Source: Dehalococcoidia bacterium (GTDB taxonomy: Bacteria > Chloroflexota > Dehalococcoidia > Bin125). Taken from it: a stretch of 64,000 nucleotides of DNA. How positions within the stretch are numbered: position 1 is the stretch's first letter; each line of letters starts with the position of its first letter. The notes below the pieces were generated by a model. That model was not told the DNA's origin. It did not search any database and was given only the letters and a program-made list of their open reading frames with translations. A program made the translations under genes and the position numbers. Below, one piece after another: positions 1 through 64,000 of the stretch. The stretch lies in assembly GCA_963662615.2 (NCBI GenBank), contig CAXXSR010000001.1, positions 928,001 to 992,000 on the forward strand. The letters are read 5' to 3'.

Positions 1-2
1 AT

Positions 3-1130
3 CTGTTCCCGTCGCTCGGCGGCACACTGCTCACGCTGGTCAGCGCCGGCATCGGGGCTCTGCTCCTCTTCGGCATCCTCTGGTTCGTCTTCGTCGATGC
101 GAACTGGCAGGTGGTCACGGCCAACCGCTGGCTGTTGTTTGCCGGAAGCTTCCCCCACGATCAGGAATGGCGCTTGTGGACTGCGATCGGCGTGGTCTTC
201 ACACTGATTGGGCTGGCCTACGGCACCTGGTCCGGCCTGGGCCGCAAGGACCATCTGTTCATCGCCCTGGCGGGTGGATTCATCGTCTTCCTCATGGCGC
301 ACGGCGGGGCGCAGATCTGGTCATCGATCTGGTTCTTGGCCGCGATCCTGCTGCTCTACGTAGGCTACGCCGTCATGGTGCGGATGCCACGCGAACCGGG
401 ACCGACTCGACGGTGGCAGCTGCGTAGTGTCGGCGCACTGCTGGCGCTCTCCCTGCCGATCGCCCTTGTCATCCTGATGGTGGGCGGCGGCGCCAGCGCA
501 CGACAGCTGGACGGCTTCATCCTCAACCTCGTGCTGGCCCCCGTGGGCATCGTTGGCGGGCTAGTGGTGGCGATCCCGCTCGCGCTCGGGCGTGCCTCGT
601 CCATGCGTACCATCTCCTGGACCTGCACGGCCTACATCGAAGTGGTGCGCGGGGCGCCCCTGCTGGGCTGGCTGTTCGTCGCGCTGTTCATCCTGGACGA
701 CGTGATCGGCGGCGATCTGATCGTACGCACGATGGTCGTGCTCGCCATCTTCACGGGAGCCTACATGGCGGAGTCCATCCGCGGCGGGCTGCAGACCATC
801 CCCCGCGGCCAGTATGAGGCCGCCCACGCGGTGGGGCTCAACCAATTCCAGGCGATGCAGCTGATCATTCTGCCCCAGGCGCTGCGGATCTCGATCCCCC
901 CAATGGCGGGGCAGGCGATCTCAATCTGGAAGGATACCACGCTGGTGACCGTCATCCTTACCCTGCGCGAGTTCAAGGGCAACGCAGACTCCGCGATCGC
1001 ACAAGTGGACTTCATCGATGACCGGATCGAAGCCTACGTCTTCGTGGCGCTAGGCTTCTGGATCGTGGCATTCATGATGTCGCGAGTCTCGCAGCGCATG
1101 GAGCGCGCCCAGGGCGTAGGCGAACGCTAG
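3..1130 (+). CDS. Polar amino acid ABC transporter permease (AapM-like), 5'-partial
   Basis: Frame is open from the window start (LFPSLGGTLLTL...); hydrophobic TM segments; EAA motif AESIRGGLQTIPRGQYEAAHAVGL; next to the ATPase gene. Confidence 0.9.
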   Translation: MFPSLGGTLLTLVSAGIGALLLFGILWFVFVDANWQVVTANRWLLFAGSFPHDQEWRLWTAIGVVFTLIGLAYGTWSGLGRKDHLFIALAGGFIVFLMAHGGAQIWSSIWFLAAILLLYVGYAVMVRMPREPGPTRRWQLRSVGALLALSLPIALVILMVGGGASARQLDGFILNLVLAPVGIVGGLVVAIPLALGRASSMRTISWTCTAYIEVVRGAPLLGWLFVALFILDDVIGGDLIVRTMVVLAIFTGAYMAESIRGGLQTIPRGQYEAAHAVGLNQFQAMQLIILPQALRISIPPMAGQAISIWKDTTLVTVILTLREFKGNADSAIAQVDFIDDRIEAYVFVALGFWIVAFMMSRVSQRMERAQGVGER

Positions 1131-1154
1131 GATCGCATTCGAGGGGAGTGCAGC

Positions 1155-1961
<807 letters not shown>

Positions 1962-1990
1962 GACCAGCACTAGCGGACCTGTGCAGCGCG

Positions 1991-2201
1991 CGGGCACTGA
2001 CGTTTGACGTGTTCGGCACCGTCGTCGACTGGCGTTGATTGAAGGCGTTCGGCGCGCGGCGTGACGTCGTGAGCAATGAGGGGGTTCGTGGATCGTTGGC
2101 GGCGCGAGGGCTACGCGGGCAACATTCGTCTCGTGCGCGACGGGCAGCTTCCGTTTCAGACGGCCGATTCGTTGCACCGACCAATGTTGGAACATGCTGC
2201 T
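1991..2201 (+). pseudogene. Haloacid dehalogenase type II remnant, truncated by IS insertion
   Basis: RALTFDVFGTVVDWR* (HAD motif I, stop 2036-2038), then in another frame FVDRWRREGYAGNIRLVRDGQLPFQTADSLHR; ends at the IS left end. Confidence 0.75.
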
Positions 2202-2268
2202 TGACCTGCCCCCCCAGAACCGGTCCAGATCCTGTGCGAGGATTCGGGCCGGTGCGAAGGGAGTCGGC

Positions 2269-2547
2269 ATGGCACGCAAGCGGTACGCGGCCGAGGAGAT
2301 CATCGGCAAACTGCGGGAGGCGGAGGTGGTGCTCGCGCAGGGGGAAGCGGTCGCGCAGGTCGCGCGCCGCCTCGGCGTGGCCGAGCCAACGTATTACCGC
2401 TGGCGGCGGGAGTACGGGGGGCTGCGGGTCGACCAGGCCAAGCGGCTGCAAGAACTGGAGCGCGAGAACAGTCGGCTGAAGCGGTTGGTGGCCGATCAGG
2501 CGCTGGACAACGCGATGTTGCGGGACGTCGCAGCGGGAAACTTCTGA
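2269..2547 (+). CDS. IS3 transposase OrfA (HTH)
   Basis: MARKRYAAEEIIGKLREAEV...TYYRWRREYGG...LERENSRLKRLVAD; ends GGGAAAC TTC TGA. Confidence 0.9.
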   Translation: MARKRYAAEEIIGKLREAEVVLAQGEAVAQVARRLGVAEPTYYRWRREYGGLRVDQAKRLQELERENSRLKRLVADQALDNAMLRDVAAGNF

Positions 2548-3414
2548 GCCCGGCCAAGCGGCGCCGGGCGACATCCTACCTCACGGACCAGTACGCGGTG
2601 TCGGAGCGGCGGGCCTGCCAGGTCACCGGCCAGGCGCGGGCGACACAGCGCTACGTGCCCCGGCCGTCCCCGGATGCGCCGGCGCTGATCGCGCGCATCG
2701 TCGCGCTGGCCACCCGCTTCGGCCGCTACGGCTCCCGTCGCATCACGGCCCTGCTGCGCCAGGAGGGCTGGCGGGTGAACCACAAGCGGGTCGAGCGGCT
2801 CTGGCGTCAGGAAGGCTTGCGGGTCCCCGGGAAGCACCCCCAACGGGGCCGCCTCTGGCTCGCGGCCGGCTCGCTGGTGCGGCGGCGGGCCGAGCGGCCG
2901 TCCCACGTCTGGTCCTACGACTTCGTCTTCGACCGCACCGCCGCTGGGCGCCCGGTGCGGATCCTCGCCATCGTGGATGAGGACCACCCGCGAGTGCCTG
3001 CGTCTCGACGTCGCCCGCCGACTGCGCAGCGACGACGTCCTGGCGCGGTTGGCCCAGCTGTTCGTCGAGCGCGGGCCGCCGACGTTGCTGCGGTCCGACA
3101 ACGGCCCGGAGTTCACCGCCACCGCGGTGCGGGACTGGCTGCACCGGGTCGGGGTCACGACCCTCTTCATCGCACCGGGCAGTCCTTGGGAGAACGGCTA
3201 TGTGGAATCGTTCCACGGCAAGCTGCGCGACGAGTGCCTCAATCGCGAGCGCTTCGACACCCTGCTGGAAGCCCAGATCCTCATCGAGGGCTGGCGGCGG
3301 GAGTACAACCAGATCCGCCCCCACAGTGCCCTCGGCTACCGCCCCCCCGCCCCGGAAACGCAGCAACCCCGGGAACGTCCCCTGACGCTCGTCCCGGCGA
3401 TCGGACTAACTTAA
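2544..3414 (+). pseudogene. IS3 transposase OrfB (DDE) with a +1 frameshift near 2981-2986
   Basis: WSYDF...ILAIVDE in one frame; TRECL...RSDNGPEF...SPWENGYVESF...RPHSALGY in another. Confidence 0.85.
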
Positions 3415-3509
3415 CGACTGGTACAACGATCGGGGTCAGGTCAATCCGGCGAGCGCTGATGGTGTCCTACATTAGCCTCGCAGCGGGACGCTGCGGTATC
3501 GTCGGCGTC

Positions 3510-5075
3510 ATGGCCCCCCAACTGCCTCTCGACGACCTGGACGCCGTAATCTTCGATCTCGACGGCGTGATTACCAAGACCGCCTCGGTGCACGCCGCCG
3601 CCTGGGAGCGGCTGTTCAACGAATACCTGGAGGAGCGAGCGGACCGCACGGGGGAGTCGTTCCAACCGTTCGAGCACCGCGACTACCTCGCCTACGTGGA
3701 TGGCAAGCCCCGCTACGACGGCGTCGCCGCCTTCCTGCGATCGCGCAATATCGCGTTGCCGTGGGGTGATCCCTCCGATCCTCCGGAGGCCGGGACGGTG
3801 TGCGGCCTCGGCAACCGTAAAAACGGCTACTTCCTGCACCATCTGCGCACCAACGGCGTCGAGGCCTACCCGACCTCGCTGGCGCTGATCGACTTCCTGC
3901 ACGAGCACGGCATCGAGACCGCCCTCATATCGTCCAGCAAGAACGCAAGACCGGTGCTGGAATCGGCCGGCGCCATCGACCGCTTCGAGGTGATCGTGGA
4001 TGGTCTGGTGGCAGAGGAGATCGGGCTGGCCGGCAAGCCCGATCCGGCGGTCTTCCTAGAGGCGGCCCGCCGGCTGGGGGTGGAGCCGGGAAGGGCGGCA
4101 GTGGTCGAGGACGCCCTCGCCGGCGTGGAAGCGGGCCGGCGCGGCAACTTCCGGCTCGTCTTGGGCGTGGACCGCTCCGATCAGGCCGACGCCCTGCGGT
4201 CCCACGGGGCCGACGTCGTGGTAGCGGACCTGGGCGAGGTTCTGCCCAGCCGGCAGGCGGCCCTCGACGAGCTGCCCTCGGCCCTGGAGGCCTTCGAAGA
4301 GATCGCAAATCGCCTGGAAGGGGTCGAGCCGGCAATCTTCTTCGACTACGACGGCACCCTGTCGCCGATCGTGGAGCACCCCGACCTGGCGGTGCTGGCC
4401 CCGTCGATGCTGGTAGCGCTGGAGCGGTTGATGCAGCACGCAACGGTGGCGATCGTGAGCGGACGGGACGCGGCCGACGTGCGCAGCAAGGTGAAGGTGG
4501 ATGGCATCTACTACGCCGGCAGCCACGGGCTCGACATCCTCGCCCCCTCGGGGGCGCCCGCCCGCGACGACCACCTAGCGGGCTTGGACCAGTTTCTACC
4601 CGTCCTGGACCAAGCGGAACAGTGTCTCGAGGATGCGGTGGCCGGGGTGCCGGGGGCGTGGGTGGAGCGCAAGCGCTTCGCCATAGCGGTGCACTACCGC
4701 CAGACGCCCCCCGACCGGCAAGGCGCGGTGCAGGAGGCGGTGTCCGCCGTCGCCCCCGAATTCCCCCGCTTGCGGGTGTCGAGCGGCAAGATGATCTTCG
4801 AGCTGCGCCCGGACATCGATTGGGACAAGGGCAAGGCGCTGCTCTGGCTCCTGGAGCAGATGGGGCTGGACCGGGCGGGGGTGCTGCCGATGTACCTGGG
4901 CGACGACACCACCGACGAGGACGCGTTCCGCGCCATCAGCGGGCTGGGCATCGGCGTGGTGGTCGGCACCGGCGCCCGCCCCTCGGCAGCCGACTACGCG
5001 GTGCGGGACCTCGGCGCGGTGCAGGAGCTACTGAGCAGGCTTGCCGCAAACCTGGAGCAGCGCGCCGGTGAGTGA
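3510..5075 (+). CDS. otsB: Beta-phosphoglucomutase-like HAD / trehalose-6-phosphate phosphatase (OtsB-like) fusion
   Basis: N-terminal FDLDGVIT...GKPDP...VVEDA; C-terminal FFDYDGTLSPI, YAGSHG, ELRPDIDWDKG, YLGDDTTDEDAF; TATCGT 7 nt before the ATG. Confidence 0.88.
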   Translation: MAPQLPLDDLDAVIFDLDGVITKTASVHAAAWERLFNEYLEERADRTGESFQPFEHRDYLAYVDGKPRYDGVAAFLRSRNIALPWGDPSDPPEAGTVCGLGNRKNGYFLHHLRTNGVEAYPTSLALIDFLHEHGIETALISSSKNARPVLESAGAIDRFEVIVDGLVAEEIGLAGKPDPAVFLEAARRLGVEPGRAAVVEDALAGVEAGRRGNFRLVLGVDRSDQADALRSHGADVVVADLGEVLPSRQAALDELPSALEAFEEIANRLEGVEPAIFFDYDGTLSPIVEHPDLAVLAPSMLVALERLMQHATVAIVSGRDAADVRSKVKVDGIYYAGSHGLDILAPSGAPARDDHLAGLDQFLPVLDQAEQCLEDAVAGVPGAWVERKRFAIAVHYRQTPPDRQGAVQEAVSAVAPEFPRLRVSSGKMIFELRPDIDWDKGKALLWLLEQMGLDRAGVLPMYLGDDTTDEDAFRAISGLGIGVVVGTGARPSAADYAVRDLGAVQELLSRLAANLEQRAGE

Positions 5076-7452
5076 GTGGGCGCTGGTCTATCGCGACTTC
5101 GATCCCGGCCAGGAGGGGCTGCGGGAGGCGCTCTGCACCCTGGGCAACGGCTATTTCGCCACCAGGGGGGCCGCGCCCGAGGCTGCCGCCGATGACTACC
5201 ACTACCCCGGGACCTACGTCGCCGGTCTCTTCAATCGGCTCGAGACCGAGATGGCGGGGAGGGTGATCGAGAACGAGGACATGGTCAATGTGCCCAACTG
5301 GCTGCCGCTGCGTTTCCGGATGGACGGAGGCGACTGGGTGGACCTGCGGGCCGTGGAGGTGCTCGACTACGAGCAGCGACTGGAGTTGCGCGCCGGGGTG
5401 CTGGTGCGCAGCTTCGTCTTCGTTGAAGAGGGCAGGCGGACCCGGGTGGCGCAGCGGCGCTTCGTGGGGATGGACGACCCCCACGTGGCGGGCCTGGAGA
5501 CGACCTTCCTCGCGGAGAACTGGTCGGGGGCACTGGAGGTGCGCTCGGAGCTGGACGGTACGGTCACCAACTCCGGTGTGTCCCGCTATCGCCAGCTGGC
5601 CAACCAGCACCTGACGCTGCAGGACGCCGGGGCGATAGACGACGAGTCCGTCTACCTGGTCGTGGAGACCAACCAGTCCCTCGTGCGCGTCGCCGAGGCG
5701 TGCCGTACCCGGGTGTGGGCCGAGGACGGCCCGGGCTCGGTCGAGCGCCGCCTGGTCGAGGAAGGGGCCCGGGTCGGTCACCACCTCGCTTTGGAGATGA
5801 GCGAGGGCGAGGCTGTGACGGTGGAGAAGGTGGTGGCGCTGTACACCTCCAGGGACAAGGCCATCTCCGACGCCGCCCTGGCGGCCCGCAACCGGGTCGT
5901 GGGGCTGGCGGGTTTCGAGGACCTCTTGCAGGGACACGTGTTGGCCTGGGACCAGCTGTGGCGCCGCTTCTGCCTGGAGGTGGAGGCGGCGGAGGAAGAC
6001 GTGATGATCCTCAACCTCCACGTGTTCCACCTGCTGCAGACGGTGTCGAAGCACACGATCGACCTCGACGTGGGCGTGCCGGCGCGGGGCCTGCACGGCG
6101 AGGCCTACCGCGGCCACATCTTCTGGGACGAACTGTTCATCTTCCCGTTCCTCAACCTCCATTTCCCCGACATCACCCGGTCGCTGCTGCAGTACCGCTT
6201 CCGGCGGCTGCCGGCGGCGCGGGAGGCGGCGCGGCGCCAGGGTCTGCCCGGGGCGCTGTATCCGTGGCAGAGTGGCAGCGACGGACGCGAGGAGAGCCAG
6301 ACCGTCCATCTCAATCCTCACTCCGGCAACTGGCCTCCCGACCACAGCTACTTGCAGCACCACATCAACATCGCCGTGGCCTACAACGTGTGGCAGTACT
6401 ACGAGGGCACCGGCGACGTGGAGTTCCTGGCCTGCTGCGGCACCGAGATGCTGGTGGAGATCGCCCGGCTGTGGGCCGGCCTGGCCAGCTACCGCCGCGA
6501 CCTCGACCGCTACGAGATCCGGGGGGTGATGGGCCCCGACGAGTACCACGACGCCTACCCCGACGCCGAGGAACCCGGCCTGAACAACAACGCCTACACC
6601 AACGTCATGGTGGTCTGGGCCCTGCAGCGGGCAGCCGAAGCGCTGGAGCTGACCCCGGAGTTTCGGCGCCAGGAGCTGTGGGAGAAACTGGGGCTGGCCC
6701 ATGAGGAGCTGGAGCACTGGAGCGAGATCAGTACCAAGATGTTGATCCCGTTCCACGACGGGGTCATCAGCCAGTTCGAGGGCTACGCCGACCTGAAGGA
6801 GTTCGACTGGTTGGGTTACACCGAGCGCTACGGGGATATCATGCGGCTGGATCGCATTTTGGAGGCGGAAGGCGACACCCCCAACCGCTACAAGCTGTCC
6901 AAGCAGGCGGACGTCCTCATGCTGTTTTACCTGCTGTCGGCGACCGAGCTGGAGGAGCTGCTCACCCGCCTCGGCTACGAGTGGGACCCCGAGCTCATCC
7001 CTCGCACCATCGACTATTACCGCCGCCGTACATCGCACGGTTCCACCCTCAGCCGTATCGTGCACTCCTGGGTCCTGGCCCGCTCGGATCGCGAGAAATC
7101 CTGGGAGTTCTTCCGTCAGGCGCTCCTCAGCGACGTCACGGACATACAGGGCGGGACGACTCCGGAGGGAATCCACCTCGGGGCGATGGCCGGCACCGTC
7201 GACCTGGTGCAGCGGGGCTACACCGGGCTGGAGACCCGGCGCGACACACTCATCCTCGATCCCGCACTGCCGGACGAGTTCGGGAAACTGCGATTCGACA
7301 TCCACTACCGCAGGCGCTGGGTCACCGTTGAGGTCGGGGACCGGCGCCTGTCAGTCACGAACAGGCCGGGACCCGGAGATCCCATCAAGGTGGGGATCGG
7401 CGACGACGTCATCGAGGTTCCCTCGGGCGTCACGAAGGTCGTGGAGTTGTGA
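5068..7452 (+). CDS. Glycoside hydrolase family 65 (trehalose/trehalose-6-P/maltose phosphorylase-like)
   Basis: REALCTLGNGYFATRG, ARGLHGEAYRGHIFWDE, GPDEYH, KQADV, HGSTLS; overlaps the upstream stop. Confidence 0.93.
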   Translation: MSEWALVYRDFDPGQEGLREALCTLGNGYFATRGAAPEAAADDYHYPGTYVAGLFNRLETEMAGRVIENEDMVNVPNWLPLRFRMDGGDWVDLRAVEVLDYEQRLELRAGVLVRSFVFVEEGRRTRVAQRRFVGMDDPHVAGLETTFLAENWSGALEVRSELDGTVTNSGVSRYRQLANQHLTLQDAGAIDDESVYLVVETNQSLVRVAEACRTRVWAEDGPGSVERRLVEEGARVGHHLALEMSEGEAVTVEKVVALYTSRDKAISDAALAARNRVVGLAGFEDLLQGHVLAWDQLWRRFCLEVEAAEEDVMILNLHVFHLLQTVSKHTIDLDVGVPARGLHGEAYRGHIFWDELFIFPFLNLHFPDITRSLLQYRFRRLPAAREAARRQGLPGALYPWQSGSDGREESQTVHLNPHSGNWPPDHSYLQHHINIAVAYNVWQYYEGTGDVEFLACCGTEMLVEIARLWAGLASYRRDLDRYEIRGVMGPDEYHDAYPDAEEPGLNNNAYTNVMVVWALQRAAEALELTPEFRRQELWEKLGLAHEELEHWSEISTKMLIPFHDGVISQFEGYADLKEFDWLGYTERYGDIMRLDRILEAEGDTPNRYKLSKQADVLMLFYLLSATELEELLTRLGYEWDPELIPRTIDYYRRRTSHGSTLSRIVHSWVLARSDREKSWEFFRQALLSDVTDIQGGTTPEGIHLGAMAGTVDLVQRGYTGLETRRDTLILDPALPDEFGKLRFDIHYRRRWVTVEVGDRRLSVTNRPGPGDPIKVGIGDDVIEVPSGVTKVVEL

Positions 7453-7750
7453 GCAGCGGCCGTCACGGCCGGCCGGCCACCCGTTGCTCACGGCTTCCTG
7501 CGCGATGTGCAGGACGGCGGCCGATATCTCAGGCCATTTCGGCGGCGTTGAGGAGCATCGCACTGCTCGGGCGCGAAGGACGGGAACGATCATGGAAGGT
7601 GACGGCCAGCTGGGGCTGATCCGCCACCTATGGGGCGGGAATAATGCATCGTTCTGATCTCGATGCCGTGGGCTGCGCCGATCGAGCGCCACTCAGTGGA
7701 ACGGCCGGTCGCCTTTGATGGTGACGCGGATGCCGCGTCGCGTCTCGGGG

Positions 7751-8992
7751 TGACCTGCCCCCCCAGAACCGGTCCAGATCCTGTGCGAGGATTCGGGGCG
7801 GTGCGAAGGGAGTCGGCATGGCACGCAAGCGGTACGCGGCCGAGGAGATCATCGGCAAACTGCGGGAGGCGGAGGTGGTGCTCGCGCAGGGGGAAGCGGT
7901 CGCGCAGGTCGCGCGCCGCCTCGGCGTGGCCGAGCCAACGTATTACCGCTGGCGGCGGGAGTACGGGGGTCTGCGGGTCGACCAGGCCAAGCGGCTGAAA
8001 GAACTGGAGCGCGAGAACAGTCGGCTGAAGCGGTTGGTGGCCGATCAGGCGCTGGCCAACGCGATGTTGCGGGACGTCGCAGCGGGAAACTTCTGCGCCC
8101 GGCCCAGCGGCGCCGGGCGACATCCTCCCGCACGGACCAGGACGCGGTGTCGGAGCGGCGGGCCGGCCAGGTCACCGGCCAGGCGCGGGCGACACAGCGC
8201 TACGTGCCCCGGCCGTCCCCGGATGCGCCGGCGCTGATCGCGCGCATCGTCGCGCTGGCCACCCGCTTCGGCCGCTACGGCTCCCGTCGCATCACGGCCC
8301 TGCTGCGCCAGGAGGGCTGGCGGGTGAACCACAAGCGGGTCGAGCGGCGCTGGCGTCAGGAAGGCTTGCGGGTCCCCGGGAAGCACCCCCAACGGGGCCG
8401 CCTCTGGCTCGCGGCCGGCTCGCTGGTGCGGCGGCGGGCCGAGCGGCCGTCCCACGTCTGGTCCTACGACTTCGTCTTCGACCGCACCGCCGATGGGCGC
8501 CCGGTGCGGATCCTCGCCATCGTGGATGAGGACCACCCGCGAGTGCCTGCGTCTCGACGTCGCCCGCCGACTGCGCAGCGACGACGTCCTGGCGCGGTTG
8601 GCCCAGCTGTTCGTCGAGCGCGGGCCGCCGACGTTGCTGCGGTCCGACAACGGCCCGGAGTTCACCGCCACCGCGGTGCGGGACTGGCTGCACCGGGTCG
8701 GGGTCACGACCCTCTTCATCGCACCGGGCAGTCCTTGGGAGAACGGCTATGTGGAATCGTTCCACGGCAAGCTGCGCGACGAGTGCCTCAATCGCGAGCG
8801 CTTCGACACCCTGCTGGAAGCCCAGATCCTCATCGAGGGCTGGCGGCGGGAGTACAACCAGATCCGCCCCCACAGTGCCCTCGGCTACCGCCCCCCCGCC
8901 CCGGAAACGCAGCAACCCCGGGAACGTCCCCTGACGCTCGTCCCGGCGATCGGACTAACTTAACGACTGGTACAACGATCGGGGGCAGGTCA
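7751..8992 (+). mobile_element. IS3-family insertion sequence, copy 2 (direct repeat of copy 1), decayed
   Basis: Same 1242-bp element; 13 substitutions versus copy 1; orfA stop TGA changed to TGC; same orfB frameshift. Confidence 0.95.
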
Positions 8993-9104
8993 GTGCGCGT
9001 CACCGACTCCAACGGGCTCTCGATGCTCGTGCCCGTCAGAGTGGACATCATCAACTGACCTCCAGTCGCTGGCTTTGGTATGCTAGCGCGCAGGAGGGCA
9101 CATA

Positions 9105-9707
9105 ATGCTGCGACTGGCTGCGATCGCTCTGGTGCTACTGCTCGCAGGCTTCCTCGCTCTCGCTCTCGCGCCGACCGCGCAGGCCCAGGACGATCCCTAC
9201 GGTGACGGCCTCACTCGTGGCGAACTTGGCGAGTGGTTCCGCGAGAACTCACCCGGCGAGACTGAGCTTCGGACCGCCATACTGGGCTGGATCGATCCAT
9301 GCAAGGAAGACGGCTGCTGGCTCACCCGGGGCAAGGTGTTTCTGGCGATGAGCCAGGTGGACGACGATGACGCCGGCGCCGAGTCTTCCATCGGCAAGTT
9401 CCACAGCACCGATACTCCTAGCGGTTCGCACGTCACCGGGGAGACGTTGCAGGGCTGGATCAACGAGTGGCGGGCATTCCACAGGGCCGAACATGCAGCG
9501 GCGCCGCCAGCGGCGCCGCCCACGCCTGAGCCGACACCGCCCCCTGTGCCGACGCCGTGGTGGGAGGAGACGACCCCGGCGCCACACTCCGTGGAGACAT
9601 TCGAGGTGCAGCCGTGGTGGTGCGATGGCAACCGCTGCGGTTTCACCCCCGGGCCGCTGGTCACGTGCCACGTTATGAGCGACGGCTTCATCGAGTGCGA
9701 GCAGTGA
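9105..9707 (+). CDS. Hypothetical secreted protein with Pro-rich linker and Cys-rich C-terminus
   Basis: RBS AGGAGG; signal peptide ending AQA; PPAAPPTPEPTPPP linker; WWCDGNRCG...CHVMSDGFIEC. Confidence 0.65.
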   Translation: MLRLAAIALVLLLAGFLALALAPTAQAQDDPYGDGLTRGELGEWFRENSPGETELRTAILGWIDPCKEDGCWLTRGKVFLAMSQVDDDDAGAESSIGKFHSTDTPSGSHVTGETLQGWINEWRAFHRAEHAAAPPAAPPTPEPTPPPVPTPWWEETTPAPHSVETFEVQPWWCDGNRCGFTPGPLVTCHVMSDGFIECEQ

Positions 9708-9722
9708 ACCCGGGAGGCTCCG

Positions 9723-9962
9723 ATGCCTGAACCGTTCTCCGAACAGAACGTCCTTCACTCCTGGGAGCTTCAGTTCTGCCAGCGCATCGTGCCGCTCCTC
9801 GCAGCGCTCGGGGTCCAGCGACTCCACGCGAACAAGATGGGCCGCATTGATCGCACCGCCGAGCTGCCTCACACGTGGGCGCTCGGCTGGCGTGAAGGCA
9901 AAAACGACCATCGCCCGAGCGTCTCGCCGCGTGACATTCGGGCGGACGACATTTTCTGGTAG
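9723..9962 (+). CDS. Hypothetical protein (79 aa), possibly a fragment
   Basis: GGGAGG RBS before the ATG; directly follows the previous gene. Confidence 0.4.
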   Translation: MPEPFSEQNVLHSWELQFCQRIVPLLAALGVQRLHANKMGRIDRTAELPHTWALGWREGKNDHRPSVSPRDIRADDIFW

Positions 9963-10214
9963 CACACCCGTCATCAGCTCTATCCGCTCGGTCAGGGCCG
10001 CCAGATACCCGAAGGTCGGGAACGGCTCCGGCTACTCCTGCTCGTAGGTATACGGGCCTTCCCAGCCGTCGGGCCGATCCGGATCGGCCCCGAGGACGTA
10101 CTCGCCCATGGCCCGGCGTGCGTAGCCGGCCGCCTCAGCCGCTTGCGCGTAATCACGCAGGATGGCGGGGTCGGAGCCCAACTCGCAGGACGGATAGAAG
10201 GCGACCAACTCCAC
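9960..10214 (-). pseudogene. LLM-class F420-dependent oxidoreductase N-terminal remnant
   Basis: ELGSDPAILRDYAQAAEAAGY...VLGADP...GPYT..*PEPFPTFGYLAALTERIELMTGVL; internal stop at 10032 and truncation. Confidence 0.75.
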
Positions 10215-10465
10215 AGCACACCTCGCTTCCTGAATCGGTGAACGGCCCCGACCGACTCCTCAGCTCGGTTCAGATTCCGCCGCCGACACGCTCGGCAGCC
10301 GTTGCCGCAGCTCGGCAAGCGTGGCCCCGCGGTATCGCCAGTCCGCCCACCCATTCCAGCTCCGACGACTCCGGATCGCCGCTGAAGCGGCCGACGGCGT
10401 GCCATGGTTCCCGCTCCGCACTTCGCCCCTTTCCCGTGCTCTGTCTACTCAGGTATGTAATCCCC

Positions 10466-10605
10466 TCTCGCCCTGCGCCAGGCCACCTCCGCCTCCCGCA
10501 GCGTCCCGATGATCTGCTCTGCCGTGGACCGCTTCCGCGCCATGCCGACTCCCCTCTCTCGGCCGCGATCCTCGCACAGGATATGGACCGGTTCTGGGCA
10601 GGTCA
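10466..10605 (-). mobile_element. Truncated left end of a related IS3 element
   Basis: Reverse complement TGACCTGCCCAGAACCGGTCCATATCCTGTGCGAGGAT...GGAGTCGGCATG, encoding MARKRSTAEQIIGTLREAEV. Confidence 0.85.
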
Positions 10606-10686
10606 GGAGGGGTAAGACAGAGAAACTGCACAAGCGCTTGTTCATTATGGTTTGCTTGACGGATCAATATTTGCCATCATAGCCAC

Positions 10687-11169
10687 ATGAACCGGCAACT
10701 GACATTCGGCGAGACGATGAGGCGGCTCCGCCGCCAGAAGGGGTGGACCCTTGGCACGCTGGCCGCGGAGACCGGGTTGTCCTACTCCCACCTGTCGCGC
10801 GTCGAGAACGACTCGGCGAGCCCGCAGGCAGACGCGGTTGCCCGGCTCGCAGAGGCGCTAGATGGTGACCTCCGCGAGTTGCTGGAGTTGGCGGCCTGCC
10901 TCCCGGCGGTCATCCTCCAGCGGATCGCTCGACGGGAGGAGGGGAACCCTGCCGGGTCGCTTAACCGCTCCGCACGCCGCGACGACGAATCACCACGCGG
11001 CTCGGTCGGCGCGCTGGTGACCGACCTCGCCATCCAGTACGGCCTCCAAGGACCTGAGGTTCAGGAACTCGCCGAGGCCATCGAGCGCCTCGTCGCCCTT
11101 CCCCCTGAGCAGCGTGCGTCGATCACGCGGCTAATCCTGACGCTGGAGTCGAACCGTGACGACCAATAG
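10687..11169 (+). CDS. XRE-family HTH transcriptional regulator
   Basis: FGETMRRLRRQKGWTLGTLAAETGLSYSHLSRVEND; TTGACG-type promoter at ~10656. Confidence 0.9.
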   Translation: MNRQLTFGETMRRLRRQKGWTLGTLAAETGLSYSHLSRVENDSASPQADAVARLAEALDGDLRELLELAACLPAVILQRIARREEGNPAGSLNRSARRDDESPRGSVGALVTDLAIQYGLQGPEVQELAEAIERLVALPPEQRASITRLILTLESNRDDQ

Positions 11170-11893
11170 GGGCCTCCAAGCTCTCCAGCGGGAGGCGTGG
11201 GCGTTCGGGCGCTCGTTGCGCAACTCCCTGCTCGCCGACTTCGAGGGCGAGTACGGCGAGCCCTCTCCGCCACCAGCGTTAATCGCCGGGGAGTTGCTCA
11301 CCGACTTCCTCGGTGCGCGCCTCTCCTACGACGCGCTGCCGCTCAACGTGTTCGCGGAGACGACCTGGCACGACGGTCAGCCACTCGTAACAGTGAACAG
11401 CCGTACTCGCGAGATCGAGGGCGTGAAGGACCCCGAGGGCGTCTCGAACGTCGGCATCTGGCACGAAGCCGTCCACGTGCAGCGCGACCTCTCGATAGTC
11501 CGCCTCGGCCCACAGATGGCCTTTGAGGGGATGCGTCCGAACCTCACCATCGCGTGCCATCGTGACCGCCAGCGCAGCGCCCGCCGCGGCGAAGAGTTCC
11601 AGCGAGAGTATTTCGCGGAGGAGTCCGGACGCGCTGCCGCCGTCTCCTTTCCACACCTCATCCGCACTGGGGCCTTCCGGCATTTCATCTACCTCGCTGA
11701 ACAGCGCCTCGCGTCCGGCCCGCTCGGCTGGCGTGCCCTCTACGCCGCGGCAGAAGCGATTGGCGTGAACATCTCGGCGCTCGTGAAGCAGTTGGAGGCC
11801 GAGGGCGTCCTGCACGTCGAGCGGTCGCGTGGGCAGAGCATCCTCCACCCGCAGCCAGAACTCGGTGACCTGCTCGTGAGGGCGGGGCAGTAA
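11156..11893 (+). CDS. ImmA/IrrE-like Zn metallopeptidase
   Basis: HEAVH (HExxH), downstream EYFAE, C-terminal HTH-like AAEAIGVNISALVKQL; overlaps the XRE gene. Confidence 0.7.
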   Translation: MTTNRGLQALQREAWAFGRSLRNSLLADFEGEYGEPSPPPALIAGELLTDFLGARLSYDALPLNVFAETTWHDGQPLVTVNSRTREIEGVKDPEGVSNVGIWHEAVHVQRDLSIVRLGPQMAFEGMRPNLTIACHRDRQRSARRGEEFQREYFAEESGRAAAVSFPHLIRTGAFRHFIYLAEQRLASGPLGWRALYAAAEAIGVNISALVKQLEAEGVLHVERSRGQSILHPQPELGDLLVRAGQ

Positions 11894-12036
11894 TGACCGC
11901 CTACGCAGCGAAAGCGGACTCGGCGAAGTTGGAGTCGAACAGCGCCATCGTCGAGCAGTCCATCGCGTTTGGGCGGCTCACCTGGCGACGGACGAAAAAC
12001 GAAGAGTTCGAGGTCAAACTCGAACCGTCAATCTAG
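11893..12036 (+). CDS. Small hypothetical protein (47 aa)
   Basis: TAATG coupling with the peptidase stop; MTAYAAKADSAKLESNSAIVEQSIAFGRLTWRRTKNEEFEVKLEPSI. Confidence 0.35.
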   Translation: MTAYAAKADSAKLESNSAIVEQSIAFGRLTWRRTKNEEFEVKLEPSI

Positions 12037-12128
12037 GAAGTGATGCACGGTCTGCTTTCATCGCTTGGGGCGGCGCAGAGGCTCCCACCGGGTCTGGGAA
12101 GGACTCGGACAGACCGGGGAGGTCAGCA

Positions 12129-12254
12129 ATGGCCGGACCCGAGGCGAAGCCTCTCGATAGCGATGACCAGGCGGAGCGCGCCGCACTGGAGCACATGATG
12201 CGCGAATGGGCGGACGTGGTCCGCGCGATCATCCTCAGGAGGCGAAAGCGATGA
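12129..12254 (+). CDS. Small hypothetical protein (41 aa) coupled to the recombinase
   Basis: GGGAGG RBS; ATGA overlap with the recombinase start; MAGPEAKPLDSDDQAERAALEHMMREWADVVRAIILRRRKR. Confidence 0.5.
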   Translation: MAGPEAKPLDSDDQAERAALEHMMREWADVVRAIILRRRKR

Positions 12255-13825
12255 AGCCAGCAGTTACTCGGATCGTCGGTTACGTCCGCGTCTCGACCGA
12301 TGAGCAGGTGGACGGCCGCTCCCTCGACGCTCAGCAGCGGGAGATCGAGCGATACGCGGATCAGCACGGCCTGGCCCTCGTGGGCATCTACGCCGACGAA
12401 GGGGTGAGCGCACACACCGATCGGCTCGAAAAGCGCCCACAACTCTCCGCGCTCCTGGCTGATGCGAGCCGCGGCGCGTTCGACGCGGTGGTGGTCCACA
12501 CGATCGACCGTTGGGCGCGGAACATCCGTGTGCAGACGGATGCGCTCCAGCGGCTCGGCAAGGCGGGCGTCGGGTTCGTCAGCCTCACAGAGAACATCGA
12601 CTTTTCCACCCCGTCCGGGAAATTGATGCTGACGATGATCGGCGGATTCTCCGAGTTCTTCTCGGACCAACTCGCCGTGCACGTCGTGAAGTCGCAGCGT
12701 CAGCGGGCCGAGTCGGGGCTCCCGGTCGGTCCGATCCCGTTCGGCTACGTGCCGGGCGAAGCCCGCGAGACTCCCATCGTGGACCCGGAGGCGGGCAAGG
12801 CGGTCCGGGAGGCGTTCGCGGCCCGCGCCGCCGGCCAGTCGAACGGTGCGATCGCGGCGATGCTGAACCGCGACGGTTTCCGTACAAAGAAGGGGCACCT
12901 CTTCACGGCGCACGCGATGAAGGACCTGTTCAACTGCCGCTTCTACACAGGCATCGTGACCTTCCGCGGCGAGGAGTTCCCCGGCCAGCATGAGGCCCTC
13001 ATTGCGTCTGAACCCTTCGAGCGCGTGCAGGCACGCCGGGTGCGGCGCGGCCCGCATCGCCGGGTGGCAGGCAAGCCGCGCGGCGTGCTCGCGGGGATCA
13101 TCAAGTGCGCCCGGTGCGGGAACTCGCTGCACGCCGAGCGCGGGCGCGAGAGCCGGGCGATGTACCGGGAGCGCCACGGACGCGAGTGCCCGACGAACCG
13201 TCGCTCGCTGATGGCTCACGCGGTGGACGAGCAGATCAGCGCGATCCTCCGCTCCCTCGAACTCTCAGCCGACTGGCGGGACCAGATCGCGGGGTACACC
13301 GCGGACACGGGAGAGCGGAACATTGACAGCCTCCAGGAGAACCGTCAGAGGCTCGTGCGGGCCTACGCGGACGGTGGATTTTCGCTGGCCGAGTACGAGG
13401 CACGCCTCGCAGCCATCGATGCGGAGATCCGCCACGCTTTGGGCACGACGCCGATCGAGGTGGGCGAGGTCGCGGCCCTTCTGGGTGACCTGCCAGGAAT
13501 ATGGGATGAAGCCACCCCGGATGAGCGGAGGCGGTTGGTCGCGCCGATCGTCGAGCGGGTGTTCGTGGACGTGGAGACGAAGCGGATCAGCGGCCTCGTT
13601 CCGATGCCAGGTTTCAGGACGCTGATCGGGGCGGGGATGCAGGAAACCGCCGACGCCGCGGCGGTCCTGTTCCCGCCGGAGTACTCCCCAGCGGGGCAAG
13701 ATGTTGGAGTTGGTGGAGACGGGGGAGAATTGAACTCCCCGTCCAGTCGGCCTCCAACCGGCCCTTCTACGTGCGTAGCCGGGAGTTTATTTCTCGCCCG
13801 CCGTCCGGCCTCCCAGCGGCCCTGA
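12251..13825 (+). CDS. Large serine recombinase (integrase)
   Basis: YVRVSTDEQ catalytic motif, DRWAR, PFGY, recombinase domain, CARCG Zn ribbon, coiled coil; AGGAGG RBS; 3' end overlaps ssrA antisense. Confidence 0.93.
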   Translation: MKPAVTRIVGYVRVSTDEQVDGRSLDAQQREIERYADQHGLALVGIYADEGVSAHTDRLEKRPQLSALLADASRGAFDAVVVHTIDRWARNIRVQTDALQRLGKAGVGFVSLTENIDFSTPSGKLMLTMIGGFSEFFSDQLAVHVVKSQRQRAESGLPVGPIPFGYVPGEARETPIVDPEAGKAVREAFAARAAGQSNGAIAAMLNRDGFRTKKGHLFTAHAMKDLFNCRFYTGIVTFRGEEFPGQHEALIASEPFERVQARRVRRGPHRRVAGKPRGVLAGIIKCARCGNSLHAERGRESRAMYRERHGRECPTNRRSLMAHAVDEQISAILRSLELSADWRDQIAGYTADTGERNIDSLQENRQRLVRAYADGGFSLAEYEARLAAIDAEIRHALGTTPIEVGEVAALLGDLPGIWDEATPDERRRLVAPIVERVFVDVETKRISGLVPMPGFRTLIGAGMQETADAAAVLFPPEYSPAGQDVGVGGDGGELNSPSSRPPTGPSTCVAGSLFLARRPASQRP

Positions 13826-14066
13826 CGGCGGACCAGTCAGAATTGTCTTGGCAGTCCGGTCCCGACACCCCGGACCGAGCAGTCAGGCTAAGTGGCGCCT
13901 CATCCTCACCCGCCCGACGGAGGTGAGAGGAGACGTCGTCGCCTTAGTTAGGCGGCGAGGGCGAACTCTTTTTCGCCAGTTACAATGTTGCCGCTGATTT
14001 ACGAGGGTGCGGCGCCTCGGCACGCAAGACCGGGTGATCAGACCGCTGTCGAGCCCTTTCGTCCCC
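13711..14066 (-). ncRNA. ssrA: tmRNA; tag peptide (A)GEKEFALAA
   Basis: 5' GGGGACG pairs with 3' CGTCTCC-ACCA with G3:U; T-arm GGGAGTTCAATTCTCCC; tag ORF GGC GAA AAA GAG TTC GCC CTC GCC GCC TAA; TACAAT -10 at 14075-14080; adjacent to smpB. Confidence 0.96.
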
Positions 14067-14142
14067 GTCTTCCTATTGTAGCGCGAGATGGCACCCTGGC
14101 GCCGCAGGGGTCGGGGCGGGCACGATTCCGCGCGGGCAGGGC

Positions 14143-14640
14143 TCAGCGCCGGACGGCCGCGCGCATCTGTCGCTCCGCGTCGCGCTGGGAGATCTGGGCG
14201 CGTTTGTCATAGTGCTTGCGGCCGCGCCCGACGGCGATCTGGACCTTGGCGAGGCCGCGGCTGAGGTAGAGGTGCGTGGGCACGATGGTGAGCGAGCGCT
14301 GCTCGAACGCCTCGGTCAGCTCGCGGATCTCGCGCCGGTGCAGCAGCAGCTTGCGGTCGCGGGTCGGTTCGTGGTTGAAGCGGTTGCCCGCCTCGTAGAG
14401 GGCGATGTTGGCGCCCACCAGCCAGAGTTCGCCCTGGAGGGGCCGCACGTAGGCCTCGGCGATGCTGCCCTTGCCTTGTCGCAGCGATTTGATCTCCGTG
14501 CCGGTGAGGACCAGACCGGCGTCGTAACGCTCCAAGATTTCGTAGTCGTAGGAGGCGCGGCGGTTGCGCGCGATGGTGCGGAAGTTGCCGTTGGCGGGCG
14601 CGTCGCTGGGGCGGCGCTTCTTGGCTGATCGCTTCGCCAC
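14143..14640 (-). CDS. smpB: SsrA-binding protein
   Basis: IARNRRASYDY, AGLVLTGTEIKSLR, NHEPTRDRKLLLHRREI, GRKHYDKR. Confidence 0.97.
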   Translation of the reverse strand: MAKRSAKKRRPSDAPANGNFRTIARNRRASYDYEILERYDAGLVLTGTEIKSLRQGKGSIAEAYVRPLQGELWLVGANIALYEAGNRFNHEPTRDRKLLLHRREIRELTEAFEQRSLTIVPTHLYLSRGLAKVQIAVGRGRKHYDKRAQISQRDAERQMRAAVRR

Positions 14641-14744
14641 GGCGCGAGTCTATCCCAGGAGACTACGAGACATAACATTCAAGCGGGCGTTGCGGCCGGC
14701 GGGCCCGCGCCGGTCGGGCAGGGGAGGGGGCCGCGGAGCGCGCC

Positions 14745-16046
14745 TTAGTCGGGCAGGGCGCTGGTGGCGTTCTGGCGGTCGCGCAGATACTCCACGGCGG
14801 CGAAGAGCTGGACGTCGCGGCGCTCGGCGAAGTCCTCGTCGCTGGGCTCAACGATGATGTCGGGAATGACGCCAATGCCCTCAATGATGTTGCCGTCGGG
14901 TCCCAGCCAGCGGGCGATGCTGACATAGAGGACGCTGCCATCGGAGAGGCGGCGGGGCAGGTTGACCGTGCCCTTGCCGATGGTCTGCTCGCCGATGACC
15001 ACGCCGCGGCCGTGAGCGCGTAGCGCCTCCGCCATGACCTCGGCGCCGGAGGCGGAGCCGCCATCAACCAAGATCACGATTTCGAGGTCGATAGCGGCGC
15101 CGCCGCTGTCGGCGGTGAAGTCCTGGGTGCTGCCGTCACGCGCCACCTCGATGAGGACGAGGCCGCCGTCCAGGAACTCGGCGGTGGTCTCCACCGTTGT
15201 CGTGAGGAGGCCGCCCGGGTTGCCGCGCAGATCGACGATGAGCTGCGACAGCCCCGCCTCCCGAACAGAGTCCAGGAAGGGCAGCAGCTCGGTGCGGGTG
15301 CGCTCGGTGTACTGCGTGATGATCAGGTAGCCAATGTCCTCCACGGGCTGCCCCTCGCGGTCTTCAATCTCCACGGAGAGGACGCTGGGCACCACGATGC
15401 GCTCGCGGACGATGGTGATCGTCTCCTCGACATCGTTGCGGTGGCGAACGGTGACCTCCACGGAGGTGCCGCGCTCGCCGCGAATGCGGGCCACGGTGAG
15501 CTGGAGGCTCCAGCCCTCGGTGGATTCGCCGTTGACCGCCAGGATCACGTCGCCGGATCGGATGCCGGCCGCCTCTGCAGGCGAGTCACGAAAGGTGCCG
15601 CTGATCAAGATCTCGTCGCCCTGCTGGTTTACGGTCGCGCCGATGCCCTCGAACTGCCCGCTGATCGACTCACTGGAGAGACGGAAGGTCTCCTCGTCGA
15701 TGTAGACGGAGTGGGGGTCGTTCAGGGAGGCGATGGCGCCGTTGATGGCGGCGGTGCGGATGTCGACGAGATCGACCCGTTCGGGCTCGACGAACTCCTG
15801 ATCAAGGATCGTGTAGACCTCGTCCAAGAGGGTGAAGCGGGAGTCCCGGCCGCTCTCTTCCACCGCCACGACGGGCGCGGGGGCTTCGACGGCAAGTCCG
15901 TCATCCGTGACGCGGACGGCGCGGATGGTGCGCGGCTCGTCGTCGTCCAGCAGGCCCATCACGCCGATGCCCAGCGCGAAGGCCGACCCGGCCATCACCA
16001 AGACGAGGAGCAAAAGTATGCCGCGAGAAGAACGCGTCTGGGTCAT
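14745..16046 (-). CDS. ctpA: S41 carboxyl-terminal processing protease with PDZ domain
   Basis: DPHSVY, FEGIGA, DLRGNPGG, SASGAE, TIGKG; N-terminal TM. Confidence 0.9.
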   Translation of the reverse strand: MTQTRSSRGILLLLVLVMAGSAFALGIGVMGLLDDDEPRTIRAVRVTDDGLAVEAPAPVVAVEESGRDSRFTLLDEVYTILDQEFVEPERVDLVDIRTAAINGAIASLNDPHSVYIDEETFRLSSESISGQFEGIGATVNQQGDEILISGTFRDSPAEAAGIRSGDVILAVNGESTEGWSLQLTVARIRGERGTSVEVTVRHRNDVEETITIVRERIVVPSVLSVEIEDREGQPVEDIGYLIITQYTERTRTELLPFLDSVREAGLSQLIVDLRGNPGGLLTTTVETTAEFLDGGLVLIEVARDGSTQDFTADSGGAAIDLEIVILVDGGSASGAEVMAEALRAHGRGVVIGEQTIGKGTVNLPRRLSDGSVLYVSIARWLGPDGNIIEGIGVIPDIIVEPSDEDFAERRDVQLFAAVEYLRDRQNATSALPD

Positions 16047-16156
16047 GGGCTCCTCATCTCCCGGCCGGGGCGCCGGAACGGCGCCTCCGTGCAGCAGTCA
16101 CCGAGCGGTACGTTCAGTGTATGGCTCTGGATGGGGCGGGTGAACTGGGGCGAGGC

Positions 16157-16612
16157 CTAGCGGACGGTCCAGCGCACCGTGACCCGCGCCGACGCGTCCC
16201 GGCTGCCGTTGCTGAGCGCAAGCTGATAGCGAGAGCGGGTGAAACCCGCCTTGAACTGAAAGCTGCCCTGCTGCTCTTGGGATTGGCGAGGGAGTTCGTT
16301 GGACGGCCCTTGCAGGCGCACGCGCAGGGGGATGGGACTGTCGGGGAAGGGGGGATCGAGCTGCCAGCGGACGGCGACGAGGCGGCCGGGGTCGATCTGG
16401 ATGGGGGTCACGACGGTCTCCCCTGGGGGGATCTCCACGGTGGCGACCTCGCGTTGGATCGCGGAGCCGAAGATCAGGTTGCTGAAGATCACCGCCAGCA
16501 GGACGAGCGTGACCGTCGTCAGCGGCCAGCGGATGATCCGCCGCAGACGGAGGTATCGGCGCCAGAGGCGCCACAGAGGCGCGCGCCCGCGGCGAGGGAC
16601 ATCGCGTATCAC
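16157..16612 (-). CDS. Hypothetical membrane-anchored protein
   Basis: Arg-rich N-terminus, one TM (LTTVTLVLLAVIFSNLIFG), beta-rich domain; start uncertain. Confidence 0.55.
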   Translation of the reverse strand: MIRDVPRRGRAPLWRLWRRYLRLRRIIRWPLTTVTLVLLAVIFSNLIFGSAIQREVATVEIPPGETVVTPIQIDPGRLVAVRWQLDPPFPDSPIPLRVRLQGPSNELPRQSQEQQGSFQFKAGFTRSRYQLALSNGSRDASARVTVRWTVR

Positions 16613-16646
16613 GCCGGGAGCGTAGGCGCGCCCGTCGGCGCCGGCG

Positions 16647-16967
16647 CTAGGCGCCCGGCGCGCGGTAGTCGGGCAGGCGCGCGACGCCGGCGTCCATCTC
16701 CGCCGCCGTGAGCAGCGGCGTCGTGGTCGCCTGGACCATGCCGCTGCGGTTGATCGCGAGGGATACCGCAATCACCGCTGCGGCATCCGGCGCGTCAACG
16801 ATCGTGAAGACGTCATCGGCGCCGAAGGCGAAGTAGAACGCCTCAACCGACCCGCCCATGCTCTCGATGAGCGAGGTCACATGTTGCTGGCGACTGGCGA
16901 ACCCCTCTTTCACCGCACCGTCCAGACCGGCGGCCGTGTAGGAGGCGCGGACTAGGAACTTGGGCAT
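16647..16967 (-). CDS. GYD domain protein
   Basis: MPKFLVRASYT...LIESMGGSVEAFYFAFGADDVFTIVDAPD; GGAG RBS. Confidence 0.8.
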   Translation of the reverse strand: MPKFLVRASYTAAGLDGAVKEGFASRQQHVTSLIESMGGSVEAFYFAFGADDVFTIVDAPDAAAVIAVSLAINRSGMVQATTTPLLTAAEMDAGVARLPDYRAPGA

Positions 16968-17128
16968 GTCATTCTCCACTTCACTGTTGGGACAGAAAAG
17001 GCTGCTGGAACAGGAAGGATAGCCGGATCGTCGGTGGCGGGCCAACGGCAAGAGGGCGGTGGCTGCGGAGCGTCGATATGATGCGGGCAGCCGCGGTCCC
17101 GCCGTGTGCGGGCGGAGAGAGAGTGCGG

Positions 17129-18046
17129 ATGGCAGAGAGCCGGGTCGCTCTCGTTTGCCCGGGTCAGGGCGCCCAGAAGCCGGGCGGCGTCGCCTCGCTC
17201 CCCGCGCGCGCGCGCGCCGTTTTCGATCGCGCCTCAGCGCTGATCGGCCTGGACCTGTGGGAGGCGGGGCTGCGGGGAACGCCGGAGCGGCTGGCCCTCC
17301 CCTCGATCCTGCAGCCGTTCCTCGTCGCCTGGGCGGTGGCTGAGGAGGAGCAGGCCCGCGCGCACCGCGCCGATCTCCCCACAGTCGATTACGTGATGGG
17401 CCACTCGTCCGGGCAGAATTCGGCCATGGTGCTGGGCGGCGCCGTTGGCTTTGCCGACGGTGTTCGCTTCGCACACGAGCGCGGTCAGCGGTTGGACGAG
17501 GGCTGTCGCGCCGAAGCGACGGGGCTGGTGGCGGTGGCCGGGCTGGAGCGAAGCGAGATCGATGCCATCGCCGCGGAGTCGGAGGTGGCGCAGGCCAATC
17601 ACAACGCTCAGGACCAGTTCGTGTTGGGGGGGCGCCTCGCCAACGTTGAACGGGCCCGCGCCCTGGCGATCGCTCGCGGCGCGGAGGCGACGCTGCTGCG
17701 GGTGGCGGGGGCGTTTCACAGCGAGCACTTTCGCGCCGCCGACGCCGCCACCGAGCCGCTCATTGCGGCTCTGCCCATCGCCGACCGCTTCACGCCGATC
17801 ATCGCCAACGCCGACGGCCGGATCCTGACCGACGCCGCCGCTCTTCGCAGTGAACTGTCCTGGCAGTACACGCGGCCCGTGGCCTGGGTCGCCGCCCTGG
17901 AGAGCGCCTTCGCGCAGGGCGTGCGCACGTTCGTGCTGGCGGGCCCCGGCAACGCCATGAACGGCCTGGTGCGACGCTTCGGGCGCACGGCGCCGGCGCC
18001 GCTGACGACGATCCGGCTCAACCAGCCCGTGGGCTCGAGGCCTTAA
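17129..18046 (+). CDS. ACP S-malonyltransferase (FabD-like acyltransferase)
   Basis: PGQGAQ, GHSSG nucleophile motif, ERG, NHNAQDQ, GAFHS. Confidence 0.8.
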   Translation: MAESRVALVCPGQGAQKPGGVASLPARARAVFDRASALIGLDLWEAGLRGTPERLALPSILQPFLVAWAVAEEEQARAHRADLPTVDYVMGHSSGQNSAMVLGGAVGFADGVRFAHERGQRLDEGCRAEATGLVAVAGLERSEIDAIAAESEVAQANHNAQDQFVLGGRLANVERARALAIARGAEATLLRVAGAFHSEHFRAADAATEPLIAALPIADRFTPIIANADGRILTDAAALRSELSWQYTRPVAWVAALESAFAQGVRTFVLAGPGNAMNGLVRRFGRTAPAPLTTIRLNQPVGSRP

Positions 18047-18420
18047 CCTCCGACGAAAACGGCGACGAACGGTCTCTCCCTGTATCGCGACATAAGGATG
18101 AGTGGGCCGTTTCGGGCTTCGCGTTGGCCGACGCGTTTGCGGGAAGGGGTGGCCGGGGTGGGGCGGGCTCCCCGAAGCGATCGATTGGCAGCTGGGGATC
18201 CGTGCGTGCATCGCGTCGATCCCGATCGGCGGTTGGGGCAGCGGAAGCGGGCGGGTTGGCGGGTTCGGTTTGCGCCCTGCTGCGACTCCCATCTGGTGAA
18301 CCTCGAGGCTGAGCGAACATAAGGGACATAGGGCGATCATGCGGATCGAAGCGAGGTGCGCCGGGCGGGTCGCTCCCCGACCGCGTTGTGGCTGCTGACG
18401 GCCGCCGCTACGCTCCCGCC

Positions 18421-19296
18421 GTGCAGCCGTCCTTCGGCGACGTCGAGGTCAATGGCATCGCGATCCGCTACGCCCGCTGGGGCGACGACGGCGCGGGCAA
18501 GCCGCCGCTGCTGTTGTCGCACGCGACGGGCTTCTGCGCCATGGTGTGGCGCCTGGTGGCCGAGGGGCTGAGCGGCCGCTACGACGTGTACGCGCTGGAC
18601 CGGCGCGGCCATGGCGCTTCGCCATCGCCGCGGGGCGGCCAGGCGGGCGTTGAGCGCTACGACTTCGCCACCTTCGCGGCCGACCTGACCGCGTTCGTGG
18701 AGGCACTGGGACTCAAGGATGTGTACGGGGTGGGTCACAGCAGCGGCGCCACTGACACCCTCCTGGCCGCCGCCGACCGGCCCAACTCGATGAGCCGCGT
18801 TCTCGCCCTGGAGCCGATCATTCCCCTGCCGGAGTGGCGCGGGAGCGGCCCCTCGCCGCCTCAGCTCCTGGCCGAGCGGGCGCGCCGCCGCCGCTCGAAT
18901 TTCGAGAGCCGCGCCGCCGCCCGTGCGCGGTGGGCGTCGCGCGAGCCGTTCGAGCGATGGGACTCTCGCGTGTTAGATGATTATGTCGAGTACGGCCTGG
19001 AGGAGCGATCGCCGGGCGCCGGCGTCGGCCTGCGCTGCCCGCCAGAAGTCGAAGCGGCGATGTTTGCCGCCTCCGCCGCCTTCGATCCGCTGCCCGACCT
19101 GGCGCGGGTCCGTTGCCCGGTGCTGGTCGCCGACGGTGAGCGCTCGGGCGGCGACTTCGCGCGGATGGCGGACGCGGCCGCGGGCGCGATCCCGGGGGCG
19201 GGGCGCTACACGTTCCCGGACGCGACCCATTTCCTGCCCATGGAGCGTCCTGAGGCGGTCGTGGGGAAGGTCTTGGAGTTCGGGGAGCCGGGCTAG
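18421..19296 (+). CDS. Alpha/beta hydrolase
   Basis: HATGF, DRRGHG, GHSSG, THFLPME; TACGCT 6 nt before the GTG. Confidence 0.88.
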   Translation: MQPSFGDVEVNGIAIRYARWGDDGAGKPPLLLSHATGFCAMVWRLVAEGLSGRYDVYALDRRGHGASPSPRGGQAGVERYDFATFAADLTAFVEALGLKDVYGVGHSSGATDTLLAAADRPNSMSRVLALEPIIPLPEWRGSGPSPPQLLAERARRRRSNFESRAAARARWASREPFERWDSRVLDDYVEYGLEERSPGAGVGLRCPPEVEAAMFAASAAFDPLPDLARVRCPVLVADGERSGGDFARMADAAAGAIPGAGRYTFPDATHFLPMERPEAVVGKVLEFGEPG

Positions 19297-19329
19297 CACG
19301 CGCCCCGCTCGTACGATCGTGCGGCGTCC

Positions 19330-19641
19330 TCAGTCGCCCGTCTCATTCAGCCGTGAAGTGAGGTCGAACTTGACGTTGCCGATGGAGTCCCGCACGACGT
19401 TGCTGATCTCCCCGCCCGTCTGCAGGTAGTGCAGCAGCCGGTAGATATCTAGACGGGCGAAGTCCAGATCGGCGTGCTCCATCAGCAGCGTCAGGCTGAG
19501 CCCGCTACGGCGCTGCAGCCGCTCGGCCTCATGCAGCAGGGCCCGCCGGACGGCGCGCACGTCCGCCTCCGTGGGGCCCAGCGGCAGCGAGGCCGTCGTG
19601 GGCCGCCGGAAGCGCTGCCGGAACCGATCGATCAAGCCCAT
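19330..19641 (-). CDS. Hypothetical protein
   Basis: Compact ORF in tandem with the TPR gene; N-terminus MGLIDRFRQ. Confidence 0.6.
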   Translation of the reverse strand: MGLIDRFRQRFRRPTTASLPLGPTEADVRAVRRALLHEAERLQRRSGLSLTLLMEHADLDFARLDIYRLLHYLQTGGEISNVVRDSIGNVKFDLTSRLNETGD

Positions 19642-19675
19642 CGCCGCTGCCACCACCTATCACCGCACCTTTACG

Positions 19676-20296
19676 TTAGCGGCCGGCCCGTCGCCGTGCG
19701 ATAGCGCCCTGCAACAGCGCTATCACCTCCGCGTCCGCGCCCGCCTCGCGCAGGGCCCGCAAGCGCGGATCGACGGCGCCGGCGGTGCGCCAGGCGGCGA
19801 TGAGAAGGTCCGCCGCGGCGGCACGGTCTTCGGCCCGGTCATCCTCCTCCAGCGGCAAGGAGCCGCGCGCCAACATGACAGCGCGCCGCCCGCGCGTGGC
19901 GTCGGGGTCGCCGGCGAACTCCTCCAGCACGGCCGCGTACTCGTGCTCGGCCTCGCGCAGCTGTCCCAAGGCCAGGCGGACGCGGGCATGCACCAAGCGG
20001 CTATCGACGTCGTAGGGGCGCGCCCGGGCGGCGCGGTGGGCGGGCGCCAGCGCCTCATCCGGCCGGCGGAGGGAGAGGAGCGCCTGGGCCCGTCGCAGGC
20101 AGAGGTGATCGTGGTCGCGGAGGCCGGCGGCCTCCGCCTCCTCCAAGGTCCTCAGGGCCGCGCCCGCGCGCGCGGCCACGTCGTCATGGGGCGCGCCGGC
20201 GTCCTCCAGCGCTTCGGCTTGCTCCAAGAGCGCCTCAGCCTCACGCAGGAGGCGGGCGGCTCGCCGCGAACGTCTCAGGCGGTCGAGCAGGCCCAC
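19676..20296 (-). CDS. TPR-like helical repeat protein
   Basis: RAQALLSLRRPDEALAPAHRA / HARVRLALGQLREAEHEYAAVL TPR pattern. Confidence 0.65.
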   Translation of the reverse strand: MGLLDRLRRSRRAARLLREAEALLEQAEALEDAGAPHDDVAARAGAALRTLEEAEAAGLRDHDHLCLRRAQALLSLRRPDEALAPAHRAARARPYDVDSRLVHARVRLALGQLREAEHEYAAVLEEFAGDPDATRGRRAVMLARGSLPLEEDDRAEDRAAAADLLIAAWRTAGAVDPRLRALREAGADAEVIALLQGAIARRRAGR

Positions 20297-20421
20297 GGCC
20301 GTCCCCCTGCCTTACAAGTTATGTCACGATTGTTCGGCCCCGCTGCGCGGCCCGGTTATGCGGCCAGGTTATGCGGCCCGGCCGGCGTCGCGCAGCGGCT
20401 GGCGGCGAAGGGGACAGGGCC

Positions 20422-20435
20422 GGAACGCATGTTCC
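20422..20435. promoter_or_regulatory. LexA (SOS) box upstream of dinB
   Basis: GGAAC-GCAT-GTTCC fits GAAC-N4-GTTC; -10-like TACGGT at 20443-20448. Confidence 0.85.
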
Positions 20436-20454
20436 ATTCTGCTACGGTTGCGCC

Positions 20455-21648
20455 ATGGCCGCCAGTGCGTCCACCAGACCCCTGCGGCAGATCATCCATG
20501 CGGATATGGACGCCTTCTTCGCCTCCATTGAGCAGCGCGACAACCCCAAGCTGCGGGGCAAGCCGGTGCTGGTGGGCGGATCGCCCAAGGCGCGCGGCGT
20601 GGTCGCCGCCGCTTCCTACGAAGCGCGGAGGTTCGGCTGTCGCTCCGCCATGCCCATGAAGAGCGCCGTTCGCCTCTGCCCGGCAGCGGCGATCGTCCCG
20701 CCGCGCCCCCCGCGCTACCGCGAGGTGAGCGGGCAGGTGATGGAGATCTTCCGCGCCGTGACGCCGCTCGTGGAAGCGCTCTCGCTGGACGAGGCGTTCC
20801 TCGACGTCAGCCACCTGGTCGAGGCCGGCGGCGCCGCGGACGCCATCGCCCGCCGCCTCAAGACGACCGTGCGCGAGGAGACGGAGTTGACCGTGTCGTG
20901 CGGAGTGGCCACGTCAAAGTCGGTGGCGAAGATCGCGTCGGAGATGCACAAGCCCGACGGGCTCACGGTGGCGCCGCCGGGAGGCGAGCGCGAATTCCTG
21001 GCCCCGCTGCCCATCGGCGACCTCTGGGGGGTGGGGCCGCGCACCGCCGAGCGGTTGCGCAAGGCCGGAGTGCACACGATCGGCGAGCTGAGTGAGCGGC
21101 CCCTGCCTTGGCTGATTGGGCGCTTCGGCGTGCGTGGCGAATGGTTCCACCGGCTCGCCCTGGGGCAGGACGACCGCCCCGTGGAGGTCGCGCGCGAAAC
21201 GAAATCGATCTCCGCAGAGGTGACCTACCCGGAGGACGTCAGCGATCACGACGTCTTAGCGGGCACGGTGCGGGAGCAGGCGCGGCGGGTCGCGACGCGG
21301 TTGCGCAAGGGGTCGCTGCGGGCGCGCACGGTGCAGATCAAGCTGCGCCTGGCCGACTTCACCACCTTCACACGCCGTCGCACGCTGCCCGCCGCCACCG
21401 ATACGGCCGCTTTGATTGAGGCGGCGGCGTTGGAGCTGCTGGAGCCCGAGGTGAGCCGGGGCCGCCGCTTCCGCCTGGTGGGCACGGGCGTCTCCAACTT
21501 GATTCCGTTGGAGACGGCCGCACAGCTCCCTCTCTTGGAGCGGCCACGCTCGTCGCCGCAGCTGGAGGACGCCGTCGTGCGCTTGCGCGAGCGTTACGGT
21601 GAGGCCGTGATCGGGCGCGGCGAGGCCGTCGCTGGGCGCGACGAATGA
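20455..21648 (+). CDS. dinB: DNA polymerase IV
   Basis: HADMDAFFASIEQ, SYEARRFG, SLDEAFLD, AKIASEMHKPDG. Confidence 0.96.
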   Translation: MAASASTRPLRQIIHADMDAFFASIEQRDNPKLRGKPVLVGGSPKARGVVAAASYEARRFGCRSAMPMKSAVRLCPAAAIVPPRPPRYREVSGQVMEIFRAVTPLVEALSLDEAFLDVSHLVEAGGAADAIARRLKTTVREETELTVSCGVATSKSVAKIASEMHKPDGLTVAPPGGEREFLAPLPIGDLWGVGPRTAERLRKAGVHTIGELSERPLPWLIGRFGVRGEWFHRLALGQDDRPVEVARETKSISAEVTYPEDVSDHDVLAGTVREQARRVATRLRKGSLRARTVQIKLRLADFTTFTRRRTLPAATDTAALIEAAALELLEPEVSRGRRFRLVGTGVSNLIPLETAAQLPLLERPRSSPQLEDAVVRLRERYGEAVIGRGEAVAGRDE

Positions 21649-22352
21649 GCCTGGCGGACAGGGCCCGCGCCTTCACGTTCGACTGCTACGGCACGTTAAT
21701 CGACTGGGAGCGCGGCATCGGCACGGCGCTGGACGAGATCCCGGCGCTGGCGGGCGTCGACCGCGACGCGTTCTTGCGCCGTCGGGAGGCCGAGGAGATG
21801 GCGGTGGAGGCGGAGGCGTACCGCCCCTACGACGCCGTCCTGGCGCTCAGCCTGGTGCGCGCGGCGGAGTCGTTCAACGTTGGCGTCACTGAGCGCGAGG
21901 CGCGCCGCTTCGGCGCGAGCGTGCCGGAGTGGCCGCCTCTCCCCGACGCGGCCCCGTTCCTGCGCCGCCTGCGCCGGTTGAACAAGCCGCTGGCGATCCT
22001 CTCCAACGTGACCAAGTCGGCGCTACGCGCGAGCGTGCGGGGGCTGGGCGTCCCCTTCGATCTGCTCGTCAGCGCGGAGGACGTGCGCGCCTACAAGCCG
22101 GCGCCGCAGCACTGGCTTCACGCCCAGGCGGCGCTGGGTGTGGGGCCGGGCGAGACGTTGCACATCGCGGCGTCCATGGTCCATGACATCCACCCCGCCG
22201 GCCTGCTGGGCATGCCGGCCGTCTGGGTGAACCGGCGCGGCGAATCTCTCCCCCATGGCTCTCTCGCCCAGGGCGTAGAGCCGGCGCTGGTGGTGAACGA
22301 TCTGGCAGAGCTGGCGGAGGCCTTGGGACTCCCGCAGGCCCCTTCCCGCTGA
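21645..22352 (+). CDS. HAD-family hydrolase (haloacid dehalogenase type II-like)
   Basis: TFDCYGTLIDWE, ILSN, YKP, HIAASMVHDI; ATGA overlap with dinB. Confidence 0.88.
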   Translation: MSLADRARAFTFDCYGTLIDWERGIGTALDEIPALAGVDRDAFLRRREAEEMAVEAEAYRPYDAVLALSLVRAAESFNVGVTEREARRFGASVPEWPPLPDAAPFLRRLRRLNKPLAILSNVTKSALRASVRGLGVPFDLLVSAEDVRAYKPAPQHWLHAQAALGVGPGETLHIAASMVHDIHPAGLLGMPAVWVNRRGESLPHGSLAQGVEPALVVNDLAELAEALGLPQAPSR

Positions 22353-22400
22353 CGGCGCAGGCGCTGCACGAGACGGCCGTCGCAGCGCGTGAGCGCCGCC

Positions 22401-22655
22401 TCACTCATCCAGCTTGGCGTAGACCAGCTCCTTGAGCTCCTTCAGCTCGGGGAAGCGACCGCTGGCGGCCTTGCTGTAGACCAGGGCGCCGTTCACGGTC
22501 CACTCAAAGAGGCCGGAATCGCCGGGGATCAAGGTCAGGCGCTGCACCTGCCCCTGAATCTCCGAGAGGATCTCGCCCACCATCCAGGTGGTGCGGGGGA
22601 GATAGTTTCAAGAGACGCAGTAGACAACGCTGATCTCGACGCCTTGGTCTGCCAT
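22401..22655 (-). CDS. SelW/Rdx-family selenoprotein (CxxU)
   Basis: MADQGVEISVVYCVS-U-NYLPRTTWMVGEIL...PGDSGLFEWTVNGALVYSKAASGRFPE; UGA at 22608-22610; GAGGAG RBS; downstream hairpin. Confidence 0.88.
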
Positions 22656-22797
22656 GGCTCTCCTCCTCACGCCGGTTCGCGCCAGTCTAGCTTAGCGACA
22701 CCGCCTGGCAACGGTCGCCGGCCGGCTTTCATGTTGGCACTGCCTTGATACGCTAGGGCCTTGCTACGCTAGGCCGCCGGGGAGGGAGCAGGATCGC

Positions 22798-23172
22798 ATG
22801 CGAATCATTCGCGTCTACACCGGCGACGACGAGCGCTCGCACTTTGAGGAGATCGACATCCCGCTGAGCGACCAGCGACTGGGCCGTGTCTCCGAGATGT
22901 TCGGGGCGACCGGAATTGCCTTTCGCGAGACGCCCGCGGACATGGAGATGGACTTCCACAACGCCCCCCGACGCCAGTTCGTGATCACGCTGTCCGGCGG
23001 CGCCGAGATCGAATGCGGCGACGGCAGCCGGCGGCAACTCGGCGCCGGCGACATTCTCCTGGCCGACGACACCACGGGGCAGGGCCATATCACCCGCGAG
23101 ATCGCGGGGCCGCGGCGCAGCATCTTCGTGGCGCTGCCCGACGACTTCGACGTCGATGCGCTGCGGAGCTAG
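22798..23172 (+). CDS. Cupin-like conserved hypothetical protein
   Basis: RVYTGDDERSHFEE, FHNAPRRQFVITLSG, DDTTGQGH. Confidence 0.8.
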   Translation: MRIIRVYTGDDERSHFEEIDIPLSDQRLGRVSEMFGATGIAFRETPADMEMDFHNAPRRQFVITLSGGAEIECGDGSRRQLGAGDILLADDTTGQGHITREIAGPRRSIFVALPDDFDVDALRS

Positions 23173-23222
23173 GAGCGCGCCGGCGCAACCGTGCCGGCAT
23201 CGCTGGGCGGGAGGCGGGTGAG

Positions 23223-24011
23223 ATGGAGCTAGGGATTCGCGGGCGGCGGGCCCTGGTCACCGGCGCCAGTCGCGGCATCGGCCTGGCCGTGGCGGAAGGG
23301 CTGGCGGCCGAGGGCGTCGACGTTGCCTTGGTGGCGCGCAGTCGCGACCTGTTGGAGCGCGCGGCGGGCGCGATTGAGGACGGCCAGGGCGTGCGCGCCG
23401 TCGCCGTCGTCGCCGACCTGAGCGGCCTGGACGGGGTGCGGGCCGCCGCCCGTGAGGCGGTGGCGGCGCTAGGCGGCGTCGACATCCTGATCAACAACGC
23501 CGGCGCCATCCCGGTCGGATCACTGAGCGCGCTGGAGGACAGCGAGGTGCTGGCGGCCTGGGACCTGAAGTTGCACGGGTACGTGCGCATGGCCCGCGAG
23601 CTGCTCCCGGCGATGCAGGAGCAGGGCTGGGGGCGGGTCGTCAACATCATCGGCCTGGCGGGGAAGCAGCCCAGCGCGGGCTACATCTACGGCGGGACCG
23701 CCAACGCGGCGCTGATGAACTTCACCAAGGGGCTGGCGCTGGCGGTGGCGAAGGACGGCGTTCTGGTCAACGCGATCAACCCGGGCCCCATCGCCACGGA
23801 TCGCCACAGGGAGATGAATCAGGCGCGGGCACGGGAGGCGGGGCTGTCGCTGGAGGAGATCGAGGCGCGCCAGAGCCGGGCGGTGCCGATGGGCCGGGTG
23901 GGGCGGCCGGAAGAGGTCGCCGACCTGGCGGTCTACCTCAGCTCGGAGCGCTGCGGCTTTGTCCACGCCGCTGTCGTGCCGGTGGGCGGGGGGCTGGGGG
24001 CGTCGTTGTAG
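23223..24011 (+). CDS. Short-chain dehydrogenase/reductase
   Basis: TGASRGIG, INNAG, VNAINPG. Confidence 0.9.
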   Translation: MELGIRGRRALVTGASRGIGLAVAEGLAAEGVDVALVARSRDLLERAAGAIEDGQGVRAVAVVADLSGLDGVRAAAREAVAALGGVDILINNAGAIPVGSLSALEDSEVLAAWDLKLHGYVRMARELLPAMQEQGWGRVVNIIGLAGKQPSAGYIYGGTANAALMNFTKGLALAVAKDGVLVNAINPGPIATDRHREMNQARAREAGLSLEEIEARQSRAVPMGRVGRPEEVADLAVYLSSERCGFVHAAVVPVGGGLGASL

Positions 24012-24033
24012 GGATGTCGTAGTGCCCGGGGAG

Positions 24034-24621
24034 CTAACTTGCTCGGGCGGTCCGTCTCGGACTCCGGCGCGCCGGGCCGGTTTTGCTGGTCGGTCCGCGG
24101 CTCCTCACCTTCCAGCCCTTGGCGCTGTTGAGGCTGACCATGAGCCCCGCCTTCGGGCCGGCGCGACCGTCCTCGAAATGGCCGTGATGGGCGATCAGGT
24201 CGCCTCGGTCGATCGCCTTGTGGACGGATTTCACCTGGACGTCCTTCTGCGTGGCGATGGTCGAGACGGGGACGAAGGTGTCTTGGCGCGGGTCCTGGAG
24301 CCAACGCTTGTGGCGCGGCGCCCGCATCTTGCCCTGCTGGATGCCCAAGCGGACGTCGAGATCGTAGAGCGCTTGATAGAGCGGGTGCGACCAGCTCTCG
24401 CGTGTGACGAAGCCGTCCGTCTTCCGCAGGACGGGGTTCTTGGTCGTGTGAACAAAGCGGGCGTTGAAGTCCCGCCAAGTGACCACGCTTTCGCTGTCTT
24501 CAGCTTCCAGTGCCGCCATGACGAGCGCGGTCGCCTTTCGCAGGTGGGCGGCCTCCTCCGCCGTCAGGTCCGACAGATCCAGAACGTCGCCGTCGATGGT
24601 GGTGTGCGTTGCTAGCGGCAT
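24034..24621 (-). CDS. Hypothetical protein with possible C-terminal excisionase-like HTH
   Basis: GGAGGTG RBS; VSTIATQKDVQVKSVHKAIDRGDLIA resembles an HTH; AT-rich upstream region. Confidence 0.6.
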   Translation of the reverse strand: MPLATHTTIDGDVLDLSDLTAEEAAHLRKATALVMAALEAEDSESVVTWRDFNARFVHTTKNPVLRKTDGFVTRESWSHPLYQALYDLDVRLGIQQGKMRAPRHKRWLQDPRQDTFVPVSTIATQKDVQVKSVHKAIDRGDLIAHHGHFEDGRAGPKAGLMVSLNSAKGWKVRSRGPTSKTGPARRSPRRTARAS

Positions 24622-24795
24622 GGGGCACCTCCCCGGACTCCGTACTTCATAGTACAGAGTATAATATAATGCGGCGTTGAGTCACCCCATCAGGGCGGCA
24701 CTGCGACGGGCCAAGGAGGCCCTAGTGATTCGAGCCGACATGCTCTACCTTGCGGCGACGGCAACACCTTCGCTGAAGATAGGAGCCGACCAGTC

Positions 24796-25107
24796 GTGGC
24801 AAAGTACATCATTCGATTCAAGGTAAATCCCGAAGCATGGCCCACCGACCAAGCGGGGGTGCTGAAAGCCTGGGAGGGAGTCGTCGGCGGCGGCACCGCG
24901 CTCCTTGAAAGCGGCACCCTCGCGGAGATCAACTGGACGAGTAACCTCGCGGGGTACGCGATCATGGAGACCACGTCGAAGAGCGCGGCACTCGGAGTCG
25001 CGACGCCCTTCTTCCCGTTGTTCAACCAGGAGATCGACGAGGTTTTGCCCTGGGCGGAGGCGACAGCGGCCATCCTGGGCGCCGCGAAGGCGGCCGCCGG
25101 GCAGTAA
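24796..25107 (+). CDS. Hypothetical protein (103 aa)
   Basis: AGGAG RBS; globular composition MAKYIIRFKVNPEAWPTD. Confidence 0.65.
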   Translation: MAKYIIRFKVNPEAWPTDQAGVLKAWEGVVGGGTALLESGTLAEINWTSNLAGYAIMETTSKSAALGVATPFFPLFNQEIDEVLPWAEATAAILGAAKAAAGQ

Positions 25108-25200
25108 GCGGGGCCTGAAGCATCGGTGTCAGGCTGGTCGTCTAGTCGGTCACTCTTCGACTGGCTCGCACCCGATCACCTGTTTTGCACTTCCCTCGTC

Positions 25201-25229
25201 TTGACAACGAGAACGCTTGTTCTTATCCT
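25201..25229 (+). promoter_or_regulatory. Sigma70 promoter with an embedded LexA box
   Basis: TTGACA (25201-06), 17 bp, TATCCT (25224-29); AGAAC-GCTT-GTTCT at 25210-25223. Confidence 0.88.
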
Positions 25230-25252
25230 CAGCGATCCGTGGAGGTGCGACG

Positions 25253-25498
25253 ATGGCGAGCGGAGTTGAGGTGCATTGCCCAGCCTGCGGGCTGCCCGTG
25301 GAAGAAGGCGTGGCGGCGCCGGGGCTGGGACCGCAGGTGCGGCCGGGCAGCTTCCCCATTCGCGACCTCACGTTTCACCCCGCCTGCGCCTTCGGCCACG
25401 CCATCCACCTGCTCACGGCCGTCAAGCAGAAGGCGTGGCGGCCCAACTCGCCGATGCGAGAGCTGGCGGGGCCGCCGCCGCCCCCGCCGCCCGGCTGA
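25253..25498 (+). CDS. Small putative Zn-binding protein (CxxC...HxxC)
   Basis: GGAGG RBS; HCPACG...FHPACAFGH; directly downstream of the SOS promoter. Confidence 0.7.
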   Translation: MASGVEVHCPACGLPVEEGVAAPGLGPQVRPGSFPIRDLTFHPACAFGHAIHLLTAVKQKAWRPNSPMRELAGPPPPPPPG

Positions 25499-25501
25499 CG
25501 G

Positions 25502-25717
25502 ATGTGGCGCTGCACGTTCTGCCGGCGACCCGCGACGGGCTGGATCTGGCTCATCCGTTGGCGGGTTGCCAACGCCAAGCGGGAGGCGACGTCGGAGCGG
25601 GACGTCCGGGTCTTTAGCTGCTCGCTCTGCCGTACTCGCTTGGTGGGCGGACGGCTCTTCCTCAGGGACGGCTCGGCCTACGGCGCGGATGCGGCGCAGG
25701 GAAGCGCGCCGGCCTGA
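25502..25717 (+). CDS. Small putative Zn-finger protein (CxxC...CxxC)
   Basis: MWRCTFC...FSCSLC; 3 nt after the previous stop. Confidence 0.65.
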   Translation: MWRCTFCRRPATGWIWLIRWRVANAKREATSERDVRVFSCSLCRTRLVGGRLFLRDGSAYGADAAQGSAPA

Positions 25718-25748
25718 AGTGCGCTGGCCTGAAATGCGACGGCCTGAG
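25701..25748. repeat. 15-bp tandem repeat x3 spanning a stop codon
   Basis: GAAGCGCGCCGGCCT / GAAGTGCGCTGGCCT / GAAATGCGACGGCCT. Confidence 0.75.
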
Positions 25749-25762
25749 GCTATGCTGGTCGC

Positions 25763-26449
25763 ATGTGCGGCCGCTTCACCCTCTCGCTCGCGGCGGACCG
25801 AGCGGCGCGGGAGTTGGGCATTCCCGTGGAGACGTGGCTGGAGATGGTCACCCGGCCGCGGTTCAACATCGCGCCCATGCAGACGCATCCCGTCGTAGTG
25901 ATGCCGCGTGAGGATCGCGAGTTGGCGCCGGCGCGCTGGGGCCTGGTCAACTTTTGGGCCAAGGACAACAAACGGGCCGCCCGGCAGATCAACGCCCGCG
26001 CCGAGACCCTGGACACGCGGCCGGCGTACCGGGCGGCGTTCAAGAGCCGGCGCTGCGTCGTGCCGGCCGACGGCTTCTACGAGTGGACCGGTCCCAAAGC
26101 GAAGCGGCAGCCGCTGTGGTACCACCGGCCCGACGGCGGGCTCCTCCTCTTCGCCGGGCTGTACGAGTCGTGGCGCCCCGAGCCGGAGCGGGAGGAGACC
26201 ACCTTCACCATCGTCACGACGCGCGCCAACGAACTGATGGCGCCGGTGCACGATCGCATGCCGGTGGTCCTCGCCGATTGCGCCGTGGACGAGTGGCTCT
26301 TCGCGGAGGCGACCGACGTGACGGCGCTGAAGGATCTGCTGGCGCCGCCGCCCGACGATCTACTCACCGTCACGCCCGCGTCGATGCGGGTGAACGCGGT
26401 CAAGAACGACGACGCCGCTTTGCTCGTCGCGGAGGAGGCGACGCTCTAG
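25763..26449 (+). CDS. SOS response-associated peptidase (SRAP/YedK/HMCES family)
   Basis: MCGRF (Cys2), RFNIAP, WGL, INARAET, RRCVVPADGFYEW, HDRMPV. Confidence 0.95.
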   Translation: MCGRFTLSLAADRAARELGIPVETWLEMVTRPRFNIAPMQTHPVVVMPREDRELAPARWGLVNFWAKDNKRAARQINARAETLDTRPAYRAAFKSRRCVVPADGFYEWTGPKAKRQPLWYHRPDGGLLLFAGLYESWRPEPEREETTFTIVTTRANELMAPVHDRMPVVLADCAVDEWLFAEATDVTALKDLLAPPPDDLLTVTPASMRVNAVKNDDAALLVAEEATL

Positions 26450-26468
26450 CGCGGTCCTCCTCGGTTCC

Positions 26469-27275
26469 TCATGGCGTCGCCGTTCCCGTGATCATGCTGC
26501 CGGCGTCCAGCCCCGGCGCCAGTTCGGGCACCCAAACGACCGCGACCGCCAGTCCCAAAGCGACCATCGCAATCACTTTGCCGAACGCTTCTCCGCGCGA
26601 CCAGAGCTTCTCGATCGCGACGACCGCGGCCAGCCCGACCATGGCCCACAGGTTCATGAACCCGAAGGCGGCCATCAAGACCATCAGCGACCAGCAGCAA
26701 CTCAGGCAGACGAGGCCGTTGTGCGCGCCCGCGCGGAGATCGCGCAGCGCCCCTTGAAACGAGGCGGCCTGATAGATCTGGGCGATGGGCGAGCGACAGT
26801 GCGCCAGGCAGCGATACTTGAATGGCGTCAGTTGATAGACGCCACAGGCGGCGAAGATCGTCACGGCGGCGACCGTCCCAACGATGGGCGCCGCGCGCAC
26901 GATTTCGTCCACGCCCCGCGCCAGCGCGAACGCCGGCAGGCCCGCCGCTCCCCACACCAGCAAGTAGCCGCCGGCGAAGAGCAGCAGTCGTGGCAGCCGG
27001 TTCGAGACGATGGTGCGGGAATACATGGAGGCGAACGGCGCCGCCGAGGGCAGCATCATCGCCGTCATCATCAGCGTCCACATGACGATGAAGGCGGCGG
27101 CGTCCCTGCCCATCGTGCCGGGCATGGCGCCGATGCCGCCGGCCTGATCCACGGTCCAGGCCCAGGCGGCGCCCGCCAGCAGCAACAAGAGCAGCAGCTG
27201 CCGCCAGGACCAACGCAGGCCGGGGGCGGATGCCGTAGCGACACGGTCCATGGCGACACGGTCCATGGCGCTCAC
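26469..27275 (-). CDS. DUF2182 metal-binding integral membrane protein
   Basis: MWTLMMTAMMLPSAAP, YQLTPFKYRCLAHCRSP, CLSCCWSLM, EK. Confidence 0.9.
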   Translation of the reverse strand: MSAMDRVAMDRVATASAPGLRWSWRQLLLLLLLAGAAWAWTVDQAGGIGAMPGTMGRDAAAFIVMWTLMMTAMMLPSAAPFASMYSRTIVSNRLPRLLLFAGGYLLVWGAAGLPAFALARGVDEIVRAAPIVGTVAAVTIFAACGVYQLTPFKYRCLAHCRSPIAQIYQAASFQGALRDLRAGAHNGLVCLSCCWSLMVLMAAFGFMNLWAMVGLAAVVAIEKLWSRGEAFGKVIAMVALGLAVAVVWVPELAPGLDAGSMITGTATP

Positions 27276-27889
27276 GCGCTCCAGTTAAAGGGCGCCGAGT
27301 GCCCGTTCTTGCCGGAACTGTCCCACTCCATCCCGAACGCCTTCACGCGGGCCTGTTGGGCGCGGGCGATCGTCAGCGTGGAGTTGACCCGATGCAACAG
27401 GCCGGTCAACTTCGATACCTCGCGGGTTTCGGGCTGCCCTCGGCGGCGCGGCACGAAGTCCTCGATCTCGACATCGATGTCGTCGCCCACGCTGACGCGG
27501 TGCCGGCGCCCGTCATCGGCGTAGGCGATCGGCGCGCGCTCCACTCCCAGATCCTCGCCCACCAGTGGTAGCACAGCTGCGAAGGGCCCGCCGGCCTGCC
27601 CGCTGAACACGCGCTGCAAGGCGTCGGCCTGCTCCTGGGAAGCGTCGGCATCGATGATCAGTCCGCTCCGCCAGTTCCCCTCCGACATGAGCGGCGGCGT
27701 ATCACGAAGGATCACGACCGAGGTGCCGCTCACGTCCACACCTTCGATCTCCCCATTGGTGACGTGAAACGCCTGCAACACAAGGCAGCGGTCGTAGTCC
27801 GCCAGGACGGTCCCCGCCGATGTCGTGCAGGGACAGACCATGTCGCAGTTGCAGTTCTCGAGGAAGGTTCCTTCTAATCGCCAGGCCAT
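27272..27889 (-). CDS. DUF1326 family protein
   Basis: WRLEGTFLENCNCDMVCPC, GNWR, GKNGHSAPFNW; usual partner of DUF2182. Confidence 0.9.
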   Translation of the reverse strand: MAWRLEGTFLENCNCDMVCPCTTSAGTVLADYDRCLVLQAFHVTNGEIEGVDVSGTSVVILRDTPPLMSEGNWRSGLIIDADASQEQADALQRVFSGQAGGPFAAVLPLVGEDLGVERAPIAYADDGRRHRVSVGDDIDVEIEDFVPRRRGQPETREVSKLTGLLHRVNSTLTIARAQQARVKAFGMEWDSSGKNGHSAPFNWSA

Positions 27890-27970
27890 CTCGTCCCTCC
27901 TATTCGTCTGCGGGATGCTAGGCGCGCTCGAACGCCCCGTCAAAGTGAGCGGGCACGGTGCAGGCGCGAC

Positions 27971-29137
27971 TCAGAACTGCCGCTCGGCGATGTTGCGGCC
28001 GATGACGAGGCGCTGGATCTGGTTGGTGCCTTCGAAGATCTGGAAGATCTTGGCGTCGCGCATCCACTTCTCCACGGGCGCTTCGCGCATGAAGCCGAGG
28101 CCGCCGCAGACCTGAACGGCGTCGGTGGTGACCTTCATGGCGGTGTCGGCGGCGAAGCACTTGGCCTTACTGGCTTCCTCGAACGTGCAGGGCTGCTGCC
28201 GGGCGATGAGCCAGCCGGCCTTCCAACTGAGCAGCCGCGCCGCCTCGATGGCGATGTCCATGTCGGCCAGCATGAACGAGACCCCCTGGTTCTCGCCAAC
28301 GGGAGCGCCGAACTGCCGCCGCTCACGGGCGTAGGTGGCCGCGTATTCGAAGGCGGCCCGGGCCAGGCCGATGGCCAACGCCGCGATCCAGGGCCGGGTG
28401 GCCATGAGGCTGCCCAGGACCCCAGCGCCACCACTGCGGAAGTCCGGGTCGGCAGGCCCTAGGCGATGATCGGCGGGGACCCGCACGTCCTCCAGCAGCA
28501 GGTCGGCGGTGTGGCTGGCGCGGATGCCCATCTTCTTCCAGACCGTCCCCTGTGAGAGGCCGGGGCTGTCCTTGGGAACGGCGAACGCGGACACACCGTG
28601 GAAGGTTGAGCCGGCATCCTCCCGCGCGAAGATCACCGTCAGGTCGGCGATGCCGCCGCAGGTGATGAAGCGCTTGGCGCCGTTGAGCACGTAGTCGTCG
28701 CCGTCGCGGACGGCGCGCGTGCGCATGGCGCCGGCGTCGGAGCCGGACTCGGCCTCGGTGATCCCCAGGGCGCCCACGTGCGCCTCCCCGTCCAGGGCGG
28801 TGCACATGGGCAGGAAACGCTGGCGCTGCTGGTCGGTGCCAATGACGTTGATGGCGGTGGCGGCGAGGCCGTTGGCGAGCATGGCGATGGCGATGCCGGC
28901 GCAGCCCCAGGCCAGCTCCTCCGCGATCACCAGCGACGTGAAGGCGCTCGTCTCCACGTTGGGGCCGCCCCAGGCCTGACCGGCCAGCCCGAGCCGGGCC
29001 CCCGCACGGACGATCTCCCAGGGGAACTCTTCGCGGTCGTCGAACGCCGCGGCGGCGGGACGGATCTCCTTCGTGGCGAAGTCGTGCGCCAACTGCTTGG
29101 CCATGCGGTCCGCTTCCGTGAGCTGGAAGCCGATCAT
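27971..29137 (-). CDS. Acyl-CoA dehydrogenase
   Basis: ITEAESGSD, GAKRFIT, KMGIRAS, RRQFG, RDAKIFQIFEGTNQIQR. Confidence 0.95.
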   Translation of the reverse strand: MIGFQLTEADRMAKQLAHDFATKEIRPAAAAFDDREEFPWEIVRAGARLGLAGQAWGGPNVETSAFTSLVIAEELAWGCAGIAIAMLANGLAATAINVIGTDQQRQRFLPMCTALDGEAHVGALGITEAESGSDAGAMRTRAVRDGDDYVLNGAKRFITCGGIADLTVIFAREDAGSTFHGVSAFAVPKDSPGLSQGTVWKKMGIRASHTADLLLEDVRVPADHRLGPADPDFRSGGAGVLGSLMATRPWIAALAIGLARAAFEYAATYARERRQFGAPVGENQGVSFMLADMDIAIEAARLLSWKAGWLIARQQPCTFEEASKAKCFAADTAMKVTTDAVQVCGGLGFMREAPVEKWMRDAKIFQIFEGTNQIQRLVIGRNIAERQF

Positions 29138-29203
29138 GGCGCTCTCCTCTCGCGCGGCGAGGGCGGTCTCGTGGTGCGCGCTGCGATCGCGTGTCGCAGG
29201 CCT

Positions 29204-29998
29204 CTAAACGAAGAGGTCCATGACACGGCGGTAGCTGCGGGCTTGCAGGAAGCCGTCAATCTTGGCGTCGTGGAACTGCGCGTCCAGGTTTTCGATCAGC
29301 GTGTCCTTGAAGTCCTCAATGTCCAGGCCGAGCGCGTTGGCGTCGTCACGGAGGCGCCGCAGCCCCAGGCTCACGACCGAGATCAGGAGCAGTTGGCTCT
29401 GCCAGATATAGGCCCGGCCCAGGGGGGAGAGCCGCCCGATCAGGCCGGGCAGGACCGTGTGAAGAAAGTTCACGTGGCGGACCTCGTCGCGCAGAATGAG
29501 GCGAAAGATGTCCTTGGCCAGCGGGTCCGTGTCGGGCAGCTCCAGCGATTTCTGCAAGAACAGGGCGGCAAAGTTCTCGCTGAAGAGCGTGGACGTGAGC
29601 CAGTTCTCCACTCGGTACAGCCCCCACGAGGCCATGGTGCCGAAACGGCTGATCATCTCGCGTTCCAGACGGCTCAGGCGGCCGCGACCGTTGCTGAGTC
29701 CCAGGTAGCGATCCAGCGCGTAGGTATGCCGGGCCTCGTCTTGACACTGCGCGGCCAGATAGAGGTTCAGGTTAGGGTCGCGCAGTTGGTGCGTCGCCTT
29801 GCTCATCATGATCTGGATCGTGTCCAGGCCCATCAGCTCCAGGTTGTAGAAGACGTTGAGCATCCGCAGCCAGGCCTCCCGCTTCGACGCGGGGATGGCC
29901 GGCTCCCGGCTCCAGTCAATGTCCTGGTCGGCGTTCCAGAGGCGGTCGCTCTGCTGGCGGAAGAGGTCGCGGTAGACGTTCCGCTGCTCCTCCGACAT
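29204..29998 (-). CDS. Ferritin-like diiron protein
   Basis: E...DEARH...E...DEVRH diiron ligand spacing; WNADQDIDW N-terminus. Confidence 0.8.
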   Translation of the reverse strand: MSEEQRNVYRDLFRQQSDRLWNADQDIDWSREPAIPASKREAWLRMLNVFYNLELMGLDTIQIMMSKATHQLRDPNLNLYLAAQCQDEARHTYALDRYLGLSNGRGRLSRLEREMISRFGTMASWGLYRVENWLTSTLFSENFAALFLQKSLELPDTDPLAKDIFRLILRDEVRHVNFLHTVLPGLIGRLSPLGRAYIWQSQLLLISVVSLGLRRLRDDANALGLDIEDFKDTLIENLDAQFHDAKIDGFLQARSYRRVMDLFV

Positions 29999-30103
29999 CC
30001 CCTGCGACACCGCTGCCGGCGATCGGCGCATCCGTCCCTCCAGGCCCGCGGGCGAACCGCTGCGCCGATTATCCCGGCGGCTCGGAGCCGGGCGGCGCCG
30101 CGA

Positions 30104-31699
30104 TCAAAAGCCCGCGACGGCGTTCTCCCTTCGCTGGTCCGCGACCACCTGCCAGGAACCGGCGTCGCGGCTGAGCAACATGGCGCAGCCAAGTTCGCGC
30201 GCCCACGGCCCCGGGACCACCAGCTCGTGGCCGCGACGCTCCAGCTCCGCCCGCGTGTCGCCGGGCAGCCGATCCTCCACGACGACGCGTCGGCCCTGGG
30301 TGTGCCCCCAGCGCGGCGCGTCCACGGCCGCGCAGACGTCAAGCCCGGAGTCCACCATGGCCGTGACGATCTGCAGGTTCGTCTGGACTTGGAAATCCGC
30401 CCCCGGGGTGCCGCCCGCGAGAAGGAGTTCGCCGTCGCGGAGCACCGTGTATGTGTTGAGCGTATGCACGGTCCGCTTCCCCGGCGCCACCACGTTGGGC
30501 AGGCTGGGGTCCGTGCTGAAGCAGCCCATGCGGTTGTTCAGGAGGACGCCGGTGCCGCCGACGACAACGCCGGATCCGAAGGAGCGGAAGACGCTCTGGA
30601 TGAACGTGACCGCCCGCCCGTCCCTATCCCCGACGACGAATTGGGTGGTGTTGATCGTTCGACTGTCGGCGCCGACGCGGTCCTGCGCCCTCTGCGGGTC
30701 CACCTCCCCGACCCGCCGGGCTGCGCGCTCAGGAGACAGCAGATGATCCCAATCGACCGTGACGACGCGCGGGTCGCCCGCCATTGCGGTGCGGTCGGCA
30801 AAGGCCAGCTTCTTGACCTCGATCATCGTGTGAATGGAATCGGCGCTGAGGTGACCCCAAGAGCACAAGTCGAGGGGATCGAGCATGAGCAGCATCTGCA
30901 GCAGGATGTGGCCCTGCGAGGCCGGCGGCTGCTCCGTGACGACATGGCCGCGGTATTGCGCTCGCAGCGGCTCCCCTTCTTCGGCGCGGTGCGCACGCAG
31001 GTCGTCGGCAGTGATCAGCCCGCCGGCCTGTTGCGCGAACGCCTGCGCGATCCGCTCCCCGGTCGGGCCCTGGTAGAAGGCCGCGCGCCCGTCCTCCGCG
31101 ATCGCCTCCAGGGTCCGCGCCAGGTCGAGTTGCACGAGCGGCTGCCCGGCCCGCGGCGGCTCACCGGAGGGCAGGAAGACGCAGGCCGACTCCGGGACCG
31201 AGGCCAGCCGGTCGCGATACTCGGCGAAGGCGGAGGCGAGGTCGGCGGAGACGGGAAAGCCGTCACGAGCCAGCTCCAGGGCGCGGCCGAAGAGCCGGCG
31301 CAGCGGCAACGTGGCCCCACGCTCGTGAAGGAGCGCCCAGCAGTCGGGCAGACCGGGGATGCAGGCGGCGCGGAGCCCGTCGTTGGGGATGCCGTCGGCA
31401 TAGCCGTCCAGATGGGCGCCGGAGCCCGCCGTGCCGCCCGCGTTATAGGCGACGACGGATCCATCCGGCTCCACGACCTGGAGGAAGCCGTCGCCGCCGA
31501 CCCCGTTCATGTCGGGCCGCACGACGCACAACACCGCCGACGCCGCCAGCGCCGCGTCGATGGCGTTGCCCCCGGCTTGCAGGATCTCCAGGGCGGCGCT
31601 CGTGGCGAGCGGATGGGCCGTGGCGGCGACGCCGTTGGCCGCCCGCAGGGCGGCGCGGCCCGGCGGCTGGACATCCCACGAACTGGTCATCGCTCGCAT
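30104..31699 (-). CDS. Gamma-glutamyltransferase family protein
   Basis: GGNAIDAA, GVGGDGF, nucleophile NTTQF, LNNRMGCF, PGKRTVHTL, GTPG. Confidence 0.92.
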   Translation of the reverse strand: MRAMTSSWDVQPPGRAALRAANGVAATAHPLATSAALEILQAGGNAIDAALAASAVLCVVRPDMNGVGGDGFLQVVEPDGSVVAYNAGGTAGSGAHLDGYADGIPNDGLRAACIPGLPDCWALLHERGATLPLRRLFGRALELARDGFPVSADLASAFAEYRDRLASVPESACVFLPSGEPPRAGQPLVQLDLARTLEAIAEDGRAAFYQGPTGERIAQAFAQQAGGLITADDLRAHRAEEGEPLRAQYRGHVVTEQPPASQGHILLQMLLMLDPLDLCSWGHLSADSIHTMIEVKKLAFADRTAMAGDPRVVTVDWDHLLSPERAARRVGEVDPQRAQDRVGADSRTINTTQFVVGDRDGRAVTFIQSVFRSFGSGVVVGGTGVLLNNRMGCFSTDPSLPNVVAPGKRTVHTLNTYTVLRDGELLLAGGTPGADFQVQTNLQIVTAMVDSGLDVCAAVDAPRWGHTQGRRVVVEDRLPGDTRAELERRGHELVVPGPWARELGCAMLLSRDAGSWQVVADQRRENAVAGF

Positions 31700-31811
31700 G
31701 CTGTCAGGGTGTGGCCGTCCGCGTCAAAGGAGGATGGGGGCCAGCCGGCAGGGGGAGAACGGCCGCCTGCCCCCGGCGCTCGTGAGGAGGAGGGGTATAC
31801 TTAATATTGAG

Positions 31812-32261
31812 ATGGCGGACGAAAACTTTACCCCCGACGGCTTCGATTTAGAGGAGACGCTGCGCGCGATCGATGAAGCGGAGGTGTTGGTGGTGGGCTT
31901 CGGCTGGCTTGCCGAGCGCCTGCTGGTTGACGCCCGTCGCGCCGGCTCGGCCGGTCCCTACGTGCGCGTCGTGGAGCCCGTGCGCACGCCCCAGGAGCGC
32001 ATCCGCCAGCTGCGCGAGCTGCGCCCGGAGTTCAAGGATCCCGAGTCCTTCGTCTTCTTTCCCTGGTCGGGCCGGGTGGAATCGTTCGTGAACGCCAAGC
32101 TCTTCGAGCGCATTCTGAGGCGCTGCAGCGGGGACGAGCGGGCGGAGAAGGATACTCGCCGCGCCCTGGAACAGCTCCTCGCCCTGGACCGCGAAGACCT
32201 GCGCCAAGCCATCGCCGGGGGAGAGAAATACCACACGCTCTACGAGCATGGCGAAGGCTAA
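31812..32261 (+). CDS. Conserved hypothetical protein
   Basis: TATACT upstream; ERLLVDAR...GPYVRVV...RPEFKDPESFVFFPW...YHTLYE. Confidence 0.75.
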   Translation: MADENFTPDGFDLEETLRAIDEAEVLVVGFGWLAERLLVDARRAGSAGPYVRVVEPVRTPQERIRQLRELRPEFKDPESFVFFPWSGRVESFVNAKLFERILRRCSGDERAEKDTRRALEQLLALDREDLRQAIAGGEKYHTLYEHGEG

Positions 32262-32457
32262 GCGAAGCACGAAAACCAAAGCGCTCAGCCTTTTGGCCGC
32301 CTCCGCTTGCAACGCGGAAGGGCCGTTATATAAACTCACCCCGGTTAGGGCGGGGGTGAAGAGGCGAGGCGACCCCCATGGGTGACGCCGAAAGGCTCGG
32401 CGCACGGAAAGGAGTCCCGCGCTTTTGGTACACAGATCGGCATTGGGGGGCGTGTCT

Positions 32458-32616
32458 ATGCGCACGCTGCGAAGAAACTGTACCCATCATTGGCAGGTCG
32501 ATCGTCCTGATTCCCAGTACTCCGCAGGCACCTGCGCCAAGTGCGGGATGATGAAGAAGTTCCTCAACTACGGCGAGCAATTGCGGATGCCGTTTGGGCG
32601 GCGGCGGAGCGCTTAG
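32458..32616 (+). CDS. Small CxHHW...CxxC Zn-binding protein
   Basis: CTHHWQVDRPDSQYSAGTCAKCGMMKKFLN; paralog at 51311-51586; own promoter and terminator. Confidence 0.72.
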   Translation: MRTLRRNCTHHWQVDRPDSQYSAGTCAKCGMMKKFLNYGEQLRMPFGRRRSA

Positions 32617-32687
32617 GCCATTCGGCCGGGCTGATCGACCAGCAGCGCCGGCTCCGCTCCGGAGCCGGGAACTGCTACACCAGGGGG

Positions 32688-32716
32688 GAAGGCGGCCGAC
32701 TCTCGGCCGCCTTTTC
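32688..32716 (+). terminator. Intrinsic terminator
   Basis: AAGGCGGCCGA-CTC-TCGGCCGCCTT followed by a T-rich tail. Confidence 0.75.
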
Positions 32717-32782
32717 GTTGTTCAACGGTTTCGTAAAGGGTGCGTGATGTTGCCGCCCGGTGTTCGCCGCTGCGGGAGCAAC

Positions 32783-32850
32783 GGCTCAAGGCGCGGGCTC
32801 AGGGCGCAGGGCTCAAGGCAGTGGCTCAAGGCACCGGTTCAAGGCAGTGG
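32783..32850. repeat. 13-14 bp tandem repeat x5 containing a stop codon
   Basis: GGCTCAAGGCxxx units; the last unit holds the TCA stop of 32839..33672. Confidence 0.8.
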
Positions 32851-33672
32851 CGGCGCCTCCACGACCTCAATCCGAAGCGCGATAATCTCCTCATGCTCCC
32901 GCGCCAGCAGTTGGAACGCCGCCGGGCTCAGTTCCAACTCCGTGCGGAAGGCGCCGGCGCCGCCGACGACGACGCGGGTCGCCGTGCCGATCAGGGCGGC
33001 GGTGTCTTCCTCACTCAGTTGCGGTCCGCCCGGGAGGCGTGTGAGTTCCAGCGTGGTGCCCGCGGCCCAGACGCTCGACAGCGCGAAGGTCGCGTCGGCG
33101 GGGTCGTAGCCGAGGCCGGGGGCGACCGTGCGGTTGGGGAGGCCCGCCGGGATGGGACGGGCCGCCCCGCGCTCCACGACCACGGGCGCGCCGCCCAGAT
33201 CGGCGGAGGTGATGATGGTGGGCCGGTCTGGTTGCGCGGGCACCGGGTCAGGCGCGGCTTCGGCCTCGCTCGCGGTGGGCGCCACGTCGGCCGGGGCGGA
33301 CCGCTCCACATCGATCGGCGCCGCGGCCGGGACGCTGTCCTCGACCGCCGCGGCGGCGGTCGCCGGCGCTTGCGGCGCGGCTGCGACCGGCGCCGAGGGA
33401 GTGGGCGCCGCGGCCGGTGCCGCCTCGTCGTCCACCAGCGCATCGACGCCGAAGAAGACGCCGACGCCAAGGCCGGCCAGGGCCAGCATCGGCAGGAGCA
33501 GTCGCAGGAGCGCTCCCCCGTTCAGTTGCGGCCGTCGCCGGCGACGACGATCGCCGGGAAGGCGCAGCGGCCGTCGGGGGTTGTAGGGGAGGTCGTTGGC
33601 ACCGCGAATCCGCGTGGTCGCGCCGGGAAGCTCGCGAAAGCTGCGACGACTGAAACGCATGCCATCCGCCAT
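32839..33672 (-). CDS. Hypothetical single-pass membrane protein
   Basis: Arg-rich N-terminus, TM LLLPMLALAGLGVGVFFGV, Ala/Pro linker, C-terminal domain. Confidence 0.65.
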   Translation of the reverse strand: MADGMRFSRRSFRELPGATTRIRGANDLPYNPRRPLRLPGDRRRRRRPQLNGGALLRLLLPMLALAGLGVGVFFGVDALVDDEAAPAAAPTPSAPVAAAPQAPATAAAAVEDSVPAAAPIDVERSAPADVAPTASEAEAAPDPVPAQPDRPTIITSADLGGAPVVVERGAARPIPAGLPNRTVAPGLGYDPADATFALSSVWAAGTTLELTRLPGGPQLSEEDTAALIGTATRVVVGGAGAFRTELELSPAAFQLLAREHEEIIALRIEVVEAPPLP

Positions 33673-33844
33673 AGGCCGATACTACGCCCCGCGATCACGT
33701 TGTCAAAGAGGGCGTGTTGTCAAAGCGAGGCGCCGGCGGATACCAGCAGGACATGGTCCAGACCAGGGCGAGCGAGCGATGGTAGCGGCCTCGTATGGTG
33801 GTGATGCGCAGCGGGTGTCTGAGCCCAGCGAAAGGATGCGAGCC

Positions 33845-34264
33845 ATGCCCGACACGCCCGAGTCCCCCATCCGGGGGCGCGCGCTGGATCACGTCGTCCT
33901 GCGCGTCCGCGATCTTGAGCGCAGCCTGGGCTTCTATCGCGACGTGTTGCATTTGACGGTGGAAGGGCAGGAAGCGCACAGGGCCGGGAAGAAGCCGTTC
34001 GTCAGCGTCCGCGCGGGCACGTCGCTGATCGATCTGATCCCCGATCCCGCCGCGACCGCTGCCGCCGCAGGGATGGACCATCTGTGTCTCGAGATCGCCA
34101 CGGACGATCTCTCCGCGGCACGGCGCTGGCTTGAGGCGAAGGGCATTGCCGTTGACGATGGTCCCGTGCGGCGAGACGGTGCGCGCGGTTGGGGCATGAG
34201 CCTCTACGTTCGTGATCCGGACGGCTACGCCTTGGAGCTGAAGCGATATGACGAGACGGCCTGA
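33845..34264 (+). CDS. VOC/glyoxalase family protein
   Basis: LDHVVLRVRDLERSLGFY, DHLCL, YVRDPDGYALEL. Confidence 0.9.
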   Translation: MPDTPESPIRGRALDHVVLRVRDLERSLGFYRDVLHLTVEGQEAHRAGKKPFVSVRAGTSLIDLIPDPAATAAAAGMDHLCLEIATDDLSAARRWLEAKGIAVDDGPVRRDGARGWGMSLYVRDPDGYALELKRYDETA

Positions 34265-34356
34265 GCAGGGCCGGCGCGCGCTTGGACCAATCCGGGCCGC
34301 ACAGTACGATGCGCGGAAACGTGGCCGACATGCGGACGGGACGATCGCGAGTTGCC

Positions 34357-35514
34357 ATGAACTATGACGAAGAGGCCATTGCCGCCCACCGCAAGTGGCG
34401 GGGCAAGGTTTCCTATGGCAGCAAGGTCACGGTCCGGGATCACAAGGACTTGAGCGTAGTTTACACGCCCGGTGTGGCCGCGCCTTGCCGGGAGATCCAG
34501 GTGCATCCCGAGCTGGCGCGAGAGTTCACGGGCATCGCCAATCTTGTCGCGGTGATCACGGACGGGAGTGCGGTCCTGGGGCTGGGCGACATTGGCCCCC
34601 AGGCGGCGCTGCCAGTCATGGAAGGCAAGTGCATCCTCTTCAAAGAGTTCGCCGGCATTGACGCGGTGCCTATTGCGCTCGACGTGCACAGCAGCGACGA
34701 GATCGTGGCGACGGTGGCGGCGCTGGCGCCCTCCTTCGGGGGGATCAACCTGGAGGACATCGCCGGGCCCAAGTGCTTCGAGATCGAGGCGCGCCTGCGC
34801 GACAGGCTCACGATCCCGGTCATGCATGACGACCAACACGGGACCGCCGTGGTGGTGCTGGCCGGCGTCATCAATGCGATCAAGGTGACCAAGCGGGAGC
34901 CGCGCAACACCCGCACGGTAATCCTGGGCGCGGGCGCCGGCGGCATCGCCGTGGCGAAGCTGCTGCGGGCCTACGGCGTGGGGGAGATCGCAGTGCTGGA
35001 CAGCAAGGGCCTCCTCACCGCCGACCGCGACGCTCTCAACCCCTACAAGCGAGAGATTGCCGCTGCGGACGGCTACACCCGCAATCGGGATGGCAGCATC
35101 CCCCAGCTCGCCCAAGTGATTCGCGGGGCAGACCTCTTCTTGGGCCTGAGTGGTCCCGGCCTGGTCAGCGCGGCGGAGGTCGCTTCCATGAACCGGGAGG
35201 CGCTGGTCTTCGCCATGGCGAATCCGGACCCAGAGATCGAGCCGGACGCCGCCGCCGAGGCCGGCGCCGCCATCGTCGCCACGGGCCGGTCGGACTACCC
35301 CAATCAGATCAACAACGCCCTGGGCTTCCCGGGCATCTTTCGGGGGCTGCTGGACGGCGAGATCGCCAAGGTGGAGGAGCCGCTCAAACTGGCCGCGGCG
35401 GCAGCCATTGCCGAGTCCGTGACGGAACCGACGCCGGGGAGGATCGTGCCCAGCATCTTTGAGCCGGGACTGGCCAACGCCGTCGCGCAGGCGGTCATGC
35501 GCTCGGCGGGCTAG
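34357..35514 (+). CDS. NAD(P)-dependent malic enzyme
   Basis: YTPGVAAPC, TDGSAVLGLGDIG, EGKCILFK, NLEDI, HDDQHGTA, GRSDYPNQINN. Confidence 0.95.
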   Translation: MNYDEEAIAAHRKWRGKVSYGSKVTVRDHKDLSVVYTPGVAAPCREIQVHPELAREFTGIANLVAVITDGSAVLGLGDIGPQAALPVMEGKCILFKEFAGIDAVPIALDVHSSDEIVATVAALAPSFGGINLEDIAGPKCFEIEARLRDRLTIPVMHDDQHGTAVVVLAGVINAIKVTKREPRNTRTVILGAGAGGIAVAKLLRAYGVGEIAVLDSKGLLTADRDALNPYKREIAAADGYTRNRDGSIPQLAQVIRGADLFLGLSGPGLVSAAEVASMNREALVFAMANPDPEIEPDAAAEAGAAIVATGRSDYPNQINNALGFPGIFRGLLDGEIAKVEEPLKLAAAAAIAESVTEPTPGRIVPSIFEPGLANAVAQAVMRSAG

Positions 35515-35543
35515 CGCCCGGAAGTCTCGCTCAGGACCGCGCC

Positions 35544-35599
35544 GGCTGGACGAAGGGCTAGGCTGGACGAAGGGCTAGGCTGAACGAAGGGCTAGGCTG
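35544..35599. repeat. 17-bp tandem repeat x3 containing a stop codon
   Basis: GGCTGGACGAAGGGCTA x2 plus GGCTGAACGAAGGGCTA; last CTA is the stop of 35592..35807. Confidence 0.85.
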
Positions 35600-35807
35600 C
35601 AGCCACCTCGGTGACGCGCCAGTGGCCGCCGTCGCGGGACAGCTGCACCGAGGCGCGGAGGCCGTTCTTCCCCAGGAGCCAGACGACCGCACAGGGGCCG
35701 TTCAGTTCCACTGCCTCCACCACGGGCGAGGGGACTCCCGCCTGCCCAAGCGATTGCATCACGGCCGTCACCCGCGCAGAGTCGCGGTCCGCGTCGCCAA
35801 GGCTCAT
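35592..35807 (-). CDS. Small hypothetical protein (71 aa)
   Basis: NTF2-like end ...SRDGGHWRVTEV; start uncertain. Confidence 0.45.
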   Translation of the reverse strand: MSLGDADRDSARVTAVMQSLGQAGVPSPVVEAVELNGPCAVVWLLGKNGLRASVQLSRDGGHWRVTEVAAA

Positions 35808-35933
35808 GCTCGCGCCGCCGTTCGCCTGCTCGCTCAGGGAGAGCGTGGCAGGGACTGGGGCGGACTCCTATCAGGGAATGGCCCATCAGCGGGTGCGAGG
35901 CGCCCCGATTCCGGCGCGAGGGTGAGGGGCGTC

Positions 35934-36006
35934 GGAGGCGCCTCATGGAGTCGCCTCATGGAGTCGCCTCATGAAGTCGTCTCATGGAGGCGTCTCATGG
36001 AGGCGG
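35934..36006. repeat. 13-bp tandem repeat x5.5 containing a stop codon
   Basis: GGAG(G/T)CG(C/T)CTCAT units; TCA at 35995 is the stop of the substrate-binding protein gene. Confidence 0.85.
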
Positions 36007-37857
36007 TGGCTGGCGCCAGGCGTCCTCGTAGCGGTGGCCGTCCCAACCGAAGCCGAAACGGGGCAGGTGCACATGGGGCGGATGGAGCGTCCGCTGGATG
36101 CCATGGCCGACGTTGACGACCCACGACGGCCGCTCCAGCAACACCGGCTCCACTGAGTCGCGGAAGATGCGCCGCCGCTCCCTGGCATCCTGCGCCCGCC
36201 GCATCCGCTCCAGGGCGGCATCGACGCCCGGATGGGCAAAGCCGCCCCAGTTGTCGGCGCCGTCGCTGTGCACCGTCCGCAGCAGGTGCGCGGTGGGATC
36301 GGGGTCCGTGATGGCGTCGCCCCAGCCCACGAAGACGCTCACCGTTCCCCGTCGCAAGCCCTCCACGATGTCGGCGTAGGCGGCCGTCTCCGTCCTGACG
36401 TCTATCCCCAGCCGGGCCCCCAACGTGGCCTCCAGCTCCGCGTCCACGCCGGGGTAGGTGGCGGCGAAGGTCGCCGGCAGGTGCAGCGTCAGCGGCCCTT
36501 CGAATTGCGCCGCCGCTACGAGATCGCGAATCGTCTTGCGCTGCGCGTCAGAGAGCCGTGCGCTATAGCCCGGTTGCTGCAGCAGTTCCGGCTCCGCCAT
36601 GGCCCAGCCGGTGAACCAGGGGACGGCGCCGCTCAGCCGACCGTGCGAACCGTATGCCCGCCCCATGAGTGCGTGTCGGTCCAGCGCCAAGTGCAGGGCC
36701 CGCGCCAGGCGGGTGTCCTGGAGCGGATTGGCCGGCCCCCGGCGAAAGCTCATTGCCATCTGAATGCCGAACGGCAGCGGCCGTTCAGCGACGCGGTGGT
36801 CCGGCAAGTCGGCCAGCACGGGCTGGACGGCGCGGGGATCGCCGGGGCTCCACAGATCGAGTCGTCCCTCGCGGTAGGCGGCTTCTTGCTCGGCGGCGCT
36901 GACGAGGTGCACCACGGTCACGCTGTCCAGATAGGGTCGCTGCGCACGGAAGTAGGACTGATTGCGCTGGAAGCTGATCAGTCGGCCCGGCCTGAAGCTG
37001 CCGACGCGGAAGGGGCCGCTGCCGGTGTAGTAGCGGCGATCGAGCGGATCATCCCGCAAGCGCTCACCGTAGATTCGCCATACCTCCGGCGCCTGGATGA
37101 AGGCCCAGGGACCCGCATGCGTCACCGTTGGGTAGAGGGCGTTGGGGCCATCCGTGCGCAGGACGATCGTCTCGGCGTCCACTACCTGCAGCGACGCCGT
37201 CTCTGCGTAGAGGCTCTGGCGGAGGAAGAGCGGATCGGCCGCGCCGCTGGCGTCAACAGCGGCGATCTGGCGTTCAATGTTCGCGCGCACATCGTCGGCC
37301 GTGAGGGAGCGGGCGCCGGTCAGGGGATGATCCCACCAGCGCACGCTTGGTCGCAGGACGAAGACGTACGTTTCCTCGTCGGGCACCTCCGGAAGGGCAG
37401 CGAGATCGCCCTCCAATTCGCCGCTGTCGATGTCTGCGTAGCGGAGGAGCTTGCTCTGCTGCAGCGCGGAGAAGAGTTGCGTGCTGACTAAGCGCGATCG
37501 ATGGATGTCGAAGAAGTCCAGCTCCGACAACGAGGCCGCCAACTGCAGGGTGCCGCCGGGCTGCGGCGGCCCCGTTGGCGGCGGCCCATCCGCGAAGGAC
37601 GGCGGCGGGGCGGGATCGGACGCCTGCGCCGGCGGCGCTCGCTCCGGCCTCAGGGCGGCGCCGGTCCCGGCGGGCGGCATCTCGCCGACGCCGTCGTCGC
37701 CATTGGTGGCGTCGCCATCGGCGTCGTCGTCATCGCCGCCGCAGCCCGCCAGCGCCAGCGCCGCGACGCCAACGCCCGCCCGCAGCGACGCGGCCAGCAG
37801 CGCGCGTCGCGACAGGCGGCGTCGGGCGAGCCCGGGTCGCGTTGCGTGGGCGCGCAC
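35995..37857 (-). CDS. ABC transporter substrate-binding protein (family 5), Tat lipoprotein
   Basis: LSRRALL...LAGC; PQPGGTL; GSGPF; PYLDSV; no transporter genes adjacent. Confidence 0.88.
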   Translation of the reverse strand: MRAHATRPGLARRRLSRRALLAASLRAGVGVAALALAGCGGDDDDADGDATNGDDGVGEMPPAGTGAALRPERAPPAQASDPAPPPSFADGPPPTGPPQPGGTLQLAASLSELDFFDIHRSRLVSTQLFSALQQSKLLRYADIDSGELEGDLAALPEVPDEETYVFVLRPSVRWWDHPLTGARSLTADDVRANIERQIAAVDASGAADPLFLRQSLYAETASLQVVDAETIVLRTDGPNALYPTVTHAGPWAFIQAPEVWRIYGERLRDDPLDRRYYTGSGPFRVGSFRPGRLISFQRNQSYFRAQRPYLDSVTVVHLVSAAEQEAAYREGRLDLWSPGDPRAVQPVLADLPDHRVAERPLPFGIQMAMSFRRGPANPLQDTRLARALHLALDRHALMGRAYGSHGRLSGAVPWFTGWAMAEPELLQQPGYSARLSDAQRKTIRDLVAAAQFEGPLTLHLPATFAATYPGVDAELEATLGARLGIDVRTETAAYADIVEGLRRGTVSVFVGWGDAITDPDPTAHLLRTVHSDGADNWGGFAHPGVDAALERMRRAQDARERRRIFRDSVEPVLLERPSWVVNVGHGIQRTLHPPHVHLPRFGFGWDGHRYEDAWRQPPPP

Positions 37858-37972
37858 GTCCCTCCCTCTTGCGCTTAGCGTCTCCGATGACGGAAGTTCT
37901 CGCCAGGCGCTCCCGGGCCCGGCGCCGTCAGCCCTGGTTTGCCGGCAGGGCGGCGTTCTCTAAGGTAGCCCC

Positions 37973-38701
37973 GTGCCCATGCCCGCCCCGTCCGGCGCCG
38001 TGTTGGGGAAGCTCTCGCTGACGGCCCTGCGGCGTTCGCTTCCTGCCCGCGCGCGCCTGCGCCGGCACTGGCTTGGGTTTCTCTGGACGGGGCTGCTCCT
38101 TGGTGGCGTGGCGATGGCCGTCTGGGCCTCGGTGGACGACCGCTTTCCCGCCGACGTCACGGTGGGCCGCTGGCTTCAGGACCATGATGTCGGCGGCCAG
38201 GAGCTGATCGACTTCCTGCGCGACGTGGGCGCCACTACCCCGGCGCTCGTGACCGTCCTGGTGATGGCGGCGACCCTGGCCGCGCTCAAGCGTCCGCGCA
38301 TGGCCGTGGTCGCGGCGGCCTTCGCGCTCGGCTTCGTGCTCCAGTGGCTGTTGAAGGAGTTGGTCGACCGGCCGCGCCCCGCCATGGATCTCTTGGAGCA
38401 TCGCACGACGTTCGGCTCCAGCAGCTTTCCCAGCGGCCACGCCATGAGCAGCGTGATCGCGGCGGGGCTGGTGCTCTATCTCTCGTTGCGCATCGCCGCT
38501 CCGCTGTGGCTGCGCGCGGGCGTGGCCGTGTGGACGCTGGGCGTGGGGCTGCTCAACCCCTGGGTGTCGGTGACGTCCGGCGTGCACTGGCCGTCCGACT
38601 CCCTGGGCGGCGTGGTGTGGGGATTGGTGGTGATCATTCCGGGCATCGTGCTGCTGGAACGAGTCGCCGCCGCCGACGCTCGCGCCAGAGCTGGTCGCTA
38701 G
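37973..38701 (+). CDS. PAP2-family phosphatase
   Basis: KELVDRPRP, SFPSGH, GVHWPSD (the usual SR of motif 3 is replaced). Confidence 0.85.
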   Translation: MPMPAPSGAVLGKLSLTALRRSLPARARLRRHWLGFLWTGLLLGGVAMAVWASVDDRFPADVTVGRWLQDHDVGGQELIDFLRDVGATTPALVTVLVMAATLAALKRPRMAVVAAAFALGFVLQWLLKELVDRPRPAMDLLEHRTTFGSSSFPSGHAMSSVIAAGLVLYLSLRIAAPLWLRAGVAVWTLGVGLLNPWVSVTSGVHWPSDSLGGVVWGLVVIIPGIVLLERVAAADARARAGR

Positions 38702-38710
38702 AGCCGCACG

Positions 38711-39697
38711 CTAGAGCCGCACGCCGCTGCGCTCTGCGCCCAGATACGCCAGCGTTTGGCGCAGTGCGGCACGCAGGCCGAACAGCGGCGCGAAGCCGGT
38801 GGTTGAACGTAGGCGGGAGTCGTCGATGAGGTGGGGCCGGTCCACTAACTCCAGATAGCCGTCAACTCGGTCAGGGGCTCGCACGATCCAGGAGCTGAGC
38901 GTGCTGCTGCGCTGAGCCGCCCGCGCCAGGCGGTACGGTACCCAGACGAACCGCGCGCGGCGGCCCAGCAGCGAGTACGTCTCCTCGGCCAGCGAGCGCC
39001 AATCGCTGTCGATGCTCTTGACGTGGAAGATCCGGTCCCGTGTCTCGCTCAGCTGGTCAATGGTGCTCCAGACGGCCCGAGCCAAGTCCGGGGCGTAGGA
39101 GAGCGAAACGGGCTGACGCCCCCCGTCGATCAAGCGGGGCCGGAGCGTGTCCTGAAAGTGGAGCAAGATCCGATGCACCGGACCGGAATCGCGCGGGCCG
39201 AAGGCCAGGGCCGATCGCAGGACAATCAAGGGGATGCGACGGCGGTAGGTGCGCGCCGCGCGCTCGGCCATCACCAGGCTCTGCGCCAGCGGCGCTTGGG
39301 GGCGAAAGCTCCAGGTCTCGGCCACGGGCCAACTGGGCAATGATTCGCCGTACATCGCGGTGGAGGAGAGGTGAACGAACCCTTCCACGCCCGCGTCCAC
39401 GGAGGCGTCCAGGAGGTTGGTCGTACTCGTGACGTTGGCTTCTTCGTACTCCTCTTTGCTGTGGCCGCTGGTGGTCAGGCCCACGGCGTTGATCACCACC
39501 GTGGCCCCGGCCGCCGCCCGGCGCAGGGCGTCGCGGTCCGTGTGGTGGGCCCGCACGATGGTGAGCCCCAGCTCCGCCAGCCGCTCCACCGGGGCGCCCG
39601 GGCGGATCAGCGCCACCACCTCAACATCGTGACGCGCCAGCTCATCGACGATGTGGCCGCCAATGAAATCGCAGGCGCCGGCCACTACGATGCGCAC
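38711..39697 (-). CDS. NAD-dependent epimerase/dehydratase (extended SDR, divergent YxxxK)
   Basis: GACDFIGG, HLSSTAMYG, FGPRD; LAQSL stands where YxxSK is expected. Confidence 0.78.
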   Translation of the reverse strand: MRIVVAGACDFIGGHIVDELARHDVEVVALIRPGAPVERLAELGLTIVRAHHTDRDALRRAAAGATVVINAVGLTTSGHSKEEYEEANVTSTTNLLDASVDAGVEGFVHLSSTAMYGESLPSWPVAETWSFRPQAPLAQSLVMAERAARTYRRRIPLIVLRSALAFGPRDSGPVHRILLHFQDTLRPRLIDGGRQPVSLSYAPDLARAVWSTIDQLSETRDRIFHVKSIDSDWRSLAEETYSLLGRRARFVWVPYRLARAAQRSSTLSSWIVRAPDRVDGYLELVDRPHLIDDSRLRSTTGFAPLFGLRAALRQTLAYLGAERSGVRL

Positions 39698-39807
39698 CCT
39701 CGCAGTGTAGTCGCGCTCCTCCCGCGAGCCAGAGGAGGCCGCGTGCTAGTCTGATCCGGCCGCGTCCCGGTGGGATGGCGGCGCCTGGGGGCAGAAGGGG
39801 CGGGGAG

Positions 39808-40110
39808 ATGCCGGTTCGACTTCGCCGCGGCCAGACGGTGCTGCGGCTCGAGACGATCTCGCCCCCTCCGATCCAGACCTCGGCGGGTCTCGCCCGGATC
39901 CAGGCCGCCAGCTTCGCGTTCGCATCGCCTCGGGCCGGGGCCTACTGGTTGAGTCCCCGCAGCGTCACCCTGGTCCGCGGCGACGGCCGGCGCGAACAGG
40001 CGAGGGTGGTGGATGTGACCGGCCGGGCAATTGTGGCGATGATCGTGACGAGCATCGCGGTGCCCGCTCTGTGCATCGCCGCGCAGCGAAAGTGGAGGCG
40101 GATGTCATGA
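39808..40110 (+). CDS. Hypothetical protein with C-terminal TM
   Basis: GGGGAG RBS; ATGA overlap with the next gene. Confidence 0.6.
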   Translation: MPVRLRRGQTVLRLETISPPPIQTSAGLARIQAASFAFASPRAGAYWLSPRSVTLVRGDGRREQARVVDVTGRAIVAMIVTSIAVPALCIAAQRKWRRMS

Positions 40111-40520
40111 CAGGCCCAGAGGACGAGGCGCCCTGGTTGGGCGAGCTTCCCCGGTCCGTGACCCGAGTGATGGATGTCGCCAACGCCAACACCGTGGTCG
40201 GCCCCGCCCAAGAGCGTGATGGCCGCACGGTGATTCCGCTGGCGACGGTCGCAGCGGGGTACGGCTTCGGCCTCGGTTTTGGGCGCGAGGCCGGCCAGGA
40301 GCGCGACGAAGAAGAAGAAGAAGGGCTAAAGACCGGCGGCGGCGGCGGCGGTGGTGGCGGGGCGCGCGTGCGCCCGGTGGCCGTGTTGGAGTTTTCGGAT
40401 CAGGGCGTGCGCGTCCATCAAGTGGTGGACAGCACCCGGATTACGGTGGCGTCGTTGCTCCTGGCCGGCTGGTGCGTCTTCTGGATCACGCGGACCATTG
40501 GCGGGTTCCGCCGGCGTTAG
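40107..40520 (+). CDS. GerW/YtfJ family protein
   Basis: VVGPAQERDGRTVIPLATVAAGYGFG...GGGGGG..RPVAVL. Confidence 0.8.
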   Translation: MTGPEDEAPWLGELPRSVTRVMDVANANTVVGPAQERDGRTVIPLATVAAGYGFGLGFGREAGQERDEEEEEGLKTGGGGGGGGGARVRPVAVLEFSDQGVRVHQVVDSTRITVASLLLAGWCVFWITRTIGGFRRR

Positions 40521-40577
40521 CCGCCATCCGGCGACTCCGGCGCTAGCCGCCATCCGGCGGCTCCGGCGTTAGCCGCC
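40511..40577. repeat. 26-bp tandem repeat x2.6 between convergent stop codons
   Basis: CCGGCG(T/C)TAGCCGCCATCCGGCG(A/G)CT units. Confidence 0.8.
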
Positions 40578-41951
40578 CCCCGGCGGCTGGGGCTCCAGAT
40601 CGGCCAGCACCTCCATCTGGTAGTTCAGGCTGGGGTCCCAGAGCATGAAGCCTTGGCCGCCCGCCTCCGCCGATCCCTCGATCTGCGCCATCACTTGGGC
40701 GCGTCCGTAAAACAGCTTTTCTGCCTGATAGTCGTGGAAGTCCTGCAGCCACGGTCGCACCACGACATTGGGGAACGGCCGCAGCCGCTCCACTGCCAAG
40801 CTGACGCTGCTGAGGACCACGAGATACGGATCGGCCGGGGGGTAGTCGAGGCCGAACCATCCCGGCGTCCAGGTGCTGGGGTAGACCATGGGCGAGTAGT
40901 AATCCAGGTACGGAGCCATGTCCTCCAGAATCTGGCCAATGCCGTCGTCGTGGGCGATCACCGTCGTCTGGCCGAAGGTGTCGAAGGCGAGGGCGGCGCC
41001 GACGGCGTGCAGCGCCTGGGCCGCCTCCTGCGCGAACTGGGCGATGATGGCCGAGCGCTCGTCGCTGGTGGTGCCAATGCGCACCGCCGCGCCCGCGTCC
41101 GTGGGCAGACGTACGTAGTCGTACTGGACCTCCTCAAAGGTGCGGGCCGCGTTCACGCCGATCTCCACGTTGTGCCTTCGGGCGAGATCGCTGAAGGGGT
41201 CGGTCCAGGCGAGACCGATGGAGTCCCGAAAGATCTCTCCTTGCGGCGTGCGCACGGCGGTCTCGGGGTAGGCGCGGGCGAGGCGGCCGTCGAGGAAAGT
41301 GACGACCCGCGCGATGCGATGGATCCCCAACCGGCCCAGCTCATTGAAGAACGCTTCCAGATCCGTGCCGGTGTCTCGCACCGCGCCCATGTCGCGGGCA
41401 ATGTCGTTGGCCACCATGGGCAGGACGGCGCCGCCCTCGTCCTTGACGTCGATCACCAGCGACGACACGATGCCCGCACGGGCCAGGCCCAGGGCCCAGT
41501 CCAGGACCGCTTGGCGGCGCAGCTCGTCGTAGGGCACATAGATGGCGCGCACGTCCAAGGGAGCGACGTAGATCACGATGTAGTCGGCGGTGGTCTGCTG
41601 CCGCACGATGCGATACCCGGCCGCCACCACGTTGACCTGGTTCGTGCGGATGGCCGCGGGGATGCTGAAGCGCCCGTGGCGGTCGGTCTGCACTGACCGC
41701 TCGCCCGTGCCCACGTGCGCGCCGGCCAGGCGCACGGCGCGGCCATCCTCCCAGGTCATGACGAGGCCCTGCAGGGGACGATTGATGCGGAGCGGCCCGT
41801 CGGCCTGGGCCGCCTCCTCAACGCGAAGCTGCGGGACGCTGGAGCCGTCTGGAGCGACGCCCACTGCGGTGACGATTGGGGAGGGGGCGGTCCCGAGAAG
41901 GGAGAGCGCGAGTAGCGCCGCGATGGGGGCGGTGAATAGGGGGAGGCGCAT
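40569..41951 (-). CDS. Putative glycoside hydrolase (DUF4015-like), secreted
   Basis: VIDVKDEGG, IARVVTFLD, WTDP, EVQYDYVR, SPMVYPS, RPWLQDF. Confidence 0.85.
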   Translation of the reverse strand: MRLPLFTAPIAALLALSLLGTAPSPIVTAVGVAPDGSSVPQLRVEEAAQADGPLRINRPLQGLVMTWEDGRAVRLAGAHVGTGERSVQTDRHGRFSIPAAIRTNQVNVVAAGYRIVRQQTTADYIVIYVAPLDVRAIYVPYDELRRQAVLDWALGLARAGIVSSLVIDVKDEGGAVLPMVANDIARDMGAVRDTGTDLEAFFNELGRLGIHRIARVVTFLDGRLARAYPETAVRTPQGEIFRDSIGLAWTDPFSDLARRHNVEIGVNAARTFEEVQYDYVRLPTDAGAAVRIGTTSDERSAIIAQFAQEAAQALHAVGAALAFDTFGQTTVIAHDDGIGQILEDMAPYLDYYSPMVYPSTWTPGWFGLDYPPADPYLVVLSSVSLAVERLRPFPNVVVRPWLQDFHDYQAEKLFYGRAQVMAQIEGSAEAGGQGFMLWDPSLNYQMEVLADLEPQPPGGG

Positions 41952-42044
41952 GCGAACCTACCTGCTCGCCCACCCCTCTCTATTGTTCGCGCCGAAGGGT
42001 GGGGCGTCAATGAGGAAAACACCGAGGCCACTGGGGGCGGTGCG

Positions 42045-42410
42045 CTAGGTGCTGCGTTGGGCGTCCGCCTCTGCCGCCGCCTTGAGATTGGACAGCCCCT
42101 GGGTGACGGCCACCATGTAGGGCGTCGCGCCGCGGCCGAGCGAGATGATGTTGGAGACGGCGTGCCGGATGCCGTAGGGAGCGACTTGGACGGCGACCTC
42201 CGTGTGGCCGGACTCCGCCTTCAACGCGTAGCGGTAGCGCACGCGCAGGCCCCAGCCCATGCGGACGTCCAGCACCAACTGCCGCGGCGCCTCCTCGCGC
42301 ACGAGGCTGGCGCGCCCGCTGTCCAGGCCCGCCTGCACTTCGCGCCGGAGGGCGCGCCAGATCACGTCGGGAGAGGCCTGGATGGCGAAGGCGCGCTCAT
42401 TGCTTGCCAC
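42045..42410 (-). CDS. SRPBCC/START-like protein
   Basis: IQASPDVIWRAL at the N-terminus; GLSNLKAAAE at the C-terminus. Confidence 0.6.
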   Translation of the reverse strand: MASNERAFAIQASPDVIWRALRREVQAGLDSGRASLVREEAPRQLVLDVRMGWGLRVRYRYALKAESGHTEVAVQVAPYGIRHAVSNIISLGRGATPYMVAVTQGLSNLKAAAEADAQRST

Positions 42411-42459
42411 GGGCCGAGCCTATCACGCGCCGGCCGCATCCCCTGGAGGCGCCGGCGGC

Positions 42460-43062
42460 CTAATCGGTCGCGGTTCGAGCCTCCGCCTGCAGCGCTGCAA
42501 TGAAGGCGTGCAGGCTCTCCCGGCGAGTGACGTCGGGCGGGTAGGCGAGCCCGCGATTGCGGGGCCAATCGATCAGGTCCACCTGGACGCCGTCGCGGGC
42601 CAGCAGCGCCGCGGTGGCGGCGTCGTCTTCCACGTGACGCACGACGCCCAGGAGGCGCGCACGCTCCCGCTTGAATTGCGCCGCCGGGGCGCCGCTGTCG
42701 TTGAGGTGGACCGCGTCGAGATAGGGGAGGATGCCGTGGCGGTGAAGCCAGCCCTCGGTGGCGGCGCGACCGCGCCAGTTGCGGGCGCTGAGGAGGCTGA
42801 CACGGTATCGCTGGGCCGCCGCCGCCACTGCCGCCGCCGCCTCCGGCAGGGGCGACCGGCCGCCATAGCGGAGGGGGTAGTAGGCCCGCGCCAGCAAGCG
42901 CTCCCAGAAGGTCCAGCCGCCTTCGCCAGGGGCGGCTCCTTCCTGGGTCGCGGGCTGACCCTGCAGGGCGCGATTGATCGTCAGGTTGAGGCCCAGGGGT
43001 GGGCGCGCCAAGACGCCGTCCAGGTCGAAGGTGAGCAGGGGGCGCTCCGCCCCGTCAGCCAT
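42460..43062 (-). CDS. HAD-superfamily phosphatase
   Basis: FDLDGVL, LSAR, K, HVEDD; TGATG coupling with the upstream gene. Confidence 0.78.
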   Translation of the reverse strand: MADGAERPLLTFDLDGVLARPPLGLNLTINRALQGQPATQEGAAPGEGGWTFWERLLARAYYPLRYGGRSPLPEAAAAVAAAAQRYRVSLLSARNWRGRAATEGWLHRHGILPYLDAVHLNDSGAPAAQFKRERARLLGVVRHVEDDAATAALLARDGVQVDLIDWPRNRGLAYPPDVTRRESLHAFIAALQAEARTATD

Positions 43063-44051
43063 CAGATCCAACCGTTCGCCCGATACCAGACCACCGTTGC
43101 CCGCAGCCCCTCCGCCAGTGACGTCCGCGGCGTCCAACCCGTGCAGGCGGCGAGCGCCGTGTTGTCCGACAGCCAAGCGACCTGTCGCATCTCGGCGACG
43201 CGTGAGCTGTCGAGCCGGGGAGGTTTACGGCTGAGGCGGGCAGCGGCCATGCTCGCCCGCGCGGCGATGGCGAAGCCCAGGGCCGGCACGGGGATGGACA
43301 CGATCCGGTGGCCGAAGGCGTCGGCCAGCGCGGCGATGATCTCCCGCCAGGTGTAGGGGCCGGCGCCGTCGCTGAGGTGGAAATAGGGGGACGGGGCCGG
43401 CGCGACGGCGAGGAGCGAGACGACGGCCTCGGCGAGGTCGGGGCCGTAGACGAGATCGAACCGGTTCCAGCCGTCTCCCAACCGCGTGATGAAGCGCCGC
43501 CGCGCCATCTGGAAAAACGGGAGGAGCCCGCTGTCGCGCGGGCCGTAGACCAGGGACGGCCGCAGGATTTGCACGGCCCCGCCCTTGGCGCCGGCCAGCG
43601 CCGCCGCCTCGCCGGCGGCCTTCGAATCGCCGTACGGGGTGATGGGATGGCAGGGCGCGGCCGGGTCAGGGGCATCGCCCTGGCTGCTGGGTCCCTGCGC
43701 GGCCAGCGAAGAGATGTAGAGAAAGCGCGGCACGGCGGCGGCGGCGGCGGCGCGGGCGAGCGCTGCGGTCCCCTGCGCGTTGACGCGGTGGAAGTCCGAC
43801 CCGGTGCGCGCTCTCGTCACGCCGGCCGCATGGACCACGGCGTCCATGCCGGCGCAGGCCGGGGTGAGACCCACGCCGCCGGGGTCGGGTCCGCCCAAGT
43901 CGCCCACGACACGCTCGTAGCGCAGCCCTTCCAGGCCGGAGAGGTCGCTGCTGGACCGGACCAGCGCGCGCAGGTCGTGCCCCGCCGCGATCAAGGCGTG
44001 GGCTGTGTGACCGCCAATAAAGCCGCTGGCGCCGGTGAGCAGTACGCGCAT
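43062..44051 (-). CDS. NAD-dependent epimerase/reductase (extended SDR)
   Basis: TGASGFIG, ISSLAA, YGDSK, RPSLVYGPRD. Confidence 0.9.
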   Translation of the reverse strand: MRVLLTGASGFIGGHTAHALIAAGHDLRALVRSSSDLSGLEGLRYERVVGDLGGPDPGGVGLTPACAGMDAVVHAAGVTRARTGSDFHRVNAQGTAALARAAAAAAVPRFLYISSLAAQGPSSQGDAPDPAAPCHPITPYGDSKAAGEAAALAGAKGGAVQILRPSLVYGPRDSGLLPFFQMARRRFITRLGDGWNRFDLVYGPDLAEAVVSLLAVAPAPSPYFHLSDGAGPYTWREIIAALADAFGHRIVSIPVPALGFAIAARASMAAARLSRKPPRLDSSRVAEMRQVAWLSDNTALAACTGWTPRTSLAEGLRATVVWYRANGWI

Positions 44052-44058
44052 GGCCTGC

Positions 44059-45339
44059 TCAACTGATGATGCTGTGACGCCGTCCGAGCTCGCCGAACAT
44101 GTCCAGGGCACGCTGGAGCTGCTCGTCGGTGTGCGTGGCGATGTAGGACGTGCGCAGCGCCCCCTGGCCGCGCGGGACGGCGGGGAGGATCACGGCGTTG
44201 GTGTAGATCCCGTGTTTCAGCAGATCCTTCCAGAAGACGGCAGTGCGGACCTCGTCGCCGATCTTGATCGGCACGATGGGCGTCTCGCTCTCGCCGATGT
44301 CGAACCCCATCGCACGCAGGCCCGCCCGCATGCGCGCGCCCAGCTCCTGGACCCGCTCCACCCGCCAGGGCTCCTCCTCCAGACAGGTCAGCGCCGCCAG
44401 CGCCGCGGCGGCCGAGGCGGGCGGCAGCGATGCGGTGAAGATCATGGGGCGGCCGAAATGCTTGATGTATTCCAACACGGGCGCCGGCCCCGCACAGAAT
44501 CCACCCACGGACGCCAGCGTCTTGCTGAACGTCCCGATCAGGATGTCCGCTCCCTGCCCGTCGATGCCGAAGTGGCTGGCGGTGCCGCGGCCGCCTTCAC
44601 CCACGGTGCCAATGGCGTGCGCATCATCCACCATCAGCCGCGTCTTGTGACGCCGGCAGACCTCAACGATCTCGGGCAGGGGCGCAATGTCGCCGCCCAT
44701 GGAGTAGACGCCGTCGATGATCACCAGTCGGCCGGCGTCATCGGGCAATCGGTCCAAGATCTCGTCCAGGTGCTCCGGTTCGTTATGGCGGAAGCGCACC
44801 GCCTCACCGGGCGCCATGGCGACGCCGTCGTAGATGCTGGCGTGGACCCCCTTATCGATCACGGCGGTGCAGCCGCGATCGACAATGGCGGAGATGGCGC
44901 CCAGGTTGGCGAGATAGCCGGTTGAAAAGACCAGCGCCGCTTCCGTTCCCAAGAAGGCGGCGATGCGCTCTTCCAATTCCTCGTGGAGCACGCTGGTGCC
45001 GTTGAGCAGGCGCGACCCGGTCATGGAGGGGCCAAGGTTCTCCAGCGCCTCCCGCGCCGCCGCCATCACTTTGGGGTGGCGCGTCAGCCCCAGGTAGTTG
45101 TTGGAGCCCAGCATGAGCACCCGCTGGCCTTGGACGATGGCCTCGTCGCCATAGTTGACGTCGATGGGTTGGAAGAACGGGTACAGGCCCACGGCGCGCG
45201 CCTGGGCGGCGAGCTGGAAGTGGGAGATCCGCTGGAAGATGTCCGTGCCCTTGTAGTCGTGATGGCGGCCCTCGATCTCGTCGAGGGAGAGGCCCGCCGA
45301 GATCGCGGCAACCCGTTCCAGATCTTGGGCCTGCGTCAT
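44059..45339 (-). CDS. Alpha-oxoamine synthase, serine palmitoyltransferase-like
   Basis: LYPFF, GSNNYLGL, GSRLLNGT, STGYLAN, HASI, DGVYSM, DDAH, GTFSK; alternative start 45369. Confidence 0.8.
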   Translation of the reverse strand: MTQAQDLERVAAISAGLSLDEIEGRHHDYKGTDIFQRISHFQLAAQARAVGLYPFFQPIDVNYGDEAIVQGQRVLMLGSNNYLGLTRHPKVMAAAREALENLGPSMTGSRLLNGTSVLHEELEERIAAFLGTEAALVFSTGYLANLGAISAIVDRGCTAVIDKGVHASIYDGVAMAPGEAVRFRHNEPEHLDEILDRLPDDAGRLVIIDGVYSMGGDIAPLPEIVEVCRRHKTRLMVDDAHAIGTVGEGGRGTASHFGIDGQGADILIGTFSKTLASVGGFCAGPAPVLEYIKHFGRPMIFTASLPPASAAAALAALTCLEEEPWRVERVQELGARMRAGLRAMGFDIGESETPIVPIKIGDEVRTAVFWKDLLKHGIYTNAVILPAVPRGQGALRTSYIATHTDEQLQRALDMFGELGRRHSIIS

Positions 45340-45454
45340 GGCATTCCACCGTTTCTCGTTGCCGGCCATGAGCCCGCGCGGGCGCGCAGTCAGTCCGCGC
45401 CGGCGAGGCTGTCGTCAGTGTAGGCAGAACCCAAGGGCAAAGGGTAGCGGCGGC

Positions 45455-46225
45455 CTAGGTCTCGGCCCAGCGGCGTGGCAGGCGCGGTCGCGACCAGCGT
45501 CGCAGTGTCGCGCGGATGCGTGCGCCGTGGCGCTCCAACTGTGTCGCGACGATCATGCCGAAGACGGCGACCGGCACGCCCAGGACGGCGTCAAGGATCC
45601 AGTGGTTGCCGGTCCCCACGATGCTGATCAGCATGATCGTGGGCAGGAGGATCAGCAGCGCCAGGCCGCGACGGCCGCCGAAGACGCGGTACAGCACGAC
45701 GCCGACGATGAGGGCGAATCCCTGATGCATGCTGGGGACGGCCGCAAACTGGTTGACGAATCCGGAATCTCCATACTGGAGCGCGAACACGCCACGGATG
45801 GTGTCCACGAAGCCCGCGGCGGGCAGGAGGCGGGGTGGCGCCACCGGAAACGTCAGGTAGACCAGCAGGCCAATGGCGCCGGCCGCGAAGATGGCGCTGC
45901 GCGCCCAAGCGTAATGGCGGCGGTGGCGACAGAAAGCCCATACCGCGAACGCGATCATGAGCGGAAAGTGACCCCAGAAGTACCACAGGCTCAGAAGCTT
46001 GATCACGAAGTCGTAGCTCAGCAGCGCGACTTGGAAGTTGAGCTCCACGAAGATGCCCATGGCCTGTTCCGTGCGAACCAGGAGGTCGGCGTTGGCGATG
46101 GCGTCCAGCGCCCGATCGGCCGACAGCGAACGCACGATCTCGTACGCCATGTAGGCGCCGCTGACGAGGAGCACCTCACGGGCGAAGCGGATCGCCGGAA
46201 GCCGTTGGGTGGCCTTCTTGATCAT
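45455..46225 (-). CDS. PAP2_3 / AUR1-like (inositol phosphorylceramide synthase-like) membrane protein
   Basis: YFWGHF, FPVAPPR, NQFAAVPSMH, TGNHWILD. Confidence 0.82.
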   Translation of the reverse strand: MIKKATQRLPAIRFAREVLLVSGAYMAYEIVRSLSADRALDAIANADLLVRTEQAMGIFVELNFQVALLSYDFVIKLLSLWYFWGHFPLMIAFAVWAFCRHRRHYAWARSAIFAAGAIGLLVYLTFPVAPPRLLPAAGFVDTIRGVFALQYGDSGFVNQFAAVPSMHQGFALIVGVVLYRVFGGRRGLALLILLPTIMLISIVGTGNHWILDAVLGVPVAVFGMIVATQLERHGARIRATLRRWSRPRLPRRWAET

Positions 46226-46540
46226 GGGAACTCTTGGGTACCCCTACCGCGCCGGCAGTCACTCTACTGCATCAACGGGGGACGCAGCGCCCGCCCGCCG
46301 GTCACGGCGGCGCCGGACCAGGCACGCGTCCGCCGTTGGCGGTTTATGTACTACGGATGGCCGCCATTGCGCAATCCCTCCGGGGGCCTCCCCTCTCTCG
46401 CCTCTCTCTCGCATGGCCGCTTACGAGACCGGCACCATGCCGTCGCCGCGGTCGCAATCCAACTCCGCGTCAACGCCGCCGGCTGGACGCGGAGGCGCGT
46501 GCGAGAACCTCTGGGCGCCGCGATCTACAATCGGGAGGTT

Positions 46541-47038
46541 ATGGGCAGCCCAGCGGTCGCCGAGGAGTGGGTCCACACCCTGTTCAACAAGATCAGCCGG
46601 GCCTACAACGCGCATGACGCCGCTGCCACGGCCGACTGCTACGCCGAGGATTTGCTCTTCACCGTCAACGGCGAACGCGGTCCCCGTGATCGGGATGCCT
46701 TCGTGGAAGCGCTACGCGAACAGTGGCTGGGCTTTCCCGACATTGCCTGCAGCGAATCCTCCCGCCTCATCCGGGGCAACCGGGTGGTCATGGAGTTCAC
46801 GCTGGACGGCCACAACGCGGGACCGTTCCTTGACCGCCCGCCCACGGGGAAGCGCTGGTGCGTGACCTTGAGCTGGATCTGCGAAGTGGCGGACGGGCGT
46901 GTGCGTGAGGTCCACGCCTATGTCGATAACGAGCCGCTGCGCAGGGCCGTGGACCGCGCCGCTCTTACGCCGTCGGCCTCGCCGAGCCAGCTGCCGCCGG
47001 CCTCCCGGTCCTGTAGGCTCCACCTCCTGCTCCTGTAG
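46541..47038 (+). CDS. SnoaL-like/NTF2 ester cyclase
   Basis: AYNAHDA, YAED, GFPD, GHNAGPFLDRPPTGKR. Confidence 0.8.
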   Translation: MGSPAVAEEWVHTLFNKISRAYNAHDAAATADCYAEDLLFTVNGERGPRDRDAFVEALREQWLGFPDIACSESSRLIRGNRVVMEFTLDGHNAGPFLDRPPTGKRWCVTLSWICEVADGRVREVHAYVDNEPLRRAVDRAALTPSASPSQLPPASRSCRLHLLLL

Positions 47039-47103
47039 GCTTCGCCTGGCGGTTCAACCGGCCCCCAGGTGCGGGCCGCGTGCCGCCTGCGGAAGGAGCC
47101 CCC

Positions 47104-47565
47104 ATGTCCGACGGCGCGCGCGAGGAATCCGGCCCGGATCGCGGCCCTGTCGCCCAGACCCGACACGGCGAACTGAGCCTCGATCAGATCGGCGGCATGC
47201 AGATGGGCATGGCGCGCCTCATGCGCGAGTACAGCGATCGCATCTGGAGCTGCTACTACGCCGCCCGCGACGGGAACTGGCCCCTTGCCATCTACATGCT
47301 CAACAACACGCTGAAGCTGCACGGGTACGGGGGCGAGACCCGCCCCAAGATGAAGCCCTATCTGGACCGCTTCGAAGCGGAGCGGCTGCGACCGCTGATG
47401 AACACGGCGGTAGCGGAGGACTGGGCGGCCTTTGAGACGGCGTTCCAGGCCGCGGTGGACGGTGGCAACGCTCTGCACGTGGAGCTGGGCTATCCCTACA
47501 TTCAGTGGACGCTGCCGCCGGACCCTCCGCCCCACCTCCGCACCACGCCCACCGACAGCGCTTGA
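47104..47565 (+). CDS. Hypothetical helical-bundle protein
   Basis: AGGAG RBS; GMARLMREY...NWPLA...NALHVELGYPYIQW. Confidence 0.7.
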   Translation: MSDGAREESGPDRGPVAQTRHGELSLDQIGGMQMGMARLMREYSDRIWSCYYAARDGNWPLAIYMLNNTLKLHGYGGETRPKMKPYLDRFEAERLRPLMNTAVAEDWAAFETAFQAAVDGGNALHVELGYPYIQWTLPPDPPPHLRTTPTDSA

Positions 47566-47721
47566 GCAAGCGCCGGTCCCGGCGCCGAGCGCCCGGGCCG
47601 CCGGCGGGGCGGGCCGGCGGGATGACGGCGCGGTAAATCCTGTCCTTCGCACTATTGCGTACACGCTCCCATCGGCTAGAGTGCTTGCGGCTGGTGGCGG
47701 GCCCGAATGGGAGGGCCCCGC

Positions 47722-48507
47722 ATGCGGATGGACCCCAAGACGGCCGGTGCGTACGGCGCCGGCGCCTTCATTTTCCTGATGATCTTCGGATTGGGCTGGC
47801 CGGGTCCCGGGACTTGGCTGCTCGTCTTCGCGCTGCTCTTCATGGGGGCGGCGGCGGTCGCTTGGTGGCTGGACAGCGTGATGGTGCCCGCGGGCGGGGG
47901 CGCCGTGACGGCCACGCCGCGCTCGTCGCCGTTTCAGCCGCGTCGAGCCAGCGGCGGGCGGCGCGACTCGCGCATGCTCTCCCTGGGCCTGCCCGGACCC
48001 GATGCCAGCGGCCGCTGGGTTCTGCCCAACAAGGTCCACGTCACCGTCCTGGCGGCCCTGATCGGGCTCCTGGCGATGATCCTGTTCATCAGCGGCGCGG
48101 TGGGTGGCGGCAGTCCGGCCGTGGTGGAGGAGGTCCCGGTGGTCCAGCCGAATCCGGCGCTGGACTTCGCGCGGCCGGTGACGCCCATTGTGCAGGCCAG
48201 CACCGATCCGCCCGTGGCCCCCGTGGCGCAGGAGCCGACGCCCATTATCGTCCCGCAGCCCCCGGCGACGCCGCCGGAGCCGGCACGGCCGCTGAACGCG
48301 CCCGCGGCGCCCACCGACCCAGCGCAGACGATCATCCATGACGTGGTCGCCGGTGACACGATCTACGACCTGGCGATCACGTACAACACGTCGATCGAAG
48401 CGATCATGAACGCCAACGGGATCAGCGAGTTCGACACGATCCGCGTGGACGAGCGGTTGATCATTCCCGCCGGGCCCAGCGAATCCTCCAGCGAACCAGC
48501 GGAGTAG
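47722..48507 (+). CDS. Membrane protein with C-terminal LysM domain
   Basis: Three TMs; HDVVAGDTIYDLAITYNTSIEAIMNANGI...LIIP. Confidence 0.85.
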   Translation: MRMDPKTAGAYGAGAFIFLMIFGLGWPGPGTWLLVFALLFMGAAAVAWWLDSVMVPAGGGAVTATPRSSPFQPRRASGGRRDSRMLSLGLPGPDASGRWVLPNKVHVTVLAALIGLLAMILFISGAVGGGSPAVVEEVPVVQPNPALDFARPVTPIVQASTDPPVAPVAQEPTPIIVPQPPATPPEPARPLNAPAAPTDPAQTIIHDVVAGDTIYDLAITYNTSIEAIMNANGISEFDTIRVDERLIIPAGPSESSSEPAE

Positions 48508-48611
48508 CCCTGTTGTGCAGTGGGGGAGGGCGATCGCCCTCCCCCACTCGTTGTTCCCTCAGCTCCCCCTGTGTTCCCGGCAGCTCCGCCTGTTCCCGGC
48601 GGGAGTCCCGC

Positions 48612-49403
48612 TCAGCGGCCGCGATAGACGGGCGGCCGCTTCTGCGCGAACGCCCGCGTCCCCTCGGCGGCATCCTCCGTCTGCAGGATCTCGGCGTAGA
48701 GCTGATTCTCCAGTCGCATGCCCGCGTGGAACGCTCCCTGCGCGTCCAGGGCGCCCTCATAGGCGGCCTGCTTGGTGGCGCGCACCGCGAGGGGGCCGTT
48801 GGCCTCGATCTCCGCCGCCCAGGCGCGGGCGGTGGGCATGAGGTCCTCCGGCGGGACCACCGCGTTGACCAGCCCGATGCGGTAGGCCTCGGCGGCATCG
48901 ATGTGGTTGGCGCGCAGCAGCAGCTCCAGCGCCGTCCCAAAGGGGACGTAGCGGGCCAGCCGCTGGACTTGGCCGCCGCCGGGCACCAGTCCGCGTTTGG
49001 GCGCCATGCTGCCAATGCGCGCGCCCGCGGCCATGATGCGCAGGTCGCAGGCGAGCGCCAGCGCGAATCCGCCCGCCAAGCACCAGCCGTTGATGGCGGC
49101 GATGACCGGCTTCCAGATCCGGTCGGGCGCAATGTCGGCGCCGTCGCTCTCGACGCGACGCTGGGCGCGCTCCTGCTCGTCCGCCACCGCCGTCTCGCGG
49201 GTCAGGTCGCGGCCCGTGCTGAAGGCGCGCGGCCCCGCGCCGGTGACGATGGCGACGTGCAGCGAGTCGTCCTCTTTGAAATCGCGCCAGAAGCGGGCAA
49301 GGTCGCGGTACATCTCGGGGTTGATCGCGTTCATCCGCTCGGGCCGGTCCAGCGTGACGGTGGCGATGGCGCCGTCCGCGCCCTCCCGCTCGACGCGGAT
49401 CAC
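48612..49403 (-). CDS. Enoyl-CoA hydratase/isomerase family protein
   Basis: LDRPERMNAI, KPVIAAINGWCLAGG, ACDLRI, FAQKRPPVY. Confidence 0.9.
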   Translation of the reverse strand: MIRVEREGADGAIATVTLDRPERMNAINPEMYRDLARFWRDFKEDDSLHVAIVTGAGPRAFSTGRDLTRETAVADEQERAQRRVESDGADIAPDRIWKPVIAAINGWCLAGGFALALACDLRIMAAGARIGSMAPKRGLVPGGGQVQRLARYVPFGTALELLLRANHIDAAEAYRIGLVNAVVPPEDLMPTARAWAAEIEANGPLAVRATKQAAYEGALDAQGAFHAGMRLENQLYAEILQTEDAAEGTRAFAQKRPPVYRGR

Positions 49404-49693
49404 GAGTCGGTCCCGTCGCCGCCGCCCGCCACCGCCGGGACGATGCTGACCTCGTCGCCGCTGGCGACGGCGGTGCGGAGCCCGTCCAGGAACCGCACGT
49501 CCTCACCGTTGACGAAGACGTTCACGAAGCGGCGAATCTCGCCGGCGTCGTCAAGGACCCGCTCGCGAAGGCCCGGGTAGCTTCCGTCCAGGTCGTCGAT
49601 CACGGCGGCCAGATTCTCGCCGCCGGCCGAGACCACGTCCTGCTCCGCCGTGAGCGCGCGCAGCGGGGTGGGAATGCGGACCGTGACGCTCAT
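49400..49693 (-). CDS. MoaD/ThiS/CysO-like ubiquitin-like sulfur carrier
   Basis: VRIPTPLR...RRFVNVFVNGEDVRFLDGL...IVPAVAGG followed by GDGTDS. Confidence 0.9.
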   Translation of the reverse strand: MSVTVRIPTPLRALTAEQDVVSAGGENLAAVIDDLDGSYPGLRERVLDDAGEIRRFVNVFVNGEDVRFLDGLRTAVASGDEVSIVPAVAGGGDGTDS

Positions 49694-49795
49694 GCCGGGC
49701 CCTTTCCTGGCGGCGGCGCTCGCATGCGGGCGCGCGCTGCCATTATGCCGTCCCGCGCCGCGTGCGTCAGCCAACGAGGCGCCGGCGCGGTCGCG

Positions 49796-50818
49796 CTAGG
49801 GCGGAGGGAGGCGTCGCCCCAGGGCCGGGGCGAGCAGCGTGAGCCGTTGCGCCAAGCGGGCGAACTGGGCCGGCGTGAGGGACTGCGGCCCGTCCGCCAG
49901 GGCGTGTTCGGGATCGGGGTGAACCTCCACGATCAGCCCGTCCGCCGTCGCGGCCACGGCCGCCATCGCCAGCGGCTCCACCAGCGAAGCGCGCCCGGCG
50001 CTGCGGGCGGGATCCACGACGACCGGCAGGTGGGTCCTCTGCTTGAGGACGGGAACGGCGCTGATGTCGGTGGTGGTGGGTGTGGCGGGCTCAAAGGTAC
50101 GAATCCCGGTCTCGCACAAGATGACCTGGTCGTTGCCGCCGTAGAGGATGTGCTCCGCGCAGAGCAGCCATTCATCCACGGTCGCCGAGAGCGCCCGCCG
50201 CAGCAACACCGGCTTGCCGCTGGCGGCCATCGCCTCCAGCAGCCCGAAGTTGCGCATGTGGAACGGGCCCACCTCCAAGGCGTCCGCGTACCGTGCGACG
50301 ATCTCCACGTCGGCGGTGCTGGAGACGTCGCTGATCACCGGCAGGCCCGTGGCGGCGCGCGCCGCGGCAAGGTGGCGCAGCCCCTCTTCACCCAAGCCTC
50401 GAAACGCGTACGGGGATTGGTCGGGCCGCATGGCGCCGCCGGCGAGCAGTTGCGCCCCCGACTCCCGCAGCGACCGCGCCAGCCCTACCACCTGCTCCTC
50501 TGACTCCACCGTGCCGGGACCGGCGATCAGCACCAGCGCGTCCCCGCCGATGGCAACGTTGCCCACGTGGACCACGCTGCCGGCAGGCTTCGTCTCGCGC
50601 CCGGCCAGCTCGTAGGACTTGCCCAGCAGGACCACGTTGTCCACGTGCGGCAGCGCGCGCACATCGTCGGCGAGGGCCGGCGGCTTGGGGCCCACCACGG
50701 TGATGATGGTGCGCTCCACCCCCACGGTCAGCTCGCCGCGGCAGCTCCGCTCCGCCAGCCGCTCTAGCACGTGGGCAATGTCCGCCTGGCTAGCGGCCGC
50801 GCTCATCACGATGACCAC
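49796..50818 (-). CDS. DAHP synthase (type I-beta) homolog with a degenerate active site
   Basis: N-terminal regulatory domain, SPY, GIRTFE, ADGLIVEVHPDP, DGPQSL retained; catalytic motifs altered. Confidence 0.8.
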   Translation of the reverse strand: MVIVMSAAASQADIAHVLERLAERSCRGELTVGVERTIITVVGPKPPALADDVRALPHVDNVVLLGKSYELAGRETKPAGSVVHVGNVAIGGDALVLIAGPGTVESEEQVVGLARSLRESGAQLLAGGAMRPDQSPYAFRGLGEEGLRHLAAARAATGLPVISDVSSTADVEIVARYADALEVGPFHMRNFGLLEAMAASGKPVLLRRALSATVDEWLLCAEHILYGGNDQVILCETGIRTFEPATPTTTDISAVPVLKQRTHLPVVVDPARSAGRASLVEPLAMAAVAATADGLIVEVHPDPEHALADGPQSLTPAQFARLAQRLTLLAPALGRRLPPP

Positions 50819-50839
50819 GTGCCACCCCTCCCCGCGGGG

Positions 50840-51121
50840 CTAGGTGAACGGCTCGTCTTCGTCCTCGGGGGCCAGATGCCAGAGCAGCCGGCATTCGTCA
50901 CAGGCCAGCGACGTGAGCAGGGAGGCGCCCTCTTCCACCTCTTCGTATTCCGGCTCCAGTTCGCTGCCGCAGTCCGGGCAAAGGGGGCGCAAGATGTAGT
51001 CGAAGTCGCCGCTGGTCACGGCGGTGCGATGCACCAGCGTGTCTACGTCCGCCCACTCCTCAAAAGGGACGGGGTGGACGGTGTACCCCTCGCGCGAAGT
51101 TCCTTGCTCCACGCTGCGCAT
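50840..51121 (-). CDS. Small acidic Zn-ribbon protein
   Basis: CPDCG...CDEC. Confidence 0.6.
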   Translation of the reverse strand: MRSVEQGTSREGYTVHPVPFEEWADVDTLVHRTAVTSGDFDYILRPLCPDCGSELEPEYEEVEEGASLLTSLACDECRLLWHLAPEDEDEPFT

Positions 51122-51310
51122 CCTAACTCAACACCGCTCCTGCAGGCCCGCGTCTGTCCGGCCCGCGTCTGTCCGGGCCGGCAGGCGCGGGCCGGAGAGA
51201 GGCCGTGACCGGCCGGATTCTTCCAGCGACGGAAGGATCCGGCCGGCCCGGCTGGAGCCGCGTCCCTCATCCGCAATCGAGAGGGGGGTAGGCAGGAAGA
51301 TGCGCTGCGA

Positions 51311-51586
51311 TCAGGCGGCGGAGCCCGCTCGCTTCGACTCGTCGTAGGCGGCCGCAACGCCCGGATCGTAGTAGGTCGTGCGACGGTCCGGCCGCCAAGC
51401 GGTCGCCGTGTCGACGAAGAGGTCGGAGTTGTTCGTGCGGTCGCGTCCGTCAAAGCGATTGCTGAAGCGCTTGCGCCTGCCGCACTTGCGGCATTCGCCC
51501 CAGCTCGTCGCTCCAGCGGGCGGGCGCACCGCCCAGTGGTGCTTGCAGCTCTTGGTTCGTGGCCGCGGCGTCGTCATCGTCACCAT
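51311..51586 (-). CDS. Small CxHHW...CxxC Zn-binding protein
   Basis: CKHHWAVRPPAGATSWGECRKCGRRKRFSN. Confidence 0.72.
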   Translation of the reverse strand: MVTMTTPRPRTKSCKHHWAVRPPAGATSWGECRKCGRRKRFSNRFDGRDRTNNSDLFVDTATAWRPDRRTTYYDPGVAAAYDESKRAGSAA

Positions 51587-51874
51587 ATGCGCTGTCCATC
51601 ACCACGCGTCGATCCGCAGGGGTCCGCCGTCAGGCGAACTCGGCTGGACGACACGGGGTAGAAAGGGAGATGAACGGCCTCGTGGAGTTCTGCGACCCGC
51701 CCCTAGCTTCGCGCGCGGGCGGATTGGGGTCAATCGTTGCGCAGCGACTTTTACGAGGGCTTAACGCGGGCTCACCGCGGTCCGCGCTCTCCTTGAAGAG
51801 CGGTGTGGAGCAACTATTTCATGCGCGTATCAAGCAGCGCCGCACGACAACCGCTGACGACGATCGCGTGCGCG

Positions 51875-52318
51875 CTAGCCGTCCGTCTCCGGCGCTTCTC
51901 CGGCGTGAGGACGCCCGACCAGCCGACCCACGAGGGGATGCCGGTAGTCCTCACCCCGGCGCACCGCGCGCGCGGCGCGCGTGGCCGCCAGGCCCTGCCC
52001 GAGGTAGTAGATGGCGAGGAACGGCGACGCGGTGAGCACCACGGCGAGGACGAGCGCGCCACCGTCGTAGCGGCCGTCCCATGCCAGCAGCGCCAGCGGC
52101 GCCACGACGGCCAGCACGATCAGCAGGAGATTGAGCACGATGATCTGGAAGAGCGACGACTGCAACGCTTGTAGCGCCACCCAGGGCGACGCGTGGAGGT
52201 TGCGGCTGTAGATCGCCACGGACGCGAACACACCCAACAAGGGAAGCAGGGCGAGCCAGGCGCTCAGATGGGCACGCGCCGCCTGCGCTCGTTCCTCCGG
52301 ACTGGCGATAGGCATCAT
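51875..52318 (-). CDS. DUF4870-like membrane protein
   Basis: EER..A..AHLS, QALQS, GEDYRHPLVG. Confidence 0.75.
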   Translation of the reverse strand: MMPIASPEERAQAARAHLSAWLALLPLLGVFASVAIYSRNLHASPWVALQALQSSLFQIIVLNLLLIVLAVVAPLALLAWDGRYDGGALVLAVVLTASPFLAIYYLGQGLAATRAARAVRRGEDYRHPLVGRLVGRPHAGEAPETDG

Positions 52319-52529
52319 GCCGTTGCCGAGCGGGACGGCGTGCCTGCCGCCGCGGCGCGCCGCGCACTCACAGTCCGCCTCCCGCCGGGGTGGCCGCCCC
52401 GCTTAGGCGCACGCGTTCGCAAGGCCAGCTTCCTGACGGGCGACAAGCGCTCAGGCGCCACTAGTGCCGCAATCTTCGCTGAGGCGGTGGGCAGTATAGG
52501 CGCGGGCGCGGGCCCGGACCCGATCCGAT

Positions 52530-52963
52530 CCGGTCGTGCGCCTCCAGCAGGGTGAGGACGGATGCGAGAGGGGTTAACCCACTGTAAATCTTGGCCGCAC
52601 CGCCGATGAGAGCGTTGCGACCCTGCCACGGCCCAACTACGTTGCGGAACAGTTGAGGGCGGGCCGACCCGGGAGAAACGGAGAAAGATCCGAATCGGCC
52701 CAGCCCTAGGGGAGGATGCGGGCCCGTCTTGGGGAGGCGGAGCCCGCCTCTCGAATCTTCGCACAGCTGTTCCGGCACTGCAATAAAGGGTCAACCTCTC
52801 TCTGGGAAATGGCTACGCCCCGGGGAGTCTCGGCCGTGGTCAGGGCCCCAGCGGGGAGCGGGGACCACCGCCGTGAGGCGCGTCCGACGGCCGCGGGCGC
52901 GATACCACGGACACAGTGCTGCGGACCCCTGCCATCCGGCACGTTCCCGCTGGGCGCAACCGG
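52530..52963 (+). ncRNA. Candidate large structured ncRNA (unassigned family)
   Basis: Nested complementary helices closing the 5' and 3' ends, A-rich loops, a GNRA tetraloop, no credible ORF in a ~680-bp gap. Confidence 0.55.
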
Positions 52964-53000
52964 CCGATCGCGCCGCCGTCGCCGGATATACTCGATTCGT

Positions 53001-53543
53001 ATGGTGGGGAGTGCGGGACACGACCTGGGCGCGGCGGAGTCCGTTGAAGCGGAAGCGGTAGGCGTTCCGGGAGAGCGAACCTTCCGCATTCGCCTCCTTG
53101 CCGCCAACGCCTCGGCCTCACTGTGGCTTGAGAAGGAGCAGGTGCAGGCTCTCGCTACGGCGATCCAGCAGATTCTGGTCCAGCATCGCCAGCCCGGCGA
53201 GACGCGGCGGCCCCAGGCGCCCTCCCTGCAAGACTTTCCCCGCTATCCCACGCACGATTTCCGCGTAGGCCGGCTGGCGCTGGGCTTTGACGAAGGCGCG
53301 GACAATCTGGTCATCTACGCCACGGACATGGACGCCGAGGACCCGGGCCATCCCACGCTGCGTGTGACCTTCACGCGGCAGCAGGCCCGGCTCTTCTCGG
53401 CCCAGGCCGAAGCCACGGTGGCGGCGGGCCGCTCCCTGTGCCCCCTCTGCAAGGCGCCCCTGGACGAGCCGACGCATCTCTGCCCGCCCGCCAACGGCCA
53501 CTCGGAGGACGCGGTCGTCTGGCTGGGCCCGCCCGACCTCTAG
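53001..53543 (+). CDS. DUF3090 family protein
   Basis: VGVPGERTF, LEKEQVQAL, FRVGRLALGFD, AGRSLCPLC...HLCPPANGH; TATACT upstream. Confidence 0.85.
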   Translation: MVGSAGHDLGAAESVEAEAVGVPGERTFRIRLLAANASASLWLEKEQVQALATAIQQILVQHRQPGETRRPQAPSLQDFPRYPTHDFRVGRLALGFDEGADNLVIYATDMDAEDPGHPTLRVTFTRQQARLFSAQAEATVAAGRSLCPLCKAPLDEPTHLCPPANGHSEDAVVWLGPPDL

Positions 53544-53546
53544 CGC

Positions 53547-54803
53547 ATGCCAGATCACCCCAGCCCGCGCGCGTCGACGCGCCCTCCCCTGTGGACGCTC
53601 AACTATGCGCTGACCCTGCTGGGCACGTTCACGTTCTTCGGCAGCTTCTTCTATCTCCTCGCCGTCCTGCCGGACTACGTGGATGCCATTGGCGGCAGTG
53701 CCTGGCAGGTTGGCCTGATTGTCGGCGGCTTCGGCTTCGTCCCGCTCTTCCTGCGGCCGCTGTCCGGGCGCTGGAGCGACCGCGGCCGGCGCCTCCGCCT
53801 GATGCGGGTGGCGCTGCTGGTCTTCGCCGTCTCCCTGGGGCTGATGGCGTTGTCGGAGGACATCTGGTCCCTGCTGGCGCTGCGTGTCGTCCAGGGCATT
53901 GGCATGGCGATGTTCCCCACGGCGGCGGGGTCGCTGGTGGCGCAGAGCGTGCCACCGCCGCGACGCGGCGAGGGGCTGGGATTCTTCGGCATGTCCACCA
54001 GCGCGTCGCAAATGGTGTTCCCCGCGCTCGGCTTCGTCATCACCGACGTCTGGGGCTTCGACGCGGTCTTCTTGGTGGCGTCGGTGACGGCGGCCGCCAC
54101 GCTGCTGGTCGTCGCCTTCTTGCACGAACCGCAGCCCGATGCGTCGGGCGCAGCGACGCCGACGCGGACGCTGATCCCGACGAAAGCGCTCTTTCCCATG
54201 GTGATCTTCCTGACGGTCACCCTGGCCTTCTCCGCGACCGCAACCTTCTTACCGCTCTTGGGCGACGAGCGCGATCTGGGCAACGTGGGTCTGTTCTTCC
54301 TTGTCAGCGGCGCCGCGGCCCTCGTCATGCGGCCCACCGCGGGGCGCATGTCCGATCGCGTTGGACGGTTGCCGGTGATCCTGCCGGGGCTGGTTTTTAC
54401 CGCTGTCAGCATGTGGATCCTGACGCAGGCGGAGAGCTTTGGTCTCATGCTTGTGGCGGGCGGCTTTGCCGGGGCGGGGCTGGGGGCGACGCATACCGGC
54501 CTGTTCGCCCTTGCCATTGACCGCGTCCTATCGACCGAACGGGGCAGCGCCACCGCGGTCTTTCAGATGGCCTGGGATATCGGCGGGGTCTCCGGCGGCG
54601 TGCTGCTGGGCTTCGTCGCGCAGGCCCTCGATTTGGTCACCGTGTTCTGGGTCGCGGGGGCGTTTCTGCTCGTGGCCATCGCGCTGCTGCTGCCGGGCCG
54701 GATGCTGGGGTGGACGCGCCCGCTGCCGGGGGCGCACGTCGGTTTGGAAGGCGCCGTCGCGCCGGCCGGGGGCGCGCCGCCGGCGGGCCCGCACCGACAG
54801 TAG
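53547..54803 (+). CDS. MFS transporter
   Basis: 12-TM pattern; GRWSDRGRR and GRMSDRVGR motif A. Confidence 0.92.
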   Translation: MPDHPSPRASTRPPLWTLNYALTLLGTFTFFGSFFYLLAVLPDYVDAIGGSAWQVGLIVGGFGFVPLFLRPLSGRWSDRGRRLRLMRVALLVFAVSLGLMALSEDIWSLLALRVVQGIGMAMFPTAAGSLVAQSVPPPRRGEGLGFFGMSTSASQMVFPALGFVITDVWGFDAVFLVASVTAAATLLVVAFLHEPQPDASGAATPTRTLIPTKALFPMVIFLTVTLAFSATATFLPLLGDERDLGNVGLFFLVSGAAALVMRPTAGRMSDRVGRLPVILPGLVFTAVSMWILTQAESFGLMLVAGGFAGAGLGATHTGLFALAIDRVLSTERGSATAVFQMAWDIGGVSGGVLLGFVAQALDLVTVFWVAGAFLLVAIALLLPGRMLGWTRPLPGAHVGLEGAVAPAGGAPPAGPHRQ

Positions 54804-54878
54804 TGTGACCGTCTCCCGGCCGCGCTGCCCCTCAAGTGCCGCCACCGTTGGACGATGGCGCGCTACCCTGTGCCTTCC

Positions 54879-57506
54879 ATGATCGCGAGTGACCGATCTG
54901 GCGACGCAGGCAGCGCCCTCGCCGGCCTGCGCGTCCTTGAGCTGGGCGAGAGCCGGGCGCTGGCCTATGCCGGCAAGCTCTTGGCCGACTTCGGCGCGGA
55001 CGTCGTCAAGGTCGAAAGCGAGCGGGGCGACTCCTCGCGACGGCGTCTGCCGCTGCCGGACGCCCCCGGCGCCGACGGCCAACTGCACCGCTGGCTGAAC
55101 AACAACAAGCGCAGCGTCGTGATCGACTGGCGGCGCGACGCCGCGTCGCTGTCGCCGCTGCTGGACGGCGCCCACGTCGCCATCAGCGCGGTGCCGGCAG
55201 CCGGCCCGCAAGCGCCACGGACGGCGGCGGCGCTTGCGCCGGAGGCGTTGCGCCGCGGCCGCGATCATCTAGTCGTCGCGCATGTGTCGGACTTCGGCCC
55301 GGACGGTCCGCTGGCCGGCTGGATGGGTGGCGAGTTGGTGCTCTACGCGCTCAGCGGCTTGCTGGCGGGCAGCGGCGCCTACGACCGGCCCCCGGTCAAG
55401 CATGGGGTCGGCGTCGCCTGGTACACCAGTGGCGCGGCGCTGGTGCTGGGCGTGTTGATTGCGCAGTGGGAACGAGGCGAGCACGGCCACGGGCAAGTCG
55501 TCGATGTGGCCGCCCTTGACTGCATGGTGGGGGCGCAAGCGGCGCTCCCATTCGTCCACTCCTTCACGGGCGTCGTGCCGCGGCGGGCCGGCAAGGTGGT
55601 GCGCGCCGACTTGGGGATCCTCCCCTGCAAGGACGGCTATGTCGCCAGCATTACCGGCCCCATGGGCTGGGAGCGATTCGTCGCCTTGCTGGGCGAGCCC
55701 GCGCTGGCGCGCGAGCACTTCCTGGACCGCGGCGAGCGCGTCCAGTACATGGGGGAGGTCATTGACCTCATCATTCGCCGTCTCAGCGAGAAGACGAAGG
55801 AGGAGTGGTTCCACGAGGCGCAGGCGCTGCGCTTGGCTTATGCGCCCGTCCAGTCCGCCGCCGATCTGGCGCGCTGCCCCCAGCTCGCCGACCGTGGCTT
55901 CTTCGTCGACGTGGACGGCGCCGACGGCCTCCGCTCGCGCCTGCCGGGGCGGCCCTTCCTGATGAGCCGGACCCCCTGGCGCCAGTCGCGCCCCGCCCCT
56001 CTGCTGGGCGATACCGCCATTGACGCGGTGGGCTGGGACCGTCCCGCCCGGCCCGGCGCCGATGCGCCTTCCAACGAGTTCCCGCTCCGTGGGATTCGCA
56101 TCCTGGAGCTGAGCACCGCCTGGGCCGTTCCTTGCGCGACGAAGCTGCTGGCGGAACTGGGCGCCGACGTGATCAAGGTCGAGTCCCATACGCACATCGA
56201 CCACGCGCGCACCGCTCCCTATGCCGACCACGAACTGGGCGAACGCTTCTTCGATCGCACGCCGATCTTTCACGTCGCCAACACCAGCAAAGCGCACGTC
56301 TGCCTGGAGCTGTCGCATCCGCAGGCCCGTGACCTGTTGCGACGCCTCGTCGCGGGGGCCGACGTGTTGATGGAGAATTTCACGCCCCGTGTGATGGAGC
56401 GGTTCGGGCTCACCTACGACGACCTCATCGCCCATCGGCCCGACCTGATCATGCTCTCATCGTGCGGCTACGGGCACACCGGCCCCTGGCGCGACTATCG
56501 TGCTTACGGCTGGAGCCTGGAGCCGGCCGGCGGCCTCAGCGACGTCACGGGCTATCCCGACGGCCCGCCCCACTCCAGCGGCGTCCCCTATCCGGACATG
56601 GCCAGCGCCTTGCACACGGCATACGCCATCCTGCTGGCCCTGCTGCACCGCCGTCGCACCGGCCAGGGCCAGTGGATCGATCTCGCGCAGTACGAAGTGG
56701 GAGCGCTGGCCGCCGTCGAGCCGCTCTTGCAGCAGTTGACGGACGGCAGGCCATGGGGGCGGCACGGCAATCGCCACCCCTGGTACGCGCCCCACAACAT
56801 CTACCCGGCCGCGCCCGACGGCACGACGCTGGGCGCCGACGACCAGTGGGTCGCCATCGCCGTTGAGCGTGACGAGGAGTGGCCGCGACTGGTGCAAGCG
56901 CTGGACGGCGCGCTCCCCGATCGCCCCGAGTGGGCCGCGATGGGCGGCCGCAAGGCGGACGAAGAGGAGATCGATGCGGCCATCGCGGAGTGGACGGCGA
57001 GCCGGACGGCGGAAGAGTCGGCGCGGCTGCTGCAGTCGGGTGGCGTGCGCGCGGCCCCGGTGCATCGTTACGACCAGACGCTGCGCAACCCGCAGCTCTG
57101 GCACCGCGACTATCTCCAGCGCGTGACGAGCCGCGAGGTGGGCACACGTATCCTGCCCGGCGCTTGGCAGCGCTTCTCGCGCACGCCCGCACGGATGCGC
57201 TGGGGCAGTCCCGGCTTCGGCGAGCACAACCGGCTGGTCCTGCAGGGCGTCCTGGGCCTCAGCGACGCGGAGGTCGATGCGCTCTACGCCGCCGGCGCGA
57301 CGGCGGATGCGCCCACGACGATCGAGCGTCCGCCCATTGGCGGCGTGCCCGTCGAAACCCAGATCGAGCTGGGCGTCGGGCGGGGCCTGGACGCCGGCTA
57401 TCGGGAATGGAACGAGGCCGGCCCCGCGGTTCCAGTGGTGGAGGCGCTGCCGCTATCCTGGGGGCCGACGGCGGCGCGGATCGCGACGGGAGACGGCAAT
57501 GACTGA
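54879..57506 (+). CDS. CoA-transferase family III, tandem CaiB/BaiF domains
   Basis: LAGLRVLEL...GADVVKVE and PLRGIRILEL...GADVIKVE, ENFTPRV; alternative start 54855. Confidence 0.92.
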   Translation: MIASDRSGDAGSALAGLRVLELGESRALAYAGKLLADFGADVVKVESERGDSSRRRLPLPDAPGADGQLHRWLNNNKRSVVIDWRRDAASLSPLLDGAHVAISAVPAAGPQAPRTAAALAPEALRRGRDHLVVAHVSDFGPDGPLAGWMGGELVLYALSGLLAGSGAYDRPPVKHGVGVAWYTSGAALVLGVLIAQWERGEHGHGQVVDVAALDCMVGAQAALPFVHSFTGVVPRRAGKVVRADLGILPCKDGYVASITGPMGWERFVALLGEPALAREHFLDRGERVQYMGEVIDLIIRRLSEKTKEEWFHEAQALRLAYAPVQSAADLARCPQLADRGFFVDVDGADGLRSRLPGRPFLMSRTPWRQSRPAPLLGDTAIDAVGWDRPARPGADAPSNEFPLRGIRILELSTAWAVPCATKLLAELGADVIKVESHTHIDHARTAPYADHELGERFFDRTPIFHVANTSKAHVCLELSHPQARDLLRRLVAGADVLMENFTPRVMERFGLTYDDLIAHRPDLIMLSSCGYGHTGPWRDYRAYGWSLEPAGGLSDVTGYPDGPPHSSGVPYPDMASALHTAYAILLALLHRRRTGQGQWIDLAQYEVGALAAVEPLLQQLTDGRPWGRHGNRHPWYAPHNIYPAAPDGTTLGADDQWVAIAVERDEEWPRLVQALDGALPDRPEWAAMGGRKADEEEIDAAIAEWTASRTAEESARLLQSGGVRAAPVHRYDQTLRNPQLWHRDYLQRVTSREVGTRILPGAWQRFSRTPARMRWGSPGFGEHNRLVLQGVLGLSDAEVDALYAAGATADAPTTIERPPIGGVPVETQIELGVGRGLDAGYREWNEAGPAVPVVEALPLSWGPTAARIATGDGND

Positions 57507-58338
57507 CGGCAACTGGGCGCACCCCGAACTTCTCTGCGACACCGATTGGCTGGCGCAGCGCTTGGACGACCCCGGCGTCGTCGTCGTTGATTGCGACCTG
57601 CTCCCGGCCTACCTGCGCCTGCACATCCCCGGCGCCGTCTCGTCGCTGTCGCGCTACTGGAAGCGCGGCGGCACTGATACCGACCTTTACGGCATGGACG
57701 ACGCCGATGAGTTCGCCGGGATGATGGGCCGTATGGGCGTGAGCAACGACGCCACCGTCGTCGCCTATGACGGCTCCGGCGGCCTCTACGCCACCCGGCT
57801 CTGGTGGACACTGGACCGCTTCGGCTTCAGCAACTTTCGTTTGCTCGACGGCGGCATGGACAAGTGGCACGCCGAGGGCCGCCCGCTCTCGCGCGAGAAC
57901 GTCCGCCCGCAGCCGGTCACGTTCAGGGCGAAGCCGGTCGATACGCGCTGGACCTGCACCCTCTCCGACATCCCTGCCCACATTGCCAATGAGCAAAACC
58001 TGTTCTGGGACGTCCGCTCCGACGCCGAGTGGACCGGCGCCAACAAGCGCGGCACTCAGCGCGGCGGCCGCATCCCTGGGGCGGCGCACCTGGAATGGCT
58101 GGACGTGCTGGACCGCCCCGTGCGCACGCTGAAGCCGCCGGACGAGCTGCGCCGCACGCTGTCGGATCTGGGCATCACGCCGGACAAAGCCGTCACGACC
58201 TATTGACAGGGCGGCATCCGTGCGTCGCACGGCCTGTTCCTGCTGCGGCTCCTGGGCTACGACAACGCCCGCATGTACGACGCCTCCTGGGGCGAATACG
58301 GCAACGCCCTCGATCACGCCATCGAGAGGGAGACCTAG
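57499..58338 (+). CDS. Selenocysteine-containing tandem rhodanese/sulfurtransferase
   Basis: HIPGA, LDGG, GRIPGA, VTTY-U-QGGIRAS (UGA 58204-58206 at the catalytic Cys), YDASWGEY after the UGA; downstream hairpin. Confidence 0.88.
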
Positions 58339-58377
58339 GCCCGCCTAGCGCTATCCTCCCTCCGTTGGGGGTCAGAC

Positions 58378-58977
58378 ATGCGCTTGCTGGCGCTGGCCAC
58401 AAGTGCTGCAGCCGCCCTTATCACTGCTTGTGGCGGAGAGAGCAACGATGACCTCGAGCGACGTATCGCCGCGCTCGAAGCACAGCCACAGATGGGGAAT
58501 CTCATCGTGGTGGGCAAGGAGATGAATGTGCTGGGCGCCGCTGCCGAAGTCTGCGTCCGATACCGGGTCTTCGAAGCGACAGACGAGACATGCCAGCTTC
58601 TAGGTCAGGCTCAACTGGACTGTTCTCGAGAAGCGCGGATCGGCGAGCCGCTTCCCGAATGCTGGAGGGGCGGGGTCGCAAATGACAAGCCGGATCTGTC
58701 TGGACTAGTTGAGGCCAACGTGACCACGTGTGAAACCGAAGAGCGCGGCTTCCCGGAGGCAGTGGGCACGGTCCGTAACAATTCTGAGGACATCGTTGAT
58801 GTGATCATCGACATCCAGTTTCTCGGTCGCTCTGGATTTGTGGTGGCAAACCAGTCGGATGAAGTCCGCGGCCTGCGGCCAAACCAGGTTGGTGAATGGC
58901 GAGGAAGTCCGTACGTCAGGGTCGGGTGGACGTCGTGCGAGCCTCAGATAGGCCGCGTGGTGCCGTCACGTCGCTGA
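58378..58977 (+). CDS. Hypothetical lipoprotein
   Basis: ITAC lipobox; C-terminal GTVRNN (FxLYD-like); visibly lower GC than its neighbours. Confidence 0.65.
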   Translation: MRLLALATSAAAALITACGGESNDDLERRIAALEAQPQMGNLIVVGKEMNVLGAAAEVCVRYRVFEATDETCQLLGQAQLDCSREARIGEPLPECWRGGVANDKPDLSGLVEANVTTCETEERGFPEAVGTVRNNSEDIVDVIIDIQFLGRSGFVVANQSDEVRGLRPNQVGEWRGSPYVRVGWTSCEPQIGRVVPSRR

Positions 58978-58994
58978 GGGCGTCGCCACTCTCG

Positions 58995-59630
58995 TCACTC
59001 CGACGATACGCCCTGCGCGGCGGTGACGATGAGGTCCGCGGCCTGCTGCATGTCCAGGACGTCAGTGTTGATGACGAGGTCGTAGTGGGTGGGGCGCTCT
59101 TCCTCCACCTTGTAAAAGCGCTTGAGATAGTCGCGGCGCTCGCGGTCGGAGCTGGCCACCGCCTTCTTGGCGCCTCCCTCACTGAGCTGGGTCGCGTGCA
59201 TGAGTCGCTGCATCCTGGTCTCCGGCGACGCCGTCACGAAGACGCGCAGGAGGCCCGGTTTCCCCGCCAGCGCCATGCTGGCGGCGTGGGCGATGATCAC
59301 CACCCGACGGTCGTCCGCCGTCTCGCAGACGACCTGCTCAATGAGCCTCTCAGCACGCGGCGGCGGCGGATCTGTCATGCGCCTCTGCACGCTGGCGCCG
59401 GTCGGGTCGACCGGCATCGCGCTGGTGATCACGTCGACGATGCGGTCAACCAGCGGCTTCGAGTGCTCGGCCGCCGCGATCTCGGCAGGGGAGACGCGGG
59501 CCCTGTCCGCCGCCTTCAGGACGATCTCATCGTCCACGTAGCGGTAGCGAAGCCGTCGCGCGACCGCGCGGCCAATCTCTTCGCCGCCGGCCGCGACCGA
59601 TCGCGAGATGCAAACGATGTCGTACGCCAT
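58995..59630 (-). CDS. Cytidylate kinase-like family protein
   Basis: ISRSVAAGGEEIG, DRERRDYLKRFY, YDLVINT. Confidence 0.85.
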   Translation of the reverse strand: MAYDIVCISRSVAAGGEEIGRAVARRLRYRYVDDEIVLKAADRARVSPAEIAAAEHSKPLVDRIVDVITSAMPVDPTGASVQRRMTDPPPPRAERLIEQVVCETADDRRVVIIAHAASMALAGKPGLLRVFVTASPETRMQRLMHATQLSEGGAKKAVASSDRERRDYLKRFYKVEEERPTHYDLVINTDVLDMQQAADLIVTAAQGVSSE

Positions 59631-59701
59631 CGATCCCCTCCTTCGCCCGCTGACCGTCGCCGCAGCGGGCCGGAACCGCGACGAGACGGAGCCGTCGCCC
59701 C

Positions 59702-61315
59702 CTACTCCCCACCCAGGCGAAAGCGCGTCGCGGCGGGCTCTTTGGGCAGGCCGGGCATGGTCATGATCTCCCCGGCGATGACCACCAAGAAACCGGCCCC
59801 CGCCGAGGCGCGCACCTCGCGCACTCGGAACTCGAACCCCTGGGGACGGCCCAACAGCGCCGGATCGTCGGAGAGCGAGTACTGCGTCTTGGCGACGCAG
59901 ATCGGCAGCTCCTCCAGCCCCAGCCGCTTCATCCGACGCAGGGTGAGTTGCGCGGGCCGGAGGTAGCTCACCGACCCCGCGCCGTAGACCTCCCGCGCCA
60001 CCGTCTCAATCTTTTCCGCGATCGGCTGCTCCAGGTCGTAGAGGGGGCGGAGGGTCGCGTCGCCATCGTCCAAGGCAGATCGCACGGCCTCGCCCAGCGC
60101 CATGCAGGCCGCGCCGCCGCCGCCGAACGGGTCCGCCTCCGCCACCCGCACGTCGCGCCCTTGGCAGTGCCGGACCACCGTTGCGATCTCCGCGTCGCTG
60201 TCGGCGGGGAAGCGGTTGACCGCCACCACCGGCGTGACGCCGTGGCGCTGGACGTTGTCGATGTGCGCGTCCAAATTCGCCAGCCCCTGCTCGACCGCGC
60301 CCACGTTTTCCGCCTCCAGCTCCTTCGCATCGACGCCGCCGTGGCGCTTCAACGCCCGCACCGTCGCCACGATCACCGCCGCGTCGGGCCGCAGCCCGCC
60401 GAGTCGCGAGACCACGTTGAAGAACTTCTCCGCGCCCAGGTCCGAGCCGAAGCCGCACTCCGTGATCACGACGTCCGACGTGGCCAGCGCCGCTTTGGTG
60501 GCGATGATGCTGTTGCAGCCCAAGGCGATGTTGGCGAAGGGGCCGCCGTGCACGAGCGCCGGTCCCCCCTCACTGGTCTGCACCAGGTTGGGCTGCAGCG
60601 CCCCCTGCAGCAGCACCGTCATGGCCGTGTCGACGCCGATGTCGCGGCAGACGACCGGTTCGATGTCGCGGGTGTAGCCCACGATCACATCGCCGAGCCG
60701 GCGCTGGAGGTCCTCCAGATCGCTCGTCACGGAGAGGACCGCCATGACCTCGGAGGCGGGCGTGATGTCGAAGCCCTCCTCGCGCGGGATGCCGTCCGTC
60801 GTGCCGCCCATGCCGATCACGATCTGGCGCAACGCGCGGTCGTTCATGTCCAAGCATCGCCGCCAGGTGATCCGTCGGGGGTCGAGGCCGTGGGGATTGC
60901 CGTGGAAGAGCGAATTGTCGACAGCTGCGGCCAGGAGGTTGTTGGCCGCGGTGACGGCGTGCATATCGCCCGTGAAGTGCAGGTTGATCTCGTCGGCCGG
61001 CAGCACCTGCGATCCCCCGCCGCCGGTGCCGCCACCCTTGATGCCCATCACGGGGCCCATGGACGGCTCCCGCAGCGCCACCGTCGCCTTGACGCCTTGC
61101 CGTCGCAGCGCCTGCGTCAGGCCAATGGAGGTCGTCGTCTTGCCCTCGCCGGCCGTCGTCGGCGTGATGCCGGTCACCAGGACGAGCCGGCCCGGGTCGG
61201 CGTCGCGCAAGCGCAGCACGGTGGCCGGTGTCAGCTTGGCCTTGTAGCGGCCGAACAGTTCCAGATCATCGGCCGCCAATTCCAGGTCGGCGGCCACCTG
61301 CTCGATCGGGCGCAT
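59702..61315 (-). CDS. fhs: Formate--tetrahydrofolate ligase
   Basis: TPTTAGEGKTT, GIKGG, INLHFTGD, HGGPFANIA, GAEKF, AKTQYSLSD, MTMPGLP. Confidence 0.97.
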   Translation of the reverse strand: MRPIEQVAADLELAADDLELFGRYKAKLTPATVLRLRDADPGRLVLVTGITPTTAGEGKTTTSIGLTQALRRQGVKATVALREPSMGPVMGIKGGGTGGGGSQVLPADEINLHFTGDMHAVTAANNLLAAAVDNSLFHGNPHGLDPRRITWRRCLDMNDRALRQIVIGMGGTTDGIPREEGFDITPASEVMAVLSVTSDLEDLQRRLGDVIVGYTRDIEPVVCRDIGVDTAMTVLLQGALQPNLVQTSEGGPALVHGGPFANIALGCNSIIATKAALATSDVVITECGFGSDLGAEKFFNVVSRLGGLRPDAAVIVATVRALKRHGGVDAKELEAENVGAVEQGLANLDAHIDNVQRHGVTPVVAVNRFPADSDAEIATVVRHCQGRDVRVAEADPFGGGGAACMALGEAVRSALDDGDATLRPLYDLEQPIAEKIETVAREVYGAGSVSYLRPAQLTLRRMKRLGLEELPICVAKTQYSLSDDPALLGRPQGFEFRVREVRASAGAGFLVVIAGEIMTMPGLPKEPAATRFRLGGE

Positions 61316-61417
61316 GGTCCCTCCCCCGCTGAGCCCGGCTCCTGCATTGCGCTCGTGACGGCTCAAGCTGTGCGAGGCTACAGGATTCGACGGGGAGGAT
61401 GAGCGCGCGCGCTGGCG

Positions 61418-61930
61418 CTAGCGGCGTTCGGCCTCGAATTGCACATCGGTGATCTTGCGCGAATTCGCGATCAACGACACGTTCCAGTGGCCCGCCTCTG
61501 GGACCGTCACGGGGATCACGGCCACGATCCAGGGCGGCGTCACCGCTACCTCGAAATCGCTGCGCTGCTGAAAGGCCGTGCCCACGCGCTTGTGCAGGCG
61601 CACCCGCACCGACGGCGCGTCAAGGGGGCGGGGTACCTCCAGGCGCACGAACAGCTGCTCGCCCACCGCCACGGGTCCGTCTACCGGCACGAGCACCGGC
61701 TTGTCGGGGTCCGACTCATCGACGGCGATGGCGAGCGTGGCGGTGCCGCCGGCACCCCCCAGCCCGCAGGCCCCCGCCGCCAAAGCCGCCGCCAGTGCGA
61801 GGAAGGCGATGTAGCAACGAGCCCTGAGGATGGCCGCCATCACGCCGAGTGGCATCGTCCCAAGTGCCGTCGCGCCGATTGGCATTGCGCCGAGTGGCAT
61901 TGCGCCGAGTGGCATTGCGCCGAGTGGCAT
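61418..61930 (-). CDS. Hypothetical lipoprotein with N-terminal MPLGA repeats
   Basis: LAAGAC lipobox; TATACT 7 nt before the ATG at 61930; alternative start 61840. Confidence 0.6.
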   Translation of the reverse strand: MPLGAMPLGAMPLGAMPIGATALGTMPLGVMAAILRARCYIAFLALAAALAAGACGLGGAGGTATLAIAVDESDPDKPVLVPVDGPVAVGEQLFVRLEVPRPLDAPSVRVRLHKRVGTAFQQRSDFEVAVTPPWIVAVIPVTVPEAGHWNVSLIANSRKITDVQFEAERR

Positions 61931-61940
61931 TGCGCCGAGT
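61841..61940. repeat. 15-bp tandem repeat x6.7 containing a start codon
   Basis: TGCGCCGAGTGGCAT units, degenerating leftward. Confidence 0.88.
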
Positions 61941-61996
61941 ATAGTTGCGCTCGGCGGCGGGCTCTCTCGCGCCGCTCCGGCCCGACAGGTGCAGCC

Positions 61997-63340
61997 ATGG
62001 GCGCGGCCCGATCGTACGCGGAGGTCGTGGCGCTGCTCGCGGCCACTGCGGACGAGGACGCGGAAGAGGACCGAGGGCCCCGGCCGCTCGCGACGTCTGC
62101 CACCGTCTGCCTCGTCGTCGGCGATGCGGGCGTCGGCAGCATCGCGACTGTGTTGAGCGCACTGCTGGGCGCCGCCGGATACAGGACGGTCCACGTCGCC
62201 AGCCGTCACATCCACCGCTGGCACGAGCGCATTCGCCTGAACGGGCGACCGCTGGAGCCGGAGCCGTTCGCTCTCGCCATCGACGCCGCTTTCGAAGGCG
62301 CAGCTCGCCGCCAGGGGCTCTCCGCGCAGGAGGCCGTGCTGCGTGCGGGGATGACCATCGCAGACGGTCTGGCCGATAGTCTGGCGGACGGTCTGGCGAC
62401 CGGTCTGGCGGCAGGCGAGGGCGCGGGGGTCTGCTTGGTCCTGGAAGCGCCGATCCTTCCTCCGGAAGGACCGCCGATTCGCCCGGCCCCGCCGCAGCCC
62501 GCGATGGTCGTCCTGGCCCCTGCGACGTCCCCGCGCTGGATCGAGACGCGCTTGCCGTCCGCCCTCGCCGCGGCGTCAACGGTCGTGCTGGCGCCGCAGC
62601 GCGAGTCGGTGGCGGCGGCCGCGCGTGCCGCGGTGGCCGCCAGCGGCGTCGCGCTGCACGAGGCGGCCGTCGCCTGCCGGATGGGACGGGCGAGCACGGG
62701 TCTGGACGGCCAGCGCTTCACGACGCAGACGCCGCGCGGCCGTTACACGGTGGCACTCCCGTTGCTCGGCGCGCAGCAGCGGGCGAACTTCGTCACGGCG
62801 CTGCTGGCGGCCGAGCAGATCGCCCAGGAGGGCCTGAACGCTGCGGCGGTCGCGAAGGCGATCGCCGATGTCTCCTTGCCGCTTCGCTTTGAGATCATCA
62901 AGAGGTCGCCGTTGGTCGTGCTGGACGGCGCCGACGATCCGGCCGGCTATCGGGCCCTCCAGAGTGTCGCGGCGGAGATCTTCGGGCGCTTACGTTTGGT
63001 GATCGTGGCCACCGTCGACGCCGCCGTACCCCACGACGCCCTAACCGAAGCGATCGAGGCGATCCCTGCCGAGGTTCGCATCGCCTTCCCGCCGCCCGAC
63101 AGGGCCGTGGCCGAACGAGTGGCGCAGCGGCTGCGCGACCGCGGCATCGGCGCGCAGTTGTGGGGCGCGCCGGGTCCCGCGCTCGTGGACGCCGTCGATA
63201 GCGCCGGCCCGCGCGATGGCGTACTCGTTTTCGGCTCCCTGTCGGGGACGGCCGAGGCGCGAGCCTGGCTGCTGGGGATCGAGCAGGAACAGCGGCCGAG
63301 CCCGCGAACGACGGGCGTCAGCGGCTATTCCTGCGGATAG
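61997..63340 (+). CDS. FolC/Mur ligase-like protein with a degenerate P-loop
   Basis: AAGYRT...ERIRLNG, LPLLGAQQRAN, LRFEII..PLVVLDGA, VLVFGSL. Confidence 0.75.
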   Translation: MGAARSYAEVVALLAATADEDAEEDRGPRPLATSATVCLVVGDAGVGSIATVLSALLGAAGYRTVHVASRHIHRWHERIRLNGRPLEPEPFALAIDAAFEGAARRQGLSAQEAVLRAGMTIADGLADSLADGLATGLAAGEGAGVCLVLEAPILPPEGPPIRPAPPQPAMVVLAPATSPRWIETRLPSALAAASTVVLAPQRESVAAAARAAVAASGVALHEAAVACRMGRASTGLDGQRFTTQTPRGRYTVALPLLGAQQRANFVTALLAAEQIAQEGLNAAAVAKAIADVSLPLRFEIIKRSPLVVLDGADDPAGYRALQSVAAEIFGRLRLVIVATVDAAVPHDALTEAIEAIPAEVRIAFPPPDRAVAERVAQRLRDRGIGAQLWGAPGPALVDAVDSAGPRDGVLVFGSLSGTAEARAWLLGIEQEQRPSPRTTGVSGYSCG

Positions 63341-63846
63341 CGCCAGGGCCGCGCGGGCTGCTCGGCCTCTTCGTCCAGCGTCCACATGGGCAGCGACAGC
63401 CCCTCCACGACGTCCTTGAAGACCATCCGCACGCGGCTGCCGATGCCGACCCGAGCTACCAGCTCCGGGGGAGCGAACTCGCCCTCCGGGGTGACCAGAT
63501 TTCCGGCCACCCGCAAGGCGATGTCCTGTTCTGGGACGCCCTTCTGTGTGTCCAGATCCACCAGCGGGATCATGTAGGGCGTGTGCTCCTTCAGCCCTGA
63601 CTGAATGGCGTGGTGGACCTCGCCGTAGGAGTGCACCTCGCCCCGGCCGTCAACGCGCTCCCACCCAAATTCGGCGCCGGCGCACCAGGGGCAGGCGCTC
63701 CGAGGCGGGAAGCAGAGCAGGTTGCAGGCCTGGCAGCGCTGGAGATGAAAGTCGTGCTGGGCGCAGTAGCCGAAATAGGTCAGGTTCTCCGTGTCCAGGT
63801 CGCTGATGCTCAGGCTCATCCCCAGATACTCGGTGTCAATGGCCAT
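63325..63846 (-). CDS. DUF35 Zn-ribbon/OB-fold protein (ChsH2-like)
   Basis: LQRCQAC...PPRSACPWC, GRGEVHSY, IGSRVRMVF. Confidence 0.88.
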   Translation of the reverse strand: MAIDTEYLGMSLSISDLDTENLTYFGYCAQHDFHLQRCQACNLLCFPPRSACPWCAGAEFGWERVDGRGEVHSYGEVHHAIQSGLKEHTPYMIPLVDLDTQKGVPEQDIALRVAGNLVTPEGEFAPPELVARVGIGSRVRMVFKDVVEGLSLPMWTLDEEAEQPARPWRYPQE

Positions 63847-63874
63847 GATCACACCCCTTCGCTGCTCGCCGTGC

Positions 63875-64000
63875 CTAGCCGCGACGCAGCACCATTGACG
63901 ACGCCGCCGCCGGGTAGGCCCAGCCCAGATTGACGGTGAGGTTGACGTCGCGGACCTGCCGGCAGGCGCCCGGCGTCTCGTAGTCGAAGCTGTGCTCGCG
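63875..64000 (-). CDS. Thiolase-like protein C-terminus (partial)
   Basis: ...GACRQVRDVNLTVNLGWAYPAAASSMVLRRG*; upstream of DUF35, the usual thiolase partner. Confidence 0.6.
   Translation of the reverse strand, partial: REHSFDYETPGACRQVRDVNLTVNLGWAYPAAASSMVLRRG

Follow-up and report, generated by a model that had tools for sequence, protein, structure and literature searches.

Comparison of related genomes indicates that the intergenic region upstream of the DUF3090 gene holds a conserved structured RNA that belongs to no Rfam family and occurs in a few related marine-type Chloroflexota. The first-pass annotation of the window, the whole stretch of 64,000 nt of DNA that was analysed, had proposed a free-standing, multibranched non-coding RNA of about 435 nt at 52530-52963. 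That a structured non-coding RNA is present was borne out by the comparison; its size and its multibranched architecture were not, as only the inner third of the proposed RNA, a core of 141 nt at 52654-52794 on the + strand, is conserved beyond chance, and it is this stretch of about 140 nt that covaries. As delimited by covariance-model matches and covariation, the core consists of a hairpin (P1), a helix (P2) that encloses a second hairpin (P3), and a single-stranded 3' tail. From its sequence and that of its relatives we read the element as a free-standing small RNA gene. Few regulatory RNAs have been described in Chloroflexota, and the carriers of this one are known solely as metagenome-assembled genomes; a single-copy RNA gene that is backed by covariation and has a putative regulated promoter would be a handle on post-transcriptional control in this phylum.

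When the whole window was searched with the 4227 models of Rfam 15 at gathering thresholds the only match was tmRNA at 13711-14066, and in 52300-53100 no model matched on either strand at E<=10, so that no known family is recognised in the region, in agreement with the earlier proposal of an undescribed RNA. The 6S model, RF00013, gave nothing across the genome to which the window belongs (G000), but this model detects 6S RNA in just 5 of 14 control genomes, so that its blank across the genome carries little weight. The folds also differ, since 6S RNA forms an extended rod, about 180 nt long and interrupted by a central bubble, whereas the element is two hairpins and a tail. In searches of titles and abstracts no published description of this RNA was found.

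Distribution of the core

Twelve of the 65 genomes of the window's order carry the core, each in one copy and at full length (positions 1-140 of the covariance model), and three additional new core sequences came from metagenome contigs, out of 11 candidates. The comparative set is these 15 distinct sequences, and five genera share the full-length core. Six of the carriers, G000, G004, G009, G010, G016 and G032, score 128-140 bits with the covariance model; they have the high-scoring form of the RNA. Under strict filters none of the 144 genomes sampled from other families of the class was matched, and at the DUF3090 loci of five genera that lack the element there was no credible match to the full model, the best one (11.6 bits, E 0.054) being on the opposite strand and within a gene. 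A pattern scan of the contigs returned 105 stretches and, among the 80 that were listed, 8 were genuine and all of these were previously in the set. In G000 the frequency of the loop motif is not above that in the reversed control, and no second copy is indicated. An exact second occurrence of the tail motif, at G000:C1:1285862-1285876, lies beside a Shine-Dalgarno-like site and was judged to be a chance match. One genome, G001, has neither the RNA nor csrA and also gave no match to DUF3090; it was not counted as a case of joint loss because DUF3090 is missing too and the locus may not have been assembled.

Fold and covariation

In the 15-sequence alignment 18 of the 33 pairs show two-sided changes, which was equalled in none of 500 shuffles, and 91.3% of the cells are paired, a value that falls to 34-51% when the partners are slid. 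On the + strand P1 (52656-52707) is an irregular hairpin of 17 pairs in which 52656-52673 pairs with 52689-52707; five of its pairs have changed on both sides and 92.3% of its cells are paired. Its apical loop of 15 nt, AGAAACGGAGAAAGA (52674-52688), is almost invariant and holds GGA motifs, and AGAAACGG is found in all 15 sequences. P2 (52710-52762) is formed by GGGAGGAT (52710-52717), which is Shine-Dalgarno-like, with ATCTTCGC (52755-52762); it has 7 pairs, 5 of them with two-sided changes, and 83.8% of its cells are paired. Surrounded by P2 is the variable hairpin P3 (52718-52747; 52718-52726 with 52739-52747), in which 8 of 9 pairs have two-sided changes and 95.5% of the cells are paired, and the P3 loop (52727-52738) contains a conserved UGGG. 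The invariant columns of the unpaired tail (52761-52794) read GCACA-YYY-GTTCC, then C-N-AT and then TCAA. Folded alone, the core has a z-score of -1.84 against shuffles. All the helices that the first-pass annotation had listed do exist in the sequence where it had placed them, and two of them are confirmed by covariation in the relatives, namely AGGGCGGGCCGA/TCGGCCCAGCCCT, which is P1, and GCGGGC/GCCCGC, which is P3. The unpaired parts are indeed purine-rich on the + strand.

Pairing between the P1 loop and the tail was also considered. The loop AACGG with the tail YYGUU is compatible in 92% of the cells and the loop GGAG with the tail UUCC in 98%, both with zero two-sided covariation; the shuffle control for these pairings is uninformative since one side is invariant. 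A blind scan for further pairings returned just G-rich/Y-rich matches, which pair trivially, and a pairing of the loop GGAGAAA with the tail UUUCUCC, which by eye fits 8 of the 15 sequences, was rejected as it fails in G000, G004, G009 and mg141.

The gap has no credible open reading frame, as had been noted earlier: the 6 ORFs that overlap it are without a Pfam match at E<=0.1. An ATG farther upstream, at 52716 in G000, shares the frame of DUF3090 in G000 and in G004. Coding was rejected because the conserved block lies in different frames in these two genomes and because the length changes in P3 are not multiples of three.

Putative promoter and upstream box

A promoter-like sequence on the + strand, TTGCGA-17 nt-TACGTT, is present at 52615-52643 and would imply a transcription start at about 52650. 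The pattern TTGNNN-17/18-TANNNT occurs on the + strand 5' of the core in 10 of the 15 sequences, with the -10-like hexamer ending 7-62 nt before the core, and is missing in the other five (G016, G010, mg135, mg136 and mg141). A strict scan for the sigma-70 consensus returned 0 sites, the promoter-like site being too weak for the consensus. Farther upstream on the same strand there is a box, GGTTAACCCACTGTAAATC (52572-52590), of the type TWACC-N4-5-GTAAAT, a candidate transcription-factor site by virtue of its fixed distance to the -35-like hexamer: of the 10 distinct sequences with a promoter-like site, 9 have a box that starts 42-43 nt 5' of that hexamer. The exception is G009, where the match lies 53 nt upstream and, as read by eye, is part of three 11-nt repeats. 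The box pattern has a single occurrence in the entire G000 genome. From this arrangement we infer that the RNA would be transcribed from its own promoter, at 52615-52643, under the control of a factor that binds the box. Between 52250 and 53100 there are 0 terminator-like sites.

Association with csrA

The gene for the translational regulator CsrA was found in 6 of the 65 genomes, which coincide precisely with the six that have the high-scoring RNA, and none of the 53 RNA-less genomes has csrA. The remaining six RNA carriers are without csrA, by a family search in all six and by a protein query in G015, G008, G026 and G020. As the csrA-less carriers are a single clade, this correlation is worth approximately one evolutionary event. 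By comparison of sequence identities the RNA is fast-evolving in the csrA-less carriers and well conserved in those with csrA: between the two csrA-less subtypes DUF3090 is 87-89% identical and the RNA merely 62-69%, and the ten pairs of csrA-containing genomes have 54-67% identity in DUF3090 and 60-75% in the RNA. In genomes that have csrA, or for which this is unknown, there are 4-6 GGA per RNA of 136-143 nt compared to 2.7-4.0 expected from shuffles, and 3-4 of these lie in the P1 loop, the P1/P2 junction or the P3 loop. In the csrA-less genomes there are 2-4 GGA per RNA, and the junction GGA is missing from all six. CsrA, which in G000 has 90 aa, is apparently intact in G000, G032, G016 and G009 and divergent in G004 and G010, and fliW was found in 2 of the 6 genomes that have csrA.

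The Csr/Rsm small RNAs of Proteobacteria titrate CsrA through exposed GGA motifs. We tentatively propose that the element is a single-copy small RNA of the + strand, of about 145 nt or more, that acts in trans from its own promoter and is most likely a titrator of CsrA, titration being the leading, if weakly supported, mechanism. The RNA would bind CsrA via its exposed GGA motifs and so titrate it, and in the P1 loop the putative contacts are ACGGAG and GGGAG; the P1/P2 junction would contribute GGAGGAUG and, in some members, the P3 loop would contribute GGGGAG. A further activity, independent of CsrA, may reside in the conserved tail, such as base pairing or the binding of another partner; this is proposed because the RNA persists in relatives that lack csrA.

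The element is like CsrB, CsrC, RsmX, RsmY and RsmZ of Gammaproteobacteria in being small, non-coding and apparently free-standing with GGA exposed in hairpin loops and linkers, in having GGAGGAUG as a Shine-Dalgarno mimic, and in being present in every csrA genome of the order. Its fixed-distance upstream box may be likened, loosely, to the GacA upstream activating sequence. It differs from them in that it matches no Csr/Rsm model of Rfam at E<=10, that it has 3-4 exposed GGA, two of them in one 15-nt loop, and not several small loops, that it is without a U-run terminator hairpin, that its tail and loop are invariant past the GGA motifs, that six carriers are without csrA, and that its host phylum is Chloroflexota. 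RNAs of the McaS type in E. coli have a dual function, as they base-pair and also bind CsrA at two GGA sites. The element could be analogous to these in its few GGA sites and its conserved single-stranded possible seed, and a dual function of this kind would account for the persistence of the RNA without csrA; it differs from McaS in that there is no homology and in that its function is wholly deduced.

Outside Proteobacteria, control of CsrA is generally ascribed to FliW, its known protein antagonist. A possible, though not a probable, reading is that the element is the first Csr/Rsm-like decoy of CsrA outside Proteobacteria, an RNA of 140 nt that is switched on through the box, is in decay in a sister clade where csrA has been lost, and sequesters CsrA in marine-type Chloroflexota lineages in which most members have no FliW. 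If the link to CsrA is true, decoy RNAs arose independently of the proteobacterial Csr/Rsm RNAs, and the control of CsrA in genomes that lack FliW would become easier to understand. If it is false, an orphan RNA family would still have been added, one whose 14-nt loop and 3' tail are invariant to an unusual degree.

In the six carriers without csrA the stems still covary and the box and the promoter are retained, and from this persistence some function independent of CsrA is to be expected. Alternatively, the RNA could be a trans-acting small RNA that is unrelated to CsrA and works by base pairing via the invariant tail (UCGCACA-YYY-GUUCC) or through another protein on the P1 loop, in which case shared ancestry alone would explain the csrA pattern. 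We consider this doubtful. It fits with the persistence of the RNA in these carriers, with the csrA correlation being about one event, with GGA motifs that are barely enriched, and with a P1 loop of 14-15 nt that, like the tail, is nearly invariant throughout, far past the GGA motifs and beyond what CsrA binding needs. However, no target was found, the matches to the tail motif in the genome being 3+4 compared to 12+3 in the reversed control, and such an RNA would leave unexplained why evolution is faster and the junction GGA is lost in the csrA-less clade.

Gene neighbourhood

On the + strand the core is followed by the DUF3090 gene (53001-53543; Pfam PF11290, 1.5e-34) and next by a gene for an MFS transporter (53547-54803; Pfam PF07690, 1.6e-53), and on the other side there is the divergent gene for a DUF4870 membrane protein (51875-52318 on the minus strand; Pfam PF09685, 3.4e-09). 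DUF3090 is on the same strand 3' of the element in 14 of the 15 loci, and a DUF4870 homologue is found 5' of the core in all 15. The core is kept in G010, in which a methyltransferase replaces the upstream neighbour, and in G032, in which an aminotransferase replaces the downstream neighbour and the 1.5 kb examined downstream contain no DUF3090. The DUF3090 gene has a -10 of its own, TATACT at 52987-52992 on the + strand, 8 nt 5' of the ATG at 53001, a leaderless-type arrangement that is recurrent in relatives: a TATACT-type hexamer is present 6-9 nt before the ATG in G000, G004 (as TACAAT), G009, G016, G010, mg135, mg136 and mg141. DUF3090 also occurs without the element in five genera, and at these loci TATACT is in the same place in 3 of 5 (L022, L023 and L025), with TAGACT in L024 and no resolved hexamer in L021. 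Since the core survives the replacement of neighbours, and since DUF3090 has its own -10 and exists in five genera where the element is lacking, the free-standing reading is favoured, and the RNA probably acts in trans and not as the leader of DUF3090.

That the element is nevertheless a cis-acting leader, a riboswitch or an attenuator of a DUF3090-MFS operon that is transcribed from the upstream promoter through into DUF3090, appears unlikely. Its constant position on the same strand before DUF3090, the absence of a terminator between the two, and an aptamer-like layout in which covarying stems surround loop and junction nucleotides that do not vary, and P2 sequesters a Shine-Dalgarno-like strand, are what such a leader would have. 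The -10 of DUF3090, however, lies 3' of the element, in accordance with the earlier remark that the RNA need not be a 5' UTR, and TATACT is there in three of the five element-less loci too. The spacer between the core and the start codon of DUF3090, which measures about 27 nt in G010 and 206 nt in G000, is not conserved in sequence, the element of G032 precedes an aminotransferase gene, and there is no conserved alternative pairing of the terminator/anti-terminator kind. Orphan riboswitch-like motifs, of the type described by the Breaker laboratory and included in Rfam, share with the element the covarying stems around conserved loop and junction nucleotides, as well as a narrow lineage range and a constant gene neighbourhood. 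The covarying, aptamer-like fold of a riboswitch is found here; unlike in those motifs, however, the element is 5' of its neighbour's own promoter and outside the 5' UTR of a gene that it could control, and it has no conserved expression platform.

Strand

Several observations would fit a functional minus strand, either as a small RNA or as a distant 5' leader of the DUF4870 gene. On this strand the consensus fold has a slightly lower energy, -42.84 compared to -40.05 on the plus strand, which does not decide between the two; one position in P1 with 8 C.A cells becomes G.U, the loops become C/U-rich (CUUUCUCCGUUUCU, CCCCAA) and able to pair with Shine-Dalgarno sequences, and DUF4870 is near in all 15 loci. 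What speaks for the + strand is that 14 G.U cells at two pairs of P2 turn into C.A mismatches on the minus strand, by which P2 is lost, and that a minus-strand RNA would have no promoter-like site on that side, where a promoter would fall in the unconserved spacer. In addition, AGTATA at 52493-52498, which is TATACT on the minus strand and the likely -10 of the DUF4870 gene, is also seen upstream in G004, G016, mg135 and mg136, which places the element upstream of that promoter, and in G010 the methyltransferase gene lies between the element and DUF4870. Transcription of the functional RNA from the minus strand is improbable in view of these points, and we retain a small RNA of the + strand.

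Outer arms of the 435-nt structure

Taken whole, the 434-nt stretch has a better fold than every one of 100 dinucleotide shuffles (z -3.26), and its terminal helix and the helix CGGATG/CATCCG are also in the minimum-free-energy fold of 52530-52963. The reverse complement, however, has a z-score of -2.93 and folds nearly as well, so that the folding signal is not strand-specific, and either arm singly is like the shuffles. The 5' arm (52530-52653 on the + strand; z -0.23 alone) is unconserved except for the box and the promoter-like site, which fall inside it; G016 and G010 either lack it or have an unrelated sequence in its place. The 3' arm (52795-52963, + strand; z +0.63 alone) is a GC-rich spacer from the core to the DUF3090 promoter that is specific to G000. 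The homologs and covariation that the first-pass annotation had called for were obtained for the core and not for the arms: CGGAACAGTTG/CAGCTGTTCCG, GAGAGGGGTTAACCC/GGGTCAACCTCTC, the terminal helix and all the helices in 52800-52963 are without a counterpart in any relative, the flanks there being missing or unrelated, and the two suggested pseudoknots, CACTGT/ACAGTG and CCACGGCC/GGCCGTGG, are situated in unconserved flanks. The 801-bp region contains 32 inverted-repeat pairs of at least 10 nt, and in such GC-rich DNA many alternative pairings are possible. It is thus very unlikely that the terminal helix closes one multibranched RNA of about 435 nt.

Contigs from 4 public runs contain near-identical strains with 3-4 differences, which is too little variation to probe the outer helices by comparison, together with short pieces of the elements of other carriers. 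Contigs of other runs span the region, and it is therefore no assembly artefact. No RNA run was listed among the public runs that contain the region. The sole strain variant in the terminal helix, 52552 G>A, would disrupt a pair.

A conserved structured RNA between DUF4870 and DUF3090 genes

The element, a conserved core at 52654-52794 that is probably on the plus strand, lies in a 682-bp gap between divergent genes for a DUF4870 membrane protein (51875-52318, minus strand) and DUF3090 (53001-53543, plus strand); beyond DUF3090 comes an MFS transporter gene (53547-54803, plus strand). The gap holds no credible ORF, as the first-pass annotation had said: its six overlapping ORFs gave no Pfam match at E≤0.1. 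The gap is no assembly artefact because contigs of independent public runs span it end to end with 3-4 differences. At 52828 the window has T and all four public runs compared have G, and the T may therefore reflect either strain variation or a mistake in assembly. These four runs also contain short contig pieces of elements of the types found in G004, G009 and G016, related genomes of the same order, and therefore several carriers share habitats. At gathering thresholds the window yields a single Rfam hit, a complete tmRNA gene at 13711-14066 on the minus strand (RF00023, 165.1 bits, E 2.2e-65, model positions 1-374).

When 52480-53000 was compared by BLAST with 61 related genomes, five relatives matched at 74-79% identity, only over query positions 176-318 (52655-52797 of the window); this stretch is present in one copy in the window's own genome, G000. 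From the six sequences a covariance model was built; it matched 12 of the family's 65 genomes, exactly once each and at full length (model positions 1-140). These 65 are also all the genomes of the order. A second model matched the same 12; the carriers are spread over five of ten genera. Applied to a sample of 151 genomes from across the class, the second model had matches in two, each a member of this family, and with strict filters it matched none of 144 genomes from other families of the class. When species-representative genomes were scanned by pattern, 105 stretches came up, and the eight true ones among the 80 matches listed were contigs previously found, from Chloroflexota or Dehalococcoidia metagenome-assembled genomes. 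The metagenome scan gave 11 stretches with six true matches, three of them new sequences.

The structure was examined in an alignment of 15 distinct sequences with 484 pair cells. Standard pairs were found in 91.3% of the cells compared to 34-51% when the 3' partners were slid by 1-3 columns. Two-sided changes occurred in 18 of 33 pairs, and the observed values were reached by none of 500 column shuffles, a count that is not a probability because the sequences are related; the slid-partner control and the per-helix counts agree with it in direction. P1 (52656-52673 with 52689-52707) has 17 pairs, five with two-sided changes, and is 92.3% paired; P2 (52710-52717 with 52755-52762) has seven pairs, five with two-sided changes, and is 83.8% paired; P3 (52718-52726 with 52739-52747) has nine pairs, eight with two-sided changes, and is 95.5% paired. 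P1 and P3, which both covary, had been named by the first-pass annotation. The P1 loop is 15 nt, AGAAACGGAGAAAGA, and every one of the 15 sequences has its first eight bases. In P2 a Shine-Dalgarno-like GGGAGGAU is paired with AUCUUCGC. The conserved 3' tail, GCACA-YYY-GUUCC...C-N-AU...UCAA, is unpaired. Two hypothetical loop-tail pairings are compatible with 92% and 98% of cells, with no two-sided change in either. A second exact tail motif, TCGCACA-NNN-GTTCC, is intergenic at G000:C1:1285862-1285876 (minus strand, locus L150), 14 nt before a Shine-Dalgarno-like AAGGAGG, and it may be there by chance because reversed-pattern controls yield similar counts.

From these comparisons a structured RNA gene within 52530-52963 is very probably real. 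This small RNA gene is lineage-restricted and, by Rfam 15 and the literature searched, previously undescribed: no Rfam family matched at the element (52300-53100, E≤10), and in the portions of the literature available nothing on it was found by searching DUF3090, the loop motif, and CsrA with Chloroflexi sRNA.

Strand, putative promoter and relation to DUF3090

The consensus folding energies of the plus (-40.05) and minus (-42.84) strands do not decide the strand. For the plus strand speak 14 G.U cells in P2, which would be C.A if read on the minus strand, the purine-rich loops, and an upstream TTGNNN-17/18-TANNNT site on the plus strand in 10 of 15 sequences (TTGCGA-17-TACGTT by pattern match at 52615-52643 in the window). 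Against it, this promoter-like site is too weak for a strict consensus scan, and eight C.A cells at one P1 position would pair on the minus strand. The pattern was not found in G016, G010 and three metagenome sequences (mg135, mg136 and mg141) among the 15. On balance, the predicted RNA is probably on the plus strand. A conserved box (52572-52590, plus strand) stands at a fixed distance from the -35, starting 42-43 nt upstream of it in nine of the ten sequences with the site; the match listed for G009 lies 53 nt upstream, inside three 11-nt repeats. Between the -10 and P1 there are 7 to 62 nt, depending on the sequence. Box and promoter-like site form a rigid unit, and this unit points toward the element.

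DUF4870 is 5' of the element in 15 of 15 loci and DUF3090 is 3' of it, in the same orientation, in 14, and the element could be read as a leader of DUF3090. Several observations argue against this. A TATACT-type -10 (52987-52992 in G000) is present 6-9 nt before the DUF3090 ATG in eight element-bearing sequences, TACAAT being found in G004, and TATACT also precedes DUF3090 in three of five examined loci of genera that have DUF3090 but not the element; the intergenic space in the element-less loci examined is only ~90 nt. The spacer to the ATG is unconserved (by hand count 56 nt in G016 and ~27 nt in G010 compared to ~206 nt in G000), and the element persists where a neighbour is replaced, by a class-III aminotransferase downstream in G032 and by a methyltransferase gene between it and DUF4870 in G010. 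The -10, the variable spacer and the neighbour replacement agree with the earlier statement that this need not be a 5' UTR, and we lean towards a free-standing RNA. No Shine-Dalgarno precedes DUF3090 where the TATACT-type hexamer is at 6-9 nt (window 52987-53003; loci L010-L014, L022, L023, L025), and the sequences suggest that DUF3090 mRNAs of this order may be leaderless. In csrA-less genomes of genus g9 a -10-like TACACT lies ~70 nt upstream of DUF3090 with a conserved hairpin in between.

Extent of the RNA

The first-pass annotation had proposed one multibranched RNA of ~435 nt at 52530-52963, closed by a terminal helix, and all the helices it named are present where it placed them. This 434-nt stretch folds at -222 kcal/mol compared to -199.8±6.8 for 100 dinucleotide shuffles (z -3.26), which favours the proposal; the reverse complement (z -2.93) and the separate 5' arm (52530-52653, z -0.23) and 3' arm (52795-52963, z +0.63) do not. 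The middle part (52654-52794) alone has z -1.84, and 32 pairs of inverted repeats at least 10 nt long occur in the 801-bp region. Because both strands score, the parts are weak and repeats abound, thermodynamics alone cannot tell the fold from the chance pairing that such GC-rich DNA provides. Even for this one genome the fold is most likely, though not certainly, an over-reading: neither arm has a counterpart in relatives, the CGGAACAGTTG/CAGCTGTTCCG pairing draws on the conserved tail with a 5' partner that is complementary in no other genome, the GAGAGGGGTTAACCC/GGGTCAACCTCTC pairing joins the upstream box with the tail end in G000 only, and 52552 G>A, the sole terminal-helix variant seen among other strains, would disrupt a pair. 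The element is ~100 nt from the upstream gene in G016 and ~65 nt in G010 compared to 336 nt in G000. We put the length of the RNA at about 140-150 nt; an undescribed structured RNA stands, with a size and architecture that differ from those proposed.

Co-occurrence with csrA

GGA motifs in the loops and one site with the sequence GGAGGAUG prompted a search for csrA in the genomes. It was found (PF02599) in 6 of 65, G000, G004, G009, G010, G016 and G032, which are exactly the six whose elements reach 128-140 bits under the first model; the other carriers, also six, lack csrA and score 64-80 bits, and none of the 53 element-less genomes has it. A protein query of four csrA-less carriers found no CsrA, the best matches (E 0.009 or worse) being inside large unrelated frames, compared to 2.9e-21 in G032 of the same genus. 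The junction GGA is lost in all six csrA-less carriers and the second loop GGA in three of them. Pairs across the two csrA-less subtypes have 87-89% identity in DUF3090 but only 62-69% in the element, and between G004 and csrA-less genomes the values are 76-78% and only 55-66%; in ten pairs among csrA-bearing genomes they are 54-67% and 60-75%. Judged from these identities, the element evolves faster in csrA-less carriers.

The main constraint on the RNA might thus come from CsrA, for which it could act, for example, as a Csr/Rsm-type decoy. Several points weaken this. The csrA-less carriers are one clade, which leaves roughly one evolutionary event behind the correlation. GGA enrichment is only mild (4-6 per RNA compared to 2.7-4.0 expected, in sequences with csrA or of unknown csrA status), no terminator site was seen in 52250-53100, and the whole loop and tail are invariant, for which CsrA binding alone is insufficient. 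The csrA-less carriers retain the box, promoter and compensated stems, and therefore the RNA would have some CsrA-independent role. No Rfam Csr/Rsm model matched the G000 element (E≤10). Because of these weak points the element is listed as one that may work in the manner of Csr/Rsm decoys and is not assigned to their family, and CsrA itself is a doubtful partner of the predicted RNA. In G001 the element, csrA and DUF3090 were all not found, and since DUF3090 is among them the locus may be unassembled there.

CsrA looks canonical in G000, G032, G016 and G009 and is divergent in G010 and G004. In G000 csrA (G000:C1:561351-561506; L143 1501-1773) stands alone, flanked by a putative cyclase gene and a gene for a periplasmic binding protein. 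FliW is a known protein antagonist of CsrA. Among the csrA genomes it was found only in G000, on another contig (G000:C2:235886-236242) not adjoining csrA, and in G009, ~5 kb from csrA.

An ORF divergent from DUF3090

In three genera without the element, a peroxiredoxin-like ORF (label read from sequence) divergent from DUF3090 has an in-frame TGA (minus strand; L022 1286-1288, L023 1267-1269 and L025 1309-1311, in G007, G018 and G002, respectively). The TGA is in the motif FTGG*T(N/S)EL, at what we take to be the usual catalytic cysteine site of such enzymes, and the frame is open for more than 100 codons beyond. Because of the in-frame TGA at the cysteine position and the long open frame after it, this ORF is a candidate selenocysteine peroxiredoxin.
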